In this document: positions 1 to 64,000 of the stretch, piece after piece
Layout: each line of letters begins with the position of its first letter
Position numbering within the stretch: position 1 is the first letter of the stretch
NCBI GenBank assembly: GCA_027001995.1
Contig: JALTLO010000017.1
Span: forward strand, 9,905-73,904
DNA: 64,000 nucleotides
Direction: 5' to 3'
From: Planctomycetota bacterium
GTDB lineage: Bacteria > Planctomycetota > GCA-002687715 > DRQF01
The notes under the pieces: generated by a model
Seen by the model: only the letters and a program-made list of their open reading frames with translations
Database searches by the model: none
What the model was told of the DNA's origin: nothing
Translations under genes and position numbers: made by a program

Positions 1-766
1 CTTCTCTCTCTTCGTAACGCCCGAAAGCAGTGGTTTCAGCGGCGCGACGTTCCACTTCTGCCCGTTCCGCTCGGATGATTTCCTTAACGCGGTAACGAGG
101 TAAAACGATCTCTCCTCCACTGAAGAGAATGGTGATCCGTTTCTTATCTTCGTGAGTGACGCGGCCAACAAATTCTTGGCCATTCTTGAGCAGCACAATG
201 TCACGGCCAGAAACGCTCTTAGGCCGTTTCACTTCCTTTGCCTTCTTTTCTTCTTGCACGACCTTCTTTCGAGGTTTGAGGCTCGTAGTTGCAAAGGGTG
301 CTTGAGCCTTAGGCTTCTTCTGAGATGGCTCTTTCTTGGGTTTTGACTCTTCCTGAGGGCTGCCCAAGTCGAGCGCCAATTCAGACGCTCCCAAGGATTT
401 TTTTGGGGAAGCCACTTCCTGGGGACGTTCTAGGGGTTTCGACCGGGAATCCAAGGCTTTCTTCGACACTTCCTTCATCGTGGGCTGTTTTCTGGATTTC
501 AGAGCAACAGGGACGACCTCGGGAGATGTCCTGGCCGTTACAGACACTTTCTGGGCCACGGAAAGGATCTTGCTTTCCTCAGGAACCGCAACAACCTTCT
601 TCGCCGTTTTGACCATCGGTGTCGTTGACGTATCCGCCTTCTTGACCACGGGTTTAGGAACAATACGGCGCATTTCCCCGATGGTGATTTGCCCCTGAAC
701 CATGGAGCAAAGTCCAGCTCCAAGCAGGCCTATGAAGACAATCGATCGAACTCGTAACTGCGTCAT
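1..766 (-). CDS. Exported hypothetical protein, 3'-truncated by the window edge
   Basis: Manual translation from ATG at 766 is open to base 1. Signal-like MTQLRVRSIVFIGLLGAGLCSMVQGQ, a K/E/P-rich linker, then DIVLLKNGQEFVGRVTHEDKKRITILFSGGEIVLPRYRVKEI, a small beta domain common in planctomycete proteins. Absent from the ORF track because it has no stop. Confidence 0.7.
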   Translation of the reverse strand, partial: MTQLRVRSIVFIGLLGAGLCSMVQGQITIGEMRRIVPKPVVKKADTSTTPMVKTAKKVVAVPEESKILSVAQKVSVTARTSPEVVPVALKSRKQPTMKEVSKKALDSRSKPLERPQEVASPKKSLGASELALDLGSPQEESKPKKEPSQKKPKAQAPFATTSLKPRKKVVQEEKKAKEVKRPKSVSGRDIVLLKNGQEFVGRVTHEDKKRITILFSGGEIVLPRYRVKEIIRAERAEVERRAAETTAFGRYEERE

Positions 767-948
767 GATTTTCTCTTTTCCTTCGGGCGCATCAGTTTCC
801 TATCCCCCTATCGGGTTTTTCATGCACCAAAATGAGTAAAATCCCGTACAAAATTTGACACGAGAGTCACAACTGAAAACGTCAAAGAGATTGAATCTGC
901 CTGAGTTTACGTCAGGCCCCTGTCTTCGTATCCTATGGAGGACATTCC

Positions 949-2382
949 TTGGTAAGTGGGTCAAAGATGAAATATGCAATGAATAAATCACTGGCAATTA
1001 CTCTCCTTTTCCTTGCTGGCACCATGCCGCTCATAGCTCAAGAATTGGGTCCCAACACGAGAATCCAAAGGCACCTGAAGGAGGGCCTGGCACCGCCTGC
1101 TGGCAGCGTCGCTGTCATTGAATCCAAAATCGTAACCCGCAAGGAATTCGTGGATGCCCTGCATGCCCGCTTCATTTCCCACTCTGCAGGGCAACAGGCA
1201 TTGAAGAACTTGATCTCACGCAAGGTCATCAACAAGCACCTGAAAGAGCGAGGCTTATCGGTAAGCAAAGAAGAGGTTATTGCCCTTTACAACAAGCTCG
1301 ATTCGCAAATCAGGGAGCAAACCAAAGGTGCCAACGACATGGCATCCGTTCTGAAGAAGCAAAACATGACAAAAGACGGCATGATGACGCTTCTGGAAAC
1401 CAACTGTGCCTTGGTGAAGTTGGCCGGCAAAGACTTCGAAAAAAAAGAACCCAGTAAGGTCGAACAAGAGCAGTGGTTGCGCTCCAAGACCAAAGACGCC
1501 CAAGTGGTCATTGATGACAGTAAGCTCCCTGACAATGCCGCGGCCAAGATTTTCGATTCCTTCATCACCAAGGAAGAATTCGCTGCCAATATCCTTCTCA
1601 TTCTGGATCACGAAGAAGCCATTAAGCTGATCGAAGCTATCATGCAAGCCAAACTGGCCCGCTTGGTATGTGCCCAAGCCAACGTCACCATCGATGCCAG
1701 CGATGTCGACCGTGTCTACGAGTCAATTCGCAGTAACTTTGAATCCGACCCCCGTTATGAGGGACTCAAGTTCGTCGATTTCGTCAAGGAGCGTTATGGC
1801 ATGAACAAACGAGACCACAAAAATAGTGCCAACTTCCAAAGGGAGGTTTGCATTACCCGTTTCGGCGAAGAGACCATCACCAAGGAAACAGCTGCTCAAC
1901 TCTACAAGCAAAATATTGAGCATTTCGGTCCAACCTACGAGCTCCGTCACATTGTCATTCGGGGCACAGATGACCCGAAACTGAAAGACAAGCTGCCTTC
2001 CATGGCATCGGCGAAAAAAACCGCCGATGACGTCAGGCAACGCATCGCTTCTGGAGCCATGAAATTCGAAGAAGCTGCTCGCATGTTCAGTCAAGATGCT
2101 CGAAGTAAATTCAAAGATGGCAAATGGGACACTTTTACTCCAGCCCGGCTCAAGAAAATCGAAGGTGGAGACAAGATCCTCGCCCTCAAGGAGCAAGGTA
2201 TCACCCAGGCGTTGCCGTTCTCCGGTGGCTATCGCATCATCAAACTTGAAAAGAAGCGGCCTGCTCCTCCCCTCTCGCCGAAAGTCGCCGCCGAGCTACG
2301 CAAGCAAACTGCAAGAGCGACGTTTAACGCAGCCTGGCGCAAAGCCAAACGTGGGTACGATCTCACCAAGTTGATGAAATAG
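949..2382 (+). CDS. SurA/PrsA-like parvulin-type peptidyl-prolyl isomerase, exported
   Basis: Signal peptide; two SurA-N-like helical regions; C-terminal rotamase motifs RHIVI, FEEAARMFSQD, GYRIIKL; GGAGGA RBS before the TTG start. Confidence 0.8.
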   Translation: MVSGSKMKYAMNKSLAITLLFLAGTMPLIAQELGPNTRIQRHLKEGLAPPAGSVAVIESKIVTRKEFVDALHARFISHSAGQQALKNLISRKVINKHLKERGLSVSKEEVIALYNKLDSQIREQTKGANDMASVLKKQNMTKDGMMTLLETNCALVKLAGKDFEKKEPSKVEQEQWLRSKTKDAQVVIDDSKLPDNAAAKIFDSFITKEEFAANILLILDHEEAIKLIEAIMQAKLARLVCAQANVTIDASDVDRVYESIRSNFESDPRYEGLKFVDFVKERYGMNKRDHKNSANFQREVCITRFGEETITKETAAQLYKQNIEHFGPTYELRHIVIRGTDDPKLKDKLPSMASAKKTADDVRQRIASGAMKFEEAARMFSQDARSKFKDGKWDTFTPARLKKIEGGDKILALKEQGITQALPFSGGYRIIKLEKKRPAPPLSPKVAAELRKQTARATFNAAWRKAKRGYDLTKLMK

Positions 2383-2390
2383 AGCTATCC

Positions 2391-3119
2391 ATGAACGAGA
2401 GTTTCGAAGAGTCGGTTGTCCGCCTAAAGACCGAGATTGTCGCCTGCGCCAAACGCATGTACGAAAAGGATCTCATTGCCGCAACAGACGGCAATTTATC
2501 CGTCCGCATCGGCGAAAACGAGATCCTGATTACCCGCTCAGGAATTTGCAAGGGTGAAATGACTGCAGACGACATCATCACCATCGACTTTCAAGGCAAA
2601 GTCATGTCAGGGTCAGGACGCCCTTCTTCCGAATCGGCCATGCACGTCGCCGTCTACGAAGAAAGAGATGACATCACTTCCATCGTTCATGGGCATCCCC
2701 CCACGGCTGTTGCCTTCACCATTGCCGGGAAGTCATTGGCACAATGTGTGATTCCGGAAGTGGTCTTAACCATGGGAACTGTGCCTACTTTGCCCTACAC
2801 CACACCCACCACTCAAGATGTCCCAGACGCTGTTCGCCGGGCGATTCGTTACGCCGATGCTCTGATGTTAGAACGTCATGGTGCTGTGTGTGTGGGAACA
2901 ACCATCAAGGATGCCTACTTCAAGCTGGAGAAGTTAGAACATGCAGCGCACATCACCATGATGGCGCATCAATTGGGACGAGTTCAGACTTTGCCGCCGG
3001 ATGAAGTCAAACGTCTTTTGTCCCTTCGGGGCAAGTTCGACATCACCGGACGCAATCCACTCTGCAATGATTGCATCGTCGGTTGTTTTGACGGGGTTAA
3101 AACCGAAGAACTCTGCTAA
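2391..3119 (+). CDS. Class II aldolase/adducin family protein (FucA/MtnB-like)
   Basis: DGNLSVR, PSSESAMH, IVHGHP and ERHG metal-ligand motifs. Confidence 0.9.
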   Translation: MNESFEESVVRLKTEIVACAKRMYEKDLIAATDGNLSVRIGENEILITRSGICKGEMTADDIITIDFQGKVMSGSGRPSSESAMHVAVYEERDDITSIVHGHPPTAVAFTIAGKSLAQCVIPEVVLTMGTVPTLPYTTPTTQDVPDAVRRAIRYADALMLERHGAVCVGTTIKDAYFKLEKLEHAAHITMMAHQLGRVQTLPPDEVKRLLSLRGKFDITGRNPLCNDCIVGCFDGVKTEELC

Positions 3120-3213
3120 ACCGCGCCCCTGCACAAACCCAACTCTGAACCTGCTCTCCCCAGGTAGAAGCATGAAACAAGAAGAGCGAATGTTCACATG
3201 GGGAGAAGACTGG

Positions 3214-4203
3214 CTATCCGTCCCGGCCTAAGACAGGGTAGAGCTTTAACAAACGTTGTTTGAGGTCTTCTCTAAATGCCGCAGGATCAACTCCACGCTT
3301 CTTGAGGGCGAAGTCAGAAGCGTTGTCTTCCGTAAACCAAAAATAGCGCACGGCCAGTTTTTGTTCACCCAGGGCTTCAGCGGCGGTGGCAATGCCCAGG
3401 AGGACCTCCCAATCCGTGGGAACAAGTGCTTCAGCAGTTCTCCATCGAGCCAGGGATTCTTCCCATGCCAATTCTTTCTCTCCTGGGTCTTTTTGGGATC
3501 TGGCGGCCATCGAGGCAATCTTAGCGTTCAGGATGAGGAGGGTGACATCGTGAGGAGCCTTCTTGAGCCCCTTTTTTGACATCACATCGGCTTCATCTAA
3601 CTCACCCCGAAGCAAGTGGAGGTCTGCCAAAGCTGTCATGGCTGGCAAGTATCCCTCATCCGCCACTAAAGACTCCTGAAAAGCACGAATTGCTTCTTCT
3701 TGGCGATTCTCAGTGAGAAGCATGGTGCCACGGGTCCATGAGGGCAGAGCCATACCCGTACCATCATCGCCCACAACATTCTTGAGCATTTGGATCGCTT
3801 GTTCGTGGTCGCCAGAATCCCAGATCAATTTGGATTCGGCAATTTGTGCACGGGCTTTGTTCTCAGTGAGCGAGCTTGACTTACGATAGGCGGCTTGAGC
3901 TCTCTCGAAGTAGACGGACGCCTTTTCCTCGTCTTTTCCGGCGGCCAGATACATGTCGTGGAAACACAAACCTAAATTATAGTGGATGCGATGATCGTCA
4001 GGGTTCTCCCCAAGGGCGACCTGATATTCGCTAATCGCCCCAGGATAGTCGCCATCGTCAAAGCGATCGACCCCCCGCATATAAGGGCCTTTGAAAACGA
4101 CATCAGAGCCACATCCCACAAATACAGAAGCCATGAGCGCCACCGCAGACGTCCAGAACCAAGGATGAGAGTCGTTTGATTGTTGTTGCCGACTAGTAGC
4201 CAT
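3214..4203 (-). CDS. TPR-repeat lipoprotein
   Basis: Lipobox FVGC; TPR signatures (HYNLGLCF, EEAIRAFQESL); ATG at 4203 overlaps the 3' end of the MlaD gene. Confidence 0.75.
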   Translation of the reverse strand: MATSRQQQSNDSHPWFWTSAVALMASVFVGCGSDVVFKGPYMRGVDRFDDGDYPGAISEYQVALGENPDDHRIHYNLGLCFHDMYLAAGKDEEKASVYFERAQAAYRKSSSLTENKARAQIAESKLIWDSGDHEQAIQMLKNVVGDDGTGMALPSWTRGTMLLTENRQEEAIRAFQESLVADEGYLPAMTALADLHLLRGELDEADVMSKKGLKKAPHDVTLLILNAKIASMAARSQKDPGEKELAWEESLARWRTAEALVPTDWEVLLGIATAAEALGEQKLAVRYFWFTEDNASDFALKKRGVDPAAFREDLKQRLLKLYPVLGRDG

Positions 4204-5320
4204 AGCGCGAAGGCCTTCCATCAGTACGATCTTTGATCTTGTTCTTTGGATCTGGCACAGCGGGTTGGGCCGTTCCTGGCCCCCCAAAGAGGATTTGTGA
4301 GAAGTCTGCTCGCAATGCTCTCAGGGTCATGCCCATCTCCTGAAGTGTCACACGCATGTCATAGAACATGGCATTCAGATCTGGATTCCTCATCACATCT
4401 TCTGCACTTTTCAAAGTCACGTTCAATTGACTCAAGCTGGACTCAACGTTGGTGAACAACTGAGGCAGCTCAGAATCCACTGTACGTAAGATACTCTGGA
4501 GCTTTGGATTTGCCTCATCAATGATGACGCCAATGCGCTTCAATCTTGCATTGCCACTATCCAAGACCTCATCAGCCTTCTTCATCGTATTCACCAATTG
4601 ATCGCGAACCCCGGGGTAGTCTTCCTTGAGACTCCCGGTGAGATCCGCAGTGTTGGCGAGTAAGACCTTGGTGTTGGTGAGGATACCATCAGGTCCTTCC
4701 AAACTAGCGTTGAGCGTCTTCATGGCGTCCTCGGCCTCTGCTACCAAATTATTGGTGTTTCGTAGCAAAAGAGCCATGTTGTCGGCATTCGGCTTCGACA
4801 GGAAATTCTCGTTCAGATTCACCACAAGCTCATCGGTATGGGTAATGAGCCCTTCGATGCCTCCAATTTTATCGCCAAGGCCGCTCAACATCGTCATCCA
4901 ATCGCTGAAGGGCTCACCAATAACATGGTAGCAGCCGTCGCTCAGGGTCAATTTGGGCCCTGAAAGACTCGGAATCAAGTCAACAAATTTGTCGCCCAAC
5001 AAAGACTCTTGCGAGATCTTTGCCCGGGTCCCTTCACAGCACTGAGCAATAAACTCTTCATCAATCTTAAGAGTCACGCGGATTTTGATGGTGCCATCAA
5101 CATGAACGCGCTCCCGGCTATCCACCACTCCAACGCGGATCCCATTGACCGCGACCTGGGCCTTGTCCTTGAGTAGGGCGATGTTGTCAAAGTCGACGAG
5201 CACCTTAACTCGGTCTGCTGTCCCGGTCCTCAAATAAGGCCCAACGCCCAAGATAGCCAGGGTTGTGAGAGCGGCTAGGATAAACAAGCCAGTGACAAAT
5301 TCGGACTTACGGATTCCCAT
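4193..5320 (-). CDS. mlaD: MCE/MlaD family substrate-binding protein with long helical extension
   Basis: N-terminal TM, MCE motifs VAVNGIRVGVV and SLLGDKFVDLIP, coiled-coil C-terminus. Confidence 0.9.
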   Translation of the reverse strand: MGIRKSEFVTGLFILAALTTLAILGVGPYLRTGTADRVKVLVDFDNIALLKDKAQVAVNGIRVGVVDSRERVHVDGTIKIRVTLKIDEEFIAQCCEGTRAKISQESLLGDKFVDLIPSLSGPKLTLSDGCYHVIGEPFSDWMTMLSGLGDKIGGIEGLITHTDELVVNLNENFLSKPNADNMALLLRNTNNLVAEAEDAMKTLNASLEGPDGILTNTKVLLANTADLTGSLKEDYPGVRDQLVNTMKKADEVLDSGNARLKRIGVIIDEANPKLQSILRTVDSELPQLFTNVESSLSQLNVTLKSAEDVMRNPDLNAMFYDMRVTLQEMGMTLRALRADFSQILFGGPGTAQPAVPDPKNKIKDRTDGRPSRYGY

Positions 5321-5347
5321 AGGGTTCCCCTAGGACTTTTGGTTGCG

Positions 5348-6148
5348 CTACATCAAAAGGTCAGAAACGAAACGACGTTGTGCCTCGTCATCTCCACCCT
5401 GACCATCGATCTCGCCATTCACAAAATTCACAATTTTCGGGTCAGTTGAATTCAACAGATCATCGAGTGTTCCGTAGAGAATCACTTTCCCTTTGTCGAG
5501 CATGACTATCTTATCGGCAATCCGACGCACGCTCTCCATCACATGGGTAACCACCACGTTGGTCATTCCCATTTTTGTCTTAAAGTCATTGATGAGTTCG
5601 TCAATGACGGCTGTGGCAATGGGGTCCAAACCAGCGGATGGCTCGTCATAAAAAACGATCTTAGGATCCAAAGCAACGGCCCGGGCCAATCCAGCCCGCT
5701 TTTGCATACCTCCAGAAATTTCGGCCGGAAGCCGATCTTTCGCGTCGAGCAATCCCACTTGTTCCAATTTCACCTTGACCATGATATCGATGGTTTCGGC
5801 AGCTTGTTTCGTATGAAATCCGATGGGCAACCCGACATTCTGTCCGACAGTCATGGAGTTTAGTAGCGCCCCTGATTGGAACAGAACACCAAACTTGCGA
5901 CGCACCTTATTGAGGTCCTTCTCCCGCATGCCAACAATATCGTCACCATCAATAAACACATGCCCTTCGGTGGCGTCGTGAGCTCCGATCATGACTTTAA
6001 GAAGAGTCGATTTGCCCCCACCTGAACCACCCAAGATGCACAGAGTTTCCCCCTTCTCGACGGTGAAATCCACGCCTTGCAAGACCTTGACAGCTCGGTC
6101 TCCCGAACCAAAAGTTTTGTGCACATTTTCGACTTTGATGATGCTCAT
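5348..6148 (-). CDS. mlaF: MlaF/Mkl family ABC transporter ATP-binding protein
   Basis: Walker A GGSGGGKST, signature ISGGMQKRAGLARA, Walker B FYDEPSAGLDP. Confidence 0.92.
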   Translation of the reverse strand: MSIIKVENVHKTFGSGDRAVKVLQGVDFTVEKGETLCILGGSGGGKSTLLKVMIGAHDATEGHVFIDGDDIVGMREKDLNKVRRKFGVLFQSGALLNSMTVGQNVGLPIGFHTKQAAETIDIMVKVKLEQVGLLDAKDRLPAEISGGMQKRAGLARAVALDPKIVFYDEPSAGLDPIATAVIDELINDFKTKMGMTNVVVTHVMESVRRIADKIVMLDKGKVILYGTLDDLLNSTDPKIVNFVNGEIDGQGGDDEAQRRFVSDLLM

Positions 6149-6168
6149 TGGTCGACTTCGCGTCCGCT

Positions 6169-7014
6169 TTAGGTGATCCAGAAGAAATTAGCGACAATGG
6201 CAGTAATCAGTGCATCTGCGACGATGATAGACAAGAGACACATCACAACAGCAACCATAGTATTGCGCCCAACCCCTTCAGGTCCCCCACGGACAGAAAA
6301 GGCATTGTAACAAGCAACCATGCAAATGGTCGCCCCGAAAACCAACGACTTGATGAGACCGGCCCCCATGTCAATGAGATCAAAAGAATCCCGCGTCGTT
6401 GTGAGATAACTCCAAAATCCGATATCGTACATCGTTGTGCCCGCCACCAGGCCACCCAAGTTGCCAACAAGGTAACTGAACATAGTGAGACAGGGCAGCA
6501 TGATACAAATCGAAATGAAACGTGGCGCCACCAAGTAACCCACAGGGTTAACTCCCATGGTCTCAAGAGCTAGCACTTCTTCATTGATAACCATACTTCC
6601 CAAGCCCGCCGTGAATGCAGCTCCAACTCGGCCGGACAGAACGATGGCCGTCATCAATGGTCCAAGCTCCCGAACAACGGCTATGCAAATCATCGTCGGA
6701 GCTTTGCTCAATGCACCATATTGTTTCAATTGATCAGCCGTATTCAGAATAAGGATGAATCCCACCAAAAATGAAACCAGGCACACGATAAAAAAACTAC
6801 GGACGCCAATCTGCTGCATTAAAGGAAAGACAAGTTGGCGGAACCGAGTTTTTCCAGTGAACGGCCCAAAGAAAGTCCAATAGCAAGTCTGCCAAAACAG
6901 AAGGAACACCCGCGCCAACGCCTCAATGCTCTCTTTGGCACCTGTCACAAGGTCAACAAAGGGCTTCCCCAAAGCTGCAATCGGAGCCATCAAGACATGG
7001 GCGACGCGATTCAT
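6169..7014 (-). CDS. mlaE: MlaE family ABC permease
   Basis: RELGPLMTAIVLSGRVGAAFTAGLGSM, EEVLALETMGVNP and GGPEGVG motifs. Confidence 0.92.
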   Translation of the reverse strand: MNRVAHVLMAPIAALGKPFVDLVTGAKESIEALARVFLLFWQTCYWTFFGPFTGKTRFRQLVFPLMQQIGVRSFFIVCLVSFLVGFILILNTADQLKQYGALSKAPTMICIAVVRELGPLMTAIVLSGRVGAAFTAGLGSMVINEEVLALETMGVNPVGYLVAPRFISICIMLPCLTMFSYLVGNLGGLVAGTTMYDIGFWSYLTTTRDSFDLIDMGAGLIKSLVFGATICMVACYNAFSVRGGPEGVGRNTMVAVVMCLLSIIVADALITAIVANFFWIT

Positions 7015-7020
7015 CCTGGT

Positions 7021-7335
7021 TTAGTCTCCTTCGACAGTAAAGACACTTAAGAGCTTCGACATCTGCAGGACATCGCGAACGCTGTCACTGATGTCAACCA
7101 AAGCATAGGCAACTTTCTTTTTTTGTGTCCATTTCATGCCCTCAATCAACACTGCAATGCCCGAGCTATCAATGTAAGGAACCCCGGTAAGTTGCAGTTT
7201 GAGGTGAGTCGGTTTTTTCTTGATGGTCTTTTTGATCTCGTCCCGAAGTTTCGGCGAGCTCTCCATGTCAACATCACCGGTCACAACCAGGACTACAGTA
7301 TCATCAGTTTCCTGACGTTCGATCGTTAGTTTCAT
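7021..7335 (-). CDS. STAS-domain anti-sigma factor antagonist (RsbV/SpoIIAA or MlaB-like)
   Basis: GDVDMESSPKLR and YIDSSGIAVL with the phosphorylatable Ser; ATGA overlap with the upstream gene. Confidence 0.88.
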   Translation of the reverse strand: MKLTIERQETDDTVVLVVTGDVDMESSPKLRDEIKKTIKKKPTHLKLQLTGVPYIDSSGIAVLIEGMKWTQKKKVAYALVDISDSVRDVLQMSKLLSVFTVEGD

Positions 7336-7760
7336 GATTCTTCTTTTCCGCTCGTGCACTTTGTCATGACCAAGGCCATGCGGCCTTCTCTCACGGTGCA
7401 TGGTTCGAATTCGACCTTGTCCATTACTTCGGCGATAAAATGAGTACCCAAACCACCGGGTTTGATGTCATCTAAATCACGAGGCTTGATCTTCTCGACT
7501 TCCTTGGCTCGGCAATAGTTGTGGACGGTGACAACCGTCTTTTTCTTGCTGTCGAGGATAGAGACCGAAATGGTTCCTTTGGGAAGAAACCAGCTCTGTC
7601 CATGTTTAATAATGTTGGAACACGCTTCATCAATAGCGAGAACCAATTGTCGAACTTCATCTTCTGGGAAGTTCTTTTCGTAGATTGGCTGGATGAATCC
7701 CCGCAGCGATCGCAAGTAGCTGGGATCAGCGGGAACACAGACCGTCATATTATGTGCCAT
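7332..7760 (-). CDS. RsbW/SpoIIAB-like anti-sigma factor (HATPase_c_2 fold)
   Basis: N-box LAIDEACSNIIKHG and G2 PGGLGTHFI; likely start MAHNM at 7760 after a GGAGA RBS. Confidence 0.85.
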   Translation of the reverse strand: MAHNMTVCVPADPSYLRSLRGFIQPIYEKNFPEDEVRQLVLAIDEACSNIIKHGQSWFLPKGTISVSILDSKKKTVVTVHNYCRAKEVEKIKPRDLDDIKPGGLGTHFIAEVMDKVEFEPCTVREGRMALVMTKCTSGKEES

Positions 7761-7906
7761 GGGCACGTCTCTCCTTCGGCTTGCCGATCCCCAGAGTTCC
7801 ATCGGAGGACCAAATAAATCGACGCAAGTACCGTTCTGGCGAAGATTACCGGCAATTCTTGAAATTTGCAATAAGGGTCAGGACACAAATTTTGCTTTCG
7901 AAGAAG

Positions 7907-9145
7907 TTATCTTCGTTTTCCAATAAGACGACTAATCCATATCGTTTCTCTTTGTAAACCCAATTGCCGAAACGCATCCCTGAGCCGTAACAAAAGGGCA
8001 ACGTTTTCTGTCTCGGTAATCCTCAACCTCTCCAACTCTTCCCGGCATTCGGCATAGAGATTCATTTGCCGAAGGAACTCCGCCCGAAGAATGTTCGGAC
8101 TTCGTCCAACCATTGTTTCTAAGGCAAAGAGGCCCTGCTCCACCTTCACACGCTGGGGGCCATCTATGACATTGAAGGAAATTTCCGCCAAGATTTCCTT
8201 ATCCCCTTCAAGCTGGAAAACTTTGACCCAATATTGGCGCCCCGGCTCCAGGGAAAGAACGTCCGCAGGCCAAGACAACTTGCGACCCTTTCCAACCTGC
8301 CGAAAAAGCGCCTTTTGCTTTCCTTTCTCGAAGACGCCTCTCGACACTTTGCGAGTAGGCCGTTCGCTACTCCAACGAATCTGGGGCCGTCGCCCAAAGA
8401 TGGCCCCTCTGGGATGAACGATGTTGATATCGTCCTGCTTCGGTGCCACAGCCGCGACTGTTTTTCTTTCTGGAAGGTGCATGAAGTTGCGCTCATCCCA
8501 AGCCCGTTTTGCCAACTCCTGACTGAAGGGAGTCGCTGGAGAAAGGGAAGACTCCTCGTGAGGGGTCACCACCCAAAATTCACCGTGACGATCCATCACT
8601 TCCAGCCAATCCCCAGCACCGACTTCAATAGCTGTGCCCTGGGTGAGCCAGGTGCCAGGTTCGATGGGCTGGTGGTTCTCTCCCGCAGTTTTCGCCTCGA
8701 GAAAAGGGGCCCCCACACGTGAGACAACCAAACAGTCTCTGAGCGCCAGGCGATCATTGTTGCCAAAATCAAAGTAGGAAGAGACCGAAACAAACAAGAC
8801 CACTGCCGCTGCCATGGTCCCCAAAAGCCAAGGAGACCAACGCCTGGTAATCTTAGCGGACAAAGACAAATGACTCGTCCCTGGGGAAGTCGCTCGTCGC
8901 AACAAGATGGGGACCACACCCGCTTCAAACTCATCATGCAAACGGCTGGAGAGTTGAGCGCAAGCGGGGCAGCTCAGGAGGTGGTTCTCAACGCGGGAGC
9001 ATTCCGTCTTGAACAAGGTCCCCGAGACCAAAGCAGCCAAGTCTTCTATGCAGACATGCCCCATGCCTTCTGGGCGGTCGCCCACCTCTCTGACCAAACT
9101 ATGAATAACCCTCTGACGATCATCGGCTGCCACATGAACCTTCAT
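7907..9145 (-). CDS. zf-HC2 zinc-finger membrane anti-sigma factor with extracytoplasmic domain
   Basis: H...HLLSCPAC ZAS motif, one TM (WLLGTMAAAVVLFVSVS), C-terminal Ig-like and helical region resembling DUF928-type proteins. Confidence 0.7.
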   Translation of the reverse strand: MKVHVAADDRQRVIHSLVREVGDRPEGMGHVCIEDLAALVSGTLFKTECSRVENHLLSCPACAQLSSRLHDEFEAGVVPILLRRATSPGTSHLSLSAKITRRWSPWLLGTMAAAVVLFVSVSSYFDFGNNDRLALRDCLVVSRVGAPFLEAKTAGENHQPIEPGTWLTQGTAIEVGAGDWLEVMDRHGEFWVVTPHEESSLSPATPFSQELAKRAWDERNFMHLPERKTVAAVAPKQDDINIVHPRGAIFGRRPQIRWSSERPTRKVSRGVFEKGKQKALFRQVGKGRKLSWPADVLSLEPGRQYWVKVFQLEGDKEILAEISFNVIDGPQRVKVEQGLFALETMVGRSPNILRAEFLRQMNLYAECREELERLRITETENVALLLRLRDAFRQLGLQRETIWISRLIGKRR

Positions 9146-10092
9146 GGAGTGTCCTCCAACTTGCCTGGGTTCGAACGCACAATCGGCACCAACTTCTTAA
9201 CCAAATCTCCAGTCACGATGTTGATGATCGCTTCTTCAATCACCGTTGCAGAAACCAAACCTCGATAATGTCCTACGACGGCTTTCCGCAAGGCATGGGC
9301 TAAAGTCTTCACCACCAGGGCGTGTCGCTCAAACACGGGGCGCGTGCTTTGGGTTTTCGTTCTTTCATCGTCCCCGCCCCGGGCCAACGCTTGGTTAGCC
9401 GGAAGCCCAAAAGCGAAGGACTCCATCAAATGACGGTCCGACTTGCGAAGCTTACGCCAAACTTCCGCAAATTCGTGGTGGATGTGTTTCCGCAATTCTT
9501 TTTCATTGAGCACAAGAGGCAAAACATATCCATGTTCCAAATTGACGATGGGCAACACATCTGGGGTGCCCGTGTCAGGCATAGGCTCTTGAGCTCGAAT
9601 GAAACAATAGAGCCAGTTATTGAGATCTACACTCCCCCGATAGCCAGCAATGGGTGCTGGCCCCTTGGAGTCATCCCCCAACGTCGTGATGAGCTTCTCT
9701 AACTCAGTTTGGGCCGCCTCAAAAGACTGGCCATGGCGCATGAACAAGGACCGGACGTAACCACCGAAGCGCTGGACGAAAACCCGCCAAGCATCTGGGA
9801 CAGAACGGCGCAGCAAAAGTGCCAAAGCAAAGTCACGATGACTCAGGATACGGGCCACATGGGGATCAAGACTGGCATCCCCACGACCCACAGGATAAGA
9901 CCGCAAAAGGCTTCCAGCGGCTTCTTGAAGGACCCCAACACTGTACTCGTCAAACTTCAGACCTAACTCAACGGCGATACGGCAATGTTCCAATGCCAAT
10001 TCAAGCTCATCGCTGAAACGGGACTGAAGTGTTTTCAGTGCCCGCAGTGTGCCATCCTCCACGGCAAATGCCAACTTGAGATCGTCATGCAC
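9142..10092 (-). CDS. Divergent sigma-70/ECF-like protein
   Basis: DFALALLLRRSVPDAWRVF and IAGYRGSVDLNNWL resemble region 2 of myxobacterial-type sigma factors; ATGA-coupled to the ZAS anti-sigma gene. Confidence 0.55.
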   Translation of the reverse strand: MHDDLKLAFAVEDGTLRALKTLQSRFSDELELALEHCRIAVELGLKFDEYSVGVLQEAAGSLLRSYPVGRGDASLDPHVARILSHRDFALALLLRRSVPDAWRVFVQRFGGYVRSLFMRHGQSFEAAQTELEKLITTLGDDSKGPAPIAGYRGSVDLNNWLYCFIRAQEPMPDTGTPDVLPIVNLEHGYVLPLVLNEKELRKHIHHEFAEVWRKLRKSDRHLMESFAFGLPANQALARGGDDERTKTQSTRPVFERHALVVKTLAHALRKAVVGHYRGLVSATVIEEAIINIVTGDLVKKLVPIVRSNPGKLEDTP

Positions 10093-10471
10093 AGAAACAG
10101 CCCCTGCGTGTCATAAGTCTTGCCATCATCGAAGCAAACTCCAAATCAACAACCTACCTGTTTGCCGTAAAACGATCAGACTCAAGCCTATATCAACAGC
10201 ACAAAAAAATGCTCCTCACGTTGGTCTCAATCTCATGATACCGAAGAGAATTTCATATCAAATTCATGTGCGATTGGACCCGCGGACCGCAAGAAGAATA
10301 CCATGTCCATGAGGTGGCTGGCGAGACCGCCCTTCGTCTTGACGTGTTTTTTGCCATGAAGGGAAATGAAATCTGACCAAAGAAAACCCGGTCAGGAGTA
10401 AAGATATCCCTTGGCAACACCCGATGACTGAGGTGGACCCCTGTCATCCGCTGAAGCAAAAGGAGCCCCGA

Positions 10472-11284
10472 ATGAGAGTTGAACTCGTTGTCTTGGTCAA
10501 GAATACGCCAGAAAACGTAGAACAACTCCAATACTTGGAAAGCCCGGCGGATTGGACTCCCAGATTGGAAACCGACTATCTGGAAACACGGCTTTTGGCC
10601 CATACGGAGGAAGCTCAAGATCTCTTGGAAGAACTCCAAGCTATAGGGCTGGTCTTCTATATGCGAGAAGAGCGTCACTTTGAATTGGCCGAGATTCGTC
10701 GAGCAGAAGTTCTGAAAACCTGCCCTGAAACCCAAATTCTCGGCAATCACCTACCTCACGAAGTTCAATTCGACTGGTCAGAAGCCTGCGTACAATGCAT
10801 GAGATCCCCGGAACAAGTTGGGCCCCTGGTGATTGAGCATCGTCGGTTGACCAACAAGGAGGCCGTTCTTGGTCCGCGGCACGAGCTTATCGTCAGCGAA
10901 AAAGTTGCGACCCGGATGATCAAAGATGGAATCTCAGGCTGCATTCTGAGGCCGGTCGAGGACAGTCCTGGGGGGCAACCAGATTCGGGCTCATTCTTTC
11001 AAGTCATTGTCACCCACCATGTAGCCCCAGCTTTCTGCCCCCCCACCCGTTTCGTCTCCACCGACGATCACTGCGATGCTTGCGGCCAAGGTGGACTTTT
11101 CCTGGACTCCTCCCTTTATTACGATTTTGGGGTAGAAGAATTCCAAGACATCAACCACACCTTTGAGGTTTTCGGGCAAGGTGCAGGAATCAGCCCCGAG
11201 ATCCTTCTATCCTCCCGATTCTACAATCTGCTCTTATCCTGCGGAGCTCAGCTGGCAGAGCCGGAACCGGTCCTATTCGTCTGA
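10472..11284 (+). CDS. Double-CxxC protein resembling Imm11/DUF1629 or double-CXXCG immunity proteins
   Basis: AAGGAG RBS; two internal repeats each with CxxC, then (L/I)(I/L)(V/L)Sx(K/R), ending PV. Confidence 0.55.
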   Translation: MRVELVVLVKNTPENVEQLQYLESPADWTPRLETDYLETRLLAHTEEAQDLLEELQAIGLVFYMREERHFELAEIRRAEVLKTCPETQILGNHLPHEVQFDWSEACVQCMRSPEQVGPLVIEHRRLTNKEAVLGPRHELIVSEKVATRMIKDGISGCILRPVEDSPGGQPDSGSFFQVIVTHHVAPAFCPPTRFVSTDDHCDACGQGGLFLDSSLYYDFGVEEFQDINHTFEVFGQGAGISPEILLSSRFYNLLLSCGAQLAEPEPVLFV

Positions 11285-11505
11285 GGCAAGGGGCTGGGGC
11301 CTCATCAGGAATGGCTCAGCCCCACTAAATCACCCATCTGCCAGAGTCCATCCATTTCCCAAGACATGGGCCAAATCCCTCCCAGATATCCACCGTAAGA
11401 AGCCCCAAGCACGCCCCCAACTCAAAGGACTCCCTCAGGACCCCAGGGAAGAGACGGATATTCGACGAGAATATGCCCAGACTTCCTATATGGGGCTCTG
11501 ACTGC

Positions 11506-11534
11506 TTGAATCCCCTGGTCTGACAACGTATCTT
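11506..11534 (+). promoter_or_regulatory. Putative sigma70 promoter of the tig-clpP-clpX operon
   Basis: TTGAAT-N17-TATCTT about 60 nt upstream of tig. Confidence 0.5.
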
Positions 11535-11595
11535 TTCTCATCACGAATCGATTCGACCTCGCGCAAGGCGAGGTTTTGTCATCCAGGAGCATAGA

Positions 11596-12927
11596 ATGTC
11601 ATCGCGCATCGAAGAACTCGGTCCCTGCAAGCGCCGTTTGAGCATCACCGTGTCAGCGGAAGATGTCGGAACAGCCATCAACAAGTCCTATGGTGAATTG
11701 CGCAAGAACGTAACCATTCCCGGATTCCGCAAAGGCAAGACACCCCGTCGCGTTCTGGAAAAGCGCTTTGGTGACCACATCTTGGAAGACGTCAAAAAAG
11801 ACCTGGTTATCGACGGCATTCAAGATGCCCTGCGCGAGCACGAATTAGAAGTGGTGAGCGACCCGAGCTTCGAATTCGCTGACATTCAAATGGCTCCAGA
11901 GGCTGACATGGAATTTGACGTCGAAGTCGAAATTCGCCCTGACTTCGAGCTTCCAGAAATCAAAGACATTGAAGTGGTCAGAGTGGCAAAAAGCGCGACA
12001 ACAGAAGACGTCGATCGGGTTCTGGAGAATCTACGCAACGAGCGTGCATCTTGGGTTCCCGTCGAAGACGAAGGTGCGAAAGAAAAAGACCTCGTCATTG
12101 GCAAACTTGAATTGACGGAAGACGACGAAATCATTTTTGAGAGAAACCAGTCTCATCTGGTGGTCGGCGACGATTCCAAATTGGCAGAAATCCCCCTTCC
12201 GGATATGGAAAAACTCTTCCTCGATGCCAAACTAGATCAAGTGATCGCCTGCGATGTGGAAGTACCGGCTGAGCACCCAGTCAAGAACATTCAAGGCAAG
12301 ACGCTCAAGTGCACCTTCAAAGTCGAAGAAATCAAGCGCATGGAGTTGCCAGAGATCAACAACGAATTTGCTGAGAATTTTGGGCTCGAATCCCTTTCTG
12401 AACTTCGGGAAAAAATTACCAGCGATGTTTCTAAGCACATGAGCCAAGAGGCCGATCAAAAAGTTGAGGAAGATGTCCTTGATGCAATCCTAGAGCGCGT
12501 CCCCATGGCCTTGCCAGAGAGCACGGTCAATGGCGCCGTTGAACGCCAGGCCCAAGAAGTTCTGATGCAGAGGCTCATGGCAGGAGAGCTCCAAGCCGAA
12601 AACATCACCCAGGCCCAGGCCGAGCTCAAGAAAGAGCTCTTGCCCCAAGCCGAGCGTTCTATCCGCGCTTGGTATATCATCCAAAAATTCGCCAAGCGTG
12701 AGAAGATCTTCTCAACAGAGAACGATTACAACGACCGAATTGAATCGATGGCCATGGCCAAGGGCGTCACGCCCACTGCAATTCGGGAAGAAATTTCCAA
12801 ACATAACGCTTCAGATCAGGTCAGAACGGATATTCTTGAGACCAAGGTCAGGAAGTGGCTAACCGAACAGGTCAAGATTGTCGATGAATCCAATGGGGAT
12901 TCGGCCTCTTCGGAAACAGCCGAATAG
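11596..12927 (+). CDS. tig: Trigger factor
   Basis: Signature IPGFRKGKTP; lies upstream of clpP-clpX. Confidence 0.96.
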   Translation: MSSRIEELGPCKRRLSITVSAEDVGTAINKSYGELRKNVTIPGFRKGKTPRRVLEKRFGDHILEDVKKDLVIDGIQDALREHELEVVSDPSFEFADIQMAPEADMEFDVEVEIRPDFELPEIKDIEVVRVAKSATTEDVDRVLENLRNERASWVPVEDEGAKEKDLVIGKLELTEDDEIIFERNQSHLVVGDDSKLAEIPLPDMEKLFLDAKLDQVIACDVEVPAEHPVKNIQGKTLKCTFKVEEIKRMELPEINNEFAENFGLESLSELREKITSDVSKHMSQEADQKVEEDVLDAILERVPMALPESTVNGAVERQAQEVLMQRLMAGELQAENITQAQAELKKELLPQAERSIRAWYIIQKFAKREKIFSTENDYNDRIESMAMAKGVTPTAIREEISKHNASDQVRTDILETKVRKWLTEQVKIVDESNGDSASSETAE

Positions 12928-13082
12928 CTCCTGAGAAGAGGACGAGATCAAGCATCACTTTGCAGACACAACATATAGCCTGAAAGTCTTGCTGATCGAA
13001 ACAACAAGAAGATCGTATTTCCAGTCCCATGGAAGCCCGCAATAGGTCTTGCATGACACTGTTTGCTGAAGAAGGAGATTTC

Positions 13083-13682
13083 ATGTCATATCACATTCCA
13101 TACGTCATCGAGAAAAAGGGTGGGCAAGAGCGTGCCTACGACATCTACTCACGACTTCTCGAAGATCGCATCATTTTCATTGGCAGTGACATCTCAGACT
13201 TTGTCGCCAATGCCGTGACAGCCCAGTTGCTCTTCTTGCAGAAGGAAAACCGAGCTCAAGACATCAATATCTTCATCAACTCCCCGGGGGGCTCAGTGAC
13301 CGCCGGTTTGGCAATCCTGGACACCATGCAATACGTCCAATGTGACATTGCCACCCATTGTTTGGGGCAGGCGGCATCCATGGGTGCCGTCCTCCTCGCA
13401 GCAGGCACCAAAGGCAAACGCTATTCCCTACCCAATTCACGGATCATGATTCACCAGCCCTGGGGTGGAGCTCAAGGCACTGCCATTGACATCGGTATTC
13501 AAGCCCAAGAAATTGGCCGCATGAAGACCACCCTCAACCAGATATTAGCGGATGCTTCAGGCAAGGATCTGAGTGTGGTAGAAAAGGATACAGATCGCGA
13601 CTACTTCATGTCTGCTGCGGAGGCAGTTGAATATGGTATCATCGATCAAATCATTAAGTCACAAAAAGACGAACTTAAGTAA
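13083..13682 (+). CDS. clpP: ATP-dependent Clp protease proteolytic subunit
   Basis: [39 protein letters not shown] before ATG 13083. Confidence 0.97.
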
Positions 13683-13703
13683 CAATCGGGAAACGCAGAA
13701 GTC

Positions 13704-15050
13704 ATGCCGAGTCGACGCAAGAATGACACCGAAGTTTGCAGTTTCTGCGGCAAGAGTCGGCATCAGGTCAATAGCCTGATTTCCGGCCCCCCCGGAATCA
13801 ACATTTGCAATGAATGCATCGACATCTGCAATACGATTCTCTACGAGGAAAACCGGAAACAAGGGCTGACTGATCCTGCATCTCCAGCCCTTGTCAGCCA
13901 CGACGTCCCCAAACCCTCTGCCATCAAAGCCCATCTCGACGAATATGTCATTGGTCAAGATCACGCCAAACGTGTGCTGAGTGTGTCTGTTCACAACCAC
14001 TACAAAAGGCTCAACGCCTTAGACGACAGCGACAATGGCGTGGAGATCGACAAGAGCAACGTACTTTTGATCGGTCCCACTGGCTGCGGCAAGACGCTCT
14101 TGGCAAAAACCCTCGCCACCTTCTTGGATGTTCCTTTTGCCATTGCTGATGCCACAACTCTGACCGAAGCGGGTTACGTAGGTGAAGACGTCGAAAACGT
14201 CTTGCTCAAATTGCTGCAGAACGCTGACTTCAATCTGGAACGGGCCCAAAGGGGCATCATTTTCATTGATGAGCTCGATAAAATCGGGCGCAGCACAGGC
14301 AACGTCTCCATCACAAGAGATGTCTCCGGCGAAGGGGTTCAACAAGCTCTCCTGAAGATGCTCGAAGGGACAACCGCGAACATTCCTCCTCAAGGTGGCC
14401 GCAAACATCCAGAGCAGCAATACATCGCCATGGATACCACCCAGATACTCTTCATTTGCGGTGGCACCTTCGTTGGCCTTCCCGATATCATTGCCAAACG
14501 TCTCGGCGAAACCCTCATCGGTTTTGCTAGTCACGACCAAAAAAGCAGCACCGCTCTCACCGACAAGTATGATGAGAAAGAAAAGCTCAAGCTTCTTCAC
14601 CAAGTGGACACAGATGACTTAGTCCAATTTGGCGTCATTCCAGAAATGCTTGGGCGTCTGCCGATTACCGCCGTCCTGAACCCTCTTTCTGTGGAAGATC
14701 TCATCCAAGTGATGACCGAGCCCCGCAATGCCATCATCAAGCAATACGAGCATTGTTTTGACTTGGAGAAGGCAACCCTCAGCTTCACACCGGAAGCTCT
14801 TCGCGAGTTGGCAGAGAAGGCCATTGCGAAAGAGACCGGCGTGCGTGCCATTCGTTCGATCTTAGAAGACATCTTGCTGAATACCATGTTCGAACTTCCT
14901 GACATGAAAGCGGATGCTGGCCGTAACTTCATTGTAAGCCCTGAGAATGTGCGAGGCGAACAACCAGTTGTGGGCACGCAGAGCCGACGGTCCCCAAGAA
15001 AGAAAAAGCCCAGCACCAAGAAGACTTCGAAACGCAAGAACTCCGCTTAG
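13704..15050 (+). CDS. clpX: Clp protease ATP-binding subunit ClpX
   Basis: C4 zinc finger CSFCGK...[30 protein letters not shown] loop. Confidence 0.97.
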
Positions 15051-15116
15051 CCAACTCCATATTGGGGCTCATCCACATACAGATCATCCACCGACTCACT
15101 GGGATTCAAAGCCACC

Positions 15117-16172
15117 ATGCCCAATCGCCCCACCAAGACGCAGCGACTGTCGGACCTTTCCAAACTCGAAATCGAAGAAGCCACCCAGGCAAGCGGACAA
15201 CCCGCATATCGCTCCGGCCAAGTTTGGCAATGGATGTCACAGAAAGGCATCTTTGATGTGAGTGAAATGCGGAACGTACCCAAGGCTCTTCGGGAGTTTC
15301 TGGGGGACCGATACGCCCTCCCTCCATTGAAAATAGCTCACCAGTCCATCGCTAAAGATGGCACCCAGAAAGTCCTCTTCAAACTTGGGGATGGCAAGCT
15401 CATTGAATCTGTTTTGATCCCTGCAGAGAAAAGAACCACCATATGTTTGTCTTCTCAGGTGGGCTGTGCGGTGGGTTGCCATTTTTGCGCCAGCGGCATT
15501 GATGGCGGCAAAAGAAACCTCAGCAGCGGGGAGATGTTTGAAGTCTTCATGTACATGAGGAATCAAGCCAAGGCGAACGACCGCTCCATCACAAATTTGG
15601 TCATCATGGGCATGGGCGAACCCATGTTCAATTTAGAACAAGTCATTGTCGCTCTTGACCGCATCAACAGTGAAGATGGTCCCAATCTGGGAGCAAGGCG
15701 GATCACCATTTCAACTGTCGGCATCGCCCATGGCGTGAAACGATTTACCGCCTCAAAGCGTGCTTATAACCTGGCCTTCTCCCTCCATGCCCCCAACGAT
15801 CAATTGAGAAGAAAAATTGTGCCCTTGGAGTCGGCCATGACGGTGGAAGAGATACGTCAAGCCGCACTGGATCACCTGAAGGAAACGGGCCGCGAAGTCA
15901 CCTTCGAGTACGTTATGCTCAAAGGAGTCAACGACAGTCCACGAGAGGCTCGAGAACTTCGTAAATTGATGAAACACACCCAAGCGAGTGTCAACCTTAT
16001 CCCCTACAACCCCGTCCCAGAGCTGAACTACCAACGCCCCACAGACGAGGCCATCGACACATTCACTGAAATATTAGAAGAAAGTGGAGTGAAAGTCAGC
16101 GTGAGGCGTCGCAAAGGTGCAGATATCGACGCCGCATGTGGACAGTTAGCACTCAAGAAAAACCGGGAATAG
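15117..16172 (+). CDS. rlmN: 23S rRNA m2A2503 methyltransferase RlmN (radical SAM)
   Basis: SSQVGCAVGCHFC, MGMGEP, C-terminal DIDAACGQL. Confidence 0.95.
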   Translation: MPNRPTKTQRLSDLSKLEIEEATQASGQPAYRSGQVWQWMSQKGIFDVSEMRNVPKALREFLGDRYALPPLKIAHQSIAKDGTQKVLFKLGDGKLIESVLIPAEKRTTICLSSQVGCAVGCHFCASGIDGGKRNLSSGEMFEVFMYMRNQAKANDRSITNLVIMGMGEPMFNLEQVIVALDRINSEDGPNLGARRITISTVGIAHGVKRFTASKRAYNLAFSLHAPNDQLRRKIVPLESAMTVEEIRQAALDHLKETGREVTFEYVMLKGVNDSPREARELRKLMKHTQASVNLIPYNPVPELNYQRPTDEAIDTFTEILEESGVKVSVRRRKGADIDAACGQLALKKNRE

Positions 16173-16263
16173 ACCTTTGAGACGACCCGGAAAAGTTCAT
16201 GGTCAAAAAGAGCAGGGTTAGAACGAGTACCCTGTGAGAAACAGGGCACTCGCAATTGCCAAC

Positions 16264-17592
16264 TCAGAGTTTCTTGACATCAGGGAGACGATGAAGTTTC
16301 TGAGGGCGCGTGTCTTCTTTCTTGCTCTTGGGGAGACCAGGCATAGAACCGGTCAAGGTCAACAACTTGCCCTCCCGCCAAACGGAGAAAACCAATTTGT
16401 CATTGGGCTTGCTCAAGAGAAAACTCGTCTTGAGATCAAGGGGCTTGGAGATTTCGTCACCGTTCAATGACAAGAGAACGTCACCGACCTTCAAACCGAC
16501 CTGAGCAGCCAAGGAATTCGGAACAACGCTGTTGACGTAGATCCCCTTGTCGCCGACCCCGGACTTTTCCAGATCAACGCTCAGACGAATTGGTGGCAAG
16601 GAGACTTCAACTCCCAAGACTTTCTTTTTGGATTCGGGAGACAGGCGTTTCAGGCCCAGCCTTGGTCCAAAGAAAGGATCTCTATCAAAGACCCCTGGTC
16701 CACGTCGAGTTCTTTCGAAGAAGGCGCGCAACCTCTGATCCAAGTCTCCATCCAACTCTTCCAAATTGAAGGCACCAAACCGTCTTTCGGACAGATCGCG
16801 ATCAAGGAACTTGAATAGTCGTTCGAAATGATCATTCATTTCTTGGTTCATTCCCTGAGGAAAACCACCTCTAAGACGTGGGGCCCCGGGGTTAAGAACT
16901 TGGAACTCAACCCGTGCATTCTCAAAGATCCCCGTATTCTTGTATCTCTCATACTCTTGTGGAAAAGCCTTCTTAAACTCTTCCATTGTTTTGGCCTCGA
17001 AGACTCGCGACTCCTCGGTCTGATCCCGTGTTGTCACCGTCAGTTTCACACCATCGTCACTGTGTTCAAACTTAAGGGATTCATCCCCCATCTGCATAGA
17101 TGTCATGGACCTGAAGCGACTCTGCCCCATGAGGTCTCTATCCCATGCGGGGAAATCAAAACGAAATCTCTGAGAACCGTTCTTGCCGTTCAAGAGATCT
17201 TCAAAAAGATGGCTATCTCTTTTCTTAAGGACTCCTTTGCGCAGCTTTCGGGGATTCGATTTCTCGTCACCTCCCTCGATCTTCCGCAGGGGTTTGGGAT
17301 CTTCCTGGTCGCCCTCCAAGAGGGCCCGAACCCGAGTTCGAACTTCAAGGTCTTTGTGATCGCGAAAGCTCTGAAGGAAAGGAAAAGCTTTTGCCCCCAA
17401 GGATATCAAGCGTTTGTTGGCACGCTCCCGGGTTTGAAAGTCGGATTTGCCCAAATCGGCCACCAGGCTTTTCACTTCCGATTCCAAGGTGACCTTGGTT
17501 TGGCTCTGAGGATCTGACTGTTTGATTTGAGCCATAGCTTCATGGGCCATGACAGCAATCATCAAAATTAGAATTAAGTTTGTGCGTGTCAT
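16264..17592 (-). CDS. Exported protein with N-terminal HEAT-like repeat and C-terminal PDZ domain
   Basis: Signal peptide; LVADLGKSDFQTRERANKRL; PDZ motif VNSVVPNSLAAQVGLKVGDVLLSLNG. Confidence 0.8.
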   Translation of the reverse strand: MTRTNLILILMIAVMAHEAMAQIKQSDPQSQTKVTLESEVKSLVADLGKSDFQTRERANKRLISLGAKAFPFLQSFRDHKDLEVRTRVRALLEGDQEDPKPLRKIEGGDEKSNPRKLRKGVLKKRDSHLFEDLLNGKNGSQRFRFDFPAWDRDLMGQSRFRSMTSMQMGDESLKFEHSDDGVKLTVTTRDQTEESRVFEAKTMEEFKKAFPQEYERYKNTGIFENARVEFQVLNPGAPRLRGGFPQGMNQEMNDHFERLFKFLDRDLSERRFGAFNLEELDGDLDQRLRAFFERTRRGPGVFDRDPFFGPRLGLKRLSPESKKKVLGVEVSLPPIRLSVDLEKSGVGDKGIYVNSVVPNSLAAQVGLKVGDVLLSLNGDEISKPLDLKTSFLLSKPNDKLVFSVWREGKLLTLTGSMPGLPKSKKEDTRPQKLHRLPDVKKL

Positions 17593-17762
17593 TTGCAAAC
17601 TCCTTTACTGCTACTATGACGGCCAAGCGTCAGAATTGCTCCAAAGAAATCTGTGATAATTCGCAAGACGAGGGGCGCTGCGACGTTGACAGCCTGAGAA
17701 CGACAGGGCAGAAATGAGGCCGGAAACGTCCTCTGGTGGCCCCAAGATCGTTGACAATGTGC

Positions 17763-18020
17763 TTAGTCTTCCAGACCACCAAGCTTGGGTCCGAGCTCAG
17801 ACCAAAGATCGATAGAAACGTCCTGCGCCAAAGCGGCACTTTGATCCCGTCCCCAACTTCGAAGAAGCCTAGCGACGCAATCATCACTCATGAGGGAGGA
17901 CTTTGAAGACAATGAATTCAGATTGACTGTTTGCGAGTAGATCGGGTCGAAGCCTGGCGATTGTTGCAGATCGTTTGGATGACCGTCGGTCCCGTCACTC
18001 GTCCAATAGAATCTCGTCAT
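17763..18020 (-). CDS. Possible small hypothetical protein (85 aa)
   Basis: ATG with a weak RBS; fills an otherwise empty gap between accA and the PDZ gene on the same strand; no recognised motif. Confidence 0.3.
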   Translation of the reverse strand: MTRFYWTSDGTDGHPNDLQQSPGFDPIYSQTVNLNSLSSKSSLMSDDCVARLLRSWGRDQSAALAQDVSIDLWSELGPKLGGLED

Positions 18021-18239
18021 AGAGCCTGCTTTCTAAATTGATTAGGAACAACCAAGATACGGCCCACAGCTCTCCCCCATGGGGAAAACTCAAAAAAATT
18101 TGGAATCTGGGAATGAAATCGACTGACCTGTTTTCCGACGACCACGACATGCCAATGAGGAGCGGTGGAAGGTATTGCTCTTAAGTATCTTATGACGAGT
18201 GTAAAGCTGACTTTCCACATCTTTCAAGAACTTTGAGGG

Positions 18240-19292
18240 TTACTTCTTTTCCTCTTTCTTTTCCCCAGGGAGATCAGATTCTTCATTCTCTTCTTCAACA
18301 GCTACCGGTGCCACGGGTGGATTGTCACCGAAAAGGGCCCCGATTTTGCGAAATCGATCGTAACGTTGATCTAACAAGTCATCCTCAGACAATTGAAGCA
18401 GATGAATCAACTCACTTTTGATCTTGTTTTTCAGGGTGGCTGCCATGGCTTCGGGATGGCGATGGGATCCTCCCAATGGCTCAGGCAGGACCTCATCAAC
18501 GACGTCAAGACTGAACAAATCACTGCTTGTGAGCCTCAATGCCTTGGCGGCTCTCTCGGCCTCACCAGCACTATTCCACAGAATGGCTGCACATCCTTCT
18601 GGAGAGATAACTGAGTAGTAGGAATGTTCGAGCATGAAAACACGGTCGCCGACACCAATGCCCAAAGCTCCTCCAGAACCACCTTCACCAATAACTGTAC
18701 AGATAATCGGTACCGGTAGATTAGCCATCAGCATGAGGTTTTCAGCAATCGCCCAGGCTTGACCTCGTTCCTCGGCTCCAATGCCCGGATAGGCTCCTGG
18801 CGTGTTGATGAAGGTCACAATGGGCAGATTGAATTTGGCTGCCAACTTGAAGAAGCGGTGGGCTTTCCGGTACCCCTCTGGATGGGCGCAACCAAAATTG
18901 CAGGCGATCTTTTCTTTCGTGTCCCGGCCCTTCCGATGGCCAGCAACCAAGACCGGAATTCCGTCCAACTTCGCCAAGCCACAAACCATGGCTTGGTCAT
19001 CACCGAAAACACGGTCTCCATGGAGTTCAACGAAGTCATCAAACACCAGGTCTATGTAGTCCGTGGTATTAGGACGAAACTGGTGACGGGCAAGCTGCAC
19101 TTTGTCCCATGCATTCAAGTCATCAAAGATGGCTTGAGTGAGTTGCTCTAGCTTGTTTTTGAGGGGCATCATTTGCCCATTCAAATCCATGCCGGTTGAG
19201 CGGGAGAGTTCTTCCAGCTCCTGAATCTTTGCCTCCATCTCGAAAATCGGCTTTTCGAATTCAAGGGGCTGTAGTTTTCGTGCCTCGGCCAT
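18240..19292 (-). CDS. accA: Acetyl-CoA carboxylase carboxyltransferase alpha subunit
   Basis: LEFEKPI, ELHGDR, PEGYRKA, GEGGSGGALG, YSVISPEGCAAILW. Confidence 0.97.
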   Translation of the reverse strand: MAEARKLQPLEFEKPIFEMEAKIQELEELSRSTGMDLNGQMMPLKNKLEQLTQAIFDDLNAWDKVQLARHQFRPNTTDYIDLVFDDFVELHGDRVFGDDQAMVCGLAKLDGIPVLVAGHRKGRDTKEKIACNFGCAHPEGYRKAHRFFKLAAKFNLPIVTFINTPGAYPGIGAEERGQAWAIAENLMLMANLPVPIICTVIGEGGSGGALGIGVGDRVFMLEHSYYSVISPEGCAAILWNSAGEAERAAKALRLTSSDLFSLDVVDEVLPEPLGGSHRHPEAMAATLKNKIKSELIHLLQLSEDDLLDQRYDRFRKIGALFGDNPPVAPVAVEEENEESDLPGEKKEEKK

Positions 19293-19407
19293 ATCGCTTC
19301 TCTACAGTTTCAGGACGCTCAAACTTGATATCCACATCGAACCGCGCTCCACCAGCAAGATCGGCTGGCAAATTGTAAGGCGCCGATTCCCAATTACAAC
19401 CGGGACA

Positions 19408-19436
19408 TTGACGCTCATGACCCCCATTGATACCAT
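19408..19436 (+). promoter_or_regulatory. Putative sigma70 promoter of purL-purQ
   Basis: TTGACG-N17-TACCAT. Confidence 0.55.
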
Positions 19437-19520
19437 CTTGCGGACGGGATAAACAGCTCTAAAATACGGTGCTCCTGTGACTTAGAAACAGAACAGGAGC
19501 CAAAACGAAGGTCTCAAAGC

Positions 19521-22400
19521 ATGTTGTGGCAATTCGAGATATGCGCCCGATCCGGGCAAGTTGATCCCTATGCGCATGAAATCGAGCGCGATTTGGCTTG
19601 GTTAGAACTGGAAAAGGCGGCTCCAGTTGAGTTAACGCGGCTTTATCTACTAGGCGGAAAATTGGACAAGAAGAAAGCTATGGCCCTTGGCACGGCCCTT
19701 CTCGTCGATCCCATCGTCCAGAAAATGACTGTGGCGAAACACAGTGAAGCCCCGGAATCTGATGCCAGAGTGGTCACCGTTTGTCGCAAAGCTGGTGTCA
19801 CGGCTCCAGAAGAGGAAAGTCTCCGGCGGGCTGCCAAAAGGATGGACATCGAACTGGACGAGATTCGCACCGGCTATCGGTTTCGATTCTCGGAGACGAC
19901 AACCACCGAGGAGATTGAACGCATCTCCCAGGCCCTCTTGGCCAATGGTGTCGTCGACGACATTCAAGTCGGTTCCGCCAGGCTCCCAGCTCACAAGACC
20001 CCTGCGGGGACAAAAAATGAACGCACAGAAATCCCCCTGCCTGAAGACGATGACGAACTCTTAGCCATCAGCGTAAATTTGGGTTTGGCCCTGAACTTGG
20101 TTGAGATGCAGACGATTCGCGGACATTTCTTCGAACTCGAACGCAACCCCACCGACATCGAGTTAGAGACTTTAGCTCAAACTTGGTCAGAACACTGCAA
20201 GCACAAAACTTTCGGCGCTGTTATCGATTTTAATGGCAAGACCATCGACAACTTGATTAAGCAAACGATCTTCAAGGCGACAAAAGACTTAGACCGTGAT
20301 TTTTGCGTTTCGGTTTTCACCGATAATGCGGGGATCGTACGTTTCGACGACCAATACAATCTCTGTTTCAAAGTCGAGACACATAACCATCCCAGCGCAA
20401 TTGAACCCTATGGCGGAGCAGGAACAGGTCTGGGGGGAGTCCTCAGAGACATCTTAGGAACAGGCTTGGGGGGAAAACCTGTGGCCAATGTCGATGTCTT
20501 TTGCGTCGGCGATCTTGAGGCTCAAAGGGAGGATCTACCTATGGGTGTGATCCATCCCCTGCGGGTTCTTAAAGGTGTTGTGGCTGGAGTGCGGGACTAC
20601 GGCAACCGTATGGGAATCCCCACTGTCGCTGGTGGCGTTTGCTTCGATCCACGTTACACCGGCAACCCCTTAGTCTACGCCGGTAGCGTCGGCCTCATTC
20701 CTGTTAATCGATGCGAAAAAGAGGCCCATCCCGGTGACAAGATTGTTGTCTTCGGGGGACGCACCGGTCGAGATGGAATTCACGGTGCGACCTTCTCCAG
20801 CATGGAATTGCACGAGGAATCGGAGTCCGTCGATGGTGGCGCCGTCCAAATCGGTGACGCCATCACAGAGAAGCGCGCCATGGACGTCTTGATTCAAGCC
20901 CGAGATCGCGGTCTCTACCGGGACGTGACCGATTGCGGTGCTGGAGGCTTCTCATCAGCAATCGGCGAAATGGCAGAGAAAATCGGTGCTCGAGTCGATC
21001 TTGACACAGCTCCATTGAAGTATCCGGGTCTTTCCTATCATGAGATTTGGATCTCCGAAGCCCAGGAGCGCATGGTCGTTGCATGCCCGCCTGAAAACTT
21101 AGATGACATGTTAGCGCTCTGCGCCAGTGAAGACGTGGAAGCCTTCGTCCTGGGGGAGTTCACCGACACAAAACGTTTGGAAATCATGTTTGAAGGTCAG
21201 CAAGTCGCCGACTTAGACCTGGAATTCCTTCACGATGGACTCCCTCGTCCCACCATGAAAGCCACGTGGACGGCTCCCCGCCGCCAGAACCTAAGAGGCT
21301 TCCGTGGGCCTGGTTGCCACGAGACCATCAGGACCCTCTTGGCTGACCCCAATACCGCCAGCAAAGAATGGATCATTCGCCAATATGATCACGAAGTGCA
21401 GAGTACAAGTTGTGTCAAGCCACTTGTAGGAGTGGGAAGCGATGGGCCTTCGGACGGCGCTGTCCATGCTCCGGTCTTAGGTTCAAACAAGGGATTCGCC
21501 ATCGGCATGGGAGTCAACCCTTTCTACGGCGACATCGACCCCTACCACATGGCCCAAGCCGTCATTGACGAAGCCCTGCGCAATGTCGTTTCCGTTGGCG
21601 GCGACCCGGACCAAACATCAATCCTCGACAATTTCTCTTGGGGAAATACCAACAAACCCGACCGATTAGGGGCTTTGGTACGGGCCTCCCAAGGATGCTA
21701 TGACGCGGCCATGTCTTTGGGTTTGCCATTCATTTCCGGCAAAGACAGCCTCAATAACGAGTACGCCACCAAGGACGGGACCATCGTAATCCCCCACACT
21801 CTTTTGATCAGCGCCCTTTCCATTGTGGAAGATGTGACCAAATCGGTGACGATGGACCTTAAAGAAGCGGGCAGTAACCTCTATCTGATCGGTATGACCG
21901 ACGCTGAATTAGGAGCATCCTCCTATCTCCGCAATTTGGACTTACGGGGCAACGAAGTTCCTAAGCTTCATCCTCGGGCCATCGAGATTCATCGCCTTGT
22001 CCATCAAGCCATCCAAGATGAACTACTTCTCTCATGCCATGACTGCTCTGAAGGGGGTTTAGGAGTTGCTGCTGCCGAGGCTGCCTTCGCCGGCGACCAA
22101 GGATTGGAGATCGACTTGGCGAGAGTCATCACCCGTGACACCCGTATGCGGGACGATGAGATTCTCTTCTCTGAGTCCTTAACGCGATTCTTGGTCGAGG
22201 TTAACCCAAGCAACGCAGCTCGTTTCGAAGCACTGATGGAAACCGTCCCTTGCGCGGCCATTGGACGAACCATTGAGCTAGGACATTTTCAGGTCCGAGG
22301 GATCTCCGGCCTTCATATCATCGATGATCCCTTGAAAGAACTCCGCGACATTCACAAGTACAGCCTCACCGAGATTCTGGAGGGCAATGAACATGCCTAA
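19521..22400 (+). CDS. purL: Phosphoribosylformylglycinamidine synthase PurL
   Basis: QTWSEHCKHK, KVETHNHPSAIEPYGGA, DCGAGG, QYDHEVQ, HDCSEGG. Confidence 0.96.
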   Translation: MLWQFEICARSGQVDPYAHEIERDLAWLELEKAAPVELTRLYLLGGKLDKKKAMALGTALLVDPIVQKMTVAKHSEAPESDARVVTVCRKAGVTAPEEESLRRAAKRMDIELDEIRTGYRFRFSETTTTEEIERISQALLANGVVDDIQVGSARLPAHKTPAGTKNERTEIPLPEDDDELLAISVNLGLALNLVEMQTIRGHFFELERNPTDIELETLAQTWSEHCKHKTFGAVIDFNGKTIDNLIKQTIFKATKDLDRDFCVSVFTDNAGIVRFDDQYNLCFKVETHNHPSAIEPYGGAGTGLGGVLRDILGTGLGGKPVANVDVFCVGDLEAQREDLPMGVIHPLRVLKGVVAGVRDYGNRMGIPTVAGGVCFDPRYTGNPLVYAGSVGLIPVNRCEKEAHPGDKIVVFGGRTGRDGIHGATFSSMELHEESESVDGGAVQIGDAITEKRAMDVLIQARDRGLYRDVTDCGAGGFSSAIGEMAEKIGARVDLDTAPLKYPGLSYHEIWISEAQERMVVACPPENLDDMLALCASEDVEAFVLGEFTDTKRLEIMFEGQQVADLDLEFLHDGLPRPTMKATWTAPRRQNLRGFRGPGCHETIRTLLADPNTASKEWIIRQYDHEVQSTSCVKPLVGVGSDGPSDGAVHAPVLGSNKGFAIGMGVNPFYGDIDPYHMAQAVIDEALRNVVSVGGDPDQTSILDNFSWGNTNKPDRLGALVRASQGCYDAAMSLGLPFISGKDSLNNEYATKDGTIVIPHTLLISALSIVEDVTKSVTMDLKEAGSNLYLIGMTDAELGASSYLRNLDLRGNEVPKLHPRAIEIHRLVHQAIQDELLLSCHDCSEGGLGVAAAEAAFAGDQGLEIDLARVITRDTRMRDDEILFSESLTRFLVEVNPSNAARFEALMETVPCAAIGRTIELGHFQVRGISGLHIIDDPLKELRDIHKYSLTEILEGNEHA

Positions 22401-23175
22401 CGCAAAAGTTTTGGTACTTCGTGCCGCTGGTGTTAATTGCAATGAAGAAACAGCCTACGCCTTTGAAGTGGCAGGGGCGGAAACAAAGCAGATTCACATC
22501 AACCAACTGCTGGAAAACCCAAATCTGGTGGATGAATTTGCTGCCGTCGCTCTGCCTGGTGGTTTTTCCTACGGTGATGACATCTCAGCCGGACGCGTCT
22601 TAGCTGTTGAGCTAGACACCCGTTTAGGAGACGTCTTAAGGCAACTCCTCCAACGGGGTGGTCTCATCTTAGGAATCTGCAATGGCTTTCAAGCCCTTAT
22701 TAAGTCCGGCCTCCTCACCGGACCAGAATCCAAAGAAATTTCGAATTCAGCGACGTTAGTTGAAAACGAATGCCACCACTACGTTGACCGTTGGGTAACG
22801 CTCAAGGCAAACGGCAAGAAATCACTTTTTGTCGACGGCGATGGGACATTGGAGCTTCCGATCGCGCACGCTGAAGGGAAATTTGTAGCTGCTGATGACG
22901 GGAGTCTTGATTCTCTCTTCGCCGCAGACCGAGTGGTGTTTCAATACACAGATCAGACTGGCTCAGAGACCACAGAGTTTCCCGCTAACCCCAACGGCAG
23001 CCAAAGAGGCGTCGCAGGAATCTGTGATGAAACAGGACAGGTCTTAGGGCTCATGCCACATCCGGAACGATTCATCTTCCCATGGCAGCACCCCCAATGG
23101 ACCCGAGATAAGTCGAGAACAAATTGTGATGGCATGTCCATTTTTCACCACGCAGTCAAGAACCTCAAAGCTTAG
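22387..23175 (+). CDS. purQ: FGAM synthase glutaminase subunit PurQ
   Basis: PGGFSYGDD, LGICNGFQ, NPNGS, GLMPHPER. Confidence 0.96.
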   Translation: MNMPNAKVLVLRAAGVNCNEETAYAFEVAGAETKQIHINQLLENPNLVDEFAAVALPGGFSYGDDISAGRVLAVELDTRLGDVLRQLLQRGGLILGICNGFQALIKSGLLTGPESKEISNSATLVENECHHYVDRWVTLKANGKKSLFVDGDGTLELPIAHAEGKFVAADDGSLDSLFAADRVVFQYTDQTGSETTEFPANPNGSQRGVAGICDETGQVLGLMPHPERFIFPWQHPQWTRDKSRTNCDGMSIFHHAVKNLKA

Positions 23176-24193
23176 TTCCTATGCGATCCCATTGTTGGAC
23201 GTCTTTCTCCTAACAACTCTTCTGTGGTCTTGCGGTGCCCAAAGCGACACGAAAGATTCCACCAAGCCATCGGAGCGGGATTTCGCTAAAGAGCTTGTGC
23301 AGCTTTCCATTCGTCTCGAGACATGTGAAAAATGGCGGGGTGCGACAGTGGAAGACCCTTTCTACCAGAAGACCTCCGTCGAAAAACACCTCAAAGCTCT
23401 TCAACATCGGGTGAATGGCGACCGTAACGACATCATTCTCTTAGCCAAATATCACCAACAGGCCGTCGAGCAAGGATTGTCAAACGAAGAGCAGATCAAA
23501 CACAAAGGAACAACGCTTCAAGGGGTTGAGAAGCGGATCGAACAACTCGAATCGGCCATGAAAATCTTTGAGACTTGGCAGAAGAGAGACGGTGTCGACT
23601 TCGACCGTGTCTGGTCAAATCAAATTCAAATCAATCGAATCAGCGGCCGCTTCGTCAAGTTGGGAATCAAAGATGTAGAGGGCCAAGCAAAAATGCGTGA
23701 CCACAGCTCTCGCTTACGCGATGCACGACGCTACTGGACCGACGAATTGACCAACGCCATGCGCGGCGCCCAGGTGGACGGAAAAATGGTCGATCTGGCA
23801 AGAGGCACACGCAAGGCAATCGAGTCCGCCATGGAGAACATGACCAAAAAGTATCGCGCTGCGGACGCCGACCAAAATAGCCTGATTCAATGTGCTCATT
23901 CGATCCAAGGACGAATCAACTGGGCAGAAGAAACACTCAAACGTGCTCCCAAAGACGACCCATGGCGAATAGAAGCCGAAGAAAAATTATCCGCCTTCAA
24001 GGAAGCCTGGAACAAACACGCGGCGGACTCTGAAAAAGCGGCTCTTTCAGTCCTCGACCGCAGCGCAGAAATGCGACAGATTCGCAAACAAGTGCTCGCT
24101 GAGGGTGTCACGTTGGTCAACCAAATCAACGATGCCTTTATTCCAATGGCCCGCAAGCGGGGATGGCCAATACCCCGTGTCAAACGGAATTAG
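23126..24193 (+). CDS. Hypothetical helical/coiled-coil lipoprotein (start uncertain)
   Basis: Lipobox LWSC; long helical charged ORF. Confidence 0.65.
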   Translation: MMACPFFTTQSRTSKLSSYAIPLLDVFLLTTLLWSCGAQSDTKDSTKPSERDFAKELVQLSIRLETCEKWRGATVEDPFYQKTSVEKHLKALQHRVNGDRNDIILLAKYHQQAVEQGLSNEEQIKHKGTTLQGVEKRIEQLESAMKIFETWQKRDGVDFDRVWSNQIQINRISGRFVKLGIKDVEGQAKMRDHSSRLRDARRYWTDELTNAMRGAQVDGKMVDLARGTRKAIESAMENMTKKYRAADADQNSLIQCAHSIQGRINWAEETLKRAPKDDPWRIEAEEKLSAFKEAWNKHAADSEKAALSVLDRSAEMRQIRKQVLAEGVTLVNQINDAFIPMARKRGWPIPRVKRN

Positions 24194-24279
24194 AAACAAG
24201 AGCCGGCGGCTTTCCTTTGGGTTGGGCAATGATCCTGATGATTTTGGGCTTGAGCAACGATTGAGCTACCACGCCCACC

Positions 24280-26259
24280 TCACTGCACCGCCGCTACCGT
24301 CTCCTCGAAGGCGAATTTCTCCCAACCATCCACAAGCTTGCGCTCATTGTCGTCCCGTCGGGTGAGCCCCTTTTTGTCGAAGTACTCCAGTAGAGGGATC
24401 ACATACTTTCGACTTGCCCCAATAATCTCTTTGAAGTCCACGGGCGTCACGCTACCAACTGAAATGATTCGCTCGACCAAGAGTTTCTCCGCTAGCATAA
24501 CCCCATCCAAGTGCAGAGCTAAATCGGGCGTCAATGAAACCAGCCGCCCCATTTGAATCAGCCATTGCATAAGGGCTTTCACCTTTTTTTCCGGCTTTCC
24601 TAATTCGTTCACAATCACAGATTTTATCGGAGCCTTGAAAGGCTCTTCCTCATGCATCCTTTCGATGATGATCACCGCTTTCATGTCTTCTTTAGAAAGC
24701 CCCCCCCGGAAATCGTTGTGTCGCATTTTCCCTGCACCGAGCAAAGTGAACTTACCCCTGTTGACGAGTTCCTGGGTGACCTCTTCGACCACAGCAATTT
24801 CAAGTTTCGTGGCTTTCACAATCTGAGAATTCTGGAAACCAGCGGAAAGGCCCTCGGCTTCATGAAGATCCATCACCGCTTTATCAACTTGTTTGATTGC
24901 CGAGCGGAACATATCCAGGTGAATCCAACTTTTCCCCCGTTCCAATGGACGCAACCTGCCAGAACTGACAAGCTTCGCGACTTCTGCCTTGGTCTCCTCA
25001 AGGGACAACTTCAAAGTCGTTGCCACTTGACTTGCAGGAACAGCTCGCTTGCCTGCACTCCGAACGACATATTCCAAGTATCCCAGGCGATCGTCCAAGT
25101 GCGCTTCTTTGTTCTCGATATTCTCATTTAACCATGTGCGAAATCTCTTGAATTTCCATTTGGTCTCACCCAAAATTTTGCCGCCACCCAAGGTCACAAC
25201 TGGACTCGCTTGCCGAACAACAAAAGGATCACCGGCAGCGCAAACAACTGGCTCTTCCAAACGAATTTGGACCAAAACGTGCTCCCCAGGCAATGCCACT
25301 TTCTTGTCGAGAAGAATGAGCGTCCCACCGATATCCACGGTGCCTAGGTGAAAGCGCACATGGACACCATTGCGAAGTGGTTGAGAAAAATGATCCAAGT
25401 ATTGCAATCGCGCTTCTAAGAATTGGGCGGAGGTGAAGAATCCGCGGGTGGCGATCACATCTCCTCGTTCGACCTCTCGATGCTTCACATCTGCAATGTT
25501 GAGGGCCACTCGATGTCCAGCATGGGCTGACTTTGCTGGCTCATGATGGACCTGAATGGCGCGGACCCGGGTAGACAGTCCCTTTGGCAAGATTTCCAGC
25601 TCGTCCCCCACATGAACATGCCCCGATAGAGGCACACCCGTGATCACGGTACCGTGACCGCGAATCGAAAAAGACCTTTGGATGGGCATGCGAAAAACGC
25701 CGGCCGTATTTCTTTCAGGCAAATCCAGCAGCGCTTTCTTGAGAGCAGCATTCACTTCAGGAATACCCACTCCCGTGGTATTGGAAACACAATAAACCGG
25801 AGCGTCTTCCAAAAACGTCCCAAGCAAGAACTCCTCGATGTCTTCCTTCACCAAAAACAGGAGTTCATCGTCCACAGCGTCCGTCTTTGTGATGATGGTC
25901 ATGCCACGATCGACACCCAGAATTCTCAGAATCTGAAGATGCTCTCGGGTTTGAGGCATGACACCATCGTCAGCGGCAATCACCATGAGGACGAAATCAA
26001 TCCCCGTTGCACCTGCAACCATGTTGCGAATGAACTTTTCATGTCCCGGGACATCAATGATGCCAGCAGTCAGTTTGTCGTTGACCTGGAATTCCGCGTA
26101 ACCAATATCAATGGTCATGCCTCTTTCCTGCTCTTCCTTCAAACGACTAGGATGGCAACCGGTCAACCGTTCAATCAAGCTGGACTTACCATGGTCAATG
26201 TGTCCTGCCGTCCCGACCACCAGGCTGACAACTGGAGACTCAACATGATCATCTGACAT
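24280..26259 (-). CDS. selB: Selenocysteine-specific translation elongation factor SelB
   Basis: [28 protein letters not shown] and C-terminal winged-helix [13 protein letters not shown]. Confidence 0.95.
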
Positions 26260-26635
26260 TAATCCATCCTTCTTTCGTTGCCCCCTGCATTTCAAGCTGA
26301 CCACCCTGGCCAACTCACATCCCACCAGAGAAGTCGAAAAATCTCGTCCAAAGAAAAGGACTCAGGGCCAAGATCATACCGATTGATGAGCTTCTCGCCC
26401 CGTATATTCCAGACATCAAAATAGCCCATTCCGGCAAAACCCTTGATCCATAGGGGCTAACAAGGGGCTCTGGTGAGATTCCCCTAAATCGGTAAGCTAA
26501 GAGGAGCAGTGTTTGAGACGACAATCCCGGCCCAACCCCTTGACGATGGGCTGATTTGTCGGTGAAAAGGGATGCATTTCGCCCTTCCGAGAAACTGCCA
26601 GGGAAGAAACAGGTTTATTGCGAGTTTTCATTCGA

Positions 26636-27841
26636 ATGGACAACTTGAGCGACAATCTCATCGCCGGCCCCATGCATGCGGCCATCAAATCCGCCTCCTG
26701 GATTCGACAGATGTTTGAAGAAGGAAACCGACTAAGAGAGGAGGTGGGTGCGGAGAATGTTTTCGACTTCAGCTTAGGTAACCCAAGTGCTCCGCCTCCC
26801 AAAGAATTCCAAGACGCCCTGATCCATGCGGCCAAAGAATCAACGCCTCAAGATCATCGCTACATGACCAATATCGGGCGCTTGGACACTCGCCAGTTCA
26901 TGGCCGAATCCCTCCAGGATGTTCATGGTCCCGGGTTAAACGCAGACCACGTGATCATGACTTGCGGAGCTGCGGGGGGGCTCAATGTCTTCCTAAAATC
27001 CGTCCTCAACCCAGAGGACGAAGTCATGCTTCTCAAACCCTACTTTCCGGAATATCTCTTCTACGTCGGAAATCACGGGGGAAAGACCGTCTTTGTCGAC
27101 ACGGACGAGGACTTTCAACCAGACCTGGAGGCCATCAAAGCCTCACTCAATGAAAAGTCACGGGTGCTCATTCTCAACACGCCGAACAATCCTTCTGGTG
27201 TTGTCTACTCCAAGACCGTTGTCGACCAAATCGGCAGCATCATCGAAGACCACGCTGAGAAGATCGGTCGCCCGGTCTACTTGGTCATGGACGAACCCTA
27301 CCGAAGAATTCGCTATTGCGATGAACAACATCCCAGTGTTTTGCAATCTTGCCGTTTTGGCATCGTCATCTCGAGTTTTTCCAAAGAACTAGGACTCGCA
27401 GGAGAACGCATTGGTTTCTTGGTCTATAGTCCGCAATTGGAAAGCCCTGAAACCTTGGTCAGTGCCATGAGCGTGGCAACACGAACCTTAGGATTCGTCA
27501 ACGCTCCAGCTTTCATGCAAAGAGTTCTCTTGGAGTGTGCCACTGCCTGTGTGGATCTAAGCCAATACAAGCTCCATCGGGATATGCTCTACCAAGCTCT
27601 CACGGAATTCGGCTACAAAATGCCTCGACCTGACGGCGCCTTTTTCTTGTTTCCCAAGGCTCCTGGAGGAGATGATCTGGCTTTCTTAGACGTTCTGAGA
27701 AAATTCCATGTGCTTTGTGTCCCGGGCCGGGGATTCGGGACTCCAGGTCACATTCGTATTTCCTACGCAGTTCCCACTGAAACAGTTGAAAGAGCCATAC
27801 CCCTGTTCAAGAAAGCAATCGACGCCCAAAGAAATTCATAG
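26636..27841 (+). CDS. PLP-dependent class I aminotransferase (aspartate aminotransferase-like)
   Basis: FDFSLGNP, NTPNNPSG, DEPY, SFSKELGLAGERIG. Confidence 0.92.
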   Translation: MDNLSDNLIAGPMHAAIKSASWIRQMFEEGNRLREEVGAENVFDFSLGNPSAPPPKEFQDALIHAAKESTPQDHRYMTNIGRLDTRQFMAESLQDVHGPGLNADHVIMTCGAAGGLNVFLKSVLNPEDEVMLLKPYFPEYLFYVGNHGGKTVFVDTDEDFQPDLEAIKASLNEKSRVLILNTPNNPSGVVYSKTVVDQIGSIIEDHAEKIGRPVYLVMDEPYRRIRYCDEQHPSVLQSCRFGIVISSFSKELGLAGERIGFLVYSPQLESPETLVSAMSVATRTLGFVNAPAFMQRVLLECATACVDLSQYKLHRDMLYQALTEFGYKMPRPDGAFFLFPKAPGGDDLAFLDVLRKFHVLCVPGRGFGTPGHIRISYAVPTETVERAIPLFKKAIDAQRNS

Positions 27842-27850
27842 AGTTTTCCC

Positions 27851-28546
27851 ATGAAGCAGCAACATTTGTTCATCGATGCCGATGACACTCTATGGTCCAA
27901 TGCCGTTCTTTTCGACAACGCTCTGGAAGATTGGCTCAACCTCATGGAAACCCATGGAGCCAAAAGAAACCAAGCTCACTTGCTATTCACAGAGCTGGAA
28001 AGCCGGGGGTTTCGAAGGGGTTGGTATGGCAGTAGACGTCTCGCGATCAACATGAAAGCCGCTGCCAGAAGACTATTGGGCCAAGACATGGTCAGAGGAG
28101 TTCCTCCGCTGATCGACCAAATCGTTACACGGGTTAGCCACCCGGACGTCCTCATCTTCGATGGTGTTCATGAAACCTTGGAGACCCTCTCCGAACATCA
28201 CACACTATTCTTGGTCACTATGGGCGAAAAGAGTGAACAACTCGGCAAGATTAAAGGAAGCGGCTTAGGGAATCATTTTGACGCAATCCACGTCCTCGCT
28301 GACAAGACCCGCAGCACTTACACAGAGTTGCTCCGCCTGCACAAATTAGCCCGCAGATCCACCTGGATGATCGGAAACAGCTTGGTGAAAGACATTCGTC
28401 CCGCCAGCGCGGCCGGCCTCAGGACTTGCCACTTAGACCACGGCCACGACTTCAACTTTGGCCAATCCACCCATGGGATCCAACCGGATTTAGTCATTGA
28501 AAACTTCCCCCAGTTAAAGCTTCATTTCGCCGGGGAATCACCTTGA
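27851..28546 (+). CDS. HAD family hydrolase
   Basis: DADDTLW motif I; MIGNSLVKDI motif IV variant. Confidence 0.88.
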   Translation: MKQQHLFIDADDTLWSNAVLFDNALEDWLNLMETHGAKRNQAHLLFTELESRGFRRGWYGSRRLAINMKAAARRLLGQDMVRGVPPLIDQIVTRVSHPDVLIFDGVHETLETLSEHHTLFLVTMGEKSEQLGKIKGSGLGNHFDAIHVLADKTRSTYTELLRLHKLARRSTWMIGNSLVKDIRPASAAGLRTCHLDHGHDFNFGQSTHGIQPDLVIENFPQLKLHFAGESP

Positions 28547-28547
28547 T

Positions 28548-29615
28548 TCACCGGATGGGTTGCAGCCTGGAAGTGTAGCCCAAGTAGTCTTTGTAACCCC
28601 GAAGAAAAACTGCAAATTTCTGTTCCGCACCCAAGACTTCGGCATCGATAGACCAGCCAGACTTTCGGCTCTTCCTTTTCGCCAATTGCCTGAGCTTCGC
28701 CTCCAGCCCCACCAAGGAAACGGCGCAATCTTTACCAGATTCTTCATCCAGGTCGTGAACTTCCTGAGCCGCTTCCCGCAGCAAACCACTGTCAAGGTCA
28801 TTTAGGTTGTCATAAACAAGTATGAGGTTGGGGCGAGCGCGATAGAGAACGCGACAGGTCTTACCGAATTCCCCAAAATAGAAAGCAGCTACGGCGAGAA
28901 AACAGACTACTGTGGTGAACACAAGAACCCATGTCGTACTTTTTTGAAGCATCAATCGCCTCAACATGTTCGGCCTACTTTGATGCCATGCCTGAGCAAA
29001 GAGAAGCCCAGTAAAAAGCCCTCCCATGTGTCCACCGTTATCGATATTGCTGCTCGAGAATCCGATAGCCACATTGATCATGAGACAAAACATCAATTGC
29101 CGATTGATGTGTTCAGCTCCCGGAGTTTTTCTGGACCAATAAAGAAGAAAACCAAGAATGCCAAAAAGAGATGTGGAAGCTCCTACGGAACCCGGAACAC
29201 TCCACATGAACTGCCCTTGGTGACTGTAGTACTTCCAGCCAATACTAAGCAACGATCCTCCAATCCCGGCGAGAAGATAGAGAGATAGAAAGCGGTGTGC
29301 CCCTAGGATTTTTTGGGTGTATGGTCCCAATTGCCAGAGGAAGTAACTGTTCATCAAGATGTGAAAAATGCCGCCGTGCAGAAATGTCGCCGTGAGTATC
29401 CGATGCCATTGTCCGGCGAGTATGAGGTGAGTCTCACTGCTACCCAAAAGATAGAGAGACTCGCCAGAGGGCCCGAATTCACCTTCCCGTACATCGGCGG
29501 AATCGGTGATCAAGAGGCTCAGGGCGAAGTACGCCAAATTGATGATGAGAATAACGACGACCCAGTTGGGTTCGTTGTATTGCCAATAACGTCGTATCTT
29601 TTGAATTTTGTTCAT
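28548..29615 (-). CDS. Rhomboid family intramembrane serine protease
   Basis: WHRILTATFLHGGIFHILMN, catalytic GAS, NGGHMGGL. Confidence 0.92.
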   Translation of the reverse strand: MNKIQKIRRYWQYNEPNWVVVILIINLAYFALSLLITDSADVREGEFGPSGESLYLLGSSETHLILAGQWHRILTATFLHGGIFHILMNSYFLWQLGPYTQKILGAHRFLSLYLLAGIGGSLLSIGWKYYSHQGQFMWSVPGSVGASTSLFGILGFLLYWSRKTPGAEHINRQLMFCLMINVAIGFSSSNIDNGGHMGGLFTGLLFAQAWHQSRPNMLRRLMLQKSTTWVLVFTTVVCFLAVAAFYFGEFGKTCRVLYRARPNLILVYDNLNDLDSGLLREAAQEVHDLDEESGKDCAVSLVGLEAKLRQLAKRKSRKSGWSIDAEVLGAEQKFAVFLRGYKDYLGYTSRLQPIR

Positions 29616-29654
29616 AGTTGACCTGACACAGGGTGTCACAGGGCCAACAGAACT

Positions 29655-30044
29655 TCAACGCATGATGGCGGCAAGATAGCGGAAAAGTTGTTGTTTCGCT
29701 GCCCCCTCAATGCCAGTGAATTGGACTCCCGTCGGAAAAGGGCCTTCCGCCCGGTCGGCGACTGTCCAAGCGACCTTGCACTTCAAATCGAGCGCTGGCT
29801 GAGGACTCGCCGCAGAATCCTGTGCTGGCAGCTTAATGACGAAGGAACTTGGCATCGGGAATTCGATGGGGGCATCAATCCGTGCCCCACCCAAACCGAT
29901 GTTGCGGACTAGCAAATTCCCCTTCATTTGACCGTCCGCCGATTCGAATTCTCCTCGTACATCGCAGGAAAGTCGAAAATGCTTCCGGCGACTCATATCG
30001 AGGGCCAATCGTTCTTCAGCTTCAGTTTGCAATGCTTCGGACAT
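29655..30044 (-). CDS. PilZ domain protein
   Basis: RRKHFR (RxxxR) and NIGLGGA (D/NxSxxG-like) motifs. Confidence 0.85.
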   Translation of the reverse strand: MSEALQTEAEERLALDMSRRKHFRLSCDVRGEFESADGQMKGNLLVRNIGLGGARIDAPIEFPMPSSFVIKLPAQDSAASPQPALDLKCKVAWTVADRAEGPFPTGVQFTGIEGAAKQQLFRYLAAIMR

Positions 30045-30205
30045 CGTTTCACTCCAGGACAATCATCAAGGCCACAACCTGAGGTCGGGTTTGTGCGCCG
30101 CTATTGTCCTATCGGGCTCTCAGCCCTTGAGCCTAAACGATTTATGCCCTGATTCGAATAATAATGCCCCCAGATTGGGTGCGAGCGGTAAGAGGTCCGG
30201 GAAAG

Positions 30206-30910
30206 CTATGCTTCGATGAGGTGCTCGCGCACGGCAAAACGACAAAGTTCGACGCGATCATGGATATCGAGCTTCTTCATGAGGGAGACTTTGTGTTTGT
30301 CCACGGTTTTGTAGGCGATGCTCAGAGCAGTCGCGATCCGCTTTACGCTCTCACCTTGGGCCAACAGCACCAATATTTGCCGCTCTCTTTCGGTCAAAAG
30401 CTGCAAACGGGTGACGGGTGGTCTTTCCAAGGAGAGCCCCCCAGCTTCATCCATACGAACACGATCCAAAATGGAGGGGGAATAATAGAGCTCTCCAGCC
30501 AAGACCTTGCGCACCCCCTGGATGATGGCATCCAGTTCTTCGTTCTTGACTGCGTATCCTCTGGCACCAACCCGCAAAGCGCTTTCAATGTACTCATCAT
30601 GTTGGTGGGCCGAAAGAAACATGACGAGGACCTTTGGGTTTCGGTGGCGGATGGCCTGAGCTGCCTCAAAACAGCCCATTCCGGGAATATCAATATCCAT
30701 CAGAATCATGTCGGGCTTCAACCGCTGGGCCATCTCGACGGCTTTGGTTCCATCGTCCGCCCAGCCCACAACGGACAATCCCGGAATATTGATCTCTAAG
30801 TTGGGTCTGAGGCAATCGACCATCAGTTTGTGGTCGTCCACCAAGAGGACGCGCACCACGGGCGCCCCTGCTTGAGGCAGGGAATCAGATTGATCGGCGC
30901 GGTCAGTCAT
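30206..30910 (-). CDS. NarL/LuxR family response regulator
   Basis: VLLVDDH, MDIDIPG, LTERERQIL...KTVDKH HTH. Confidence 0.93.
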   Translation of the reverse strand: MTDRADQSDSLPQAGAPVVRVLLVDDHKLMVDCLRPNLEINIPGLSVVGWADDGTKAVEMAQRLKPDMILMDIDIPGMGCFEAAQAIRHRNPKVLVMFLSAHQHDEYIESALRVGARGYAVKNEELDAIIQGVRKVLAGELYYSPSILDRVRMDEAGGLSLERPPVTRLQLLTERERQILVLLAQGESVKRIATALSIAYKTVDKHKVSLMKKLDIHDRVELCRFAVREHLIEA

Positions 30911-31138
30911 GAAATCTCCGAACTCCACTGGACTCAATTGTCCCCAAAAAGAGGCGCGGTTCCTGCACGGTCCATTATGTCCCGATGGCGCAGCTTTGCC
31001 ATTTCTTTTTTATTCGCATAGGAAATCCTGACTCCTGACTCGTCAGTGGACCAAATTGAGGCTATAAAGTGGACAGCCCAAACCAAGACTGGGCCATTTG
31101 GCCCAAAGTGCCCAATTTGACCCAGAAAGCACGATTTC

Positions 31139-31531
31139 ATGGAAACATTGTCCATCATCTCCACGACCTTGGCGACTTTCGCCATGCTGCTCATCGTGGC
31201 GGGACTCATTTTCGCGCGCAACAAAAAAAAACATATTCCCCTGATGATGGCCGCATTTGCCTGCGACATTGCCGGGCTCATTGTCATTGAAGTCGTCGCA
31301 AGGATTATTGGGGAGACTTCCCCAGTGGATAGCCTCGCGACCGATCCTGACGTCATGAAAAGTGTGCACGCGGCTTTCGCCACAGCTTCTCTCATCTGCT
31401 ACGGCTTCCAGATCAACTCAGGACGAAAAATTGTCGCTGGTGAGAGAACAAGACTGCCCACTCACAAATTAGTGGCCAAGATTTTCATTCTGACGCGACT
31501 TGGCGCCTATGTCACCATGTTTCTGTTCTAG
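31139..31531 (+). CDS. Four-TM membrane protein with conserved His residues (DUF420-like)
   Basis: Four hydrophobic segments with KKHIPLM, SVHAAFA, THKLVA. Confidence 0.6.
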   Translation: METLSIISTTLATFAMLLIVAGLIFARNKKKHIPLMMAAFACDIAGLIVIEVVARIIGETSPVDSLATDPDVMKSVHAAFATASLICYGFQINSGRKIVAGERTRLPTHKLVAKIFILTRLGAYVTMFLF

Positions 31532-31576
31532 GTGGACCAAAAGAAAACGGCTTGAAGGCCCTGCCCCAGTGAGACG

Positions 31577-32719
31577 TCAGATGCTATCCGGCTCGTCCAG
31601 TGGGGCGCCTTCAACGCCGTAATAAATTTGCTTCCCCACCACCTCACCTCCTTCGAAGTGGCATTCACGCCAAATCGAACCATTGCCGTGAAATTCGTAC
31701 CAAGCTCCATCCGCTTGTCCCTGGACGAAATTGCCAACTTGGAGTTTGCCTCCCTGCTCATCCCAAGTTGTCCAAGAACCATCTTGGAGCCCTCCGAGGT
31801 AGTGCCCTTCACTCTGCAGGCGGCCATTCTTGTGCCATTGGAGCCAAGCTCCTTCTAATCTCCCATGGACGTAGTGGCCCAAAGCGGCCTGCTGCTCATT
31901 GAGATACCAACTTTGGTAGGTCCCGTGGCGGCGAAACTCACCGTTTCCCAGTACTTCCAACTCACAGCGCATGTGCATGTCCTGCCCCACGGGGCCCTCT
32001 TCCACCGGTGGTGGCTGAGGTTCATCGGCGACAAGAGCCTCAGGTTGAGGATTCAAATCAAGAGAAACATCCACTTCCCCTCCTCCGGAAGCTGGACGCA
32101 AATGATCTTTGACATCCTCAATCTCTGAAGCCCCTTTGCTATCAGAATCTGACGATGGCTCCCGGGAAAGGGACTGCTGGGTCGTTGGCTTAAGAAGATC
32201 CGGCGACTCAAGAACTGAATTTCCTTCTTCTTCAGCCCTCACTTCCTCGCCGAAGTTTGTTTCCTGAGGTCGTGAAGACTCTGGGGAAGTCTCCTTTATC
32301 AACGCTGCTCCCTTCTTGCCCTCACTCAGATTCTCAAGGTCTTCAGACTTAGAGGGAGTGTCGGTAATGGAAACCGTCGCGGCCTTAGACTCACTTTCAA
32401 CATCACGGCGAGATTTCTCATCTTCTATTCGTCCGCGAAGCCCATCGAGAGCGGACTTGGCCAAGGCCAAGCTTTCTGCTGTAACGGGTCCTGCCTCTTG
32501 GGCCTCAGGGACCACAGATTTGGCACTCAAGAAGTCCAAGAAGTCATCGTGAGAGACCACAGTGACTCCCCGCCTCTTGGAGCTCACCAGCTCTTGGTTC
32601 TTGCAGGCGGCGCGAAGTGCGGCAATTGACATGGGGCGTCCACCTTCATTCATCAACTTGGCCACCTCCACCAAGGTGTAATTGCGCCCGCTCTTTGCTT
32701 TCTTCGACTTTTCGTTCAT
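31577..32719 (-). CDS. HTH (excisionase-like) plus acidic linker plus MORN-variant/YwqK repeat protein
   Basis: N-terminal YTLVEVAKLM...VVSHDDFLDFL; C-terminal repeats such as HGTYQSWYLNEQ, EGAWLQWHKNGRL, DGAWYEFHGNG. Confidence 0.7.
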   Translation of the reverse strand: MNEKSKKAKSGRNYTLVEVAKLMNEGGRPMSIAALRAACKNQELVSSKRRGVTVVSHDDFLDFLSAKSVVPEAQEAGPVTAESLALAKSALDGLRGRIEDEKSRRDVESESKAATVSITDTPSKSEDLENLSEGKKGAALIKETSPESSRPQETNFGEEVRAEEEGNSVLESPDLLKPTTQQSLSREPSSDSDSKGASEIEDVKDHLRPASGGGEVDVSLDLNPQPEALVADEPQPPPVEEGPVGQDMHMRCELEVLGNGEFRRHGTYQSWYLNEQQAALGHYVHGRLEGAWLQWHKNGRLQSEGHYLGGLQDGSWTTWDEQGGKLQVGNFVQGQADGAWYEFHGNGSIWRECHFEGGEVVGKQIYYGVEGAPLDEPDSI

Positions 32720-32795
32720 AGCCCCATCATCACTCAGGATCGCTAAGCAAACCAGCCCTATTGCCAAAACACAGGAAACTCACGACAATCAAACC

Positions 32796-33254
32796 ATGAC
32801 ACCAACCACCAACACCATACATTGGCTTTGGAAGGATTTCGACGACCTTGGCCCCCAATCTTTGTACCAGATCCTCAAACTGAGGGCTGAAGTTTTTATC
32901 GTGGAGCAAAACTGTCCCTATCTCGATCTCGACGGCAAAGATCAAATAGCAAGCCACCTTTTGGGCTACCGGAAGGACAAATTGGTGGCCTACGCCCGCA
33001 CATTCGTCGAAAACGACTTCCAATGGTTGGGAAGAATCCTGACCTGTGTTGAAGCCCGAGGCCAAGGGCTTGGGGTTTCATTGATGGAAACAGCCATTCT
33101 TCGCCACGACACCGAATTCCCCATGGCCATGCACGCTCAATCCCATCTCTCGAAATTCTACGAGCGCTTCGGATTCAAAAGAACAGGGGAAGTCTTCTTA
33201 GAAGACGGAATTCCCCATGTTCTCATGGTTCGACCTCAGAAAAACAGAGGATAA
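32796..33254 (+). CDS. elaA: ElaA-family GNAT acetyltransferase
   Basis: LKLRAEVFIVEQNCPYLDLDGKD, ARGQGLG, FLEDGIPH. Confidence 0.88.
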   Translation: MTPTTNTIHWLWKDFDDLGPQSLYQILKLRAEVFIVEQNCPYLDLDGKDQIASHLLGYRKDKLVAYARTFVENDFQWLGRILTCVEARGQGLGVSLMETAILRHDTEFPMAMHAQSHLSKFYERFGFKRTGEVFLEDGIPHVLMVRPQKNRG

Positions 33255-33257
33255 AGA

Positions 33258-35405
33258 TCAGTCAAACAAACCACGATAGCGATCCAAGAAAGAGCGAATA
33301 ACCCCCATGGGGCTGGCTTCATGAACGCGCATGATGACATCACCTGCATCATTGATGTCTGTCACCGGTTGAACCCAGAGATTGCGGGGTTTCCTCTTTG
33401 ACAGGACATAGGCCCGAATATCCAAGAAGCGTTGATTTACCCCGGTGAGATCAGCATAGAGGGCCCGGCCCGCTTTGTCGTCGCCCGTTGCTTTGTAAAC
33501 GTTCAATTGAGTCAAGAATCGCGCCACGGCTTTGGCGCCGACAGTTTCGATCTTTTCTCGATCGAGATGGATGCGCCAATCTCCTTTGTCATCTTGCTTG
33601 ATTTCAATGAAACCGCCACCAGCACGAAGCATGATTTGCAAGATCGCAAAACGAGCCTGCATGTGAGCTTGTCCCCATTTCTTCTTGGCCGGATCAAAGA
33701 ATGTCAAAGCGGCAATGCCAGACCGAGCCATGCTCAGCCAATTGATGTAAGCAATGTCTTTGGCTTCTTGCCCTTCGTAACCAAAGATCTTTAGGACGTC
33801 ATCGTTGGTACAAAGATGAAGACCAACAGTTTCTGCCCGGCATTCTTCATAGGAGGAGGCGATGGTGGTGAACTTAGAACCCCAAGTTTCACCGGGTTTG
33901 TACCAGGAGGTCACGGGCTTGTTGTCGATGGTGCTCACGACCGACTCGGGGTCAAAATTGAAAGTCCCATCCTTTTCTTCTCGAAGAAGACGCCCTGACC
34001 CATGCCCCAGCAATTCATGCAATCCCACCTGAACTTCGAAGGAATGTCCAGCGAGATGGCGATATAATTCTTGATCATGCTCGCTGATAAAACTGATTGG
34101 CCCTTTGCCACCACCACGGCCACTGGCCACATTGCCTAATGACACATTCTTGAATCCAAAATTCTGGCGGATCTCATTGTAGTTAGGGATGTTAATCCCC
34201 AAGGGAATGCCGCTGCTGGCAAAGCAAATGACTTCCAGAGAAGTGAAATCTGGTTTGCGAAAGGTCTTTTTCTCAAAGTTCTTCCCCCAAGGAAGAAGAG
34301 GGATAAGGCTTGGGGCGGCGTTCACCAAGGCGGCGAATTTCTTGGTTTGCTCCTTATTAACCACGGCAACCAATCCTTCCCATTCTGCTCGTACAGATTG
34401 AGGATCCCGATAGGTCTCAATGAATCCCAAATTCGTTTCGACAACAGGACCTGTATCCAAAATCCACTGCCGTTGGGACTCTTTATGATCATCAATATCA
34501 CCACCATTGAAGTGATCGATGTAGGCCAAGATCATCCGCCGCTGATGATCATTTGCAGCATGAGGCAAAGCCTTCTTGAAGCAATCCACGACTATTTTCA
34601 AAATGGACGCATAGTCGCCGTATTCAAGGGTGTAAGAACGGCCACGAAATTCAAGAGTTTGGCTGGGCTGCTCAAGAGCCGATGCGATCTGAATGTGCAA
34701 ACCACCAGCTTCGTCTTTGGTCAACCTCGTATTCCAGGCCTCGAAGCCCTTTCCCTTCATGAATGCTGCGCAGTCGTCAATGTCCTTCTGATTGATGTTA
34801 TCGGAGTAGTAGGCCGAAACGCCATCAGCCCCAATACCAAGGGACAAGACATCATCATCCAAAGAGTAGATGGGATCCGCCAACATCGACCAAAGTTCAA
34901 TGAGGCGATCCTGCTTCGCTTCTCCTGCTCCCGCGATAGCGAAAACGGCCTTGGCAAACTTCTCCCGACTCAAACGAGGGATGAACTTCGTGTCGCCGAA
35001 ACTCAGATAATTACCACAATTTGCCAACACGCGGGCACCATAAGTGGCCAGGTCACTCAGATCTTCCTCACTGAGACCTGCCCTGGTCGTTGCAGCTCTG
35101 AAGTCCACCTCACTTCCTTGGTAGAGGCGCATAAAAAGCTCGAGGATGAGGGGGCTTTCCGGCGACAACTGCTCAAAAGTGATGAGGGCTCCCCACCAAC
35201 TCGCCTGGCTCATCCAATGGGCATAAAGCTTTTCTTTCGCCGTAAGGCCATCAAAGGCAGCTTGAGCATCCAATACAGTCACTGGAACATTTTGAGCGGT
35301 GGTATGGAGTTCGGCTTTGGTTTGGGCTTCGATATGGGAACAAAGCCCAACAAGAATGACGCAAATAGCGGCCCAACCCCAAATCGGAACAAATTTACGA
35401 GACAT
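33258..35405 (-). CDS. Dipeptidyl peptidase III (peptidase M49), exported
   Basis: HELLGH and EECRAE zinc motifs; GINIPNY; N-terminal signal peptide. Confidence 0.95.
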   Translation of the reverse strand: MSRKFVPIWGWAAICVILVGLCSHIEAQTKAELHTTAQNVPVTVLDAQAAFDGLTAKEKLYAHWMSQASWWGALITFEQLSPESPLILELFMRLYQGSEVDFRAATTRAGLSEEDLSDLATYGARVLANCGNYLSFGDTKFIPRLSREKFAKAVFAIAGAGEAKQDRLIELWSMLADPIYSLDDDVLSLGIGADGVSAYYSDNINQKDIDDCAAFMKGKGFEAWNTRLTKDEAGGLHIQIASALEQPSQTLEFRGRSYTLEYGDYASILKIVVDCFKKALPHAANDHQRRMILAYIDHFNGGDIDDHKESQRQWILDTGPVVETNLGFIETYRDPQSVRAEWEGLVAVVNKEQTKKFAALVNAAPSLIPLLPWGKNFEKKTFRKPDFTSLEVICFASSGIPLGINIPNYNEIRQNFGFKNVSLGNVASGRGGGKGPISFISEHDQELYRHLAGHSFEVQVGLHELLGHGSGRLLREEKDGTFNFDPESVVSTIDNKPVTSWYKPGETWGSKFTTIASSYEECRAETVGLHLCTNDDVLKIFGYEGQEAKDIAYINWLSMARSGIAALTFFDPAKKKWGQAHMQARFAILQIMLRAGGGFIEIKQDDKGDWRIHLDREKIETVGAKAVARFLTQLNVYKATGDDKAGRALYADLTGVNQRFLDIRAYVLSKRKPRNLWVQPVTDINDAGDVIMRVHEASPMGVIRSFLDRYRGLFD

Positions 35406-35614
35406 GAATCTCTCTCCCCTGTCGAAAACAATATCTGAACCAAGGCCAAAAAACCTCAATGGCCACCATAGAGTTGGTCATGGCGGTCAAGATTAACCTG
35501 CCAATCGGATTTGATCGAGCCCCAGCACTTGAGCCTTCCTAAGTTTCCTCTACCATGTGTGAATACTGTCTGGCAGCCATCCAATTGTGCTGCCATCGGC
35601 CCAAAGGAGTTGGA

Positions 35615-36169
35615 ATGTCGAAGAAGCTGAAAATTATCTTGGGTCTGATAGCCGCTGGGATTCTCAGCTTCGTCATCTACGTGGCATTCTTGCCCAATGA
35701 AATCTTGATCCGGGAAGATATTCGTATCAACGGCAATCAGGAAGAAGTCTATGCTTTCTTGGCTGACGTTCGCAATTGGCCCACCCTCCACCTGGAGCGA
35801 CCCAATGCCAAGAGCGAATTCTCCAAGAAAACGACCGGTGCTGGTGCTTGGTGGAGCCAACAACTGCCAAATCGCAAGCGAACAATGAAGATCGTTTCTG
35901 CCAACATCAAGAATGGCATCAAGTTCGAAATCGATTATGGAGGCTCAAAACCATTAGAATGCCACATGGTGATCAAGAAGCACCTCAACAAAGGCCTCAT
36001 TTTCGTCCGGAGTGCCCAAGGAAAAGTTTCCTTTTTTGAGAGACTTCAAAGACATGGGATTCAAAAAGCCATGCGCTCGGAAATCTACATCAGCAACCGC
36101 ATGCTGGCCAAGAAATTCGGTACCTACGAAACTGAAAATCAAAAACAGGAAACAAAGAAGGGCTCTTAA
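35615..36169 (+). CDS. SRPBCC/START-like family protein with N-terminal TM
   Basis: IRINGNQEEVYAFLADVRNWPT, GAGAWWS; AAGGAG RBS. Confidence 0.7.
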   Translation: MSKKLKIILGLIAAGILSFVIYVAFLPNEILIREDIRINGNQEEVYAFLADVRNWPTLHLERPNAKSEFSKKTTGAGAWWSQQLPNRKRTMKIVSANIKNGIKFEIDYGGSKPLECHMVIKKHLNKGLIFVRSAQGKVSFFERLQRHGIQKAMRSEIYISNRMLAKKFGTYETENQKQETKKGS

Positions 36170-36201
36170 CCCTCCCCAACCGCGAGACACAGGCCGAACA
36201 T

Positions 36202-36975
36202 TCAGGGCTTTCGCCCCATCTTGCGGTCGAACCTGCGGCTGAGGGCACGCCAAAGCTCCTTCTCTCTCCCTTTGCCTGCCAAATATGAACGCAAAAATAA
36301 CAGACGTTCACTCCTCGATACCCAGGGAGTCCGTCGATTCAAAGCATCCAAATCGAATAATCTTGCCCTCCCCCGGCAAAATGCCTGTCTCATTTTCTCC
36401 AGATCGATCAAAGAAATAGGATTCTCAGGAGAAGACAAACGACAGAACAAGTGCTTGGGATACAAGGAGCCATGGCGGTATCCAGCAGAATGAATCGACT
36501 TCACCACCGTGGCGGCGTTACGAATTGTTTCCCGACGACTTTGAGAACCAATCCCTCCAGGCCCCCACCACTGATCCTCCAGATCTGACAGGGGGATTTG
36601 CCCCGACAAATCTTGAGTCACCAAAACAGCCCGCCAGCCATCCTCACCCTTCTCTTCAGCGAAATAGACAACCTTAGGCACAGAGAATCCCAAATTGGCA
36701 AGAGCTTGGAGGTTGTCAAATTCGCGGGAGGCTGTTGGCCGCCGTAGGAAAGGCAATACAGCCCGAGTCAGATGGTCTCTTTGTCGCTTCACGAAAACCT
36801 TGACTTCTGACCCTTCCGGTGATTTCAGTTCGGTGGCTATAACCCCACTCACGCCACCACGATCCTCGTTGGGCGATTCCACCAGATCCCCTTCCAATCG
36901 CCAAAATTGATCAAAATGAAGGATCCCCTGCCCCCTCAAGGCTTCTTGCCAACCATCCTGAAACCACTGTGCCAT
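36202..36975 (-). CDS. Lipopolysaccharide kinase InaA/Kdo-WaaP family
   Basis: PNEDRGGVSGV, VFVKRQ, HGSLYPKH, LIDLEK. Confidence 0.88.
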   Translation of the reverse strand: MAQWFQDGWQEALRGQGILHFDQFWRLEGDLVESPNEDRGGVSGVIATELKSPEGSEVKVFVKRQRDHLTRAVLPFLRRPTASREFDNLQALANLGFSVPKVVYFAEEKGEDGWRAVLVTQDLSGQIPLSDLEDQWWGPGGIGSQSRRETIRNAATVVKSIHSAGYRHGSLYPKHLFCRLSSPENPISLIDLEKMRQAFCRGRARLFDLDALNRRTPWVSRSERLLFLRSYLAGKGREKELWRALSRRFDRKMGRKP

Positions 36976-37084
36976 GAAAATTCGATCACTTTTTAGGTTT
37001 GAGCTGTCAAATCTGCCCTTTGCTGGCTTTTCAAAGGAGCACGATCCGTTAATCTACCCCCACTTCTACATGGAAAGAAACCCT

Positions 37085-37675
37085 ATGGAAACATCACACT
37101 CAGATTACCATCGCAGAAACGATAGCAACGTCTTGGGAGTCGTTGGCTTCGTTTTGTCCTTCACTTGCATTTTGGCCTTTGTCGGGCTGCCTATGTCTCT
37201 CTTCGCTTTGAGGAAAAGGCCGAGAGGCTTTGCCATTGCCGGAACAATTTTCGGCCTCATTTGGGTAGGAATTCAGGTCACCGCCTTTGTCATGGCCAGC
37301 ATCTTCGCAAAAGAACACAACTACGAAACGGCGAAAAACTTCTGGGTCATGCTCATGGACTCCACCGCCATTTCCCAAGAGGCGACCAACTACAAACTCA
37401 AAAATGGCGAATTCCCTGAGACAATCAACCAGTTGACTCTTGCCGAGAAAACGAAGACTGATCCTTGGGGCACGCCCTATCGCCTCACTTTGATCACCGA
37501 TCGCCAAGGCAACCTACGCATGACGGCTCGCAGCGCGGGAATCGACAAAGTCTGGGACACAGAAGACGACCTCACCCCCCTTATGGATGCTGAGAATGAC
37601 CAAGCGACTCCGAAAAACCAAACTAAGAAACCAGCAGTAAAAGAAACTCCGAAGAAACCTAACAAAGACAAATAA
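37085..37675 (+). CDS. DUF4190-like membrane domain fused to a GspG-like pseudopilin globular domain
   Basis: GFVLSF...RGFAIAGTIFG; YKLKNGEFP...DPWGTPY...RSAGIDKVWDTEDD. Confidence 0.7.
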   Translation: METSHSDYHRRNDSNVLGVVGFVLSFTCILAFVGLPMSLFALRKRPRGFAIAGTIFGLIWVGIQVTAFVMASIFAKEHNYETAKNFWVMLMDSTAISQEATNYKLKNGEFPETINQLTLAEKTKTDPWGTPYRLTLITDRQGNLRMTARSAGIDKVWDTEDDLTPLMDAENDQATPKNQTKKPAVKETPKKPNKDK

Positions 37676-37716
37676 CTGACTTCCCGAAGTCACGACACCC
37701 ATTTGAGGAAATCCCC

Positions 37717-39792
37717 ATGAGTCGCACGCGATCCTATCTCCTGCTTCTGATTCTCATCATATCGACCCCCAGTCTTGCCAACGGCCAAGACAATTTTGAA
37801 CTGGGAAAAATGTGGACCTTCGAGAACGCTCCTCGAGCGTACTTCCTGAAAGAACACGGACTGAACCTGACTGACGAATGGCTCGATTCCGTTCGATTGT
37901 CCTATCTCAAGTTTGGCGGGGGCTGCTCATCTTCCTTCGTTTCTCCCCGCGGCCTCATCATGACCAACCATCATTGCTCTCGAGGTTTCATCGCTACCGC
38001 CTCTCCCGCAGGAAGCGATTGGGTCAAGAACGGCTACATAGCCAAGACCATCAACGATGAAGTTCCCTTGGCGGGTCTCGTCTGTCGGCAACAAGTGGGC
38101 ATGCACGACATCACCCAGATGATGAACAAAGGAATCAAAGCAACAGATGATGACAAGACGGTGGCGGAAAAACGCGACGCCAACAAGAAGGCCATTCTAG
38201 CTGATGCCCAGAAAAAGCACCCGGAGTTAGAGCCAGAGGTGGTCGCCCTCTATCAAGGTGGCATGTATCAACTCTACCTCTATCGCAGCTTCTCTGACAT
38301 CCGATTGGTCGCAGCACCGCATTTGCAAACAGCCCATTTCGGCGGCGACCCAGACAACTTCACTTATCCTCGTTTCGGCATCGACTTCACGTTCGTCCGT
38401 GCTTACGTTGATGGCAAACCCTTTGACAGCAGCGCCCACTATTTCCACTTCAACCCCCAAGGTGCAGTGGAAGGCGAATCCGTCTTCGTTCCTGGAAACC
38501 CTGGTTCCACCAACAGACTGATGACCAAAGCAGAATTGGAATATTGGCGGGACGTTCGTGCCCCCGTAATCCGCGACATCATCCGTATGCGTGGTGCCTA
38601 TTTAGAGGCTCGAATCGCCGAAAACCCAAGCTTAGAACCTTCTCTGCGTCCCCAAGTCTTGAGCAATGACAAAGGCAAAAAGGCCTGGGCAGGCTACCAC
38701 AATGCCCTTCTCTCTGACGACTTCATGGCTTACAAGTCAAAAGCCGAAGAGATGTTCAAGAGCAAAATCCAGAAGGACCCAGCCCTCAAGAAAAAGTATG
38801 GCAAGACATGGGACAGGATCGCTGATATCGCTCGAGGACAGCGAAAAATGTTGGCGCTCAATCGAGCCCACAACACCCTGCGAAATCCCTTATTATCTCG
38901 AGCATTGAATTTGGTCCGCGTCAACGACCCCAGTCTTTCAGCAAAGGAAAAAGGGGCAGCCAGGAAAGCTCTAACCGGAAGGGGCGGCCTGAAAGACATA
39001 GCTCTCGCCAAAGGAGCAGACCTGATTAACCTAGGTTTATGGTTGGATCATGGCCGTACCTGGGCGCCGAAAAATGATGCTTTCATCGCCGCCATCTACC
39101 CAGAATTATCCCCTACAGAGGCCGTTGCCCAGTTGCACGCCAATTCTCCGTGTGCCGCCGGAAATACCGCCAAGGAATTAATGGAAGCTGGAATGGATGT
39201 TCTCAAGGGCAGCAAAGATGCAGCCATCCAAGCAGCTCTCATCCTCCATAAGATGACTCAAGCTGAAAAAGGCAAAATGCAAGAGTTGGGAACAAAGCTC
39301 AAAGTTCAGAAGACCAAAATTGGACAAGCTCTCTTTGCTGTGTACGGCACATCCGTGAGTCCAGATGCCACCGGTACTTTGCGAATCTCTGATGGCAAAG
39401 TAAAAGGTTTCCCAATGAACGGTACCATTGCCCCATGGAGAACAACTTTCTATGGCCTCTACGGAAGAGCCACCGCCTTCGACAATCAATACCCTTTTGA
39501 TCTGCCCCAGGTTTGGTTGGACAAGCGCGACAAGATCGATCTCGCGAAACCAGTGAACTTCGTCGCCACCAACGACATCATCGGTGGCAATTCCGGAAGC
39601 GCTGTTATCAATGCGAAAAGAGAAGTTGTGGGCCTCATTTTCGATGGCAACATCGAAATGTTGGGAAATAACTTTGTTTATCGCAGTGACATCCCCCGGA
39701 GTGTCTCCGTTCATACCGCGGCAATCCTGGAAGCTCTCCAGAGAATCTACAATGCCGATCGGGTTGTTTCTGAGCTTCTTAGCTGGATGTAG
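37717..39792 (+). CDS. S46 family dipeptidyl peptidase (DPP7-type)
   Basis: GKMW, TNHHC (His), GGDPDNF (Asp), GGNSGS (Ser); FDGN indicates a Gly S1 residue as in DPP7. Confidence 0.93.
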   Translation: MSRTRSYLLLLILIISTPSLANGQDNFELGKMWTFENAPRAYFLKEHGLNLTDEWLDSVRLSYLKFGGGCSSSFVSPRGLIMTNHHCSRGFIATASPAGSDWVKNGYIAKTINDEVPLAGLVCRQQVGMHDITQMMNKGIKATDDDKTVAEKRDANKKAILADAQKKHPELEPEVVALYQGGMYQLYLYRSFSDIRLVAAPHLQTAHFGGDPDNFTYPRFGIDFTFVRAYVDGKPFDSSAHYFHFNPQGAVEGESVFVPGNPGSTNRLMTKAELEYWRDVRAPVIRDIIRMRGAYLEARIAENPSLEPSLRPQVLSNDKGKKAWAGYHNALLSDDFMAYKSKAEEMFKSKIQKDPALKKKYGKTWDRIADIARGQRKMLALNRAHNTLRNPLLSRALNLVRVNDPSLSAKEKGAARKALTGRGGLKDIALAKGADLINLGLWLDHGRTWAPKNDAFIAAIYPELSPTEAVAQLHANSPCAAGNTAKELMEAGMDVLKGSKDAAIQAALILHKMTQAEKGKMQELGTKLKVQKTKIGQALFAVYGTSVSPDATGTLRISDGKVKGFPMNGTIAPWRTTFYGLYGRATAFDNQYPFDLPQVWLDKRDKIDLAKPVNFVATNDIIGGNSGSAVINAKREVVGLIFDGNIEMLGNNFVYRSDIPRSVSVHTAAILEALQRIYNADRVVSELLSWM

Positions 39793-39823
39793 TAAGTAGA
39801 GTTCGAGTTTAGAAGGAACAGAG

Positions 39824-41869
39824 ATGAAAACGTCACTCTTGCTTTGGGCATTTGTCTTCAGTGGCTTCCTTTGGAGCCAGTCACCCCAAGATGGGCTCAC
39901 CCCATTCGACGTCGCCACTTTGCGAACGGTCTATCAGGTCATCCCGGCGCCTGATGGCAAGAGCGCCGTTTTCACTCGTTCCGAGCCCAGACTCGCCGGC
40001 GACCCCGCTGGCAGCAATTATGTTCATTTGTTTCAGGTTGGACTCTCCGGCGAATTCCGCCCTGAACTTTTGATCGGCGGCAAAACCCAAGTCCATGGAG
40101 TGAGCTTCTCTCCGGACGGCCAATGGATCACCCATCTTGATCGCCAAAAAAAAGATAAGTACCAGCAGATTTATCGCATCAAGGCCCAAGGAGGAAAAAG
40201 CGAACGGCTGACAAACGCGCCTTTTGGTGTCGCCTCATACAAATGGCGAGAAGATGGCAAAGCCATCGCTTTCACTGCGCGCTTACCCAAACCCCAGCAC
40301 CGCATAGACGCCAGAAAATCCGGATTCAAACCTATCTTTGTTGACGAAGGTTTATCATCGATGGCACTTTTCCTTTGCGACGAGAAAGGTCGCAACGTCA
40401 GAAGACTGACCACGAAGAATAGCGTCGTTGACTTCGTCTGGTCTCGGGACGGCAAGAAGATCGCGTTTTCTGCAGCCCCAACAAGCTCTATCGATGACCG
40501 TTACGTTGGCTGCAAACTCTACCAGCTCGATCTGGCCTCAAGTGCCGTCAAATTAGCAGCTGACAATCCAGGCAAACTCGGCAATTTCGCCATTTCCCCA
40601 GACAACAAGAAATTGTGTTGGATCGGCGCCGTGGACAAGCGAGATCCCCATGCTGGCATGTTGCACATCACCGATCTAAACAACCAGAAAACATCGCTGG
40701 TCACTCAGAAATTCTCCGGCATGGTGCATCAGATCATCTGGCGGGACAATAAGAACCTTGTTGTCGTTGCCAGTTATGGTGCGCGTACTTATGTGGGTGC
40801 ACTCGATCTTTCCAACGGTCAAATCACACCTCTGGGGGGGGGCAAGGGGCTGGCCTTCAAGCACATTGCCCTTGTGCCAGGAGATCCAAACAGCCTAGTG
40901 ACAGCCGCATCCCACGCCCGTTTCCCCGCAGAGGCTCATCGCTTTGTTATTGGGGGCCAACCCGTCCGCTTAAGCTACTCGAATGAGTGGTTGGATGATT
41001 ACGCTTTGGGGAAGCAAGAAACTCTCACCTTTCCGGCACGGGATGGTTTGCCCATCGAAGGGCTCTTGATTTATCCCCTCAACTACGACAAGACCAAACG
41101 CTACCCCCTTGTGGTCGTTGCTCATGGGGGTCCAGAATCTCACTTTTCAGAAGGCTGGAATACCTCTTACTCATCGTGGGGCCAGATGTTGGCGGCACGG
41201 GGTTATTTCGCTTGGCTCCCTAACTACCGTTCCAGTACAGGATATGGCGTGGCCTTTGCTAAGAAAGACCACGGCGACCCCATGGGTGCGGAGTTCAACG
41301 ACCATTTGGATGCAATTCAGTTCTTCGCCAAGAAGGGTCTCATTGACATCAAGCGAGTCGGTATCGGAGGGGGTTCCTATGGCGGCTACACAGCGGCATG
41401 GGCGGCAACAAAGCAGAGCAAACATTTCGCCGCGGCAGTGAGCTTTGTCCCCTTCACCCACATCAGAAGCAAATGGTACACAACGGACATTCCCAAGGAA
41501 TTCTTCCATGTTCACTACGAGGAAAAACACCCCCACGAACAGAAAGCTTTCTTGGATTCCCGAAGTCCCTTGGAATTTGCCGAGTTGTGCACCACACCCC
41601 TTCTGCTCTTGGGTGGCGACAAAGACCCCCGGGTCCATCCTTCCCAACCCTTCATGCTCTACCGAGCAGTAAAAATGGCCACGAAGACACCAACACGGCT
41701 CGTGCAATACGCCAATGAGGGCCACGGAAATCGCATCAACACCAATCGCTACGACTATGCCGTCAGAACCTTGCGTTGGTTTGATCACTATCTGAAGAAA
41801 GGGAACCACCGAACTGATCCCCTCCCTCCTCTCGATGTGGATTACTCGGGCTGGCGGGCTCAGAGGTAG
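39824..41869 (+). CDS. S9 family peptidase (beta-propeller plus alpha/beta hydrolase), exported
   Basis: HGGPE, GGSYGG, DPRV, EGHG catalytic motifs; signal peptide. Confidence 0.93.
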   Translation: MKTSLLLWAFVFSGFLWSQSPQDGLTPFDVATLRTVYQVIPAPDGKSAVFTRSEPRLAGDPAGSNYVHLFQVGLSGEFRPELLIGGKTQVHGVSFSPDGQWITHLDRQKKDKYQQIYRIKAQGGKSERLTNAPFGVASYKWREDGKAIAFTARLPKPQHRIDARKSGFKPIFVDEGLSSMALFLCDEKGRNVRRLTTKNSVVDFVWSRDGKKIAFSAAPTSSIDDRYVGCKLYQLDLASSAVKLAADNPGKLGNFAISPDNKKLCWIGAVDKRDPHAGMLHITDLNNQKTSLVTQKFSGMVHQIIWRDNKNLVVVASYGARTYVGALDLSNGQITPLGGGKGLAFKHIALVPGDPNSLVTAASHARFPAEAHRFVIGGQPVRLSYSNEWLDDYALGKQETLTFPARDGLPIEGLLIYPLNYDKTKRYPLVVVAHGGPESHFSEGWNTSYSSWGQMLAARGYFAWLPNYRSSTGYGVAFAKKDHGDPMGAEFNDHLDAIQFFAKKGLIDIKRVGIGGGSYGGYTAAWAATKQSKHFAAAVSFVPFTHIRSKWYTTDIPKEFFHVHYEEKHPHEQKAFLDSRSPLEFAELCTTPLLLLGGDKDPRVHPSQPFMLYRAVKMATKTPTRLVQYANEGHGNRINTNRYDYAVRTLRWFDHYLKKGNHRTDPLPPLDVDYSGWRAQR

Positions 41870-41903
41870 TCATGAAACAGCTCAGGCATCCACAAACAGC
41901 CAC

Positions 41904-42938
41904 CTACCAACCCATCATCGCAGCCCGAGCTTTTTCTTTGACACGGACACTCACATTCGGGTCATTCGCAAGGTTCTCTAATGCCCGTCTGGAGGCAGGG
42001 GTTTTGACGTGGCCATAGTATTTGACGGCCGCGGCATTGATCCGCGCTCTCTCACTGTCGTTACCATTATCCGCAAATCGTGCAACAGCGGCGTCAATCA
42101 AAGGTTGGGATTCTGGATTCGTAAGAACGAAAAATGATTGGGTCAGTACGTCTGCATGTTTGCTGTTTTCGTCGTTGTAGTAGTCCAAAAGCTGTTGGAC
42201 TCCATTCTTGTTTCCTTGGCGGGCCAGACCAAAAAGCGAATTCACTTTCACTCCTTCATCTTTAGTCTCAGCAACAAGCTTTTCTAAGGCTGCCCCCGCT
42301 TCTTTGTCATCCATGCGCATGAGGACTTGAGATGCCATGGCCTTCATGGTCTCATCCCCATTCTCCAATGCCATCTTCGTCAAAGGATCAATCGACTCCA
42401 CTGAGGCCATTCCCTGGAGCATCAGGACGACGCCAAGCATCTGCTCATCTCCGTCTTCTGATGCCAATAAAGCTAAAACAGCCGCCTGACCTTGAGGCCC
42501 CTCTTGAAGAAGGTCCGCCACGAGTTTCCCGATTTCATTGTTCGAAATCAGTGCACCGATGCCCTTGCCCCGGAGTTTCTTGAACCGATCTTCGATGGCC
42601 GCCATCCTCTCCTTTTTCTTCAGATCTCCCGCATCCACCCTGGCAGTCATTTCAGCATTTTCTCCTTTGACTTTCTTGAGCTCGGCGAGCAAAGCACTAT
42701 TCTCAGTCTTGGCAACACGAGCAGCGGAACGGGATTCTTGCGCATCGCCTTTGAGCGCCGCGATCGTTTTCTTGAGTCGACCAACGATTTCCATATGTTC
42801 CGCTTGGGTCATGCCGACCATTTGCTCCGAGTCCTGGGAGTCAATCCTGTCATCCGTTCCATCGGCGACAAGATTGTGGCCTCCCCAGCCGATGATGGCC
42901 CCGACGACAAGAGTCAAAATTGGTAAGCTGGCTTTCAT
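41904..42938 (-). CDS. Exported or membrane-anchored coiled-coil plus HEAT-repeat protein
   Basis: N-terminal hydrophobic segment, coiled coil, HEAT repeats (VKVNSLFGLARQG). Confidence 0.75.
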   Translation of the reverse strand: MKASLPILTLVVGAIIGWGGHNLVADGTDDRIDSQDSEQMVGMTQAEHMEIVGRLKKTIAALKGDAQESRSAARVAKTENSALLAELKKVKGENAEMTARVDAGDLKKKERMAAIEDRFKKLRGKGIGALISNNEIGKLVADLLQEGPQGQAAVLALLASEDGDEQMLGVVLMLQGMASVESIDPLTKMALENGDETMKAMASQVLMRMDDKEAGAALEKLVAETKDEGVKVNSLFGLARQGNKNGVQQLLDYYNDENSKHADVLTQSFFVLTNPESQPLIDAAVARFADNGNDSERARINAAAVKYYGHVKTPASRRALENLANDPNVSVRVKEKARAAMMGW

Positions 42939-43070
42939 GATATGGTTCTCCTCTTATGATGGATCGGCACTTGATTCGTTTTGCCAACTTCTTTGCTCTG
43001 CCATTGTCATTCCGGTGACAGAAGTCTGATATTTCTTGTACGAAGGCCGAATCTAAGATAATTACACCCA

Positions 43071-43649
43071 ATGACCACCGAGAAAAGTTTCAAGACGAGC
43101 TACACTCAGGCCCGAGAAGGCAATCAAGAGGCCCAATCCATCCTCTTAAATGGTGTGCGGGATCGCTTAATTCGATACATTGAAAAAAGAATGGGACTGG
43201 AAGCTCGGCGCAAAACAGAAGCGGAGGATGTGGCTCAATCTGCACTCTTAGACCTATTGGAGCGATTGGAACGATTCCCGAAGGACTTAAGTGAAACTGA
43301 ATTCTTGGCCTATGCTTTGCAACTGGGACGTTGGCGTCTAGCAAATCTTTTTCGCCGTCAGAGAAACGATGTCGGGGCATCTCAAATTCCGAGTCCGCCA
43401 GCAGCCCCTCATCCCAGCACTGGCATCGTGACCCGGGACGATGATCGCATCTGGACCCACAAACTCATTGCCGACCTAGATACGCTCTACTCATCGGTGT
43501 TAAACTGCTACCATATCCGCCTCATGACAGTTGCCGCAACCGCCAACCATCTTAATATCTCGGAAGCCGCTGTTAAACAACGTCTTTCTCGGGGACGTAA
43601 GTTACTCCAAGATAAGATGTCCAAAGAATGGAATCGTCGAGATAGATGA
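43071..43649 (+). CDS. ECF sigma factor
   Basis: AREGNQEA, EAEDVAQS, region 4 ISEAAVKQRLSRGRKLL; ATGA-coupled to the kinase. Confidence 0.9.
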   Translation: MTTEKSFKTSYTQAREGNQEAQSILLNGVRDRLIRYIEKRMGLEARRKTEAEDVAQSALLDLLERLERFPKDLSETEFLAYALQLGRWRLANLFRRQRNDVGASQIPSPPAAPHPSTGIVTRDDDRIWTHKLIADLDTLYSSVLNCYHIRLMTVAATANHLNISEAAVKQRLSRGRKLLQDKMSKEWNRRDR

Positions 43650-45748
43650 CTGAAAAACATGATCAAATCAAAGAGCAGTTCCAACGACTATTCTTGGCGG
43701 AATTGGAAGCGGGAACTCAAAGGGAATTAGAAGACTATCAGCGGCTTTTCGACGGTCACCATGATTTGATCGAGGAACTCTATCTGCGCATGAATCTGGA
43801 TGCTTCCGACCCCTCTACAGGGGAAAGCTGCAACATCCCAGGTATGATTTTTAGGATCGCAGAAACAGGAGACACAGTTGGGCGCTATCTCTTGGGGCCT
43901 GAAATTGGCAGAGGGGGCCAAGCTGTTGTTTTTTCAGCTAAAGATCAGAAGCTCGATCGTACTGTGGCTATCAAGATACTGACACGAGTCGACTTGGGCA
44001 GTGAGTCCACCCTTCGTCGCTTTCAACGAGAGGCTGAATTGTGTTCCAAGCTCAATCACCCGAGTATCTGCACTGTCTTTGAATCCGACATTCATGACGG
44101 CATGCCCTACATCGCCATGGAACTGATTGAAGGCACCTCAATCGCCAACCAAATCGAAACCCAGCGCACCAGAGGAGCTACAGAGTCATTCGAAAATTCG
44201 GAAGAAGAGAATGAGTCTCCGAACGAAGAGATCTTTTTTCCATCAATTATAGCGGATGAAAGTCCACGTGAGCTCGCCGCCACAACTGCGGGCAAAATCG
44301 TCAACACAGTCCTGCCAAACAAAGAGGCGCTTCGTTCGATTCTTAGAACATTCGAAAGAACAGCCTTGGCACTCCACGAAGCCCATACCGCTGGCATTAT
44401 TCACCGAGACATCAAACCAGGAAACGTCATGGTGCGAAAAAATGGAGAACCTGTCATTCTTGATTTTGGATTGGCCCACGACGAACAGTCCGAACGCATG
44501 GATCTCACCCAGACTGGCGACTTCTTCGGAACGCCGGCTTACATGTCGCCGGAACAATTATCCGCCCATCGAATTCGCCTTGATCACCGTACGGACATTT
44601 TCTCCTTGGCTGTCAGCCTCTATGAAGCGATTACATTGCAACGACCCTTCGCTGCACCTACAAGAGAAGAGATCTATCAGGCCATCCTGACGAAGGAGCC
44701 CGAGGACCTACGAAAACTCAACAAAGACGCCCCCAAAGACATCGCAACTGTTGTTTCCAAGGCAATGGAGAAAGATAGGGATCGACGCTACGCCACATCC
44801 TTAGAATTTGCTGAGGACATCTCCCGGGTACTCAAGATGCACCCCATTCACGCCCGTCCTGCCAGTGTTGCAGTCAAGTTGACCAGATGGACCCAAAGAA
44901 ACCGCACTCTGGCCATCTTTGCCTTCGCCCTCCCCGTCGTCGGACTCCTCAGCGTCCTCGCTACAGATGAAGTGCAACGAAGAACAGAGCAAACACGATC
45001 CGCCGCCGAATTCCAGCAACGATGGCGGGACTTCCAATCATCCTTTGATCGTTTTGTTGAGATTCAAGACAACTCCGCCCTAGGGCTTATTCTTCAGGAT
45101 CGTTCCCTCAGTCAAATAACCAAAGAAATCGATTTTTTCGGAGCAGTGGCCAAGAGTTGGATTCGCCAGAAATTGGAAGACGAGAATGATGGCGTCCGTT
45201 TAGCAGCCATCCGCATTCTGATGCAAGTGGGAGACGAGGCATCTGCACAATCTCTTACCGATCACTGCCTCAACGATTCGAGTAAGCTCATTAGAATCTG
45301 GTGTTCCCAAGCACTTTTCCGAATCCCTGACGACAATGTGGTACCTTTCTTGCGGCAAGTCCTTGAAGAGACAGAAGACGGTGCCTGTCGTGTAAACGCC
45401 CTTTTCGGACTAGCGGCATTTCGGACTGCCGACGCCGCTGAATTGGCTCTATTATTCTTCCGAAATAAGGAAAATCCAGAAGCATTGCGCTACGTTATGG
45501 CTCAAAATGTCCTCTTAGTAGGAATGCCGGCCATGAGAACCATGGCAGAAGAATTTGAATCCACCCTACGGACAAATGATCTTCAAGGCTGGGGGACCAT
45601 CTTGGAATACTACAAACATCAATCCAAAGACATAGCCTTGCCAAAGTTGGAGAACATCGCAGGCAAGGAGACACTTCTCAAAGACATTCAGCTTCAAGCC
45701 CAAAAAATGTTGGATGAGACCAAAAAGACCAATGTGGACGAGAATTGA
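43646..45748 (+). CDS. Membrane Hanks-type Ser/Thr kinase with C-terminal HEAT domain
   Basis: GRGGQAVV, VAIK, HRDIKPGN, DFG, GTPAYMSPEQ; TM TLAIFAFALPVVGLLSVLA; HEAT repeats after the TM. Confidence 0.93.
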   Translation: MTEKHDQIKEQFQRLFLAELEAGTQRELEDYQRLFDGHHDLIEELYLRMNLDASDPSTGESCNIPGMIFRIAETGDTVGRYLLGPEIGRGGQAVVFSAKDQKLDRTVAIKILTRVDLGSESTLRRFQREAELCSKLNHPSICTVFESDIHDGMPYIAMELIEGTSIANQIETQRTRGATESFENSEEENESPNEEIFFPSIIADESPRELAATTAGKIVNTVLPNKEALRSILRTFERTALALHEAHTAGIIHRDIKPGNVMVRKNGEPVILDFGLAHDEQSERMDLTQTGDFFGTPAYMSPEQLSAHRIRLDHRTDIFSLAVSLYEAITLQRPFAAPTREEIYQAILTKEPEDLRKLNKDAPKDIATVVSKAMEKDRDRRYATSLEFAEDISRVLKMHPIHARPASVAVKLTRWTQRNRTLAIFAFALPVVGLLSVLATDEVQRRTEQTRSAAEFQQRWRDFQSSFDRFVEIQDNSALGLILQDRSLSQITKEIDFFGAVAKSWIRQKLEDENDGVRLAAIRILMQVGDEASAQSLTDHCLNDSSKLIRIWCSQALFRIPDDNVVPFLRQVLEETEDGACRVNALFGLAAFRTADAAELALLFFRNKENPEALRYVMAQNVLLVGMPAMRTMAEEFESTLRTNDLQGWGTILEYYKHQSKDIALPKLENIAGKETLLKDIQLQAQKMLDETKKTNVDEN

Positions 45749-45780
45749 ATTTTTGACTATCTGAAATAGGCCGAAAGAAA

Positions 45781-46020
45781 ATGACCGACGGAATACCAAG
45801 AAAATACGACGCCCTCATCCGTGTAAGAAAAGAACTAACTCAGTGCTCTGAATGTGGCAAAACCTATACCACCGTGAATGCAAATAGCCACAAGACGAGC
45901 ACTGAAGAAGAAAGCGTACGATTCTATTTTCAGTTTATCCACGAAGACGAAAGTGAATGCATTGGACAAGTCATGGCGGTGGATTTCAACAATTGGATAA
46001 AGGAAAAGTTGGGGCAATAG
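45781..46020 (+). CDS. Small hypothetical protein with CxxC (79 aa)
   Basis: ATG ORF directly after the kinase; CSEC...H...C; AT-richer than its neighbours. Confidence 0.5.
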   Translation: MTDGIPRKYDALIRVRKELTQCSECGKTYTTVNANSHKTSTEEESVRFYFQFIHEDESECIGQVMAVDFNNWIKEKLGQ

Positions 46021-46138
46021 AGACACGAACAGACAGGCGAAACCGCTTACCCAGCCTTCAAATCGAATCGGGCCCCTCGCTTCCCCCATCAAGAAAGGGA
46101 AGGAAGGGTTGCGGTTGCCATAGGAAAACACAGCCAGC

Positions 46139-46627
46139 TTAGATCCGTCGCGTGTAGTCCATTTCGAAGGACTTGACCTCCCCATGCTCCGTGGTCATGT
46201 ACATGCGCAACTTGTGGTGATTGTCGTCAACGAATTCATGCTCAACTCGTTGTGGGATCAATTCGCCATCCGCTGGGTTTGGGCCTTCACCTTTCAAGTC
46301 AAGGGTCTTGGTCGCTTCATCATATTGACCTTTGAGAGTAAACATGAAAGTCGACATAGAGTCGATCCATGTACTGATGAAACAGCCTTCCTTTGGTAAA
46401 TAACCAAGTTGACCAGATCCGGCGAAAGGCATGCCCATGAAATCCGCTTCGAAACGGCCTACAGTCCAGAATTGACCAATGGCGCTAATGGTATCCACCC
46501 CTTCGCTCTCCAGTGGCGGCTGGTCTGGGCCCATAAAGAAACGACATTTGACATCCCACACCCCCGCATTCTTCACAATCATCTCGTGTTCTTGGCTGGG
46601 TTCCGGCATCGCGCATTCTTGATTCAT
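46139..46627 (-). CDS. DUF1579 family protein
   Basis: PEPSQEH...GVWDV, FMGMPFAG, STWIDSMST, MDYTR. Confidence 0.85.
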   Translation of the reverse strand: MNQECAMPEPSQEHEMIVKNAGVWDVKCRFFMGPDQPPLESEGVDTISAIGQFWTVGRFEADFMGMPFAGSGQLGYLPKEGCFISTWIDSMSTFMFTLKGQYDEATKTLDLKGEGPNPADGELIPQRVEHEFVDDNHHKLRMYMTTEHGEVKSFEMDYTRRI

Positions 46628-46904
46628 TCTAATCGTCCTTATCGAATCACTGCAAACTGAGGCACAACAACTGCTTACCCCTTCCTTTCGAGGCTAATCC
46701 CTGACTCGGCTATTAGCAAGAAATCGAATCACCACGAACAAAATCTCCCCACCGACAGGCCTCCTTCCTTCAAAATCATCCAAGAAAGGGAGAAAATAGC
46801 CGCGAAAACACGGGCGTCAGAAGCTCTTTGCACGGAATCAAAACAACTTACGAGTAAAAAACGCACACCTCATGAGTACAAAACGACATTGTTAGAAATG
46901 TTCC

Positions 46905-46933
46905 TTGCAGGATTCCCAGCAAGAATTTAGGGT
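46905..46933 (+). promoter_or_regulatory. Putative sigma70-like promoter of the two MAM-domain genes
   Basis: TTGCAG-N17-TAGGGT, preceded by a 12-bp direct repeat. Confidence 0.4.
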
Positions 46934-47039
46934 CTGGATGTGCGTTTGTCCGCAAATGACAAGTCAAGATCGCTCAGGCCGTGCCTAAGAAGCAGACCCC
47001 AACACATGTGAGCGACGTATTTCGAAAAGGTGAACACCC

Positions 47040-49175
47040 ATGCAAATCAGGCTCCGCGAGGCAGTTAGGCTTACACTCCTATTCTGCGCATTCCAAGTTG
47101 CGCTTCAGGCTCAACGCCCAGAAATTCTCTATCTACGTTTCAGTGAAACAAGCGGGTCGGTCACAGCAGACCGTGCTTTCCCTGGCCTTCCTGGCGTTTC
47201 GCCAACCATCCAGAATGGTGCTGCCTTCAACACGAACACAAATAGCACTGGTGGCGTTGTTTTGGGGCCAGCGTGTCTTAAGACAGCAAATACCACGGCG
47301 GATCCCTGCGTCATTAACACTGCCTTCTCCGTCACCGGTGATTGGACGATCGAGTTTTGGATCATTGACACAGAATCGTCTCCTAGCACGACGCGCTACG
47401 TCTTTGGCGACCCAACAATTTCGAACTTCAGGTGCTACCGCGATCCCTCTGGCCCCAACTCCACTCTCACATTGGAGGGAGCTGGCATAAAGAAAGTCGC
47501 AATTACCACAGCGGTTCAGTTTGCAACTTGGAAGCACGTAGCGTTGGTTCACGACTCCCGGGCCTTGACGATCACGCCTTATGTAGATGGAATCGTACGT
47601 CCACCCGTCACGCAGCCTGCCCCTATCGACTTGGTAGGAAGCGGCACGACTGGTCTGATCATCGGCGGTTTCGGTCCTGGCAATGCTACTTGGCGTGGGC
47701 GCATTGACGAATTCCGCGTTTGGGACCGAACTCTTTCAAGCTTAGAAATTGGAGCGCAAGCTCTGGGTCATCTCAATCTCGTAACGGACGACATCGCCTG
47801 TTCCTCGATCACAAGCCCAGTCACCCGCCCGACTAATTGCAAGACACTTTCGGCGTCTGAAACAATCAGCATCGCAATCTCCAACACGGGCACAAATCCC
47901 ATTGCCGCTGGAACCGTTATTCCCGTGGAAGTCCGGGTCAACACTGTCTTGGTGCTGTCTGACATGATCACCACGACGCAAATTCTCAACACGGGCGACT
48001 CCGAAGTGCTGAGCATTCCCACGCCAGTGGATCTCTCTATGACCCCCGCCTTGACCATGACGGTCACAACGATGTTCCCTGGAGATGTCGTCAACCTCAA
48101 TAACACCGCAACCCGAGTTCTGGTGACTAATGAGGTACCTATCGCAGCGTTTCCTTATGTGGAAGATTTCTCTGGGATCGCTTCAAATCAAAGTATTCTA
48201 CCACCGGCAGGCTGGGTCCAAGATCCAGATGACTCTTCTGGTCCCGATTCCGAATGGATTTTCACCAATCAAGCCACACCCACTGTGGGAACTGGCCCCA
48301 TGGCAGACTTTTCAACGGGTCTCACCGGAGGCACAGGCTATTACGCTTATGTGGAAGATGCTGGCAATCACAGTGCCGTCAACTTAGTTACAAGATGTTT
48401 TGACTTCACCAATACATCCAATCCCAGTCTCAAATTCTGGCTCTATAGTGCAAATGCGAACGGCACCGGAGGAGCCAACGAGAACTTCCTTTCAGTGGAT
48501 GTTATCACCTCACCAGGTGGTGCCATTACTTTGGATGTATTGCCACAAACCGGGCATGTCGGCTCCTTGTGGCAACCCTATGTTGTCAACTTAGGGGCCT
48601 TCAATGGTTCCTTGTGCCGTCTCGTATTCCGAGGCCGGAGCGACGGTGGAGGTGACACACATGACCTTGCCATCGACGACATTACCATCTTCGATTTCGT
48701 ACCAGGTATTGGCCAAGCTCCTCAGCCAGGAGTTGCCGTTATGGACATCAATAACGCCATAAGCCCAGGTTTGGCCGCTGTCTCTTCTGGTGACAAGGGC
48801 CCTTACACCAGCAATGTGGATGTCGGTGATTTGTTGACGTTTGATTTTTCAGGCGAACCAAATCAAACAATCATCCTTCTCTTGGGCACCAAGAACCCCA
48901 ATGCCGCGATCTTCCCTGTTGTTGGTAGCATTGACATTGGTGGCCCCATTGATCCCATGAGTATGCTTCCTACGGGAGTCGTCATCTTCGCAGATGGCTC
49001 GGTTCCTTCGGGCTTCAATCCGTTCTTCAATACTACATCTGCAGGAACCGCCAACGTGTTCTTCACTATGCCCCCTGTGCCACCTGGAATTTTGACGACA
49101 TTCCAAGCAGCACTTTTGAACTCAACTCCTTCGGGAGTCGGCATGACGAACGCGATTGAAGTGACTGTCAACTAA
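47040..49175 (+). CDS. Secreted LamG-like + CARDB/Ig-like + MAM-like protein with conserved C-terminal domain
   Basis: Signal peptide; LamG motifs WTIEFW, WKHVALV, GRIDEFRVWDR; Ig-like SNTGT...NNT; MAM-like TPTVGTGP...DLAIDDI. Confidence 0.8.
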   Translation: MQIRLREAVRLTLLFCAFQVALQAQRPEILYLRFSETSGSVTADRAFPGLPGVSPTIQNGAAFNTNTNSTGGVVLGPACLKTANTTADPCVINTAFSVTGDWTIEFWIIDTESSPSTTRYVFGDPTISNFRCYRDPSGPNSTLTLEGAGIKKVAITTAVQFATWKHVALVHDSRALTITPYVDGIVRPPVTQPAPIDLVGSGTTGLIIGGFGPGNATWRGRIDEFRVWDRTLSSLEIGAQALGHLNLVTDDIACSSITSPVTRPTNCKTLSASETISIAISNTGTNPIAAGTVIPVEVRVNTVLVLSDMITTTQILNTGDSEVLSIPTPVDLSMTPALTMTVTTMFPGDVVNLNNTATRVLVTNEVPIAAFPYVEDFSGIASNQSILPPAGWVQDPDDSSGPDSEWIFTNQATPTVGTGPMADFSTGLTGGTGYYAYVEDAGNHSAVNLVTRCFDFTNTSNPSLKFWLYSANANGTGGANENFLSVDVITSPGGAITLDVLPQTGHVGSLWQPYVVNLGAFNGSLCRLVFRGRSDGGGDTHDLAIDDITIFDFVPGIGQAPQPGVAVMDINNAISPGLAAVSSGDKGPYTSNVDVGDLLTFDFSGEPNQTIILLLGTKNPNAAIFPVVGSIDIGGPIDPMSMLPTGVVIFADGSVPSGFNPFFNTTSAGTANVFFTMPPVPPGILTTFQAALLNSTPSGVGMTNAIEVTVN

Positions 49176-49220
49176 GGATTCGTCACAAGAAACCTTGTTG
49201 ACCACAAAGGAGAAAACAAA

Positions 49221-51173
49221 ATGAAATTTAACCAGTCCTTTTTGAGCCTTTTGCTACTCGTTGCATTCATCGCTGTGAGTACAACCCAAGCCGAGGCCCA
49301 ATCCCCATTGACCACAACCTTTGCCGACAATAACGGTTCCACAGGTAACATGTTCGATGTCAAATCGCTCACCGGTGTGATTATCAATGACTTCGACATC
49401 AACACGGCTGTCACCACAGGTGACTTCGAAGTTTGGGCCCTCATCACACCCAATGTTTCCTATGTGAACAACCGCATGAGCAACGCCAACTGGACCCTTC
49501 TTGGGACAGCAACTGGTGTTGTAGGTGCAGGCGCTGGCAACCCAACACCTTTGGGGCTCAACCTGAACTTCCCTATTTTCCCTGGGGACACCCAAGCATT
49601 CTATATAACCGGCATCAACGGTGCTAGTGTCAGATACACCACCGGCACCGGTGCCCCTGGCACTCTCTATGCATCCAATACAGACCTGGAATACTATCAG
49701 GGTTACGGCGGAGGTTATTTCAATCTGACGTTTAATCCCCGCATCTGGAATGGCAACATTCATTACACCAACCAAATGCTCTTCTCCGATGACTTGGCGA
49801 CAACGAAGATCCTTTCGCCTGTGAATGACCCTCTTAGTTGCGCCGCGGGATCGTCGACAGAAGTGGTCTCATTTGAGTTTCGTAATTTCGGCACAGTGAC
49901 TGTTCCTTCAGGCACCGTGATCACCGTGTCCTTCACTGTCGATGGCGGCCCTCCCACCTTCGAGTTTTTCCCTTTAGCTGCCCCCCTTGCATTAGGGGAT
50001 ACAGCCTCATATACATTCACGGCCACCGCCGACCTCTCAACAATCGGCGCCCATACAGTGACCTGTACGGCCAGTGGTTTGATTGACTTCGACACTTCGA
50101 ACGACAGTTTGACCGAAACCATCTACAGTGGTGGTGAAACCCGCATTGTCCTTTTTCCCTATACTGAAGACTTCACGGTCACAGGAGTCAACGGTTCAAC
50201 CGTAGCTCCCGCGGGTTATGTCCAAGAGACAACCGAGGCTAGCGGATTTAACTCGGACTGGTTATTTAGAAACGACGCGACCCCTACATTCAACACAGGT
50301 CCCTCCGCGGACAACACCACAGGGGTCGCCGGTTCTGGTGGCTACGCCTACGTCGATGATGACAGCAATCATGCGGCCATCAATCTTCGATCTCCGTGTT
50401 TCGATCTACTGGGAGCCTTCAACCCAAGTTTGCGATTCTTCATTTATTCCAACAGTGCCACCGGCCCGACACAGCAAAATTTGTTCTCGATTGATGTCAT
50501 TAGCCAACCCAGTGGCCTCATCACGACAGATGTTTTTGGTCCTCAGGGCCACATTGGCCCGAACTGGACCTTCCAAGCTTTGAGCCTCAACGCCTTCGCA
50601 GGGCAAACGATCCAGTTGGTGTTGAGAGGGGAAACGACCAATAGCGGAAGTAACAACCATGACATCGCCATCGATGATCTTTCTGTGCTTGAGGTCCTAT
50701 CAACCCCCGGGCAAGCTCCCCAACCCGGTTTAGCCGTCTTGGATATCAACGACCCAAGGAATATCAATACAGACCCTCTGACCTTTGGTTTTGGTGGTCC
50801 CTACTTCACCAACGTCACAGAAGGCGACATCTTGCAATTCAAGATGGAAGGTGAAGCACTTCAGCCAATCATCCTGTTCTCAGGGCCCCTCAATCCCAAT
50901 GTTGCCTCCTTCCCTAATGTGGGCAGTATTGACATGGGTGGTCCCATTGACCCCGTGAGCGGCTTGCCAACTGCCTTGACTGTCCTAGCGGATGGCACAG
51001 TAATAGGAGGTCTCAACTCCTTCTTTATTACGGCAGCAGACGGAATTGCCAACATTGGTTTCAGTGTTCCTAATTTGCCAATCGGGGTTCTCGGATCATT
51101 CCAATGTGCCTTCTTCACGACTGGAGGAGCTGGGGTTGCCCTCTCCAACGCCGTGCAAGTAACGGTTATGTAG
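49221..51173 (+). CDS. Secreted CARDB/Ig-like + MAM-like protein, paralog of the upstream gene
   Basis: Signal peptide ending AEA; GNMFDV N-terminal domain; TPTFNTGP...DIAIDDL; same C-terminal domain. Confidence 0.8.
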   Translation: MKFNQSFLSLLLLVAFIAVSTTQAEAQSPLTTTFADNNGSTGNMFDVKSLTGVIINDFDINTAVTTGDFEVWALITPNVSYVNNRMSNANWTLLGTATGVVGAGAGNPTPLGLNLNFPIFPGDTQAFYITGINGASVRYTTGTGAPGTLYASNTDLEYYQGYGGGYFNLTFNPRIWNGNIHYTNQMLFSDDLATTKILSPVNDPLSCAAGSSTEVVSFEFRNFGTVTVPSGTVITVSFTVDGGPPTFEFFPLAAPLALGDTASYTFTATADLSTIGAHTVTCTASGLIDFDTSNDSLTETIYSGGETRIVLFPYTEDFTVTGVNGSTVAPAGYVQETTEASGFNSDWLFRNDATPTFNTGPSADNTTGVAGSGGYAYVDDDSNHAAINLRSPCFDLLGAFNPSLRFFIYSNSATGPTQQNLFSIDVISQPSGLITTDVFGPQGHIGPNWTFQALSLNAFAGQTIQLVLRGETTNSGSNNHDIAIDDLSVLEVLSTPGQAPQPGLAVLDINDPRNINTDPLTFGFGGPYFTNVTEGDILQFKMEGEALQPIILFSGPLNPNVASFPNVGSIDMGGPIDPVSGLPTALTVLADGTVIGGLNSFFITAADGIANIGFSVPNLPIGVLGSFQCAFFTTGGAGVALSNAVQVTVM

Positions 51174-51196
51174 ACCAAGTCGGGTTTTCTTCAATC

Positions 51197-51232
51197 AGGC
51201 CGACTCCAATGAATCATTGGGGTCGGCTTTTT
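51197..51232 (+). terminator. Rho-independent terminator
   Basis: AGGCCGACTCCAATG-aat-CATTGGGGTCGGCTT hairpin running into a T tract, 24 nt after the stop codon. Confidence 0.85.
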
Positions 51233-51413
51233 ATCTGCCTATCCAGGAGCAAACCTGCCGAAACGAAGTCCTGACATGGTAGAAGAAGGTGAGGCGTCCC
51301 ATCACCACTAAGTCCGGCCTTCGACTTGACATAGCTTCTCCTTTCGCAAGAATAAAAGCGCAATCATCTAAGAGCACAGCTACCTGATTCCCGCAAATGA
51401 AAGCCTCCAATTC

Positions 51414-52610
51414 ATGCGTCGACGAATTCCGATTAACCGAGTAGCCAAGATCCCAGATCGAATTCGCATAGAACGCTACCGGAGAGCCCCCGAATTAGGT
51501 CCCAAAATTCTCTTTTTCTCTGGTGGCTCTGCCTTGCGCGAGGTGTCCAAGAACATCAAGGAATACTCCTTCAATAGCTGTCACTTGATGACTCCCTTTG
51601 ATTCAGGTGGCTCATCTGCAAGTCTTCGTGAAGCATTCGCCATGCCAAGCATTGGTGACATTCGCAATCGACTATGCACTCTTGCAGACGACAATTTGTC
51701 GGGCAACGACGAGATTCGAAAGTTCTTCGGATTTCGATTTCCAGAAGATGGGGACTCCATGGTTTTGCAAGAGCAATTGGCTCAACTTGACTTGGGACGA
51801 GACCCCTTGATGGAATCAATCCCCCAACCGATCCGCAACTTGGTTGGAAGTCATCTGCGTTCGTTCTGCCAAGAAATGCCGAGAAATTTCGACCTAAGCG
51901 GCGCGAGCTTGGGGAACTTGACGCTGGCAGGAGCCTATCTTCAAAGCAATCGCGACATCGATGCTGTCACCTACCTTTACTCTCGCTTGCTTGAAGTAAG
52001 AGGATCCGTTCGAGCAACAGTCAATGCTCATTTAGACCTATGCGTTCGGCTCGAGGATGGCACGTCCTTGGTACGACAACATCTCTTCACTGGAAAAGAA
52101 AGCGCGTCCATCAAGTCCCCCATCGAACGCATATTCTTAACGGATCGTGAGAACCCCCAAGCACCCGTCACATGCGTATTAGAACGGAGCATTGGCGCCG
52201 CCATAACAGAAGCTGACTTGATCTGCTTTCCCATGGGAAGCTTCTACTCCAGCCTGATAGCAAATCTGTTGCCCAGTGGGGTTGGTAAGTCCATTCGGAG
52301 GGCACGAGGTCCTCGAGTCTACATTCCGAACACCGGTCATGATCCGGAGCAATATGGGATGTCGGTTGAGGCCTGTGTCGCAACACTCATCGCTTACTTG
52401 CGTAGAGATGCCGGTGAAGACACAGCTACCACGGACTTTTTGGACTTTGTTTTGATCGACTCAGAACGAGGAAAGTACTTAAACGGAATTGACGTGGAGG
52501 CCATTGCGGCTCAAGGAGTTTCAGTGTTGGATCTGGACCTTGTCAACGAGCAAGACCCTCAAAGCTTGGATGGGGCCAAGATCAACGAGACTTTGCTTTC
52601 TCTGACTTAA
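51414..52610 (+). CDS. GAK system CofD-like protein (CofD/YvcK family)
   Basis: N-terminal IPDRIRIERYRRAPELGPKILFFSGGSAL, TPFDSGGSS, GDIRNRL, MGSFYSSLIANLLP. Confidence 0.85.
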   Translation: MRRRIPINRVAKIPDRIRIERYRRAPELGPKILFFSGGSALREVSKNIKEYSFNSCHLMTPFDSGGSSASLREAFAMPSIGDIRNRLCTLADDNLSGNDEIRKFFGFRFPEDGDSMVLQEQLAQLDLGRDPLMESIPQPIRNLVGSHLRSFCQEMPRNFDLSGASLGNLTLAGAYLQSNRDIDAVTYLYSRLLEVRGSVRATVNAHLDLCVRLEDGTSLVRQHLFTGKESASIKSPIERIFLTDRENPQAPVTCVLERSIGAAITEADLICFPMGSFYSSLIANLLPSGVGKSIRRARGPRVYIPNTGHDPEQYGMSVEACVATLIAYLRRDAGEDTATTDFLDFVLIDSERGKYLNGIDVEAIAAQGVSVLDLDLVNEQDPQSLDGAKINETLLSLT

Positions 52611-52633
52611 ACAAGCTCATCAACTGCGATGGA

Positions 52634-53437
52634 TCAGCGAGGGGTTGGAGCCCCCATGGCACCCAGGAGGATGTCAGCCACTTTGAGACAAGGACCATCC
52701 ATGGATTCTTCGATCAGCGAAGGGTCATATTCGATGTCGGCGTTCTCCAGCGCCAAACATCTCTCAAAGAGTCGCACCATCTGGTAGTGAAGAGCTTCAT
52801 AGACCAATGATTGAGGTACAATGGCCTGGTCCGAAAGAGCGACGCCCAAAGGAGCGCGCCCTTGATTGCCTTGACTCAAGAACTTCGTCAACAGGTCTTT
52901 GTCGATGCCGAATTTTCGAATCAAGATCTCACCCAAGCGAAATCCCGGAGGACTGTTAGTGCTGAATGCGCTCATCAGAGTCCCCTTGTCTAAATTGAGG
53001 ACAAATGATTCCTGGGGCCCATCAACCCGCACGCGGCCACTGCGCCTTGTATCAGCTAGAAACTGTAGGATCTCGGCTACTGAGAAAATTCGACCGTCGA
53101 AAGTGAAGGAACCTTCTGCGTCTTCCGCCTGCCCAAGTGTATCAACATCCACCGAACCGAGGACATCTTCGAATGCCTGGGCCAAGATCTTCTGGGTTTT
53201 CTCTCTTTGGGTCGTTTCCTTACCGGCCGCAGCCGATTTCTTCATGTGAGTGACAACCCGACCAAGCTCATTCACGACCGAAACAACCTGATTCAGTTGG
53301 CTCAGCTCTTCAGGCCACCGCGTGAGACGTTTCGTATGGTCATTGACTCGGACGACCAAGCTCGAACACATCCTAGCGATCTTCTCTTGTAGCTCAATGA
53401 GGTCCATTCCGGACATGGGCGCAAATCCCTTCTTCAA
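52634..53437 (-). CDS. DUF4388 domain protein
   Basis: FDGRIFSVAEILQFLADTRRSGRV followed by RLGEILIR. Confidence 0.75.
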   Translation of the reverse strand: MKKGFAPMSGMDLIELQEKIARMCSSLVVRVNDHTKRLTRWPEELSQLNQVVSVVNELGRVVTHMKKSAAAGKETTQREKTQKILAQAFEDVLGSVDVDTLGQAEDAEGSFTFDGRIFSVAEILQFLADTRRSGRVRVDGPQESFVLNLDKGTLMSAFSTNSPPGFRLGEILIRKFGIDKDLLTKFLSQGNQGRAPLGVALSDQAIVPQSLVYEALHYQMVRLFERCLALENADIEYDPSLIEESMDGPCLKVADILLGAMGAPTPR

Positions 53438-53767
53438 TTACGAGGCCAAGATACGTCACTTGGACTCCGTTTCCTTCTCATCGGCAGTTGAACCCCATTT
53501 CCCTGAGTCAAGGAGACATTATTAAAACCTGAGATAGCCCACCGTCCGGACATGGGGTAAGCAATGATGTGAGATCGGGCGTGAGCCCAGCCACACCGCC
53601 AATGAAGCCCAAATTCTCCATCCTTGCATAAAGATGCAGAAATAATCCGGCTTCCATCTGAATTGATTTCTGCAGGTAACCCCGAAGCTTACAAATGAGG
53701 GTAGCTTCCTCCTCACTTTGATGCGAGAATGGCGCTGGAAACACATGGAAGATAGAGATTTACGTCA

Positions 53768-54898
53768 ATGACCGGTACGCGCCCCAACCCTGAAGATCAC
53801 AAACCCGCGTCCCGGGCTGGGCAGGCCATCATTTTGATGAGTACCGCCGTCACATCTGCCATTGGCGTCTTGGCATTGTCAGAGCTCCAAGGGGTCATTC
53901 GGCCTTTTATCATTGCCATCTTCTTGTGCTTCTTGATCAAGCCCCTGACCGCCAAGCTGAGTCGACGAGCTGGGATCTTTGGTTACGCTTTTGCTTTTGC
54001 CTTTCTCTTCGGCCTCTTCTCGATCGCCGAAGGTGTGATCTCCAATGATTTGGCGTCCTTTAGCAAGAACAACGAGGGCCATTACCAGAAGAACATCGCT
54101 TCATTCCAGAAGAACATCGATGAGTATCTCGAGGGACATGAAGCATTGGTAGACTTCTTGTCATGGGACAAAATCGACCCCATTGCCGACCGCAACAAAA
54201 CACCCGGCGAAAAAATCATTCCCAGGGAACGCTTGGAGGAGCTTGCCAACCCGGCCATGATTTCAAGAATTCTCGGTACCGGAGCCTCTTTCTTCTTCGG
54301 TGTCTTTGGAGAGATGCTTGTTGTCTTGGTCATGATGATGCTCCTTCTCTTAGAGTCAGACAAACTGCCAGCCCGCCTCAAACAAGTCTATGGCGATGAA
54401 AAGGCAGAGGGGATCTTAGATGTATTCCGAGAAGTTGGTCTTAGTGTCACACGTTATGTCTCTCTCAAAGTATGGATTAGTTTGCTCACGGCCATATCAG
54501 GTATTGCCGTCATGTGGGCATTCGGCCTCCACTACGCTGTGACATTTGGAATCATCATTTTCGTTTTCAATTTCGTTCCTTATCTAGGCAGTGTCATCGC
54601 CACCCTTTTTCCTTGTTTCATTGCCCTTCTCCAATTTTCTCCCATCACAGCCCTGTGGCTCGGAGTATCACTCACTATTGCCCAACAAGTAATCGGAAAT
54701 TTTGTTGAACCTCGGGTGGTGGGCAAAGGGTTGGCAATCAGCCCCGTCGTTGTGGTTCTTTCTCTGGGTTTCTGGGGTTGGCTTTGGGGAATCGGTGGCA
54801 TGATTTTGGCAGTCCCCATCACCGTCACCCTCCGAATCATTCTGGAGCACTTTGAGACAACACGCCAGTTCGCCTTGATGATAGGCGGAGACGAATAA
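53768..54898 (+). CDS. AI-2E family transporter
   Basis: NFVPYLGS, GNFVEPRVVG, FWGWLWGIGGMILAVP. Confidence 0.92.
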   Translation: MTGTRPNPEDHKPASRAGQAIILMSTAVTSAIGVLALSELQGVIRPFIIAIFLCFLIKPLTAKLSRRAGIFGYAFAFAFLFGLFSIAEGVISNDLASFSKNNEGHYQKNIASFQKNIDEYLEGHEALVDFLSWDKIDPIADRNKTPGEKIIPRERLEELANPAMISRILGTGASFFFGVFGEMLVVLVMMMLLLLESDKLPARLKQVYGDEKAEGILDVFREVGLSVTRYVSLKVWISLLTAISGIAVMWAFGLHYAVTFGIIIFVFNFVPYLGSVIATLFPCFIALLQFSPITALWLGVSLTIAQQVIGNFVEPRVVGKGLAISPVVVVLSLGFWGWLWGIGGMILAVPITVTLRIILEHFETTRQFALMIGGDE

Positions 54899-54949
54899 AA
54901 TGAATTATTTGGGCCCCTACAATCCTTCCTTAAGAAGAGGGAACAGACG

Positions 54950-56992
54950 ATGAAGTGCCCCAATTGCGGCGCCAATCTGGATATTGATCAAACCCGGGCC
55001 CATTTCGCAGTCTGTGGATACTGTCAATCTTCCATTGTTGTTGACCAAGAAGCTCTCAAACTCTCAGGCAAGATGGCAGTTCTCCGCCCTCCTCTTGGGC
55101 CTTTAGCACTTGGATTCACCGGCTCAATTGCCGGACGTGGTTTCGGCGTCCGAGGACGTGTCCGTTACGCCTACGATGCTGGTTTTTGGGACGAGTGGTA
55201 CGTCGAATTTGAAGATGGAGAATCCGGGTGGATCTCACAGGACGAAGACCGATTGGCCTTAGAAGAGCTGTCCCAAGATACGGAACTCTCGGCGACCTAT
55301 TCCCAACTTGAGGTTGGAGACATCCTGACCCTCAAACAGAAGGATTTCGTCGTCCGCGAGCTTGGTGTGGCCACCACTGAAGCTGCGGAAGGTCAATTGC
55401 CTTTCCCGATCATTGCAGGAGAAAAGCACCCTTATATCGACTTGGTTGGCCCAGAAGGTTCATTTGCCACCATTGAAATTGATGGACAAGAAACACGATG
55501 CTTCCTGGGGAAACAACTGGCGCCCAAAGACCTTCGCGTCGACCAAGAGTTTTCTCCAGACCAAAAAGATTCTCTTGAAACAGAGCATAGGGGAAGTGGC
55601 GAACAAAGACAGCGTGTGGTCAAGAAGTCTGGCCGGGAGTTAGCCCTCAACTGTGAATCCTGTGGTGGCTCTCTTGAGCACCCGGAAGGAAACCTGGACT
55701 CTCTCACCTGCAACCATTGCGGAGCCATCGTTGATCTAAGCCTGGAGCGAGTTCCCTGCCCCAACTGCCCTGCATCCGTAGCGATCCACAATCCAGAAAG
55801 GGCCGTTCAGCTCACCTGCCAGAGTTGTCACGCCAATTTTGAATTAAACCCTTCAGATATCCCTCTCATTGGTCTTGCTGACCCAGACAAGAAACGCCCA
55901 TCCCCATTCATCCCAATCGGATCGGCCTGCCACCTCTTCGGCCAAGATTACCGCATCGTTGGCTACCTAAGAGTCTACGAGCGAGACGAAGGTGTCAAAT
56001 ACTTCACCGAAGAATATCTCTTGTCCTCCCATGCCGCTGGATACCGTTGGCTGAGCGAATACGCCGGGCACTTCACCTTCTTGAAAGAACTGGAAGAATT
56101 CCCCCAGGTGAATCCCAAGACCTTGCGCAGAGCCCAAAGCTTCGAATTCAAAGGAAGAAAATGGAAGGTTCTGGAAAAGGGAACTGTGACGATTGATGCT
56201 GTAGACGGTGAATTGCCCTGGGTTGCCACCGTAGGAGACAGAAATCGTTATGCAGACGCCATTCAACCTCCCTACATGTTGTCTGCAGAATGGACAGGCC
56301 ATGAAGTCTCATGGTCGCAAGGACAGTATGTTGATCGAGATGAAGTCGCCCAAGCATTCGGCATCAGCATCAAAGATCTGCCACCTGCCCGTGGCGTAGG
56401 CGCCTGCCAGGAATACATAACAACTCCATTCAAGAAGCAATCCCTTGTCGTCATGACCTTCTTTTGCTGCTTAAGCATCCTGCTTCTGGTGTGGTCCACC
56501 ACCACGGGCCAAAGACTTAAAGACGAAATCTACTTAGAGCGAGCTCAATACGATCAAGAATTCGTCACCAAGGAATTCGAAATCGCCACCGCACCCTGCC
56601 TCGTTGAGTTTGAATTCCGGTCGAACATAAACAACGAATGGGTCTATCTCGATGTCGCCCTTGTGGACGAAGAGGACCGAGCGGTCATGGATTTCTCAAC
56701 CCAGATGTCATACTACCACGGCCCCGATTGGTCGGAGGGCAGCCGAGAAGACACTGTGCCAGTTCGTATCGAGAAGCCAGGACTCTATAAGCTCCTAGTG
56801 AAGGGGGTTGCGGGCTCTGGAGAAACCGCGGACAACCAACTCACGAATCAAAATTACAACGTCACTGTTATTGTTCGAGAAGAAATCATCCTCAGCCGAT
56901 ACTTCGTGATTCTCATGGTCTTTTGCCTCATATGGATCTTCATCATACTCATTCCCAAACTCACGTTTGAAGGCAAACGTTGGAGCGAATAA
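54950..56992 (+). CDS. Zinc-ribbon, double DUF4178 membrane protein
   Basis: CPNCGA...CGYC; GRVRY...WDEWY...GWIS; further CxxC pairs; GYRWLSE, GELPW; two C-terminal TMs. Confidence 0.82.
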   Translation: MKCPNCGANLDIDQTRAHFAVCGYCQSSIVVDQEALKLSGKMAVLRPPLGPLALGFTGSIAGRGFGVRGRVRYAYDAGFWDEWYVEFEDGESGWISQDEDRLALEELSQDTELSATYSQLEVGDILTLKQKDFVVRELGVATTEAAEGQLPFPIIAGEKHPYIDLVGPEGSFATIEIDGQETRCFLGKQLAPKDLRVDQEFSPDQKDSLETEHRGSGEQRQRVVKKSGRELALNCESCGGSLEHPEGNLDSLTCNHCGAIVDLSLERVPCPNCPASVAIHNPERAVQLTCQSCHANFELNPSDIPLIGLADPDKKRPSPFIPIGSACHLFGQDYRIVGYLRVYERDEGVKYFTEEYLLSSHAAGYRWLSEYAGHFTFLKELEEFPQVNPKTLRRAQSFEFKGRKWKVLEKGTVTIDAVDGELPWVATVGDRNRYADAIQPPYMLSAEWTGHEVSWSQGQYVDRDEVAQAFGISIKDLPPARGVGACQEYITTPFKKQSLVVMTFFCCLSILLLVWSTTTGQRLKDEIYLERAQYDQEFVTKEFEIATAPCLVEFEFRSNINNEWVYLDVALVDEEDRAVMDFSTQMSYYHGPDWSEGSREDTVPVRIEKPGLYKLLVKGVAGSGETADNQLTNQNYNVTVIVREEIILSRYFVILMVFCLIWIFIILIPKLTFEGKRWSE

Positions 56993-57192
56993 TGAACAAG
57001 AAAACGTGGGCACTCGTTGCCCTCATGGTTGGCCTATCATACACAGCAGTCCGAGCATCTGCCTCCGGATTGGGAATCCCAAAACCAGTCAAGAAACCCA
57101 TCAGCATTCGGGAAGGATCTGCCAAGACAAATAGGCGTGGTCGCTATCGCACCCGTTACTTCATGGGCGGCGGACTTCTTCGAGGCAAGTAA
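56992..57192 (+). CDS. Small basic membrane or exported protein
   Basis: TAATG overlap with the DUF4178 gene; hydrophobic N-terminus; SIREGS...GGGLLRGK. Confidence 0.75.
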   Translation: MNKKTWALVALMVGLSYTAVRASASGLGIPKPVKKPISIREGSAKTNRRGRYRTRYFMGGGLLRGK

Positions 57193-57222
57193 GAAACAGA
57201 CGGAAATAGGAGAGAACATTTC

Positions 57223-57438
57223 ATGAATTGGTCACACGAATTCAACCAGATTTTACTGACAGTCATCTATGCCATTTTGGGCTTTTTGCTCTTAGGTTTC
57301 GGAATCATTGTGATGGAGAAGGTCGTCCCCTTCTCCATTCGCAAAGAAATCGAAGAAGATCAAAATACGTCATTGGGGATTATCATTGCCGGAGCGATGA
57401 TCGCCATTAGCATCATGATCGCCGCCGTCATTCGCTAA
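57223..57438 (+). CDS. DUF350 family membrane protein
   Basis: PFSIRKEIEEDQNTSLGII motif between two TMs; AGGAG RBS. Confidence 0.9.
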   Translation: MNWSHEFNQILLTVIYAILGFLLLGFGIIVMEKVVPFSIRKEIEEDQNTSLGIIIAGAMIAISIMIAAVIR

Positions 57439-59009
57439 TGAACGAATTCACAGAAGAGTCGCAACAGACGGCGATGGCCTCGGCAGTTGTCTTGACGTCA
57501 GTATTCGTCATTGCGATCTGCGGCTTAGTGTATGAGCTCATTGCTGGCACGTTGTCTTCTTACCTCTTAGGGGACTCGACGACTCAGTTCTCATTGACGA
57601 TTGGGCTATTTCTGACTTCCATGGGAGTAGGATCCTTCCTGAGTCGTTTCTTGAAGGATCATTTAGTTTTTTGGTTCGTGACCATTGAGCTCCTCATTGG
57701 CGTGGTTGGGGGATTCAGCGCCCTCGCCGGATTCGCCTCTTTCGCGTTTACAGACCTCTATGTTCCAGTTCTCATTGCCCATGTTTTTATCATTGGCGCT
57801 CTGGTTGGCTTAGAGATACCCCTTGTCATCCGACTGTTAGAAGAAGTGCGGTCATTGCGGGTCACGGTGGCCAATGTCTTCTCCGTCGACTATGCCGGAG
57901 CTCTGGTCGCTTCCATTGTCTTCCCATTCTTCCTCTTACCTCAGTTGGGCTTAGTACGATCTTCCCTGGTCGTCGGCATTACCAACGTCTTGGTAGCGGC
58001 CATCCTCCTACACAACCTCAAAAGGCAAATGAGAGGTCGGCAAAAAGGTCTGACGATTGCCGTCATCATTTCACTTGTCACACTCATCACTGCAACCGCC
58101 GTGGCCGGAAGCATGGTGAAAGAATTCGAGAACCGTGTCTATCAAGATGAGGTGATCTTCTCCTCAGCCAGTCGCTATCAACAAGTCGTCTTAACTCGTT
58201 GGAGAAATGACACACGCCTCTATCTGAACGGACATCTCCAATTCTCGAGCGTCGATGAATATCGTTATCACGAAGCTTTGGCCATCCCCGCCCTCTCATC
58301 CGCAGAAAAGCGTGATGAAGTTCTCATCCTCGGTGGTGGTGACGGTCTACTCGCTCGACAAGTGCTGAAATTTGGGGATGTAAGAAGAATCACCTTGGTG
58401 GACTTGGACCCCATGGTCACCGACCTGTTCTCCAACCGCGTGGTGCTCAGGGAACTCAACGACAACTCTCTTCGTTCTGAGAAAATGCGAATCCAAAACA
58501 CCGATGCCATGGCCTTCTTAAGTGAAACCAACGAGGTTTTCGACGTTATCTTGATCGATTTGCCTGATCCATCGGAGAGCGCCCTCTCGAAACTCTACTC
58601 CGAAGCTTTCTATCGCCTTTGTTTGAGTCATCTTGCAGAAAATGGGACTCTTGCTACCCAAGCCACCAGCCCCTTCAGGTCCCGAGAAGCCTTCTGGTGT
58701 ATCAACAAGACTCTCCAGTCTGTTCGGACCACAACAGGAGGAGGGATGAGCGAACGATTCTACTCAAGGCCTTACCATGCTTATATTCCAACGTTCGGAA
58801 CTTGGGGTTTCGTCATGGCCTCCCGGCGCCCCATCGATGTCGATAGCATCAAGATATCGGTGAAAACCAACTTCCTCACCACTGAAACCTTGAGCAGCCT
58901 ATTCAACTTCCCGAAGGACATGGAACCCGTGCCAACGAAGATCAATCGCCTCAATGACCCCGTCTTATCTCAGCTCTACCGCAGCGGTTACCACAAGTAT
59001 TTGGACTAA
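57438..59009 (+). CDS. speE: Membrane-fused polyamine aminopropyltransferase (spermidine synthase)
   Basis: Seven-TM N-terminus (CGLVYEL); LQFSSVDEYRYHE, LGGGDG, DLPDP. Confidence 0.93.
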   Translation: MNEFTEESQQTAMASAVVLTSVFVIAICGLVYELIAGTLSSYLLGDSTTQFSLTIGLFLTSMGVGSFLSRFLKDHLVFWFVTIELLIGVVGGFSALAGFASFAFTDLYVPVLIAHVFIIGALVGLEIPLVIRLLEEVRSLRVTVANVFSVDYAGALVASIVFPFFLLPQLGLVRSSLVVGITNVLVAAILLHNLKRQMRGRQKGLTIAVIISLVTLITATAVAGSMVKEFENRVYQDEVIFSSASRYQQVVLTRWRNDTRLYLNGHLQFSSVDEYRYHEALAIPALSSAEKRDEVLILGGGDGLLARQVLKFGDVRRITLVDLDPMVTDLFSNRVVLRELNDNSLRSEKMRIQNTDAMAFLSETNEVFDVILIDLPDPSESALSKLYSEAFYRLCLSHLAENGTLATQATSPFRSREAFWCINKTLQSVRTTTGGGMSERFYSRPYHAYIPTFGTWGFVMASRRPIDVDSIKISVKTNFLTTETLSSLFNFPKDMEPVPTKINRLNDPVLSQLYRSGYHKYLD

Positions 59010-59023
59010 ACGCAAACCATACA

Positions 59024-59374
59024 ATGACTCAATCAATCGGAACCCATCTCATCGCTGACATCAATGAAGTCAGCCCAAAGCTCCTCGGGGATCGGGCTAC
59101 TGTGGCGAGCATGTTAGTGAAGGCACTTAAATCCGAGCAATTCACGATCCTCAACTCCGTCGGCCATGACTTTCCCGGGGGCGGATTCACCACCCTCATT
59201 TTGCTCTCGGAATCCCACGCTTCTCTCCACAGCTACCCAGAATTGGGATACCTGGCGTTCGACCTCTTCAGTTGCGGTCAAAAAAGCCCTGAGAAGGTCT
59301 TGAACAGTCTCATGAAGGATCTGGGCACCAATTCCGCTGAGATCAACAAAGTCAAACGGGACGCCAAGACCTGA
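59024..59374 (+). CDS. speD: S-adenosylmethionine decarboxylase proenzyme (small SpeD/SpeH type)
   Basis: GTHLIAD, LSESHASLHSYPE (E-S self-cleavage site), DLFSCG. Confidence 0.92.
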   Translation: MTQSIGTHLIADINEVSPKLLGDRATVASMLVKALKSEQFTILNSVGHDFPGGGFTTLILLSESHASLHSYPELGYLAFDLFSCGQKSPEKVLNSLMKDLGTNSAEINKVKRDAKT

Positions 59375-59477
59375 ATTCCACCTTATTTGCTGGCCTAAAA
59401 CGCGATAACATAGGCAGAATTTACCTCACCATGGCGGTGGGGCCTCTTGGAATTTTGCTACTCAGGGGAGTCCAGCT

Positions 59478-60176
59478 TTGTTCAACCGATGCCTTATCCT
59501 TGTCTTACTTCTTACCATAGGCGCATGTGGTGATCAGGAATCTAAGCCCGAACCCTACAACTACACTCCAGGGACAGACCTTCTGGGCGTGGCAGCTGCC
59601 GACAAATACATCAATGATTTTGTCCAGCTGGGCATGATTGACAAGAGTCAACCGAATTGGAAAACCGCTCTGCCCGAGCCCAACATGATCAACTTCGATG
59701 ACAAGAAGAACTACTTTTGGCTCCTGAAAACTTCCAAAGGTGAAATCAAGATCAAGTTCATGCCGGAAGTTGCCCCTTATCACGTTTCCAACGCCATTTA
59801 TCTGACTCGTTTGGGCTTCTATGACGGCCTCTACTTTCATCGAGTCATGAAGAATTTCATGATGCAGGGCGGCTGCCCTTTGGGTAATGGTATGGGAAGT
59901 CCAGGCTACAAGTTCGAAGGCGAATTCGACACCGGAGTCGTCCATGACAGAAAAGGGCTATTGAGTGCCGCGAACGCTGGCCCGGGGACTGATGGCTCTC
60001 AGTTCTTCATTACTTTCGCCCCAGCTCGCCATTTGGATGGTAAACACACGATTTATGGTGAAGTGGTGGAAGGTTTCCCCACTCTGACAAAGGTCGAGGC
60101 CCAGGCGACGCCGTCTCAAAAACCCAAGAGAATCATCACTCTCGAGAAGGCAAGTATTCTCGAAGAAGACAAATAA
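59478..60176 (+). CDS. Cyclophilin-type peptidyl-prolyl isomerase lipoprotein
   Basis: Lipobox [36 protein letters not shown]. Confidence 0.93.
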
Positions 60177-60231
60177 GACGAGATGCTCACGCGTCTCTTA
60201 CCAACTCACTGCAGTCCAAGCTGGAATCATC

Positions 60232-61323
60232 ATGACCGTATCCTGTGGCATCGTCGGCCTTCCAAACGTCGGCAAAAGTACCATTTTTAACGCTCTCACC
60301 GCCGCAGCGGCAGAGCAAGCTAACTATCCCTTTTGTACCATCGAACCGAATGTGGCCATCGTCGACGTACCCGACGAAAACCTCACCGCCATTCACACCA
60401 GGATCAACACCCAAAAAGTGATTCCTGCCAACCTGCGAGTGGTGGACATCGCCGGCCTCATTGCCGGTGCTTCAAAAGGCGAAGGCATGGGCAATCAGTT
60501 CTTGGCCAACATCCGGGAATGCGATGCCATCATGCAAGTCGTTCGCTGCTTCACCACCCCTAGCGTGGTGCGAGAAGGTCCCGTGGACCCCATCACCGAC
60601 ATCGAAATTATCGAGCTGGAACTCATCTTGGCGGATTTGGATACCGTGAGCAAAGCGACCGAACGCGTGCGCAAGAAGACGCGGTCTGGTGACAAAGATG
60701 CCATTGCTGAATTAGCTGTGATGGAGAAAGCGAAAGCGGTCCTTGAAGCTGACCGGTTGCTGAGATCAGAAGAGTGGAAGCCCACAGACATAAAAATGCT
60801 AAAACCTCTCTGCCTCATGACCATCAAACCCATGCTCTACGTCGCCAATGTTAGCGATGATGATTTGGATGGCTCCAGCGAACACGCCCAAAAGGTTGCG
60901 AAGAAGGCAGCAGCTACGAAAGCATCCTGGATTCCAATCTGCGGAGACTTGGAATGTGAACTGAGGACCATGGAAGACGACGATCGAAGCATGTTCATGA
61001 GCGACTTGGGAATCGAAGTCTTGGGACTCGAAAGACTCATTGCGGCCACCTACGATCTCCTCGGACTTCAAACCTTCTACACCGCAGGCGAAAAAGAAGT
61101 ACGGGCCTGGACAGTGCACAAAGGATGGGAAGCACCGAAAGGGGCGGGCGTTATCCACACGGACTTTGAAAAGAAGTTCATTCGAGCTGAGATTTATTCC
61201 GTGGATGACCTCATTGAGTTCAATTCGGAGTCAGCAATCAAAGCTGCAGGTAAATTGCGCACGGAAGGCCGATCATACATCTTGCAAGAAGGTGACATTT
61301 GTCACTTCCTTATTGGCCCCTGA
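60232..61323 (+). CDS. ychF: Redox-regulated ATPase YchF
   Basis: GIVGLPNVGKST, NYPFCTIEPN, DIAGL, GVIHTDFE, TGS-type C-terminus. Confidence 0.97.
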   Translation: MTVSCGIVGLPNVGKSTIFNALTAAAAEQANYPFCTIEPNVAIVDVPDENLTAIHTRINTQKVIPANLRVVDIAGLIAGASKGEGMGNQFLANIRECDAIMQVVRCFTTPSVVREGPVDPITDIEIIELELILADLDTVSKATERVRKKTRSGDKDAIAELAVMEKAKAVLEADRLLRSEEWKPTDIKMLKPLCLMTIKPMLYVANVSDDDLDGSSEHAQKVAKKAAATKASWIPICGDLECELRTMEDDDRSMFMSDLGIEVLGLERLIAATYDLLGLQTFYTAGEKEVRAWTVHKGWEAPKGAGVIHTDFEKKFIRAEIYSVDDLIEFNSESAIKAAGKLRTEGRSYILQEGDICHFLIGP

Positions 61324-61359
61324 CCCGGATGGGGAGTCCCTCCCCTCTATTCGGACCAA

Positions 61360-62949
61360 TTAGCTGATCACCAGGACAATGGCGTTAGTAACGCTGAAAT
61401 TGCCCGTCGTTTCTTCGACCACACCTTGGAAAGTAAGAGTCAAAGGGAAGAAGACCGGAATTTGAGGGCCGGAATTCCAAGGGGTTGGGTGAGACACAAT
61501 CAACTGACCACAAACATCAACGGCAGTTGAATTGGTGAAAGTGAACAACAGGGGGTGTCCCCAAGGATAAAGTGGGCATGGCAACACAATCATGTCTCCA
61601 ATCCCAAAAGGGAGACTCACGGAGTCATGGGGTCCTGGTATCCCAAAGAATCCATAAACCGCGAAATGAGAAGGCACAAGATTGGTGGGAGGATGCAGCA
61701 TGCTCATGGAGTTGCTCTGTCCTATGGTGGCTTCGACTCGCCGATCAGCGCCACCATCTTCGCCGTTGATCAACAAGACAGGCCCGTTCGCCATCGCTCC
61801 GGGGGACAAATTGCCGCCAACAAATGGAGAGGCAGATATGTCGCTAACCTCGAAAGCCCCCAAATCTGCTGCCCCGTAAAGTACTCTCTCCTCTCCCACC
61901 AAGTCGAGTTGAGCCATAAAAGGCGAACTGTTCGCGCCAGCGTTAATCCCCGGTGAACCTGGAGACAAACGAAAATCGTCCATAGCCAAGTCAACGAACA
62001 TGGGATCAGCGTCAATCATCTGGAGACCAGCGTAACCGTTTTCGATGTCTGTGTAGCTCATCTGCGCAACGCCACTGACGGAAGCAATCGTCGCTCCTAC
62101 GTTGTGGTAAATGATCGAGTTGTTCACGCTCAAGAAGGCAATGCTCCCATCACATCCGATCGTGGCGCCAGCACTCGTGGTATTAGCCGCGATGGTAGAA
62201 CCTTCAACGATCATCGCCGTTCCCCCACTGGCCAAATAAATCGCGCTGCCGGTTGCAAATGCCATGTTCGCCGGGACTGGGGCCAGAACATTACAACAGA
62301 TCAAGCAATTGACAACCAGCAGATTGCTCCCCGCTGCACTGGCGATTCCCGCACCATAAAGGTTGGAAATGTTGCGCATAATGCGGCAGTTAAGAAGAGT
62401 GGGAAATCCTGTCGGTAATACGCTCAAACCGCCACCGGCCCCCGTGGCCGTATTGTTGGAGAAAGTGCAATTCTGAAACAAAGGGGAGCCAGAGATTTCA
62501 GCCCCCCCACCTCGGGTTGCTTGATTCCCAGTAATGATGCAATCGCGAACGATCGGAGAACTTGAGGAGCAGTAGATTCCTCCTCCGGCAGTCACTGGCC
62601 CATTGGGCCCTATGACGACCTGGGTCCCAAGTCCATTTGTCAGAGTGAATCCTTCTAAAACAGATCCCGGGCCTTCGCCGAAAACGAATATCGCCACAGG
62701 AAGCAAGCCACCACCATCCAGAGTCGTGTTGGATGCTCCGTTAACTCCTCGGACTGTAATCGCCTTGCCCAAGAAGTTGATGTTTTCGACATAATGGCCG
62801 GGGGCCACTTCGATTACGTCGCCAAAAGACGCCGCAACTATGGCTCCTTGGATCGTCGCGACACTTCCTGGTACTGAAATGGTTGCTTGTCCAAACGCCA
62901 CAAATCCAAGGTGAATGACGAAAAGGAAAGTTAGGAATGATTGGCGCAT
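61360..62949 (-). CDS. Secreted right-handed beta-helix (pectin lyase-like) protein with conserved C-terminal domain
   Basis: TIQGAI...VAPGHYVENINFLGKAI, GGGIYC and N-rich repeats, DPMFVD...LSPGSPGINAG, ADLGAFE. Confidence 0.82.
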   Translation of the reverse strand: MRQSFLTFLFVIHLGFVAFGQATISVPGSVATIQGAIVAASFGDVIEVAPGHYVENINFLGKAITVRGVNGASNTTLDGGGLLPVAIFVFGEGPGSVLEGFTLTNGLGTQVVIGPNGPVTAGGGIYCSSSSPIVRDCIITGNQATRGGGAEISGSPLFQNCTFSNNTATGAGGGLSVLPTGFPTLLNCRIMRNISNLYGAGIASAAGSNLLVVNCLICCNVLAPVPANMAFATGSAIYLASGGTAMIVEGSTIAANTTSAGATIGCDGSIAFLSVNNSIIYHNVGATIASVSGVAQMSYTDIENGYAGLQMIDADPMFVDLAMDDFRLSPGSPGINAGANSSPFMAQLDLVGEERVLYGAADLGAFEVSDISASPFVGGNLSPGAMANGPVLLINGEDGGADRRVEATIGQSNSMSMLHPPTNLVPSHFAVYGFFGIPGPHDSVSLPFGIGDMIVLPCPLYPWGHPLLFTFTNSTAVDVCGQLIVSHPTPWNSGPQIPVFFPLTLTFQGVVEETTGNFSVTNAIVLVIS

Positions 62950-63090
62950 ATCTGACTCACGGTCCATCTGGGTAGAAGGCTCATTCAACCAGCCCATCAA
63001 GTCGTGGACAAGAGTTAAAACGAAATTCGACCCTCTGGCACCCAATCAGCCACAGAGCCCCACTCTTTGATCGGATGAATCCAAGACAAT

Positions 63091-64000
63091 CTACAGAAAA
63101 TAACTGAGATCAAGAGCCATGGCATCTGCCACCGCCAAGCCAGAAACAGTTGGTCTCAACACCCCTCGCTTTTTCAACAAGAGACCAGCATCTTCGTGTT
63201 TGGCAATAACGTCCCCAGCTTCGGCCGCCAAGTCCACATCAAACCGCTGGTAGAAGTTATCCAAGTCAAGGCCAGTGGTGCGTCTGAGAGACAACATGAT
63301 CACCTCGAGAGCGACGTCGTGACGAGACAAGGTTTCTCGCTCTTCGATGCCATTCCCAAGAAGATGAACCTGTTCGGACCACGCTACAAGGGAACCATGA
63401 TTCCAAAACCGATCTCTGCCATTGAAGGAGTGGGCGGAAGGTCCAAAACCCCAATAGGGAATATGACCCCAGTATTTCTTATTGTGTTTCGATTGATGAC
63501 GAGACGCCCGGGCAAAATTCGAAACTTCATATGCTTCAAACCCCAAGGCGGACATGCGCCCATGGACCTCTTCAAAGAAGACCCCTTGTCCATCATCCGA
63601 AAGCTCATGGAATCGCCCCAGGGCGGCCCGCTTAGAAAACAAGGTCCCAGGTTTCACGTTCAACTGATAACAGGAAACATGGTGTACCCCGGACACAGCC
63701 AAGTAGTCAACTTGAGACAACCAAGCCTGATTCACTTGCTGGGGCAAACCAAAAATGAGGTCCACCGACAACGTTTCAAATCCCACATGTTGGGCAACGT
63801 CCATGGCACGCTTGGCTTCAGCCCCGTTATGGCGACGCCCCAAGAATTTGAGATCATCGTCGTCAAAGCTTTGAATGCCTAAACTCAAAAACTTGACCCC
63901 CGCATCCTTGAGTTCCGACAGATAAGACTCGGTCACATCCTCCGGATTGACTTCCATGTGAATTTTGCAGGAAGAACTGAGATCGAATCGGTCGTTGAGA
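63091..64000 (-). CDS. hemW: Radical SAM heme chaperone HemW (HemN-like), 5'-truncated by the window edge
   Basis: EVNPEDV, LSLGIQSF, DLIFGLP, YEVSNFA, HNKKYW, GFGPSAHS; frame is open to the window edge. Confidence 0.9.
   Translation of the reverse strand, partial: LNDRFDLSSSCKIHMEVNPEDVTESYLSELKDAGVKFLSLGIQSFDDDDLKFLGRRHNGAEAKRAMDVAQHVGFETLSVDLIFGLPQQVNQAWLSQVDYLAVSGVHHVSCYQLNVKPGTLFSKRAALGRFHELSDDGQGVFFEEVHGRMSALGFEAYEVSNFARASRHQSKHNKKYWGHIPYWGFGPSAHSFNGRDRFWNHGSLVAWSEQVHLLGNGIEERETLSRHDVALEVIMLSLRRTTGLDLDNFYQRFDVDLAAEAGDVIAKHEDAGLLLKKRGVLRPTVSGLAVADAMALDLSYFL

Follow-up and report, generated by a model that had tools for sequence, protein, structure and literature searches.

The locus lies in a 64,000-nucleotide stretch of planctomycete DNA, called the window. 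It comprises gene H on the reverse strand and, read away from it on the forward strand, the genes of a sigma factor and of a kinase (K). Its features, in window coordinates, are the following.

41904..42938, minus strand: H, 344 aa, exported or membrane-anchored, with a hydrophobic N-terminus, a coiled coil and a HEAT solenoid; putative target of the sigma factor
41907..42620, minus strand: H residues 107-344, all-helical solenoid of ~235 aa common to H and K (alphaRep/HEAT_PBS-like; alignment)
42594..42806, minus strand: H residues ~45-115, probable coiled-coil stalk (weak Pfam coiled-coil matches under the cut-off)
42882..42938, minus strand: H residues 1-19, signal peptide or signal anchor (MK and a hydrophobic stretch; hydropathy and homologous N-termini)
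42948..42955, minus strand: Shine-Dalgarno-like AAGAGGAG ahead of the H start codon (sequence)
42994..42996, minus strand: GCA, putative -10 core of an ECF-type promoter reading towards H, invariant in 7/7 sigma-linked loci
43015..43019, minus strand: putative -35 element GTCAC, 18 nt before GCA, invariant in the same 7/7 loci
43071..43649, plus strand: ECF sigma factor, 192 aa, with the acidic region-2.2 motif EAED (Pfam and TIGR02937)
43646..45748, plus strand: K, one-TM Hanks kinase, 700 aa, catalytic motifs intact (ORF and Pfam)
43646..43870, plus strand: K residues 1-75, conserved segment N-terminal of the kinase domain; candidate sigma-docking part
43871..44845, plus strand: K catalytic domain (GRGGQAV, VAIK, HRDIKPGN, DFG...TQT...GTPAYMSPE)
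44906..44962, plus strand: K transmembrane helix, residues 421-439 (hydropathy)
45044..45715, plus strand: K ectodomain, residues 467-690, paralog of the H solenoid (alignments, profiles)

The sigma factor is an ECF protein (group 4 sigma70) of about 190 residues that carries regions 2 and 4 only. Its Sigma70_r2 match is above the Pfam cut-off, the r4 matches are just below, and TIGR02937 scores 59 bits for a cut-off of 42.9. It exceeds no subfamily cut-off, the nearest proxy for the kinase-associated ECF groups, TIGR02984, reaching 35.8 vs 183.75 bits. Its stop codon overlaps the kinase start (ATGA). The kinase gene is found at position +1 of the sigma gene in 7/7 loci (in those checked, the two genes overlap or lie no more than about 10 nt apart), and this membrane Ser/Thr kinase adjoining the sigma factor, with no separate anti-sigma, is the arrangement of kinase-associated ECFs. 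The motifs VAxK, HRD, DFG and the TQT loop are present in all seven kinase sequences and the Gly-loop pattern in five of them. Residues 1-75 of K, conserved in 8/8 aligned orthologs, match no Pfam family; an assignment as anti-sigma domain was rejected, hhalign detecting no similarity to anti-sigma N-termini.

In the EAED motif of the sigma factor E50 and D53 are invariant in 6/6 sequences, and the preceding Thr is found in only three of the six. Because the acidic motif is retained, the protein is not of the EcfP/ECF43 type that needs phosphate at region 2.2; the invariant S104 and T121 are candidate phosphorylation sites. The ECF43 systems EcfP/PknT of Vibrio parahaemolyticus and EcfK/PknS of Xanthomonas citri resemble the locus in that the kinase next to the sigma factor has one TM and, in the periplasm, a helical-repeat domain, which in PknS is of TPR type (PMC8999054, PMC13147305). 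They differ by the absence of the DAED motif, phosphate being needed there (PMC8999054), and no free paralog of the ectodomain appears in their descriptions in the relevant sections of these sources (PMC8999054, PMC13147305). The planctomycete kinase-associated groups ECF59, ECF61, ECF62 and ECF217 (Casas-Pastor et al. 2021, PMC7826278) share with the locus an ECF sigma factor, a membrane Hanks kinase at +1, the absence of a separate anti-sigma and the occurrence in Planctomycetota. Their group descriptions in that source feature kinases with TPR, WD40, zinc-finger or multi-TM regions and mention neither a HEAT ectodomain nor homology between ectodomain and neighbour; they mostly report no conserved promoter, with TC in the -35 element of ECF59, whereas GTCAC-N18-GCA is found at the window locus.

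Hydropathy alone predicts one TM in K and one hydrophobic N-terminus in H; the latter may be a signal peptide or an anchor. H matches HEAT_2 of Pfam at residues 155-231 (E 4.7e-10). Its solenoid is modelled by AlphaFold2 with a pLDDT of 92 and has alphaRep proteins as best Foldseek matches (TM 0.55-0.60). The fold is common to alphaRep/HEAT_PBS solenoids, but the H domain is a fixed-length, non-repetitive family of ~235 aa with its own caps. No named Pfam family covers this solenoid, NCBIfam has none for H, and an ESM Atlas search returned unnamed HEAT clusters only.

The preliminary description of the locus had aligned the kinase ectodomain with H by eye. All ten peptide blocks quoted there occur in both proteins without change of order, spanning K residues 467-672 and H residues 116-324. 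The two sequences give 45.8 bits in BLASTP (24% identity over 148 aa, E 1e-9), and 45/233 aligned positions are identical in a global alignment with few gaps. Their Smith-Waterman score is 128, compared with 33.7+-4.9 (maximum 53) for 500 shuffles, and they are reciprocal best hits among the 21,405 stop-to-stop ORFs of the genome. Generic HEAT similarity is ruled out by profiles built without kinases from 61, 49, 12 and 20 rows: these score the K ectodomain at 125, 112, 114 and 97 bits over nearly their whole length, whereas no other ORF of the genome exceeds 37, 34, 26 and 32 bits. Homology between the sensor and the product of a neighbouring gene, as expected of a design in which the sensor is a paralog of the target, is found at the locus. 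The ectodomain had also been called a copy of its neighbour. Homology stands, but K proves to be an ancient, fast-evolving paralog: in a matrix of five kinase ectodomains against 14 family members, the window K reaches 128 against its own H but more against members from other genomes, namely 208 for an anti-sigma form and 189 for a stand-alone H. A recent locus-specific copy or gene conversion is rejected by this matrix and by the AU test (p=1.7e-5).

The divergent layout, H on one side and sigma factor and kinase on the other, recurs in all seven genomes that carry this sigma factor, within a family set of nine genomes, all from uncultured planctomycetes. The solenoid is visible in the kinase of six of the seven; reading is limited by a contig end in G001, by frameshifted pieces in G004 and in G008 by a contig that ends 56 aa past the TM. 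Every readable ortholog retains the full-length ectodomain and its invariant residues. H also occurs with unrelated neighbours in genomes where sigma factor and kinase are absent from its side (G003, G007, G013, G017, G022 and others), which indicates an independent function for H; the analysis found no ligand and no conserved partner gene of H. Beside more distant sigma homologs, 0/7 testable kinases match a neighbour, and among the 34 kinase C-termini of the genome just two, that of K and that of a marginal kinase, find their best match in a neighbour other than a kinase. The design is therefore not general for this sigma type. A survey of sigma-kinase pairs in the genome, incomplete because the sigma profile drifted, caught four; the other three lack the H promoter motif, and the two with a testable ectodomain show no convincing neighbour match (Smith-Waterman 41 and 47). 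Wider searches for solenoid-kinase fusions yielded two proteins plus one, a word-based search being insensitive here, and collection scans gave one metagenome locus and eight genome loci, the latter on contigs already in the set. Note that an apparent second case in the same genome, a kinase on C5 with a 39% match to an ORF on C81, was rejected: rather than being a divergent partner, this ORF more probably continues a paralogous kinase that a contig end interrupts (C145).

A domain homologous to H is also found at the tip of zf-HC2/FecR-type proteins of ~500 aa, which are probable ECF anti-sigmas. In 6/7 such loci with DNA an ECF sigma gene lies directly ahead, the seventh being cut by a contig end. 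Pfam FecR is above its cut-off in 2/13 library proteins and in L113, and zf-HC2 in L033; the rest are assigned by alignment. The predicted model of the FecR part is of low confidence, while the segment equivalent to the H stalk is modelled in one such protein as a single 78-residue helix. All 13 anti-sigma-type proteins among the 150 best library hits contain an internal Met with K/R within six residues and a hydrophobic stretch. The products predicted from it have 312-347 aa, close to the 344 aa of H. A Shine-Dalgarno-like site is present at the internal start in 4/7 loci with DNA; the segment is absent in two of the seven, and one has the segment but no start was found. A search for such a start beyond this domain returned the query alone. 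As far as sequence tells, these relatives would make a free-plus-tethered pair out of a single gene in which a second start is hidden.

The kinase ectodomains group in a single clade (SH-aLRT 83 and 92, in quick trees computed, like all trees here, without bootstrap), and the branching order within it mirrors the one seen for the H genes. One tree left out 12/67 rows (long, partial or near-duplicate), and the AU-tested tree has 33 rows. As to the donor of the domain, the ectodomains nest among family H genes in two trees and fall outside them in the third, and grouping of K with the anti-sigma forms is tolerated (p-AU 0.47 and 0.26). Between the same genome pairs, identity is 43 vs 68%, 28 vs 40% and 21 vs 31% for ectodomain and H, respectively; judging from these sequence comparisons, the ectodomain is the faster evolving. 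It is not nearer to its own H than to other family members and, given this and the faster drift, its specificity may have moved away from that of H. Long kinase branches and low identity would suit a capture of the domain from a nearby gene long ago, with the kinase now sensing something that H does not bind and H simply an output of the sigma factor; accessory domains of planctomycete kinases are often shuffled, as described in PMC11032199. We consider such a purely historical relation unlikely, since the domain is kept in full with its invariant residues in the readable kinases. Moreover, it has been paired with ECF transducers many times, the anti-sigma label requiring 11 changes on the tree, and the forms so derived keep a predicted internal product of H size.

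Upstream of H, GTCAC-N18-GCA is found in 7/7 sigma-linked loci and in 0/6 sigma-less H genes. It is the only gapped 5+3 pattern common to the six discovery loci, and the held-out locus of G008 carries it also. It occurs on the H strand only, 38-58 nt ahead of the ATG, with exactly 18 nt between its halves in 7/7 loci although the spacers otherwise align poorly; 0/300 simulated sets contained such a motif. The tie of the motif to the sigma factor is one of co-occurrence among seven loci that are kin. The earlier proposal that H is a target of the sigma factor thus gains indirect backing from this motif, seen only before sigma-linked H genes, and H may be regarded as a probable target. The bipartite form is typical of ECF promoters. 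It could instead be argued that H is not a target, the motif belonging to another regulator and the head-to-head layout reflecting shared control only; the eight bases are few and frequent, with 114 matches in the genome. The exact spacing, the orientation to H, the bipartite form and the absence from all six sigma-less H genes make this highly improbable. A regulon search with the eight-base motif placed 14 of the 114 matches outside long ORFs, with no coherent set, and a scan for sigma-70 promoters and terminators gave no excess over shuffles.

Specific homology and the three-gene layout, together with the indirect case for H as target, support part of the self-referential circuit proposed in the preliminary description, in which the kinase would sense the same ligand as H or oligomerise with it. 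We favour, with a probability of roughly one half, a small feedback circuit in which the binding domain of the output protein has been co-opted as sensor. H would be the working protein, exported or membrane-anchored, whose solenoid most likely binds an envelope protein or peptide, the client. A copy of the solenoid would have become the ectodomain of an ECF-linked kinase once, early in the family, and would since have drifted faster than H. Client in excess over H would bind the ectodomain and activate the kinase, which would turn on the translationally coupled sigma factor, either phosphorylating it away from the acidic motif or releasing it from the N-terminal segment of K. Active sigma factor would transcribe H from GTCAC-N18-GCA, and additional H would titrate the client and turn the signal down. 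Homology, layout, motif, tree and the conserved internal Met are results of computation; the client, the direction of control and the sigma activation step are inferred, as is the actual use of the promoter and of the internal start. In relatives the equivalent free-plus-tethered pair would operate with an anti-sigma in place of the kinase, both forms coming from a single gene through an internal start. The alphaRep-like fold identified by Foldseek is a known protein-binding scaffold, which counts for client-binding feedback.

Alternatively, H might bind the kinase ectodomain directly through an inherited self-association surface and hold the kinase off (or on), the signal arising when H is lost, cleaved or occupied. 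Both forms, free and tethered, are encoded together for each of two unrelated transducers, the H stalk is of a kind typical of oligomers, and in Brassica the receptor kinase SRK is linked to SLG, a free ectodomain (PMC4031107). Such a co-receptor or decoy is somewhat doubtful: binding partners might track each other, but K is not specially close to its own H, and H persists in several genomes with no transducer. The solenoid is also ~100 residues from the anchor of H and ~25 from the TM of K, which is awkward if H stays anchored. A predicted complex between the solenoid of H and the ectodomain of K, run without controls, gave a score of 0.01 and a mark of 0.32 and is evidence neither way.

The favoured feedback circuit has parallels in known systems. 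In BlaR1/BlaZ the sensor domain derives from a beta-lactamase-like fold and its gene is divergent from the enzyme gene under its control; there, the transducer is a protease acting with a repressor, and sensor and target belong to different beta-lactamase classes. In Clostridium thermocellum the GH10 module of RsgI6 shares 57% identity with Xyn10D, which is among the targets of the cognate sigma factor, sigmaI6, and both bind the same substrate class (PMC4711584), so that a sensor ectodomain is a paralog of a regulon product. This tested precedent counts for the feedback model. RsgI6 is an anti-sigma with a carbohydrate enzyme fold, whereas the window has a kinase with a protein-binding solenoid; the part of that source dealing with RsgI6 neither shows the target as a divergent neighbour nor notes an internal start (PMC4711584). 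Brassica SRK/SLG also includes a Ser/Thr receptor kinase whose ectodomain closely resembles a free protein of the same locus, but is eukaryotic, of unrelated fold and devoid of a sigma factor, and serves as analogy only (PMC4031107). The architecture had been presented as undescribed. Its principle is preceded by RsgI6/Xyn10D and SRK/SLG; for this family, the literature searched yielded no description of the H/sigma/kinase design, and some earlier papers and supplements may bear on its novelty.

Planctomycetes have many ECF-kinase pairs; here the input and output ends can be named from sequence, namely a candidate promoter (GTCAC-N18-GCA), a candidate target (H) and a sensor domain whose specificity may be read from H. 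With both ends nameable, the switching of DAED-intact kinase-linked ECFs becomes open to direct test on no more than three genes and their 132-bp spacer. The free-plus-tethered pair under kinase or anti-sigma points to a reusable feedback-sensor design. More tentatively, it may reflect a general two-isoform receptor in which a protein-binding domain occurs both on its own and attached to an ECF transducer, the response being set by the ratio of the two forms. Two genes would provide it with the kinase and one gene with the FecR-type anti-sigma, where the FecR domain would hide a ribosome-binding site, a start codon and a signal sequence reusing a FecR strand. If true, prokaryotes would have here an equivalent of the soluble or truncated isoforms of receptors; a dual-use coding element of this type, a FecR domain with hidden start and signal, was not found in the literature searched. 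Given the conserved internal start, such anti-sigma genes may well have a second, exported product that annotation overlooks.

The exported or membrane-anchored HEAT-solenoid protein H is encoded head to head with an ECF sigma factor, whose gene is followed by that of the Hanks kinase K. The three ORFs were placed at the same coordinates as in the preliminary description:

41904-42938, minus strand: ORF of H
43071-43649, plus strand: ORF of the ECF sigma factor
43646-45748, plus strand: ORF of the kinase K

The sigma and kinase ORFs overlap at ATGA. The kinase has a single hydrophobic helix (residues 421-439) and the amino terminus of H is hydrophobic. The colinear match of the kinase sensor to H claimed in the preliminary description is borne out: the kinase carboxyl-terminal part aligns with H across ~230 residues (BLASTP 45.8 bits, E 1e-9; global alignment 45/233 identities), the Smith-Waterman score is 128 versus 33.7 ± 4.9 for shuffles (n = 500), and K and H are reciprocally each other's top match among 21,405 ORFs compared. 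The suggested check against generic HEAT proteins gave 97-125 bits for the ectodomain in kinase-free profiles versus 26-37 bits for the next-best ORF, so that the two belong to a specific family and the match is not a generic HEAT_2 likeness. AlphaFold2 confidently predicts an all-helical solenoid (pLDDT 92) whose closest solved structures are alphaRep binders. The K-H homology and its conservation are real.

The close relatives of the source genome are Planctomycetota MAGs. The sigma ortholog is present in seven of nine family genomes (source genome counted) and the proposed survey of related genomes found H head to head with sigma, and the kinase next after sigma, in all seven. The kinase carries a visible solenoid in 6/7: it is whole in the source genome (G000), G002, G005 and G006, interrupted by the contig end in G001, and on the last of three frameshifted kinase pieces in G004; in G008, the seventh, the contig stops too early to show the ectodomain. 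H stands alone in the sigma-less family genomes G003 and G007 and in three further genomes of the same order (G013, G017, G022). At a threshold of 1e-15 the domain profile matches 43 of 401 phylum-sampled genomes, weaker matches being generic HEAT proteins. Among ten loci of more distant sigma homologs (two without kinase, one cut off), the kinase matched a neighbour in none of the seven testable. Within the source genome a non-kinase neighbour is the best match for 2/34 kinase carboxyl termini, those of K and of one marginal kinase. The layout is family-specific.

GTCAC-N18-GCA is the sole 5+3 gapped pattern common to the six first-examined spacers, on the H strand 38-58 nt upstream of the H start. 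No such pattern was common to the sigma strand of these spacers, nor to all spacers in any of 300 simulated sets. Its elements in the window are:

43019-43015, H strand: GTCAC, putative promoter element (shared pattern)
42996-42994, H strand: GCA, putative promoter element (shared pattern)

The later-found locus of G008 also has the pattern, which is upstream of 0/6 sigma-less H genes. The loci bearing it are kin, and it occurs 114 times in the source genome. It is the best evidence, albeit indirect, that H is probably a target of sigma; expression of H independently of sigma appears very improbable. An A-rich tract resembling an UP element lies ~10-15 nt upstream of GTCAC on the H strand (window 43026-43036) and at the equivalent place in most loci. 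Another match in the source genome (C61:1125, minus strand) precedes by 114 nt the gene of an apparently exported protein, which diverges from the gene of a further membrane kinase (C61:2084-4936, plus strand); the contig has no listed ECF sigma. In G006 a second ECF sigma-kinase pair (L030:4382-5982, minus strand) is directly downstream of H on the same strand, which raises the possibility of a cascade driven from the H promoter in that genome.

The sigma factor retains the acidic residues of region 2.2, whereas EcfP lacks them, which explains the inactivity of the latter according to PMC8999054. S104 and T121 are invariant in sigma, the kinase motifs are intact and the 75-residue kinase amino terminus is conserved. 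Sigma might be phosphorylated outside the acidic motif, S104 and T121 being candidates, or alternatively be held by the kinase amino terminus. Since H also occurs by itself, next to varied genes, it would act as the effector, the ectodomain being a binding module that the kinase has borrowed. Free client, a presumed envelope protein or peptide bound by H, would activate the kinase through the ectodomain, activated sigma would drive H production and H would remove the client, a reading with a probability of roughly one half. Direct binding between H and the kinase is a rather doubtful alternative, and mere historical capture of the ectodomain an unlikely one.

The kinase ectodomains form a single clade (support 83 in a 67-row tree, 92 in a 55-row tree) whose branching mirrors that of the H genes, consistent with a single ancient origin and vertical descent thereafter. 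A clade uniting K and H of the window was rejected (p-AU 1.7e-5). The ectodomain evolves faster than either H or the catalytic domain. Two trees place the kinase ectodomains, and so their candidate donor, within the family H clade and a third places them outside it; a presumed FecR-type anti-sigma factor carrying the same solenoid is another candidate donor, which was not rejected.

This third form was surveyed among the 150 best matches from 1.84 billion representatives. Proteins matched by the profile in a single near-full-length stretch form three length groups, ~275-400 aa (chiefly stand-alone, with a few fragments), 421-559 aa and ~700 aa (kinase). The 421-559 aa class combines an amino-terminal part, either helical or of zf-HC2 type, with a TM, a FecR-like part and the solenoid; an ECF sigma is encoded immediately upstream in 6/7 loci with DNA. 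All 13 library proteins of this class (P0015, P0023, P0042, P0050, P0062, P0065, P0067, P0070, P0093, P0095, P0099, P0100, P0118; two identical or nearly so to loci L028 and L031) have an invariant internal Met, one of only three invariant columns in the region apart from the first Met; K/R and a hydrophobic stretch come after it. The predicted product from this Met is H-sized (312-347 aa). AAGGAGG lies 7 nt upstream of the internal ATG in L028, and L031, L114 and L115 have weaker Shine-Dalgarno-like sites. The segment is absent in L033 and L112, and present in L113, where the start was not found. Two instances are:

L028:4563-4580: in-frame Shine-Dalgarno, ATG and signal-like stretch inside the FecR domain
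L031 protein 6627-8198, minus strand, residue 191: in-frame Shine-Dalgarno, ATG and signal-like stretch inside the FecR domain

With the solenoid on both kinase and anti-sigma, accompanied by an H gene or a putative internal start, two unrelated ECF transducers would each have a route to the free form. The putative hidden second start would be the most surprising part of the design. The only FecR anti-sigma of the source genome (C78:24282-26063, minus strand), behind sigma C78:26069-26560, ends in a distant full-length solenoid match (29.7 bits, profile 7-230 of 234); it has no internal-start segment, and a HEAT protein is encoded nearby (C78:20784-22529). The stand-alone H gene of G017 closes an apparent operon that also encodes a small membrane protein and a flotillin (Band_7 + Flot; L029:6697-9974, minus strand), and L031 has a Band_7 gene ~4 kb from the anti-sigma form. 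These neighbours, not conserved elsewhere, are a possible hint of envelope stress.

BlaR1 is one of the known systems set beside the K/H pair. SRK/SLG offers a plant analogy (PMC4031107). Kinase-linked ECFs are already known in planctomycetes, and paralogy of ectodomain and neighbour is not among the features given in the available text (PMC7826278). Searches of the accessible literature found nothing relevant on the K/H architecture, as the preliminary description had supposed, nor on internal starts in FecR anti-sigmas. The principle of a sensor paralogous to a regulon product is established for RsgI6/Xyn10D (PMC4711584); the locus is a new variant of this known design.

Note that exported S46 and S9 peptidase genes (window 37717-41869, plus strand) converge on H; both are at the equivalent place in G002, and an S9-like gene in G005. 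A tandem pair of secreted MAM-domain proteins with similar carboxyl-terminal ends, one with Laminin_G_3, is encoded at 47040-51173 (plus strand), and a homolog of the first is at the equivalent place in G002. The source genome also has three tandem paralogous membrane kinases (C182:25881-34324, minus strand) whose ~500-aa ectodomains are mutually ~30% identical.
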